Made by a program: the position numbers and the translations under genes. The notes below the pieces were generated by a model. It was given only the letters and a program-made list of their open reading frames with translations, did no database searches and was not told where the DNA came from. From assembly GCA_964373325.1 (NCBI GenBank), contig CAYJUJ010000002.1, positions 1 through 25,712 on the forward strand: a stretch of DNA of 25,712 nucleotides. The letters run 5' to 3'. This document shows, in pieces, positions 1 through 25,712 of the stretch (position 1 is its first letter; each line of letters opens with the position of its first letter). The stretch comes from an uncultured bacterium. Its GTDB lineage: Bacteria; Bdellovibrionota; JACOXK01.

Positions 1-120
1 GGGATCCCCCAGATTTTGCCCTTCTTCATCATGAGGTTGGAGTAAATAAAATCTTACCCCTGTAAGACCCTTTACCTTTCTTGTTGCTACAACTGTTCCT
101 AAAACTTTGCCTAAATACAT
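1..120 (-). CDS. BMC pentamer (BMC-P, EutN/CcmL family), 5' part only; runs off the left edge
   Basis: Manual translation from ATG at 120: MYLGKVLGTVVATRKVKGLTGVRFYLLQPHDEEGQNLGDP (40 codons, no stop). MxLGKVxGTVVAT.K is the EutN/CcmL N-terminus. Start overlaps the end of the upstream BMC-T gene. Not in the ORF track. Confidence 0.92.
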   Translation of the reverse strand, partial: MYLGKVLGTVVATRKVKGLTGVRFYLLQPHDEEGQNLGDP

Positions 121-683
121 AAATCTTTTACGTCTTGATGAACGGAAGTTACAACTTCACTTCTCAATAACGTTCCTCTATCTTGAATAACACTTAAAGC
201 ACCTTGATGGGCTGCCTGAACATCTGTCAGCACACCACTAAATACAAAGTAGCCTTTGCCTCCAATCCCTTGTCCCAACCTTAACTCCACAAGATGAACA
301 TCAGCTGTTTTAAGAGCTGCATCAGAAGCTAAAATAGCAGAAGCAACTGTTTTTGTTTCAACAATACCCAAGGCTTCAACTTTTTGTCCTTTGCCATTTC
401 TACCATTAAGCGTAAGACCTACCTGGAAGTGTAGTTGGGGAATTAAAAAATCATCCACCAGATGAGTTTCGGAAGCTTCTCTTCCTACTTGAAGCGCTTC
501 TTCAACTGGGGCTACTTCTCCAGCAACCATCACTAAATATTTTCCAGAAGAGATAGGTTCTGAAAGAAGAAGTTCAATAGGTGCCTTTTTGACCATAACA
601 TCACTGACAATAAGTCCAAGAGCAATACTATCTAGCTCAATAAGACCTAGGGCTTGAAATTCACTTACATTTTTTTTTAACAT
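111..683 (-). CDS. Tandem-domain BMC shell protein (BMC-T, single-layer PduT/HO BMC-T1-like)
   Basis: Two BMC domains: ALGLIELDSIALGLIVSDVMVKKA...SSGKYLVMVAGEVAPV and ALGIVETKTVASAILASDAALKTA...GIGGKGYFVFSG; 190 aa; inside a BMC operon. Confidence 0.93.
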   Translation of the reverse strand: MLKKNVSEFQALGLIELDSIALGLIVSDVMVKKAPIELLLSEPISSGKYLVMVAGEVAPVEEALQVGREASETHLVDDFLIPQLHFQVGLTLNGRNGKGQKVEALGIVETKTVASAILASDAALKTADVHLVELRLGQGIGGKGYFVFSGVLTDVQAAHQGALSVIQDRGTLLRSEVVTSVHQDVKDLCI

Positions 684-720
684 TTTTTTAATAATGAAAA
701 TCGCTCATCGCAACAACCTT

Positions 721-2166
721 TTATACAATCCTGAAATGCCCTTTCAAGGTACAACGACGCTTCCTTGTAAAATCAATGGCATTAGTCATTCCCTCACCCG
801 TAGGGGATGCAATTGTAAAGGAAGTATAACCCTCTCCTCCTAAACCCAACCCTGAATAAGAGGGAGCATTTTTTACAAAAATAGAGGTATTCATAAGACA
901 TGCCATTTGATGAAGATGATCAATATTTTTAGAATGAATAACAGCTGTGTGCCTATAACCATGCTCAGCCTCTTTTGAAAGAAGCAACCCTTCTTCAAAG
1001 TTTTTCACTCGAACAACGGGCATCACTGGCATCATAAGCTCTTCTTGAACAAAAGGATGATTCTTATCAACCTCACAAATAATAAGTCTAACTTCATCAG
1101 AAGCTTGTACACCGATTTCCTTCAAAATAACATTAGCATTCTTACCAATATATTTTTTATTGGGTTTTCCGTTTTCTAAAACTTGAGCTTCCAATTGTCT
1201 TAACTGAGAAGAAGATGCTAAAAAAGAATTATTTTTCGTCATCTCTTGAATCAGTTTGTCAGCTACTTCATCAACAACAATTGTTTCTTTTTCTGAAACA
1301 CAAACAATATTGTTATCAAGACTTCCCCCCTTCACAATGTAGCGCCCTGCTTTTTCAATATCAGCCGTTTCATCAACAAGAACGGGAGGATTTCCAGGCC
1401 CTGCAGCAATTGTTTTTTTACCACTGGCCATAGCAGCCTTAACTACCCCGCCACCCCCTGTTACAACAAGGAGTCTTATGGCTTTCTGCTTCATAAGCTC
1501 TGCAGCTGATTCAATGGTTGGATCTTCAATAGCTGTAAAAAGATTTTCAGGACCACCCGCTTCTAGAATAGCTTCATTAATAATTTCAACAGTACGAGCA
1601 GAAACATCTTTGGCCATAGGATGAGGGTTAAAAACAACGGCGTTTCCCCCTGCAATCATACCAATGCCATTATTGATGATGGTTTCAGTTGGATTAGTGC
1701 AAGGAGTAATAGCACCAATAACGCCATAAGAGGCTCGCTCTTCTAAAACTAAACCATTATCACCCGTTCTGGCATAGGGAATTAAAATTTCAGTTCCTGG
1801 AGTTTGATTAATAACAAGAAGATTTTTTTTGACTTTATCGGCAACTCTTCCCATTCCTGTTTCTTCCACAGCAAGTTTTGCCAATGTCTCAACATTTTCA
1901 CGGCAACGTTTACGAATATTTTCAATAACACGCCCTCTCTGTTCTAAAGTGATTGTAGCAAAGCGATTGTAAGCAACCTCTGCTGCAGCCACTGCTTCAC
2001 TGACGGTTGTAAAAATTCCTTTTCTTTTTCTTGTCATCCCGGACTTGGATCCCGAGGATCCAGGCATTTTAGATACTGGATCCCAGCTTTCGCTGGGATG
2101 ACCCGTGTTAATACGAGAGACTACTTTATCAACAATGTTTTGAATTTGGTGTTCAGTTAATTGCAT
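721..2166 (-). CDS. CoA-acylating aldehyde dehydrogenase (EutE/PduP-like) with N-terminal encapsulation peptide
   Basis: Motifs ITPCTNPT, VVFNPHP, VTGGGGVV, AGPGNPP, catalytic Cys in NNIVCVSEKE, EELMMP, SFTIASPTGEG. N-terminal amphipathic helix LTEHQIQNIVDKVVSRI. ATG at 2166 preferred; the TTG at 2205 in the ORF track is also in frame. Confidence 0.93.
   Translation of the reverse strand: MQLTEHQIQNIVDKVVSRINTGHPSESWDPVSKMPGSSGSKSGMTRKRKGIFTTVSEAVAAAEVAYNRFATITLEQRGRVIENIRKRCRENVETLAKLAVEETGMGRVADKVKKNLLVINQTPGTEILIPYARTGDNGLVLEERASYGVIGAITPCTNPTETIINNGIGMIAGGNAVVFNPHPMAKDVSARTVEIINEAILEAGGPENLFTAIEDPTIESAAELMKQKAIRLLVVTGGGGVVKAAMASGKKTIAAGPGNPPVLVDETADIEKAGRYIVKGGSLDNNIVCVSEKETIVVDEVADKLIQEMTKNNSFLASSSQLRQLEAQVLENGKPNKKYIGKNANVILKEIGVQASDEVRLIICEVDKNHPFVQEELMMPVMPVVRVKNFEEGLLLSKEAEHGYRHTAVIHSKNIDHLHQMACLMNTSIFVKNAPSYSGLGLGGEGYTSFTIASPTGEGMTNAIDFTRKRRCTLKGHFRIV
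2033..2102. repeat. Inverted doublet of REP-like palindromic units inside the aldehyde dehydrogenase coding sequence
   Basis: Unit A (+, 2033-2063) GTCATCCCGGACTTGGATCCCGAGGATCCAG; unit B (-, 2076-2102) GTCATCCCAGCGAAAGCTGGGATCCAG with perfect stem ATCCCAGC-GAAA-GCTGGGAT. The two units face each other and share GTCATCCC...GGATCCAG ends. Confidence 0.8.
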
Positions 2167-2176
2167 ATTAAAAATA

Positions 2177-2203
2177 CTGAATCCCTGCTTTCGTAGGGAT
2201 GAC
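2177..2203 (-). repeat. Third REP-like unit, between the BMC-P stop and the aldehyde dehydrogenase ATG
   Basis: Minus strand GTCATCCCTACGAAAGCAGGGATTCAG; same length and architecture as unit B, and both are followed by TAT(C/T)T. Confidence 0.8.
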
Positions 2204-2205
2204 AA

Positions 2206-2496
2206 TTATTCTTTCAGAAAAGTTGTTTCACCACGCAGTTCAACTTCATCAACAATAGCCATAATGACCGCATCAACTGGTTTGTTTAAAGTTAATTCTG
2301 TTTGACGGGCAGAACTGCCAGAAGCAAAAAGGACAAGCTCACCCACTCCAGCACCTACAGAATCCACCGCCACAACATAACTACCCTTTGGTTTCCCAAA
2401 GTGATCAGTCTGCTGAACGATGTGTAGTTTCATTCCTGAAAGGCCATCGTCTTTGCGAGAGGCTACAACTGTGCCCTCCACACGCCCAAGCTGCAT
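2206..2496 (-). CDS. BMC pentamer (BMC-P, EutN/CcmL family)
   Basis: [15 protein letters not shown]...[23 protein letters not shown]...[13 protein letters not shown]; 96 aa. Confidence 0.96.
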
Positions 2497-2510
2497 TTTT
2501 CTCTCCTATA

Positions 2511-2840
2511 TTATACTGTTGCTGTTACACGCTTTCCACTACTACGCGCTGTTGTTGTTCTTGGACCTCTACCTAAAGGTAGCGCCAAATCAACATTAGC
2601 ATGGGGTCGTGGAATGACATGAACAGAAACAACTTCACCAACTTTTTCAGCACCCCTGGCACCTGCTTCCATGGCTGCTTTCACAGCTGCTACATCACCT
2701 CGAACAACGGCAGTCACATAACCACCACCAGTTTTTTCATAGCCAATAAGTTCAACTCGAGCTGCTTTGACCATAGCATCTGCTGCCTCAACCATAGCTG
2801 CAAATCCCTTGGTTTCTAATAACCCCAATGCGTCTGACAT
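2511..2840 (-). CDS. BMC hexamer shell protein (BMC-H, EutM/PduA family)
   Basis: [56 protein letters not shown]...HVIPRPH. A strong SD (GGAGGAG) precedes the ATG at 2840, so the start was moved from 2855. Confidence 0.97.
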
Positions 2841-2867
2841 AGTCTCCTCCTCCATTTTAATTAAATG

Positions 2868-3491
2868 TTATTTCTTTACTTCTATTCCACTTAAATTCAA
2901 AAGTGCTTGTTTTGCAGCGTCCCGTGCAGAATCAATTTCAGATTCACTTCCACTCAAATAAAGCCTCCCAAAGGCTCCAAAAGGACGCACTTCAACGAGC
3001 GTAATATTAGCAGCCTTTTCTGCCTCGTTAGCTGCTAAGGCTGCATAACCTGCTGGCTCTGTTTCTAAAATAAAAAGTGATTGCCCTGGTAAAATCATAG
3101 ATCCATATCTAATTTTATTGAGAAGAATGGCATGATCAGGCTCAATAGATCGAATAACTTGATCAGTCACAAGTCTTGGCTTTTCTCTATTTTCTTCTTT
3201 TTGTTCTAAACTTCTTAAAATAGCTCGGCCTGCTTGAATCACTTCTCCTTGATCAGCATGATGCACTTCCAAAAGTCCAAACGCTCTTTCAACTATGAGC
3301 ATGGCAGGTCGCACCTTGGTTTCCTTAAGGGCCGTATCCATAACTCTGTTAATGGCAATACCTGGTGCAATTTCTATAAAAAGGGACGCCTCATGAGGAA
3401 CGGGAAGAAAACCTCGACATGTTGTTCCAATGTGAGATGACAATTGGGGTTGCAAACTATCTAAAAATGCATAAGTTTTAAGCTGAATCAT
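2868..3491 (-). CDS. Circularly permuted, double-stacking BMC-T shell protein (BMC-T(dp), CsoS1D/CcmP/HO BMC-T2-like)
   Basis: [14 protein letters not shown]...[22 protein letters not shown]...[11 protein letters not shown]...[24 protein letters not shown]...[14 protein letters not shown] at 3491 preferred over the TTG at 3527, which lies within a TTGACA. Confidence 0.92.
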
Positions 3492-3554
3492 CAGATTTTC
3501 TGTATCTTGTAAGGATATTACTGTCAAGAATAATTAGCACAAAAAGAAGTCAAT

Positions 3555-4517
3555 TTATCTACTTAAAAGCATTTGCGGCTGAGGTATAACGTTTTTTACA
3601 AACCACTCATAGGCATGGCTTGTTTTAAATGTATTTAAATCATATTTGTAACACACTTTTGTATCATGCCCCTCTCCAACTATCCCCTTTAAAATAAGAT
3701 AGCTTGCAGCTGCTACTTCTGAAAACATTTCTTTAGGCCCTAACTTTGAATATTCAGAAGGAAAATTAGGACTCTGAAGTTTTCTTTGAATTTCTTCTCT
3801 TTTTTCTTGAAAATCTTTATCCGACCAAAATTCTCCTCCATTATAACTATAAGTAGGCATCCCTTCCTTCTCTACTATATTCCAACCCACTTCTTGATTA
3901 AATGCTGCATAGGTAGATGCCATATCTCGCTCAAGTAGATGAAAAAATTCATGGATTAATGTTCCTTGAAAACAAAATTTCTTTCTTAACTTGGTATGCG
4001 CACTTATAAAAACCGCTCTTTCAAAATTTCGATATCGACCCAAACGGGTTCCATCCGATGTTTCTTTAAGAAGAACAAAATGCCCTCTTTTATAAGAGTT
4101 TAAATTTTGAAATAATTCTTCTGCTATCCAAATGACTTCCTCCTCTGTCCATGGAAGAATTTGATTATTAATATAGATACCCCGATCCCACAAATCTTCT
4201 TGAAGGCCAGCCATAAGAGAGGTCACCCCAGGAATTAAACGACCACCTACTCTAAAATCAAGATGATCTAAAATACCATCATGATCGCTATCAGATCCAG
4301 AAATAAGAGGATCACATGGATCTAAATCAATGAGATTTAAAAGACCATCTCCATCAATATCAGAATCATCTTTATTCAAAATGTAATCAGAATCCAAATC
4401 TTCATATCTCATAGAATCAATAAGTGTAAAATCTTTGTAACAGGTTTGCGCATAAGCGGTTTTTAAATTTAAGAATATTGCGAGGATGAAAAACCCAACT
4501 CTTAAGCCTAGAAACAC
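3555..4517 (-). CDS. Secreted putative zinc metallopeptidase (zincin) with acidic Ca-binding-type repeats
   Basis: Signal-peptide-like FLGLRVGFFILAIFLNLKTAYA/Q from GTG 4517 (track start TTG 4565); DSDIDGDGLLNLIDLDP and DSDHDGILDHLD repeats; TLIHEFFH; downstream EYSKLGPKEMFSE third-ligand-type segment. Confidence 0.65.
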   Translation of the reverse strand: MFLGLRVGFFILAIFLNLKTAYAQTCYKDFTLIDSMRYEDLDSDYILNKDDSDIDGDGLLNLIDLDPCDPLISGSDSDHDGILDHLDFRVGGRLIPGVTSLMAGLQEDLWDRGIYINNQILPWTEEEVIWIAEELFQNLNSYKRGHFVLLKETSDGTRLGRYRNFERAVFISAHTKLRKKFCFQGTLIHEFFHLLERDMASTYAAFNQEVGWNIVEKEGMPTYSYNGGEFWSDKDFQEKREEIQRKLQSPNFPSEYSKLGPKEMFSEVAAASYLILKGIVGEGHDTKVCYKYDLNTFKTSHAYEWFVKNVIPQPQMLLSR

Positions 4518-4716
4518 CTTCTGTCTTCTTTCACACAACTTAAACTTACCTCCACACGTTTTCAAGAACCCTTTTACAACAACACGTATGGGAGAAATAG
4601 CAAAGACTATGCCACTCCCAGGAAATATATAAGTTATGAATAAATAAAGATTTTTGTGGGATTAAGAAAGAAGCAGGTGAAAAATTTTGTAATTATTATA
4701 TGATAGAGTTTAGTAG

Positions 4717-4779
4717 AATTGACAGCCACTTTCAGCGCCAACCAAATTCAATGGTTGGCGCTGAAAGTGGCTGTCAATT
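4717..4779. repeat. Perfect 28-bp inverted repeat with 7-nt loop
   Basis: AATTGACAGCCACTTTCAGCGCCAACCA (4717-4744) / AATTCAA / TGGTTGGCGCTGAAAGTGGCTGTCAATT (4752-4779); arms checked base by base; GC-richer than the flanking DNA. Confidence 0.95.
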
Positions 4780-4814
4780 TTTGGAATTTCTGTTATTCTA
4801 AATAATAGAGGCCG

Positions 4815-4976
4815 ATGAAAAATCATTATTATTGTAAGAAAAATTTAAAACAGAAGTCAAAAAATGTTTTAAGGAAAATAGCACTTCATTCTTATCAAGG
4901 TGAAAAAAAACTTTCTGCAAGTGGAGCTAAAGATTTAAGGCTTATTAGAAAATCAAAACTCCATTCAAGAAGCTGA
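4815..4976 (+). CDS. Possible small basic ORF (53 aa), function unknown
   Basis: MKNHYYCKKNLKQKSKNVLRKIALHSYQGEKKLSASGAKDLRLIRKSKLHSRS*; GAGG just upstream; stop lies 5 nt from the convergent ligA stop. No recognisable motif. Confidence 0.25.
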   Translation: MKNHYYCKKNLKQKSKNVLRKIALHSYQGEKKLSASGAKDLRLIRKSKLHSRS

Positions 4977-4981
4977 AGCTG

Positions 4982-7015
<2,034 letters not shown>

Positions 7016-7060
7016 TTATGGGCACAAATTAAAAGTTAGTACTGGGTGTAAGGTTATTTA

Positions 7061-8086
7061 ATGATAAAAAAGATTCATATAACTCAAGCATTAGAAGCTA
7101 GAAATGCTTTATTAGTCGACGTTCGCTCCCCTGCCGAATTCGAAGAAGACCATCTCCCGGGTGCTTTTAATGTCCCTTTACTTAACAATCAAGAACGCCA
7201 TGAAGTGGGTATCGTCTACAAACAGGTGGGGCCTTATAAAGCTCGAAAACTAGGTTTGAAAATGGCAGCTCCTAAAATTGAAGGCTTCTTAAATACCATT
7301 TTAGAACAAAAAAAAGAAAAAGATCTTATATTTTATTGCTGGCGCGGGGGGCTTAGAAGTTACTCCATGGCCACTTTTTTTGATCTTCTTGATCTTCCCG
7401 TCTCTATTATAGACGGCGGATATAAAAGCTATAGAAACTTTGTTCTTGAAAAAATAAACAACCCCTACCCTTTCGAGCTTATTGTTCTTTATGGCATGAC
7501 AGGCAGTGGCAAGACAGAGGTTTTGCAACATCTAAAAAACATGGAAGTTCCTGTTATTGATTTAGAAAAACTTGCTTGCCACAGGGGTTCTGCTTTTGGA
7601 CATATTGGAATTTCAGAAAAAAGAAATCAAAAGCAATTTGATAATCTTCTCTCTCAGGAAATTCTAAAATACAAAAATGAAAAACATGTCTTTGTTGAAG
7701 GAGAAAGCAGAAAAATTGGATCACTTCTTCTGCCAGAATACTGGATGCGGTGTGCAAAAAGCGCTAGAAAAATCCTTGTTTCTGCACCCCTTTCTGCCCG
7801 TATTGAGCGTATTGTGAGAACCTATTCTCAAGTGGAAGCCCTTGAAATGACTTTTCTTTTAAGTATAGAAAAAATTCGAAAAAGACTTGGGGGAGCATTT
7901 TTCCAAGAGCTTAAAACCCTTCTTGATCAAAAGAATTTTAGAGATTTTATTGGAAAAATACTTGAAAACTACTATGATAAAACCTATTTTCCGAAGAACT
8001 TTAAATTTGAAAAATGGGATTTAGAAGTTACAAACCATGATTCATTAAGCTTAGCACAAATACTTAAAAACAAATTTTATGAATAA
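7061..8086 (+). CDS. mnmH: tRNA 2-selenouridine synthase (rhodanese plus P-loop domains)
   Basis: VDVRSPAEFEEDHLPGAFNVP, YCWRGGLRS active-site Cys, GGYKSYR, Walker A GMTGSGKT, DLEKLACHRGSAFG, EGESRKIG. Confidence 0.95.
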   Translation: MIKKIHITQALEARNALLVDVRSPAEFEEDHLPGAFNVPLLNNQERHEVGIVYKQVGPYKARKLGLKMAAPKIEGFLNTILEQKKEKDLIFYCWRGGLRSYSMATFFDLLDLPVSIIDGGYKSYRNFVLEKINNPYPFELIVLYGMTGSGKTEVLQHLKNMEVPVIDLEKLACHRGSAFGHIGISEKRNQKQFDNLLSQEILKYKNEKHVFVEGESRKIGSLLLPEYWMRCAKSARKILVSAPLSARIERIVRTYSQVEALEMTFLLSIEKIRKRLGGAFFQELKTLLDQKNFRDFIGKILENYYDKTYFPKNFKFEKWDLEVTNHDSLSLAQILKNKFYE

Positions 8087-9095
8087 ATATTTTATTTCTC
8101 TCAAATCAAAAACTCTTCTCTTTTTAAGCGGCATGACTTATCGAATCCTTACTCTTATCAGAGGAAAATTGGAACCTCATCAATTAGAAAAACTCATGCA
8201 AAAATATATCGATAACCCAAGACCATCCAAGTGGAACAAAATTATAACAAAGGCCTATGAAAAAGAACTTGTGGATTACACATTATCTCAAGATTTGTGG
8301 GGAATGCGGGAGAACGACGACCCCTTCCTCTCATTTCCAAAACTTGAACAATACGAGAGTGAATTTAAAGAGGTTGCTTCTCGCACCTCCTATGCGCCAG
8401 GTGGCATTATATTTTCAGAAGCCTTTTTACTTTACAGTATGGTTCGCTCTTCAAAACCAGAAGTTTTTATTGAAAGCGGCACCATGAATGCTGTGAGTTC
8501 CTATTTTACAGCTTCAGCCCTTAAGAAAAATCAGAACTCTGCAAAAATGTTTTGTCTTTCTCTTTTTGAAAATGATGAATATAAAATAGCAAGCGAAAAG
8601 CTAAAACCTTATGATTTTGTAACTTTAGAAGTAGGGGGTTCTCAAGAATTAATTGATAAATTGATGCCCCAATATGCCCACTCTAAAGTAGCTTTTTTAA
8701 TTGATGGGCCAAAGGCGCGATCTGCCTCTTGGGATATTTTAACAAAAAAAATAGCGACACATTTTACCAATATTCTTTTTATTTGCTTTGATAGCATGCA
8801 AGATCATGTACCTTATTCATCGAAGGCTTATAATTTAACAAGAGGTATTAATGTAGAAAGAATTAAAGTTATGCACCTTTACCAAAATTATTTTAATGAT
8901 AGAAACTATCAATTCTTTGTGCCTGGAAATCAGTTTTGTAGAAAATTTCATTATCTTAATGAAGAACTTTATAAATATCGAAATGAAAGATGGGGAAAAT
9001 TCTTTCCCTGGGCTCCCTACCATGTGGATAGAATACCCAACCATTATGCACATTCTTACAAGTTAGGTTGTATTTACAAAAACGGAATTATGTAA
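8079..9095 (+). CDS. Hypothetical protein with class I SAM-dependent methyltransferase-like core (Methyltransf_24-like)
   Basis: EAFLLYSMVRSSKPEVFIESGT (motif I-like) and AFLIDGPK; overlaps the mnmH end by 8 nt and the ftsZ end by 8 nt. Confidence 0.55.
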   Translation: MNKYFISLKSKTLLFLSGMTYRILTLIRGKLEPHQLEKLMQKYIDNPRPSKWNKIITKAYEKELVDYTLSQDLWGMRENDDPFLSFPKLEQYESEFKEVASRTSYAPGGIIFSEAFLLYSMVRSSKPEVFIESGTMNAVSSYFTASALKKNQNSAKMFCLSLFENDEYKIASEKLKPYDFVTLEVGGSQELIDKLMPQYAHSKVAFLIDGPKARSASWDILTKKIATHFTNILFICFDSMQDHVPYSSKAYNLTRGINVERIKVMHLYQNYFNDRNYQFFVPGNQFCRKFHYLNEELYKYRNERWGKFFPWAPYHVDRIPNHYAHSYKLGCIYKNGIM

Positions 9096-10299
9096 CGTCT
9101 TGCTCAGTTTGCTTTCGTATAAATGTAGGAATGTCATACTCGTCATCTCCCAATCCTAAATCCTTATTAGTTCGACGAGCGTGTTCTGTAAGATCCTCAT
9201 TTTTCTGACGAACAAGAGGCGGAATATCAATATCCTCTTCCTTAATGATATCTTTCGCATGAATGATTGGCTGTTGAACTTTGGGTTCCTGTGCAAGAGG
9301 TTTAGGCTTGGCTTGAGGAACCTCGGCTATTTTACTTGCCTGAATCCCCCCAAAACCTGTTGCAATAACAGTCACGCGAACTTCATCTTTAATGGCAGAA
9401 TCAATCACAGCACCAAAAATAATATCGGCATCTTCATGAGCAGACTCTTGTATCAAAGAGGAAGCAGCATTCACCTCGTGCAACGTCAAACTTGGCCCAC
9501 CAGTGATATTAATAATAATACCCATAGCACCCTCTATAGAAACATCTTCCAAAAGAGGGGAAGAAATAGCTGCATTGGCTGCTTCAACAGCACGGTTAGT
9601 ACCACTAGCAATTCCTGTGCCCATCAGTGCAAGCCCTTTATTTGACATAATGGTTCGAACATCTGCAAAATCAAGATTGATAAGACCTCGAATACTAATC
9701 AAATCAGAAATACCTTGAACAGCTTTAAGAAGTACCTCATCAGCCTTCCTAAAGGCATCAATCATGGATGTTGTTTCTCCAGCAATAGAAAGAAGCCTTT
9801 GGTTTGGAATAACAATAAGAGTATCAACACTTTCTCGAAGCTCTAAAATTCCTTGCTCCGCTTGACGCATTCTTTTTTTACCTTCGAATAAGAATGGTTT
9901 TGTAACAACCCCAACGGTCAAGGCTCCAACTTCTTTAGCAGCGTCAGCAATAACGGGGGCTCCACCAGTACCAGTACCACCACCCATTCCTGCCGTAATA
10001 AAAACAAGATCAGAACCTTGAAGCACATTTACAATTTTGGCGTAATCTTCTAAAGCAGCATTTCGACCCACTTCTGGATCAGCTCCTGCCCCCAATCCTC
10101 TCGTCAATTCAGTACCTAATTGCAGTCGATTTTCTGTAGGAGAAGCTAGGAGTGCTTGGTGATCTGTATTAGCAACAACGAAATCAACACATTTTAACTT
10201 ACTGGTTATCATTGTGGAGATAGCATTGCCACCGCCACCCCCTACCCCTATAACTCTTATTTTTGCGCCTGAATGTGGAGATTCTTCTAATTCAAACAT
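9088..10299 (-). CDS. ftsZ: Cell division protein FtsZ
   Basis: [18 protein letters not shown] tubulin signature, NLDFADV, C-terminal [18 protein letters not shown] precedes the ATG at 10299, so the start was moved from 10362. Confidence 0.99.
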
Positions 10300-10310
10300 A
10301 ATTAGCCTCC

Positions 10311-10413
10311 TTAATTCTACTACGCTCACTTCGTGAGCTTCGAAGAATTTCCTAATAAACAACTAACCCTCATAACTAGCAATTCTACGAAGCTTTATGC
10401 GAAGTAGAACTAA
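10311..10413. other. Nested inverted-repeat (multi-stem) element filling the ftsA-ftsZ intergenic region
   Basis: Outer arms 10311-10325 / 10399-10413 (13/15 complementary); inner arms 10336-10349 / 10381-10394 (13/14); 6-bp hairpin GCTCAC-TTC-GTGAGC at 10324-10338. Confidence 0.65.
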
Positions 10414-11636
10414 AATATTTCTTTCATCCAACCTTTCATGACTGATTGAACTTTGCTGTAAATATTATCCTCTCTAATTTTAAATAAAGCATTTTTACGA
10501 TGTTTAGCACCATAAAGAACTAAGCCAACTCCCGTTGAATAAATAGGGCTATTCACAACATCTGTTAAACCACCAATGCCCTGAGGAATACCTCTTTTCA
10601 CAGGCAAATCAAAAATGTATTCTGCCAGTTCTGGTAAACCTTCAAGAAGTGTTGAGCCCCCTGTCATTACAATGCCTGATGCTAAAAGATCTTCATAACC
10701 ACTTTTAACAATTTCTCTCTGAACCAATGCCAACATTTCTTCAACTCGTGGTTCAATAATTTCAGTTAAAACTTTTCGTGAAACTGTTCTTGGCTTTCTT
10801 CCACCAACGCTTGGAACTTCAATAGTTTCATCTTTATCTAGAAGTGAAGATAAAGCACACCCATATTTACACTTTATTTTTTCTGCTTCAGCTGTAGGAG
10901 TGCGAAGCCCAACAGCAATGTCATTGGTAAGATGATTGCCCCCAAGAGAAAGTACTGCAGTATGAACAATGCTTCCCTCAGAAAAAACAGCGATGTCTGT
11001 AGTACCCCCTCCAATATCAACCATAGCCACTCCCAATTCTTTTTCATCTGGAGAAAGTACCGCTTCACTAGAGGCTAATTGCTGCAAAACAATATCCACA
11101 ACATTAAGCCCTGTTTTATTAGCGCACTTAATAATATTTTGAGCTGATGAAACAGCAGCTGTTACAATATGAACTTTTGCTTCAAGACGAACACCACTCA
11201 TTCCAAGTGGTTCTTTAATGCCATCTTGATCATCAATAATATATTCCTGAGGAATGATATGAATGACTTCTCTATCGAGAGGAATAGCAACAGCTTTGGC
11301 TGCATCGATAACTCGCTGAACATCACTTTGTCTTACTTCTTTATCTTTAACAGCAACAATACCATGGCTGTTAAAACCCTTAATGTGCCCACCAGCAATG
11401 CCACAATAGATATTGGATATCTCACATCCCGCTGTGAGCTCTGCTTCTTCAATTGCTTTTCTTATGGAATTAACAGTGCTTTCGATGTTGATAACAACGC
11501 CTTTGCGAAGGCCGTGAGAAGGGCTGGTACCAACACCAACAATATTAATACCTGAATCGGTAGCCTCTCCTACAATAGCACAAATTTTGGTGGTACCAAT
11601 GTCGAGTCCAACAATCAGCTCATCTTTTTTGGCCAT
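10410..11636 (-). CDS. ftsA: Cell division protein FtsA
   Basis: VGLDIGTTKI, GLRKGVVINIE, VDIGGGTTD, GIVMTGG, actin-like fold motifs. Confidence 0.99.
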   Translation of the reverse strand: MAKKDELIVGLDIGTTKICAIVGEATDSGINIVGVGTSPSHGLRKGVVINIESTVNSIRKAIEEAELTAGCEISNIYCGIAGGHIKGFNSHGIVAVKDKEVRQSDVQRVIDAAKAVAIPLDREVIHIIPQEYIIDDQDGIKEPLGMSGVRLEAKVHIVTAAVSSAQNIIKCANKTGLNVVDIVLQQLASSEAVLSPDEKELGVAMVDIGGGTTDIAVFSEGSIVHTAVLSLGGNHLTNDIAVGLRTPTAEAEKIKCKYGCALSSLLDKDETIEVPSVGGRKPRTVSRKVLTEIIEPRVEEMLALVQREIVKSGYEDLLASGIVMTGGSTLLEGLPELAEYIFDLPVKRGIPQGIGGLTDVVNSPIYSTGVGLVLYGAKHRKNALFKIREDNIYSKVQSVMKGWMKEIF

Positions 11637-11724
11637 TTACGATACCTCGTTACAACTTCAACAACACGTAAATCCACTATTCAGCTCCATCAAAAACGCC
11701 GACTTTACTGATTCTACCTTAAGA

Positions 11725-12534
11725 TTACGGTTTTTTTAGGGTTTTTACAACTACTTTTTTGGAAAAGTTAAGGTCAATTTCCCGAGCCAGAACTTGCTTT
11801 TTGGTTAAATCAGCTAATACTTTTTCAAGCCGATCTAATTTTTTATCTAAATCTTGAGAACCAATTTTGATTTTGGTTCCATATGGCAAAGTGTAGATTT
11901 CTAGCCCTTTTCCAGCCTTTAAGTGAATTTCAGAAACCTTTTTTACATCAAAAAAAGTATACGGTTTAACATCGCTAAGAAGAAGAAGAGCTAGTTCAAA
12001 GAACATGGCTTCTTCTTGGCCCGTAGAACTACTTGTAATTATTGGGAAATCTAGGCCCTCTTGAGAAGTTACCTCTTTAATCACCTCTCCATTGGGCTCT
12101 ATATAAAAAAGTTTACCATCTTTCTTCATGATGGCTAAAACATTTTTTTCCAATATTTCAATCCGAATTTTATTTGGTAACATTCTAAAAAGTTGTACTT
12201 TTTTGACCCAAGGATTTTGAAATATTTTTTTCTCAATCTCTCCAAGGTTAAGAGATAAAATACTAACCCCTAGTTCAACTTCAGCTAATTCAAGAATCTC
12301 TTCATGATTGATTTTGAGCAGCTTCGAGGTATTGATTTCCTTTAAAGCGAAAAAAGAGGATTTGAGAAGTTGTTGATAAGAAAAATAAAGCCCTAAAAGC
12401 ACAACAAAAAAACAAAGAAGAGCCCCTGCAGCTGCTCCACTTGTTTTTAAAATTTTGAAAAGTTTAGCCCGTCTCTCTTTACTATCACCCAGTCTGCGAT
12501 TAACTGGAATTTTTTTTCTCTTAAAAAAGAACAT
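11725..12534 (-). CDS. ftsQ: Cell division protein FtsQ/DivIB
   Basis: Basic N-terminus, single TM segment, POTRA-type NPWVKKVQLFRMLPNKIRIEILE, C-terminal IDLNFSKKVVV; directly upstream of ftsA. Confidence 0.9.
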   Translation of the reverse strand: MFFFKRKKIPVNRRLGDSKERRAKLFKILKTSGAAAGALLCFFVVLLGLYFSYQQLLKSSFFALKEINTSKLLKINHEEILELAEVELGVSILSLNLGEIEKKIFQNPWVKKVQLFRMLPNKIRIEILEKNVLAIMKKDGKLFYIEPNGEVIKEVTSQEGLDFPIITSSSTGQEEAMFFELALLLLSDVKPYTFFDVKKVSEIHLKAGKGLEIYTLPYGTKIKIGSQDLDKKLDRLEKVLADLTKKQVLAREIDLNFSKKVVVKTLKKP

Positions 12535-12640
12535 TCAAGAAGAATTTAACATAACATCCCGATCACTACCATCCTTATCATCAAGGGCAGTTTTGGATTC
12601 TTCTTGACGACTTATAGTAAGACTATTAGGAAAAATAGGT

Positions 12641-13636
12641 ATGATAAAGAAAATATTGCTCACGCTTATGTGTGTAACGCTCATTTCTCCCCTCCTTCAT
12701 TCATCATCCAAAAAAATTAAAATTGGTTTTATTTTAAGCACAATGCAGGAAGAGCGATATCAAAAAGACAAAGCTATTTTCGAAAAAATGGCTCAATCAT
12801 TAGGGGCCGATGTGATTTTTGCCGCTTGTGATAATAACGAACAAATTCAGGCAGCTAAGGTTGAAAATCTTTTGGCCACAGGAATTCAAGCCCTTGTCAT
12901 TCAACCCGTAAATAGTGACACAGCTGCTTCCTTTGTAGAACAAGCTCACGAAGATGGTGTTAAAGTTGTTGCCTATGACAGACTTATTAAAAATGCAGAT
13001 TTAGATTTTTACGCTACTCAAAACTCTTACCAGGTAGGAGTTCTCCAAGCAGAAGCAGCAGTAAAGATTACCAAAGGAGAAGGCAATTATATTATCTTAA
13101 TGGGACAAGCAGGGCACTCCGTAGCACAAGAGATTACACGAGGTAATCTAGATGTTCTTAAAAAACATTCCAAAATTAAAGTTGTTGTTCAACAAAGTCA
13201 CAATAGCTGGTCTCCTTCAGAGGCCATGGCAACTGCAGAGAATGCTCTTACAAAATATAAAAACAAAATTTCTGCTATCTTAGCCAACAATAGTGGTATG
13301 GCACACGGTGCCGTCCAGGCCCTCAAAGAACAGAATTTGTTAGGAAAAGTCTTCGTAGCTGGAGCTGATGCCGATTTGACCGCTATTCGTAACATTGTTG
13401 CAGGTCACCAACAGTTTGAAGTTTTAAAGGCTATCAAGCCTCTAGCAGAGGGAGCAGCCAAAGTGGCTGTTCAGCTTGCAAAAGGGCAGACACCAGCCCA
13501 TGACAAAACAATCTTTAATGGTAAAAAAGAAGTCAATGTTTTAAATACGCCTGTTTACCCGATCACAAAGGATAATATTAAAACGCAAATTATCGACACG
13601 GGTTTTCATTCTGCAAAAGATATTTATGGAAAATAG
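12641..13636 (+). CDS. Monosaccharide ABC transporter substrate-binding protein (XylF-like)
   Basis: Signal peptide; IGFILSTMQEERYQKD, VVAYDRLI, VAGADAD; periplasmic binding protein type I pattern. Confidence 0.9.
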   Translation: MIKKILLTLMCVTLISPLLHSSSKKIKIGFILSTMQEERYQKDKAIFEKMAQSLGADVIFAACDNNEQIQAAKVENLLATGIQALVIQPVNSDTAASFVEQAHEDGVKVVAYDRLIKNADLDFYATQNSYQVGVLQAEAAVKITKGEGNYIILMGQAGHSVAQEITRGNLDVLKKHSKIKVVVQQSHNSWSPSEAMATAENALTKYKNKISAILANNSGMAHGAVQALKEQNLLGKVFVAGADADLTAIRNIVAGHQQFEVLKAIKPLAEGAAKVAVQLAKGQTPAHDKTIFNGKKEVNVLNTPVYPITKDNIKTQIIDTGFHSAKDIYGK

Positions 13637-13642
13637 AGTTTT

Positions 13643-15148
13643 GTGAAGTCTCCACTTCTTTCTCTTTCTAACATCTCTAAATCCTTTGGAACAGTCAATG
13701 TCTTAACTGATATTACTCTTGAAGCACATTCAGGAGAAATTCTTGCTCTCGTTGGAGAAAATGGAGCTGGAAAATCGACTCTGATGAAAATTATCAGTGG
13801 AGTATGGCCCCACAAAAGCTTTTCTGGAACACTCAAAATTTTGGGAAGAGAGGTCGTTTTTTCTTCTCCTCAAGACTCTGAAAAAGAAGGAATCTCCATC
13901 ATTCACCAAGAATTAAATCTCATTCCCGAGTTGTCTGTTGCTGAAAATATTTTTCTAGGAAGACTACCCCATCAAAAAGGAATCTTGAATTGGAATAAAC
14001 TGTTTAAAAACGCCCAAAATATTCTTGATGAACTTCAAGTTCCTTTTTCACCGCAAACTCAAGTTAAGAGCCTCAGCATTGGTCAAAAACAAATGGTTGA
14101 GATTGCAAAAGCCCTAAGCTTAAAATCTCAAATTTTGATTCTCGATGAACCCACCTCTGCTTTAACTCAAAAAGAAATTCAAAAACTTTTTCAAATTCTC
14201 CGCAAACTAAAAAATGATGGCGTTTTGTGTGTCTACATCTCTCACAAATTATCAGAGGTTTTTGAAATTTCTGACAAAATCTACATTCTACGTGATGGTA
14301 AACTTGTTTCTTATTATGAAACACGTGAAGTTCAATTAGATCAAATTATTTCTGATATGGTTGGGCGACAAATTCCTGAAATGGACTCTTCTAGGATAAA
14401 TATTTTTGGAAAAAAAGTGCTAGAAGTCAAAAACCTTACCTGTATAGATAGAAATGGAAAAACAATTCTCAAAGATATCTCCTTCTTTGTCAGAGAAGGA
14501 GAAATTTTAGGCATTGCTGGGCTTATGGGCTCTGGGCGCTCTGAGCTAGTTACACCACTTTTTGGAGCTGCTCCTTATCACATCAATGGTGACATAACCC
14601 TTTTGGACCAAAAGTTCACTCCGCTGTCTCCAAGGCATGCTATTCAATTAGGATTGGCGCTACTGACAGAAGATCGAAAACTCTCTGGTATGATCCCCTA
14701 CCGCTCTGTCAGAGAAAATATGACACTGAGTTCCCTTCGAAAATTATCTCATCGAAAAGTAATTCATCATATGCAAGAAAAAAATGTCGTTGGAAACTTG
14801 ATGAAACAGTTTAAGATTAAAACCCCCACTTCACAATTAGAAATAAGACATTTAAGTGGAGGAAACCAGCAAAAAGCGCTACTGGCTAAATGGTGTCTCC
14901 TCAATCCAAAGATTATTTTTTTAGATGAACCCACTCGAGGGGTTGACATTGGCTCGAAAACTGAAATTTATCATTTTATGAATGAGCTCTCTAAAAAGGG
15001 GGTTGCCATTGTTCTCATCTCTTCAGATTTACCTGAGGTTTTAAAAATGTCCGATCGTATTGCTGTGTTAAATCAAGGACAGCTCAAAGACGTTTTAGAT
15101 AAAACAGTCGCAACTCAGGAAAAAATAATGAGACTTGCTACATGTTAA
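13643..15148 (+). CDS. Monosaccharide (CUT2) ABC transporter ATP-binding protein (XylG-like)
   Basis: Two NBDs: GENGAGKST, LSIGQKQ, LILDEPT; degenerate GLMGSGRSE, LSGGNQQK, FLDEPTRGVD. Confidence 0.96.
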   Translation: MKSPLLSLSNISKSFGTVNVLTDITLEAHSGEILALVGENGAGKSTLMKIISGVWPHKSFSGTLKILGREVVFSSPQDSEKEGISIIHQELNLIPELSVAENIFLGRLPHQKGILNWNKLFKNAQNILDELQVPFSPQTQVKSLSIGQKQMVEIAKALSLKSQILILDEPTSALTQKEIQKLFQILRKLKNDGVLCVYISHKLSEVFEISDKIYILRDGKLVSYYETREVQLDQIISDMVGRQIPEMDSSRINIFGKKVLEVKNLTCIDRNGKTILKDISFFVREGEILGIAGLMGSGRSELVTPLFGAAPYHINGDITLLDQKFTPLSPRHAIQLGLALLTEDRKLSGMIPYRSVRENMTLSSLRKLSHRKVIHHMQEKNVVGNLMKQFKIKTPTSQLEIRHLSGGNQQKALLAKWCLLNPKIIFLDEPTRGVDIGSKTEIYHFMNELSKKGVAIVLISSDLPEVLKMSDRIAVLNQGQLKDVLDKTVATQEKIMRLATC

Positions 15149-16257
15149 AAAAATATTCAACACTTTTAATTCTCATTTTTCTCACTCTTGTTCTCACCAT
15201 CCTCACGGATGGAATTTTTATTAGTCCACGAAATCTTACTAATCTTGCGCGCCAAGTTTCAATCAATGGCATTTTAGCCATTGGAATGACACTCATCATT
15301 TTAACAGGACAAATTGATCTCTCTATTGGCTCTATCGTTGCTCTCACCAGTATTGTTGTTGGACTTTCTCAGACACAGTGGGGCTTTGAAAACTTGGGAA
15401 TATATGGGGCTCTTCTCTCGGCAGTAGCAGCAATGGCTGCAGGCCTCCTGTGCGGTTTTTTCAATGCCTATTGGCTCTCGAAACATAACATTACTTCCTT
15501 TATTACCACTTTAGGAATGATGGTTATTGCACGGGGGCTAGCTCTCATTTTTTCAGGAGGTGTTGCTATTGCCCCTATGAGTGAAGAACTTCAAACAATT
15601 GGAAATGGCTATATTCCTCCTCTTGCTTCACTCATTGTCATGGGGCTTATTTTGAGTTTTTGGATATCAAGTCATTTTATTTCACTTGAAAAAATTTTTA
15701 TGCTCCTTCCTCAAAAAACAGGAAAGGCAACTTTTCCAAGTTTACTAAGCCTTTCCGGGATTTTAATTTTAAGTTACATTTTTTTTAGTTACCGTGGCAT
15801 TCCTGTCCCCGTATTACTTCTCGCTCTTGTTTTCTTTGGGGGACATTTCATCTTGAATCGAATGGTCATAGGGCGCTATATTTTTGCCATTGGTGGAAAT
15901 TATGAAGCAGCACGACTTTCAGGAGTTCCAAGGGAAAAAATCATTTTTTTTGTATTCCTTTTGATGGGTGCCCTGGCAGGGTTAGGGGGGCTTCTTCTAA
16001 CATCTCGCTTAAATGGGGCTATGCCAACTGCGGGTAATCTTTTCGAGTTAGATGCCATTGCTGCTGTTGTCATTGGAGGAACAAGCCTTATGGGAGGTGT
16101 TGGAAACGTTACAGGTTCTCTTTTAGGAGCTTTCATCATTGGAACACTTAACAACGGTATGAGCCTTATGAATGTTCCAACATTTTATCAAATGGTCATC
16201 AAGGGGCTTATGATTATTTTGGCTGTTTTCTTTGATTCACGATCTAAAAGAGAGTAA
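15142..16257 (+). CDS. Monosaccharide ABC transporter permease (XylH-like)
   Basis: Polytopic; GQIDLSIGS, ITTLGMM, AIGGNYEAARLSG, ELDAIAAVVIGGTSLMGG. Confidence 0.96.
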   Translation: MLKKYSTLLILIFLTLVLTILTDGIFISPRNLTNLARQVSINGILAIGMTLIILTGQIDLSIGSIVALTSIVVGLSQTQWGFENLGIYGALLSAVAAMAAGLLCGFFNAYWLSKHNITSFITTLGMMVIARGLALIFSGGVAIAPMSEELQTIGNGYIPPLASLIVMGLILSFWISSHFISLEKIFMLLPQKTGKATFPSLLSLSGILILSYIFFSYRGIPVPVLLLALVFFGGHFILNRMVIGRYIFAIGGNYEAARLSGVPREKIIFFVFLLMGALAGLGGLLLTSRLNGAMPTAGNLFELDAIAAVVIGGTSLMGGVGNVTGSLLGAFIIGTLNNGMSLMNVPTFYQMVIKGLMIILAVFFDSRSKRE

Positions 16258-17124
16258 CCATTTGTAAGCAGCGCCTAAAAGGCCTGCATCATCATTCAGC
16301 TTAGATTTTAAAATCTTTAAGTTTTCTTGTGGTCCTTTCATAGCAGACTCTTTAGCCATGCGAATGGCAGAGGGATAAAAGAAATCAAAAGCATTGGCTA
16401 TTCTTCCTGCTAAAATAAAAGTTTCAATATTGAGTGCATTGGCAAGGCTTCCAATGCCTCTTCCAAGAAACCTCCCCATGTCTTTAAATACCTCTTGTGC
16501 ATAAGAACTGCCTTGGGAAGCCATTTCATAAAGTGTGAGAGCAGAATATCCAGTTTTCTCATAAAGGGCTCTTCCCGAAGCAAAAGCTTCAAGACACCCA
16601 TGATCTCCACAAGCACAAGGATATTGACCAGAGGAATCTACTTTTAAATGACCCATTTCACTGGCCATTCCTCTCTCCCCTTTCCAAAGCTTTTGATCCA
16701 AAATAAGACCACTTCCAATTCCAGTTCCAAGTGTTAAACAACAAAAAGAATTTTCTCTTTGACCCTCTCCAACCCAGCCCTCTCCTAAAGCCGCACAATT
16801 GGCATCATTTTCCACACTCCATGGAAGAGAAAGAAAAGAAAGTTCTTGTTTAAGCTGGCTTCCCACTAAAAATGGAAGATTGGGAGCATCATAAACAACA
16901 TAGGTTTTTTCATCCATTATAATAGGAAGAGCTAGTGAAATCCCATCACAAGACTTCTGAGAGAGAAAGAGACTGATTCGCTCTTTTAGCTGAGAGAAAA
17001 AAAGTTCTTTACTGGAGAGAGAACCTTGCTCATAAGTCTTTTTATCCAAAATTTCCCCATGCTCGTTAATACAAGCAAAGCGTTGATGGGTTCCACCAAT
17101 ATCAATAGCTAAGACTAGCAACAT
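16237..17124 (-). CDS. ROK-family sugar kinase (probable glucokinase)
   Basis: AIDIGGT, VENDANCAALGE, TLGTGIGSG, EMGH, Zn motif CACGDHGCLEAFASG; no N-terminal HTH, so a kinase rather than a repressor. Confidence 0.9.
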   Translation of the reverse strand: MLLVLAIDIGGTHQRFACINEHGEILDKKTYEQGSLSSKELFFSQLKERISLFLSQKSCDGISLALPIIMDEKTYVVYDAPNLPFLVGSQLKQELSFLSLPWSVENDANCAALGEGWVGEGQRENSFCCLTLGTGIGSGLILDQKLWKGERGMASEMGHLKVDSSGQYPCACGDHGCLEAFASGRALYEKTGYSALTLYEMASQGSSYAQEVFKDMGRFLGRGIGSLANALNIETFILAGRIANAFDFFYPSAIRMAKESAMKGPQENLKILKSKLNDDAGLLGAAYKWLLSFRS

Positions 17125-18490
17125 CTCTTGCCCAAACAGTAGTTAAAAAAGCAGCGTAGTTCCAAGTAAGATTCTCTGCAGATAACATTTCACCACTCTC
17201 TCTATTGATTTGTTCAGAAAGAGAGCCATCAGGGAGGCTGTGAAATTGAACCCGAGAAAGAAAGGTATCCCCATGATTTTTCAATTTTTCAAGAAGAATT
17301 TTAAATAAAGGATGAGCGCTTGTGATTCTCATTCTTGACTTCAACACATTTTTTCCATGAAAAAACCTTCTAAAAAAATTAACATTTAAAGGGGTTACGA
17401 AAATCTCTTGAGCACTGGCATATTCAAAAACCATTCGATAATAAAGCTCAGCAAAGGCAAACGTTGTCAACACCCATGGGTTTCCTCCAAAATACTGATC
17501 TTCTGGATAGCGTCCAATAGCCATACCCAAAGAAGAAGGAATCTGATTAATAGTATAAGTTTTTCTAAACTCCTCTTCTAAGCGAAAAACAGTTGCAAGA
17601 ACCTTATCATCAGAAGGCTTCATAAATTGATCAGACGTATATCCATGAAGAACCCCCAAAACAATGGCACTATCAAGATCCATGTTTTTATATTCAACTC
17701 CTTCTTTGCGATCAAGGGTAGGAACAATAAGCTTTTTTTGAGGATTCCAAAAATTGCCAATTTCTTGAGAAATCTCCTTGGCCTGTTTTCCATACCACTC
17801 AGAAGCCCCCCGATCCCCCAGATAATGTGCAAGAAGAGCCCCTTCAAGAAGAGCTTTTCTTTGAACCATAAGAGTATAAAAATGACGTCCCTTGAGTTCC
17901 TCCCAGAGATCAAAGCAAACCTCTCTCCAATGATGAGATACATACTCCAGATCTGCTTTAATAACTGAGTAGGTAGGAAGCTTTCCATCATAAAGACGAT
18001 AAACTTCTTCCTTCCTTCCCTCTTGTAGGAGCCCCCATGCCAAGTGAATTAAAACAGAGGCTCGCAAAGCAGGCCCATCATTTTGAGGCCTTCCCCACCA
18101 GTCATTAACAGCATCTCCATTCATTCCAAACTTAGGTTCTCCTATTCCCGCCAATGTTTGTGTTACCTGATTTCTTCGAGAAAACTCTGCAAAATCTAAA
18201 AGTAAAGAACGATAAAATCCCTTATTTTCCAGGTGGTCCGATGTCAGATAAAGACGCGCAATGACATCCATAACAAGAGCCGCATCTCGAATCCAATGAA
18301 AAAAATAATTAGGATTCTCTCTAGACGGTGAAGCAGCCACAGCGCCCGGACTTGCTCCCTTGGGAGAGATATTTAAAAGAAGTTTCTTATAAGCAATGGA
18401 TCTTTCTGCATCGACCCATTTTTCATCAACGCCGTATGCAGCCGCATTCAAAACAAGAAAAACGAATAGAAAAAGAGCATTTTTGACCAT
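17102..18490 (-). CDS. Secreted GH15 glucoamylase (glucan 1,4-alpha-glucosidase), catalytic domain only
   Basis: Signal peptide; ASPS..PNYFFHWIRDAAL, GEPKF, WGRPQNDGPALR, DLWEE (catalytic acid), GRYPED.YFGGNPW, LSEQ (catalytic base), LTWNYA. Confidence 0.93.
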   Translation of the reverse strand: MVKNALFLFVFLVLNAAAYGVDEKWVDAERSIAYKKLLLNISPKGASPGAVAASPSRENPNYFFHWIRDAALVMDVIARLYLTSDHLENKGFYRSLLLDFAEFSRRNQVTQTLAGIGEPKFGMNGDAVNDWWGRPQNDGPALRASVLIHLAWGLLQEGRKEEVYRLYDGKLPTYSVIKADLEYVSHHWREVCFDLWEELKGRHFYTLMVQRKALLEGALLAHYLGDRGASEWYGKQAKEISQEIGNFWNPQKKLIVPTLDRKEGVEYKNMDLDSAIVLGVLHGYTSDQFMKPSDDKVLATVFRLEEEFRKTYTINQIPSSLGMAIGRYPEDQYFGGNPWVLTTFAFAELYYRMVFEYASAQEIFVTPLNVNFFRRFFHGKNVLKSRMRITSAHPLFKILLEKLKNHGDTFLSRVQFHSLPDGSLSEQINRESGEMLSAENLTWNYAAFLTTVWARDVASLSY

Positions 18491-18582
18491 AGATCTTGTT
18501 TCTATTTCCCTATTTATTTTATTAAAAACAAAAAATCATAAAAAGCCAAGCAAAAATAATAATATCTAAGTAAAGACTTTTC

Positions 18583-18612
18583 TTGACAGTAAAACAACAA
18601 ATCATTAATAAT
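18583..18612 (+). promoter_or_regulatory. Candidate sigma70-type promoter for the 165-aa secreted gene
   Basis: TTGACA (18583-18588), 18-nt spacer, AATAAT (18607-18612); ATG at 18622. Confidence 0.4.
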
Positions 18613-18621
18613 GGGCAAGAC

Positions 18622-19119
18622 ATGATTTCTGCTTTTTTACTTTTTTTTCTTTTTTTTGCCTCACATTCAATGGCTACAATCGATCTGGCTCAAACAACAG
18701 CCCCGGATCCTCTTGTTATTAATGCAGATGCGCCCTTAAAAGTTCAGGTTGAAATCTATAAGAAAGGGATTGCAAATTTTTTAGGTCAGGGTTCAGAAAT
18801 TTCTGCTCGTTTTTACATAGATGTTCCTCGAGGTAAGTATTTTCAAATGAAATATGTGAAAGATCAGGGAGCCTCAGATCTTTACGAAGTGCAATTGAAG
18901 CCCTTTTCACTAGAACCCAAAACATATGCCTGGGCTATTGCTATCACAGATCAAAAAATACCAGACTCCATTCACTGGTCAGAAGGAAATTTTTATTGGG
19001 TTACACAGTGGAGCTACGGGTATACAAATCCCTCCTATCCTAACCATGAATGGATTCATTCCTTTAGAACGCTCATCGTAAAACCGCTAGAAGTAGAGAT
19101 TCTTCCCTACAAAAAATGA
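18622..19119 (+). CDS. Secreted hypothetical protein, beta-rich and aromatic-rich
   Basis: MISAFLLFFLFFASHSMA signal peptide from ATG 18622 (the track's TTG 18583 is the -35 box); many W/Y residues; divergent from the glucoamylase. Confidence 0.7.
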   Translation: MISAFLLFFLFFASHSMATIDLAQTTAPDPLVINADAPLKVQVEIYKKGIANFLGQGSEISARFYIDVPRGKYFQMKYVKDQGASDLYEVQLKPFSLEPKTYAWAIAITDQKIPDSIHWSEGNFYWVTQWSYGYTNPSYPNHEWIHSFRTLIVKPLEVEILPYKK

Positions 19120-19123
19120 CCTG

Positions 19124-20056
19124 TTAATTTAAATCAAGTGTAGCTGAATTTAGAATTTCTTCCACTAAATCAGGAAAGGAAAGCCCCATTTGCTGTGCAG
19201 CTTTAGGGACTAAAGAAAGTGAAGTCATACCGGGAAGTGTATTTATTTCTAGAAAATAAAACTGAAAATCAGCAGCCATCATATAATCAGCTCGAGCGAC
19301 TCCTCGACATCGCAAAAGTGAATATATTTTAACACTTGTATCTTGAATTTTCTGAGTCAGATTTGGAGGAAGTGGGGCTGGGCATAAATATTCTGTCTTA
19401 CCCTTTGTATATTTTGATTCGTAGCTATAAAATCCAATTTTGGGTTTTATTTCTATTAAGGGAAGAGCCCTTCCATTCAAAACACCAGCTGTTATTTCTC
19501 GTCCATTAATAAATTCCTCAACCATAATAGAAGTGTCATATTTTGAAGCCCCTTTCAAAGCAGAAGCAACATCTTTTTTCTCTCTCACAATGGTTATTCC
19601 AACACTAGACCCTTGTGATTCTGGCTTCACAACAAAAGGAAGCTTTATTGTAATATTCTTTTCAAATTCTTTTTGAGTCTGATTTTTAACACTCCAAATC
19701 TGGAACTCGGGCGTTTGAATGCCGTGTTGCAACAAAAAATCTTTCGTAAAGGATTTGGTCATGGAAAGAGAAGACGCAAGCACCCCAGAACCTGTGTAGG
19801 GAATTTTTAAAACCTCACAAACACCCTGAATAACACCATCTTCACCCCACGTTCCATGAAGAGCATTAAAAACAACATCAACCTTTTGCCCAGTCAGGCA
19901 GGAAAAAACATCATTTTTAAGCTCCAGTGCTACAACATCATATTTTTTTGATTTTAAAGCATCAAAGATAGCGCGGCCTGTAATAAGAGAAATCTCCCGC
20001 TCTGCAGAAGGCCCACCCATCAACACACCAATTTTTTTATTCTTATATTTTGTCAC
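19124..20056 (-). CDS. ddl: D-alanine--D-alanine ligase
   Basis: GVLMGGPSAEREISL, ALHGTWGEDG, PYTGSGV, GSSVG, omega loop FYSYESKY, LEINTLPGMT. Confidence 0.97.
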   Translation of the reverse strand: MTKYKNKKIGVLMGGPSAEREISLITGRAIFDALKSKKYDVVALELKNDVFSCLTGQKVDVVFNALHGTWGEDGVIQGVCEVLKIPYTGSGVLASSLSMTKSFTKDFLLQHGIQTPEFQIWSVKNQTQKEFEKNITIKLPFVVKPESQGSSVGITIVREKKDVASALKGASKYDTSIMVEEFINGREITAGVLNGRALPLIEIKPKIGFYSYESKYTKGKTEYLCPAPLPPNLTQKIQDTSVKIYSLLRCRGVARADYMMAADFQFYFLEINTLPGMTSLSLVPKAAQQMGLSFPDLVEEILNSATLDLN

Positions 20057-20915
20057 TATTCCAAATACGAACTTCTTCTTCTAATTGAACTCCAAACTTT
20101 TCAACTACTTTTTCTTTCACAAGAAAAATCAACTTCAGTATATCAGAACTCTTAGCTTCTCCAACGTTAATAATAAAATTGGCATGTTTCTCTGAAATAA
20201 GCGCTTGACCTATTTGAATATTCTTAAGCCCTGCTTGATCAATGAGCTTTCCAGCACTTTCCCTTTTACCATTGATAATGGGATTTTTAAAAATACACCC
20301 GCAATTAGGTTTTGTAACAGGTTGTGTTTCGTTTCTTTTTCTAATGAGTTCTTTGACAGTTTTTTGAATTTGGTTCAAGTTTTTTTTCTCTAATTTAAAA
20401 AGCCCTTTTAAAATAATATCTCCCCCAACAAGTTCGGTATCACGATAATCAAAACCAACATCTTTTTTATCTAATTCTTTAAACTCTCCTTTTGAAGTTA
20501 AAATACATACCTTTTCTGTAATAGAGCTAAAATCACTGAGTTGAGTTCCCGCATTCATGGCTATTCCACCCCCTATATTTCCGGGAATACCTGCCAAAAA
20601 TTCTGCTCCACTATATCCTTGCCTTAAACAATAAGCCAAAAATTTTTGCTTTGAGGTAGAAGAACTTGCCTCAATAAAAACGTGTGTTTTGGTTTCTTTT
20701 TCTAGAAAAATATCTTGTGGCATTTTATCAAGCTTAATAACAGCCTCTCTGATGCCTTCATCAGGGGGAAGAACGTTACTTCCACTCCCCAAAACAACAT
20801 AAGAAGAATGATTTTTGATAAAGGTTTTAAGAGAATCAATGCTCTCAGGATAAAATAGCTCTGCCTGCCCCCCCACTCGAAGGGTTGTATGATCTCTTAG
20901 AAATTCAAAGCTCAT
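20043..20915 (-). CDS. murB: UDP-N-acetylenolpyruvoylglucosamine reductase
   Basis: HTTLRVGG, LGSGSN, GIPGNIGGGIAMNAG, QP...NCGCIFKNP, KHANF, LEEEV. Confidence 0.97.
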   Translation of the reverse strand: MSFEFLRDHTTLRVGGQAELFYPESIDSLKTFIKNHSSYVVLGSGSNVLPPDEGIREAVIKLDKMPQDIFLEKETKTHVFIEASSSTSKQKFLAYCLRQGYSGAEFLAGIPGNIGGGIAMNAGTQLSDFSSITEKVCILTSKGEFKELDKKDVGFDYRDTELVGGDIILKGLFKLEKKNLNQIQKTVKELIRKRNETQPVTKPNCGCIFKNPIINGKRESAGKLIDQAGLKNIQIGQALISEKHANFIINVGEAKSSDILKLIFLVKEKVVEKFGVQLEEEVRIWNSDKI

Positions 20916-22269
20916 TTAAAAACTGCTCTCCAATTTTATAGATGCTTCCGGCACCAAGGGTGAGGAGAACATCTCCTTTCTGTACTATACTTTTTAAAGT
21001 TTTCCCGATGTTTTTTAAGTCTTTTACGTATAGCACAGAAGGGTGTTTTTTGGGAAGAGAAGCCACTAGTTTTTTGGAGGTAATGCCTGGAATAGGTTTT
21101 TCACTGGCTGCATAAATTTCGGTTAATATGAGAATATCAGTTTGGGAAAATGCAGTTGTAAACTCACGAAAGAGATCGCGCGTCCGAGTATACCTATGAG
21201 GTTGAAATAGAGTTATGAGCCGTCTTTTAGGCCAGCATACCTTGCAAGCACTTAATGTTGCTTTAATTTCAGTTGGATGATGTCCATAGTCATCAACAAC
21301 AAGAATTCCTTTTTTCTCCCCTTTAACTTGAAGTCGGCGCTCGACCCCTAAAAATTTTCCAAGAGAAGAAACAATTTTTTCAAAGGGCACTTCACATTCT
21401 CTTGCAGTCGCAATAGAGGCAAGAACATTCAAAACATTATGATAACCAGATAAAGAATAAGAAACTCGACCTAAAATTTTCCCCCGATAGTAACAATCAA
21501 AATGAGATTCTAGACCCTCTAATTTAATATTTTTAGCTGTATAGTCAGCTTTGGTTTTAAAACCATAAGTGATGCACTTCCTCTTAAGCTCTGGCAAAAT
21601 ATCTCGTACATTTTTGTCATCTGCACAGGCAATGATAGCTCCATAAAAAGGAACCTTATTAAGAAAAGAAACAAAAGCCTCTTTAATAGCCTGTAAATTC
21701 TTATAATAATCTGTGTGTTCTAAATCGATATTGGTTACAACAGAAATAGTAGGGGTTAGTTTTAAAAAAGATCCATCACTTTCATCAGCCTCTGCTACTA
21801 AAAGATCACCCCTGCCTAATTTGGCATTAGAGCCTATACCATGGACGCGCCCTCCAATAATGCAAGTTGGATCAAGCCCACCACCTTCTAAAATAGTTGC
21901 TACAAGAGAAGTAGTTGTTGTTTTTCCATGGGCGCCAGAAATAGCAATGCCGTATTTCATTCGCATAAGCTCTGCAAGCATTTCCGCCCGAGGAATAACT
22001 GGAATTTTTAGTTTTTTTGCTTTAAGAACTTCAGGGTTATTGGACGCTACAGCGGTAGAAGTCACAACAACTTGAGCATCATTTAAATGAGATGGATCAT
22101 GACCTTGATAAATACTTGCTCCCAGTTTTTTTAATCTTTCTGTAATAGGGGAAGTGTTAAGATCAGAGCCGCTTACTTGATAGCCAAGGTTTAAAAGAAC
22201 CTCAGCTATTCCACTCATACCAATTCCACCAATACCCACAAAGTGGATTTTTTTAATCTTCTGACGCAT
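20905..22269 (-). CDS. murC: UDP-N-acetylmuramate--L-alanine ligase
   Basis: HFVGIGGIGMSG, GAHGKTTT, EADESD, DDYGHHPTE, FQPHRY. Confidence 0.99.
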   Translation of the reverse strand: MRQKIKKIHFVGIGGIGMSGIAEVLLNLGYQVSGSDLNTSPITERLKKLGASIYQGHDPSHLNDAQVVVTSTAVASNNPEVLKAKKLKIPVIPRAEMLAELMRMKYGIAISGAHGKTTTTSLVATILEGGGLDPTCIIGGRVHGIGSNAKLGRGDLLVAEADESDGSFLKLTPTISVVTNIDLEHTDYYKNLQAIKEAFVSFLNKVPFYGAIIACADDKNVRDILPELKRKCITYGFKTKADYTAKNIKLEGLESHFDCYYRGKILGRVSYSLSGYHNVLNVLASIATARECEVPFEKIVSSLGKFLGVERRLQVKGEKKGILVVDDYGHHPTEIKATLSACKVCWPKRRLITLFQPHRYTRTRDLFREFTTAFSQTDILILTEIYAASEKPIPGITSKKLVASLPKKHPSVLYVKDLKNIGKTLKSIVQKGDVLLTLGAGSIYKIGEQFLNEL

Positions 22270-22312
22270 GAGTCAAGAGTTTACTGATAAGTCTTTGTAA
22301 TGACAAGACTTC

Positions 22313-22708
22313 CTAATCTAAAAAGAATTCTCTTTCTTGAGGTGTTGGAGTTCTACAAACATCTCTTTTACCAAACCATTGATAACGATGTTTTCTAACG
22401 AAATGATAACCCAAGTCTCTTAAAAAAGTGGGTACAATTTTAAAAATAAATAACAACTTCCACAGTCCACCTATTAAGTAAAAAATACGCAAAAATGCAT
22501 CGGACTTATAATACTTTTGTTCATTAACATAGAGAACAATAGTATTGATATCTTCCAAATTTTTTTGAGAAAGAACATGCTTTGCAGTTTTGCCTTGAAT
22601 CGGAGCAAAAGAAAAAATATGACTTTTATCTATTCTTAAAACAAAATTGACAAACCCATTACACAATCCACAAACACCATCAAAAAAAATAATGGGTTTA
22701 TCCACCAA
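22313..22708 (-). CDS. DCC-family thiol-disulfide oxidoreductase (YuxK/DUF393-like)
   Basis: IIFFDGVCGLCNGFVNF (DxxCxxC), FAPIQG, KSDA, RDLGY..VRKHRYQWFG. Confidence 0.92.
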   Translation of the reverse strand: MVDKPIIFFDGVCGLCNGFVNFVLRIDKSHIFSFAPIQGKTAKHVLSQKNLEDINTIVLYVNEQKYYKSDAFLRIFYLIGGLWKLLFIFKIVPTFLRDLGYHFVRKHRYQWFGKRDVCRTPTPQEREFFLD

Positions 22709-22764
22709 GTCATTTTATATCATTTTGTTTTTAGCGTCATCTGAAGGGTGCCTGCCTCATTATT

Positions 22765-22935
22765 TTATTTTTTTGAGCCTCTTCCGAACCAATCTCTCAT
22801 TCTTTCTCCAAATCTCTTCTGTTCACCATCTCGATGTGCTTCCCCAGTTGCATTACCAAGCCCAATAGAAAGTGCCCTAAAATGTCCCAAATGAAAACCA
22901 TTTTCATTTAAGGTGACTGTCCAGAAAGGGGTGTT
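22765..22935 (-). pseudogene. Probable orphan 3' gene fragment without a clear start
   Basis: 56 sense codons plus TAA: NTPFWTVTLNENGFHLGHFRALSIGLGNATGEAHRDGEQKRFGERMRDWFGRGSKK*; bounded upstream by an in-frame TAA inside a hairpin. Confidence 0.35.
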
Positions 22936-22952
22936 TTAAGGACACCCTTTGG
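22921..22952. other. Short imperfect hairpin at the 5' boundary of the gene fragment
   Basis: CCAGAAAGGGGTGT-TTTAAGG-ACACCCTTTGG; GGGTGT/ACACCC perfect core extended by AAA/TTT and CC/GG with bulges. Confidence 0.45.
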
Positions 22953-23099
22953 CTCAAAGTGGCCGTTTCGTGACGAAAAATGTTACTTTTTAGTTTTAAA
23001 AACTATGACTTCAAATCAGTATTAAGCTAAGTTATTGACTTTTTTGTGCTTTTACCTTAAGAGAATGTTGGCATTATTCTTGCTCAAAAATATGTTTAG

Positions 23100-24581
23100 A
23101 TGAAGAAAACCGCTCTCACATTATTAATATTTCTATGCCTATTTTCTACCAGTATGTCTGATGATGCTCCACAAGAAGAACCCGGTATTGATCCAAGGCG
23201 AGCCAATAAAACATCTTTATCTTTTAGACAAATAAGAGAACATTGGAATACAGATTTTACTCATATTCAAAACAACATTCTCACAGCTATAGAAATGTTG
23301 ACTGGCGAAATGCAAAAAACAGGCTTTCCTGTTTCTGAAATAACCCCTGGCAATGAGCGAGCTACAAAAGGAGCTGGTGGTTTTACCCCTAGACTTAACC
23401 CTTTGTGGGAGTTGCGCGGAGATAATTTAGAAACCCTTGTTGAAAAAGCAAAAGTGTTAGCTGAGGCTTCAGGTCTTAGATTTCTTGTCTTAGAAAATAC
23501 AGATATTCGAAATATCGAACCCTATTTTGAACGATTCGTTTTGGAAGACCAATTAGGGGTGAGGGCCAGAGATTTTCACAAAATTCCTGAAAGACTTTGG
23601 ACTCATGATATTGATCATGAAAGAATTCTTTTTAACCTTTTTGGTGAAAACCATGAACCTATGGAAGGGCTTTTCCAACCTAAGAATGGAATTATTGTAC
23701 AAGTTTTCTTTTATTATCTTTGTGCACCAGTTTTGCGGCATGTTCCAGGATTGAATCTTGTTTTTGGAAAATATTTTCCTCTCCGAAATAAATTCTTTTT
23801 ATTAAGCTCTTCTGCAAACAGAGTTGATGTGCTGCACCAGCTATACCATCTTATGCAATATCAATCAGATCCAAGAAAATATAGACGTTATGTAAGACAA
23901 AATCGAGGTGGCAAGATTTTACTTGAAATGGAAGCTCATGCTTATCTTTTAAAACATTATAAGGATTTTGGCCTTAGTTTTGCTGAGGTTATGACGGTAT
24001 TCAATCATTTTCATCATTGCCTTTGGGGTTATCAGCGTTTTCTTTCTCCCTCTAAATTAGCCAATAGACTCTATATGGACCCTAAAGGTCGACATGAAAT
24101 GCTAGTAAAAGTTCATAAAGCTCTTGAAGTTTTTAAATCTGTGCCCCCCTTTGACATAGCCATAAGAGTAGCACAAGCCAAAGAACATTATTGGGATGTT
24201 GTTGGTTTTCTTCACGAGATCAGTCGAAAACATGGAGTTGCGGGAGCAGAGCAGTTTTTAAATGGTGAAGTTCCTGATTCTCTGCTTCCAAGAAGTTTGC
24301 CTATGAGAGTTTTAATAACTCTTCAACGCTGGGTTTATAACTTGTACGAAACCTCTGCCATGATTATAAATGCCATCCGCATCGAGGCAAAACCAGATTT
24401 TGAAAGATCTTTTGACCGAGGTGCCAAAAGAGGAGCCAAGCAAACAGGAGTTTCCCAGGCCACAGGAGAAAGAGAAGCACGAGAAAGGATAGAAGAAGTG
24501 GGAAGAGAAGGTGAGGCAGCTCGCGGTAAAGAAACCGCTCCCAAACCCCGCCGCTGGAAATTCCCCCGTTTTGGAAAATAA
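23100..24581 (+). CDS. Secreted hypothetical protein with zincin-like HQxxH...ExEA motif and charged C-terminal tail
   Basis: Signal peptide MKKTALTLLIFLCLFSTSMS; DVLHQLYHLMQY followed by LLEMEAHAY; E/R/G-rich tail. Confidence 0.75.
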   Translation: MKKTALTLLIFLCLFSTSMSDDAPQEEPGIDPRRANKTSLSFRQIREHWNTDFTHIQNNILTAIEMLTGEMQKTGFPVSEITPGNERATKGAGGFTPRLNPLWELRGDNLETLVEKAKVLAEASGLRFLVLENTDIRNIEPYFERFVLEDQLGVRARDFHKIPERLWTHDIDHERILFNLFGENHEPMEGLFQPKNGIIVQVFFYYLCAPVLRHVPGLNLVFGKYFPLRNKFFLLSSSANRVDVLHQLYHLMQYQSDPRKYRRYVRQNRGGKILLEMEAHAYLLKHYKDFGLSFAEVMTVFNHFHHCLWGYQRFLSPSKLANRLYMDPKGRHEMLVKVHKALEVFKSVPPFDIAIRVAQAKEHYWDVVGFLHEISRKHGVAGAEQFLNGEVPDSLLPRSLPMRVLITLQRWVYNLYETSAMIINAIRIEAKPDFERSFDRGAKRGAKQTGVSQATGEREARERIEEVGREGEAARGKETAPKPRRWKFPRFGK

Positions 24582-24589
24582 ATAACAAC

Positions 24590-24624
24590 TTGATTATTAT
24601 GGCATATTATGCCATAATAATATT
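24590..24624 (+). promoter_or_regulatory. Sigma70-type promoter overlapped by a perfect 13-bp palindromic operator
   Basis: TTGATT (24590-24595)-N17-CATAAT (24613-24618); inverted repeat ATTATTATGGCAT (24593-24605)-ATT-ATGCCATAATAAT (24609-24621). Confidence 0.7.
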
Positions 24625-24909
24625 ATGGGTAAGGCCACTTTATATCTTCATGAGAAATTCTATCTTGATGATGAAACAGTGGTTGAAATGAAAATATGGA
24701 AAATAGCCGATACAGAGAGGTTTCCAGAGGGTTTCAAGTATTCTTTATTTGCTACAAAAGGAGCAAAAATCATTATTGGGTATGATAACCACCATCCAAA
24801 AGGTCATCATTACCATAAGGGTGGAAAGGAGTATTTTTATTACTTCAAAAACATAGATCAATTGATTCGAGATTTTTTAAGTGCTTTAAATAAGGAGGGG
24901 AAATCATGA
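24625..24909 (+). CDS. DUF6516 (TumE-like) putative toxin
   Basis: VVEMKIWKI..TERFPEGFKYSLF...IIGYDNHHPKGHHYH, the remembered DUF6516 pattern; ATGA-coupled to an HTH gene. Confidence 0.75.
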   Translation: MGKATLYLHEKFYLDDETVVEMKIWKIADTERFPEGFKYSLFATKGAKIIIGYDNHHPKGHHYHKGGKEYFYYFKNIDQLIRDFLSALNKEGKS

Positions 24910-25280
24910 AGGTTAAAAAAATAAATGTCCAGATTAAATCTTTAAAAGAGGGTTTAGAAGATTTTAGAAAAACAGCAAAAGCCATTCAAGAAGGAGTAAA
25001 AGTTTTTAAGAAAAAAGGAGTTTATTTTACTTCTCTTAAAGCCATAAGAAATATACTTACAGAACGAAGAATGGAACTTTTAGAAGCGATAAAAACAAAA
25101 CAGCCTTCTAATATAAAACACTTAGCAAAATTAGTAGATAGAGATTTCAAAAGTGTACATAGAGATTTGCAATATCTTGTTGATTTAGGGCTTGTTTTGT
25201 TCGAGAAAGGTAAGGGTCGTGGACAAGTTCTTAAACCACAGGTTCTTTATAATACCTTAGAACTTCGCATTGCTGTTTAA
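24906..25280 (+). CDS. Winged-HTH DNA-binding protein (COG4190/HVO_A0114-like), putative antitoxin/autorepressor
   Basis: FTSLKAIRNILTERRMELLEAIK...SNIKHLAKLVDRDFKSVHRDLQYLVDLGLV; ATGA overlap with the upstream gene. Confidence 0.75.
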   Translation: MKVKKINVQIKSLKEGLEDFRKTAKAIQEGVKVFKKKGVYFTSLKAIRNILTERRMELLEAIKTKQPSNIKHLAKLVDRDFKSVHRDLQYLVDLGLVLFEKGKGRGQVLKPQVLYNTLELRIAV

Positions 25281-25290
25281 TTAAAGCTTT

Positions 25291-25712
25291 TTATTTTTCT
25301 AAATGTGTTGTTATGAAATTAACTATTTTTTCGGCGGGATTTCCCCAGTTAAATTCTTTCAAGGCCTCTTTCATTTTTTCTAACACCTGTTCATAAGTTA
25401 TCATCTGTTTAACAATGTTAGCTAATTTTTCTCCTGAAATATCTTGCTGAAGCACTACTCGAGTAGCTCCTTTTTTTCCTAATTCTTCTGCATTATAAAC
25501 CTGATGACTCTTGGCATAAGGATAAGGAATGAGAATAGAAGGTGTTTGTGTGACAATAAGTTCTGAAACCGTTCCTGCACCAGCCCGCCCAATGACTAAA
25601 TCGGCCTCGGCTAAATAGGGGGCCACATCATCAATGAAAGGAATGATTTCTGCATTAACTTTTTTCTCAGCATATTCTTTTTTAACCATTTCTAGATCTT
25701 CATGCCCCGTTT
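25291..25712 (-). CDS. murG: Undecaprenyl-PP-MurNAc-pentapeptide GlcNAc transferase, 3' part only
   Basis: Frame is open to the right edge (..TGHEDLEMVKKEY, the HQTG region); PFIDDV, DLVIGRAGAGTVSEL, PSILIPYP, HQVYNA. Confidence 0.95.
   Translation of the reverse strand, partial: TGHEDLEMVKKEYAEKKVNAEIIPFIDDVAPYLAEADLVIGRAGAGTVSELIVTQTPSILIPYPYAKSHQVYNAEELGKKGATRVVLQQDISGEKLANIVKQMITYEQVLEKMKEALKEFNWGNPAEKIVNFITTHLEK

Follow-up and report, generated by a model that had tools for sequence, protein, structure and literature searches.

The locus described here raises the question of how a pair of facing palindromes came to be read as protein inside the gene of a BMC cargo enzyme, in the very segment that joins the predicted encapsulation helix to the catalytic domain, and what consequences this had for the enzyme. 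In Aussignargues et al. (2015; PMC4594438), BMC aldehyde dehydrogenases (AldDH) are described as an N-terminal amphipathic helix of ~18 residues followed by a hydrophilic linker rich in small residues and then the enzyme, with poorly conserved linkers of 4-91 residues (mean 28). The linker studied here lies within that published length range and differs from those described there in that its DNA origin can be traced to a repeat element; in the portions of the encapsulation-peptide literature available, we found no mention of the derivation of a BMC linker from a repeat element.

Two kinds of short palindromic repeat are relevant to this question. CGTC-tagged REPs carry an unpaired terminal CGTC, often TGTC or CCTC, an 8-9 bp stem starting A-T, T-A, a 4-5 nt loop and a CCA tail; they occur mostly as inverted dimers, have no dedicated transposase, and encode 20-30 residues where the dimers are intragenic (Di Nocera et al. 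2013, PMC3733652). Rickettsia RPE-4 and RPE-6 belong to these CGTC REPs (PMC3733652). Rickettsia palindromic elements (RPEs) in general lie in frame in many housekeeping genes whose function is kept (Ogata et al. 2000, 2002, as summarised in PMC10969869).

In this study we examine the REP dimer of an AldDH gene in a window of 25,712 nt (the whole stretch of DNA that was analysed), together with its host genome (G000), related genomes and orthologous proteins. The host genome is a MAG of 1.62 Mb with 37% GC in 246 contigs, many of which end in REPs.

Results

The AldDH gene and its BMC locus

The acylating AldDH gene occupies 721..2166 on the minus strand (ATG at 2166, stop codon included in the coordinates), encodes 481 residues and lies in an open reading frame that extends over 721-2205 of that strand. 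Residues 54-435 match Pfam Aldedh, and the NCBIfam model PRK15398 scores 662 bits. A BMC pentamer gene of the EutN/CcmL family (2206..2496, minus strand; PF03319, E = 1.3e-30) lies directly upstream, and BMC shell genes flank the AldDH gene on both sides, the BMC-H/T and pentamer genes being adjacent according to Pfam. An AlphaFold2 model of the protein (input alignment of 45 sequences, mean pLDDT 81.9) predicts a helix at residues 5-21, the putative encapsulation-peptide helix (2104..2154, minus strand), whose N-terminal sequence is conserved among orthologues, and a fold modelled with confidence from residue ~50 onwards, with pLDDT below 50 at exactly residues 22-45. The AldDH as modelled has the BMC encapsulation-peptide architecture of a terminal helix, a disordered linker and an enzyme within a BMC locus, encapsulation itself being predicted.

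Anatomy and reading frame of the dimer

The codons of residues 22-45 are a complete tag-to-tag REP dimer of two facing hairpin units at 2032..2103, on the minus strand as read by the gene, with a length of 72 nt or 24 whole codons. A first-pass annotation of the window had reported two facing palindromic units at 2033-2102 inside the open reading frame, encoding about 24 residues between encapsulation helix and catalytic domain, and both statements are confirmed: the outer inverted arms GTCATCCC/GGGATGAC (2033-2040 and 2095-2102) and the inner inverted arms GGATCCAG/CTGGATCC (2056-2063 and 2076-2083) are each 100% complementary, and the 24 codons coincide with the low-confidence segment of the model. 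Since that segment is predicted to be disordered and lies between helix and fold, the repeat-derived peptide is, on the model, the tether that joins the encapsulation helix to the catalytic domain. Its translation from the minus strand, in the frame of the ORF 721-2205, is GHPSESWDPVSKMPGSSGSKSGMT, a 24-residue peptide rich in Gly, Ser and Pro, after which comes RKRKGIFTTVSEAV. Across the dimer only one frame of the three on each strand is open, and the AldDH gene uses that frame.

Unit A (2032..2063, plus strand) has a TGTC tag, a bulged hairpin and a CCA(G) tail, and is a sub-variant whose 29-nt core GGATCCTCGGGATCCAAGTCCGGGATGAC occurs exactly three times in the genome (in the window and on contigs C13 and C90), with a one-mismatch copy on C16. 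Unit B (2076..2103, minus strand) has a GGTC tag, an 8-bp stem ATCCCAGC, a 4-nt loop and a CCA(G) tail; it is one base away from the commonest variant of the genome (5 copies) and identical to a copy in the relative G006. The A/T-rich spacer between the two CCA tails (2064..2075) resembles the conserved spacer of the other dimers of the family (...ATCCAGTATTTAAAAGG.ATGGATCC...). The nearest paralogue of the whole dimer, G000:C90:5434-5501, is identical at 61 of 70 positions and has the same architecture and the same two unit types, and its differences in the right-hand stem are compensatory. As regards the marks of a MITE, terminal inverted repeats and a target-site duplication, the ends of the dimer are inverted (GTCATCCC/GGGATGAC), and at the flanks of the window copy there is no direct repeat (...TTCTT / element / CGTGT...).

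The first-pass annotation had also expected an added hairpin in the mRNA, and the predicted fold agrees: the RNA of 2020-2115 folds at -34.7 kcal/mol (z = -4.0), with none of 200 shuffled sequences as stable. An Rfam scan of 1800-2400 returned a single match at chance level (RsaJ, 16 bits against a 100-bit cut-off), and thus no described RNA family. A third unit, unit C (2177..2204, minus strand, TGTC tag), is a single REP unit that fills the intergenic spacer between the EutN and AldDH genes; its extended 37-nt repeat copy at 2167-2203, 81% identical over the 37 nt, abuts the ATG at 2166, and the spacer measures 39 nt in the window against 24 nt in the contig of the nearest orthologue, P0002. 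Together with unit B, unit C makes up a direct repeat pair of 101 nt, the start codon and the codons of the helix lying between the two.

The repeat family in the host genome and its relatives

The arm GGGATGAC occurs 3 times in the window, where 0.33 are expected, and 136 times in the genome, where composition predicts 22. The full unit pattern GGATCCC-stem-loop-stem-GGGATGAC has 49 exact matches in the genome and the reversed-pattern control has none, while a looser, hairpin-aware search of G000 returned 105 units, a few of them false, so that the family numbers ~100 copies. G000 also has about 20 dimers whose tags point outwards; they measure 53-97 nt and have a conserved A/T-rich centre, single units being 25-36 nt long. 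The proposal that a mobile element had landed in the gene could have failed here if few or no further copies had existed, and the ~100 units and ~20 dimers are far from that outcome.

Among 99 units the tag is TGTC in 82, CGTC in 7, AGTC in 5 and GGTC in 5, the base 5' of GTC having been left free by the search pattern. Stems of 8 bp are present in 79 units and stems of 9 bp in 4, the leading AT being imposed by the pattern and so not independently tested. Loops of 4 nt occur in 33 units and loops of 5 nt in 15, and a second class measures 12-16 nt; such expanded loops are found in ~40% of units, and some hold an internal hairpin. The tail is CCA in 87 of the 99 and its third base, the only tail position that the pattern left free, is A in 95. 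Stems vary from unit to unit by compensatory changes and the flanks are fixed. Beyond the single hairpin, many units (C14:12489, C105:896, C167:3634, C135:4696, C230:1800 and C226:2688) run into further recurrent modules, first another small hairpin (for example ACGGTAGTGT or GGCTGGTAGCC) and then CACTTTTGGAA, and for this reason we describe the repeats of the family as mosaics of several modules, like BIMEs.

The same family is found in relatives of the same class and in a few other families (46 matches in G001, 90 in G016, 21 in G003 and 15 in G014), and the searched genomes from most other families of the phylum gave no family matches, the reversed control again being 0.

Copies read in frame in other genes

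Units of the family lie within long open frames in 26 of 105 cases, against 74% of random positions, so the family is depleted in coding sequence yet far from excluded from it. Once the weak-anchor false positives among the 105 (C104, C210, C9 and C21:4553) are left out of the gene counts, Pfam places at least 10 units inside or between the domains of real proteins in G000. The proteins concerned are Der/EngA, RNase J, HolB, Mfd, CarB and FtsK (in its linker), together with an AddB-like nuclease, hydantoinase A, hydantoinase B and a cyclase/AAA protein, encoded on contigs C216, C87, C40, C75, C7, C76, C35, C156 and C71 (loci L025-L042). The copy in the window is therefore no isolated case, since G000 has at least 10 such in-frame insertions, this one among them. 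When Der, RNase J and HolB are aligned with their orthologues from five relatives, the residues encoded by the units stand out as insertions of 3-8 residues.

Certain unit-encoded peptides recur (WIPxxxGMT, xDPxLRxDD, VIPxxxGIQ and xHPxxxxxS/P). For a single unit five of the six frames are open in ~80-90% of copies, and the sixth always contains a TGA, within GGATGAC; because five frames are mostly open, units are readily read through. Each unit that is read in the sense orientation brings an ATG in frame.

Linkers of orthologous enzymes

The nearest orthologue, P0002 (from an ENA metagenome), is 88% identical to the AldDH of the window; the two proteins agree in all of the first 17 residues, which take in most of the helix, and at the KRKGIF junction, and P0002 has a linker (KVD..STW..KKRK) unrelated to the window's. 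Conservation of the peptide among orthologues would have spoken against a recent arrival of the element, and the closest of them lacks the peptide. The linker type of P0002 is recognisably common to P0003-5, which are 72% identical to the AldDH, and a maximum likelihood tree of the catalytic domain places (P0001, P0002) as sister to (P0006, (P0003-5)).

In most orthologues, the nearest relative included, the linker has no REP, and the exceptions are found in two further lineages, which are other genera. The orthologue of G001 (L006, G001:C19) has a single GGGATGAC-family unit that is read in the same frame and encodes PRSQIKSGMT, and P0006, whose N-terminal sequence matches this orthologue, likewise has one family unit in the same GMT frame and keeps the C-terminal half of the old linker. 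In the orthologue of G003 (P0019; L007, G003:C18:9650-9669) the linker unit belongs to a second family, ATCCTGA.CGAAG.GAAGGA, and encodes SHPERSEGS; this second family has 27 copies in G003 and 0 with the control. In the relative G016 this second family (ATCCTGAGCGAAGCGAAGGA) is not confined to dispersed single copies: up to five copies follow one another head to tail, at a period of ~31-33 nt (C21, C56, C117 and C9).

The REP-type units in the AldDH linker thus differ in family, number and orientation among three lineages. Mapped on the catalytic-domain tree, the trait of a REP in the linker requires three changes, all forced by well-supported branches, so that repeats entered the AldDH tether at least three times independently. 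We rejected a single ancestral insertion shared with G001, because P0002 and P0003-5 have REP-free linkers that are homologous to each other and because of the three changes on the tree.

The first-pass annotation had held that the element changed the length of the tether to the shell, a claim that fails in the comparison. Measured from V15 to G50, the distance is 34 residues in the AldDH of the window, 28 in P0002, 34 in P0003-5 and 32 in P0006, and over 45 homologues the median is 31, the extremes being 19 and 74. Because P0002 has the same helix with an unrelated linker that is common to the sister clade, and because the V15-to-G50 distance is within the family range, the REP dimer replaced the ancestral linker rather than lengthening it, with a loss of ~18 ancestral residues and an essentially unchanged tether length, the empty state being reconstructed from protein comparison. 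Pure insertion fails to explain these data, since the ~18 ancestral residues must also have been lost; together with an empty site known from proteins, this loss is what weakens an account by simple insertion most.

What moves the family

REPIN/RAYT systems consist of GTAG REPs mobilised by REP-associated tyrosine transposases. The present family resembles them in that its repeated entity is an inverted dimer of hairpin units and in that RAYT-like Y1 transposase genes are present in G000; it differs in its tag, which is T/CGTC and not GTAG, and in that no RAYT-like gene is flanked by its units. A search for RAYT or IS200-type transposases had been proposed in the first-pass annotation, and it found the genes but not the association: G000 has four Y1 transposase genes (PF01797, RAYT-like) and four relatives have nine, and no family unit lies immediately beside (within about 1.4 kb of) any of these 13 Y1 loci in the five genomes. 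G001, with its 46 family units, has no PF01797 match. For the two G000 genes that were scanned (on C11 and C96) the NCBIfam RAYT model beats IS200, NF047646 scoring 66-72 bits, below its 80-bit cut-off. Both are flanked by long inverted repeats of their own, an arrangement that corresponds to the 'TIRYT' type of PMC3733652 and not to REPIN/RAYT. As no RAYT-like gene is directly flanked by family units and other inverted repeats stand there instead, we dropped the REPIN/RAYT model for this family.

With no transposase linked to it, we infer the mobility of the T/CGTC family from its copy number, patchy distribution and lineage-specific sites. The earlier proposal of a mobile palindromic element serving as a spacer accordingly stands in its description of the element, which is multi-copy, in frame and forms the linker, and only by such indirect evidence in its mobility.

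The Y1 gene on C11 is flanked by 31-nt perfect inverted repeats (L001, arms 1301-1331 and 2077-2107), and a perfect 28-bp palindrome with a 7-nt loop at 4717-4779 of the window has the same sequence as these repeats and is therefore a gene-less dimer of the ends of the C11 cassette, a 'TIR' repeat in the sense of PMC3733652. The core of this palindrome occurs 9 times in the genome. The gene on G000:C96 (L002, 1132-1246 and 1910-1939) has on its flanks a separate repeat family of its own, AAGGTTGTCC...AAAGACAGTCTT, whose core AAGACAGTCTT occurs 17 times.

Discussion

Relation to known repeat systems

In anatomy, as judged from sequence, the G000 family matches the CGTC-tagged REP superfamily (CGTC-1/-2, PMC3733652), the comparison being one of described features. 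The two are alike in the T/CGTC tag, the 8-bp AT-stem, the 4/5-nt loop, the CCA tail, the frequent inverted dimers, the intragenic copies and the want of a dedicated flanking transposase (13 Y1 loci, 5 genomes). They are unlike in the long loop class described above and in their hosts, most described families being alpha-proteobacterial and the present one belonging to an uncultured groundwater lineage labelled 'Deltaproteobacteria/Myxococcota'. The likeness to RPEs, as these are summarised in PMC10969869, lies in palindromes that are in frame in many unrelated genes as extra surface or linker peptides, and the family shows the RPE-type combination of in-frame insertion in many unrelated genes with absence from orthologues. 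Classical RPE-1, in contrast, is ~150 bp, against units of 25-36 nt and dimers of 68-97 nt here, and the host is not an obligate intracellular alpha-proteobacterium. The event in the window clearly adds one more case to a phenomenon already known, that of intragenic CGTC REP dimers and RPE-like coding palindromes, and it reveals no new mechanism.

Probable entry of a repeat dimer into the tether

We consider it highly probable that a CGTC/TGTC-tagged REP dimer entered the DNA for the disordered AldDH tether after the split from the 88%-identical relative. According to this explanation a short palindromic repeat, selfish or in any case proliferating, entered between the codons of the encapsulation helix and those of the catalytic domain. 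The element lies in the only frame that the dimer leaves open and is, in predicted translation, read through as a 24-residue peptide that now is the linker. The ancestral linker was lost, total tether length remaining within the normal range of the family. The insertion presumably persists because the segment is almost free of sequence constraint, and its effect on the protein is probably neutral, the one added property being a strong predicted mRNA/ssDNA structure ~60-130 nt into the gene.

Such a reading presupposes that the dimer is truly inside the gene, and the assembly gives some reason for caution. Two contigs ending in the repeated 27-nt left unit might have been misjoined: the MAG consists of 246 contigs, many with REP ends, and Logan contigs from all runs break within 2032-2064, none bridging this 27-nt unit and their loose ends leading to other copies. 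The join at the dimer rests on k-mer overlap and on the restored gene. Nevertheless, Logan contigs from two studies reproduce the same two junctions (X1 1817-2060 and 2034-2900; X2 1748-2061 and 2032-2480), the joined sequence gives back a complete gene in frame, with a helix and a KRK-G-F motif that match P0002, the gene order EutN, AldDH, BMC-domain shell gene is the same in the P0002 contig, and the G001 orthologue likewise lies directly downstream of a pentamer gene. Were the join wrong, each half of the gene would nonetheless adjoin the element. We therefore regard an assembly artefact as extremely unlikely. Among contigs matched at 80% likeness there was no variant without the element, a comparison in which contigs cannot show absence.

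Granted that the join is correct, the dimer could have uncoupled the helix from the enzyme, active AldDH starting at the ATG in the GGGATGACA end of the element (Met44) and being made with no targeting. It would suit this idea that all sense-orientation units bring an in-frame ATG, and that sequence inspection found no clear Shine-Dalgarno before the annotated ATG at 2166, the spacer there being filled by a REP unit; the internal ATG, however, likewise has no Shine-Dalgarno on inspection, the open frame runs without a break from the conserved helix across the element, and the helix has not decayed, its first 17 residues being the same as in the 88% relative, so that we judge such an uncoupling very unlikely. 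A use for the structure itself deserves somewhat more credit, though it too seems unlikely to us: the hairpin pair and the unit before the ATG may be kept for operon regulation, possible roles being mRNA stabilisation or processing between the shell and cargo cistrons, or a translational pause after the helix emerges. The predicted structure is strong, units lie on either side of the start codon and the helix-coding region, REPs have known roles as RNA elements (PMC3733652), and REP units occur in the AldDH linker of three lineages. These three occurrences differ in family, number and orientation, however, which fits tolerance better than conserved function; REP-free linkers are the rule in the nearest relative and most orthologues, the same units sit in at least 10 unrelated genes, and no U-run follows the hairpins, so they are not terminator-like. 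A regulatory reading of the mRNA hairpin is possible but unsupported.

Implications

Linking the two ideas, one may ask whether BMC cargo linkers are recurrent landing pads for REPs in which a hairpin after the helix codons has been put to use. Among roughly a dozen orthologues there are three independent entries, which involve two repeat families, and we hold this combined proposal to be quite improbable. If it were true, the hairpin may pause the ribosome such that the emerged helix engages shell or cargo condensates co-translationally, or alternatively it may set the ratio of shell to cargo expression within the operon.

Returning to the entry of a dimer into a tolerant tether, the case identifies a selfish hairpin repeat as the DNA from which a BMC cargo linker arose, and provides a natural experiment in which the linker sequence was swapped wholesale and its length kept, which argues that length and flexibility matter for the AldDH tether and sequence does not. 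Such a swap is useful to engineers of encapsulation tags. The findings also extend the CGTC-type REPs and their intragenic habit to an uncultured groundwater lineage with small genomes, and the three independent entries in one linker show that permissive sites strongly filter where such repeats survive.
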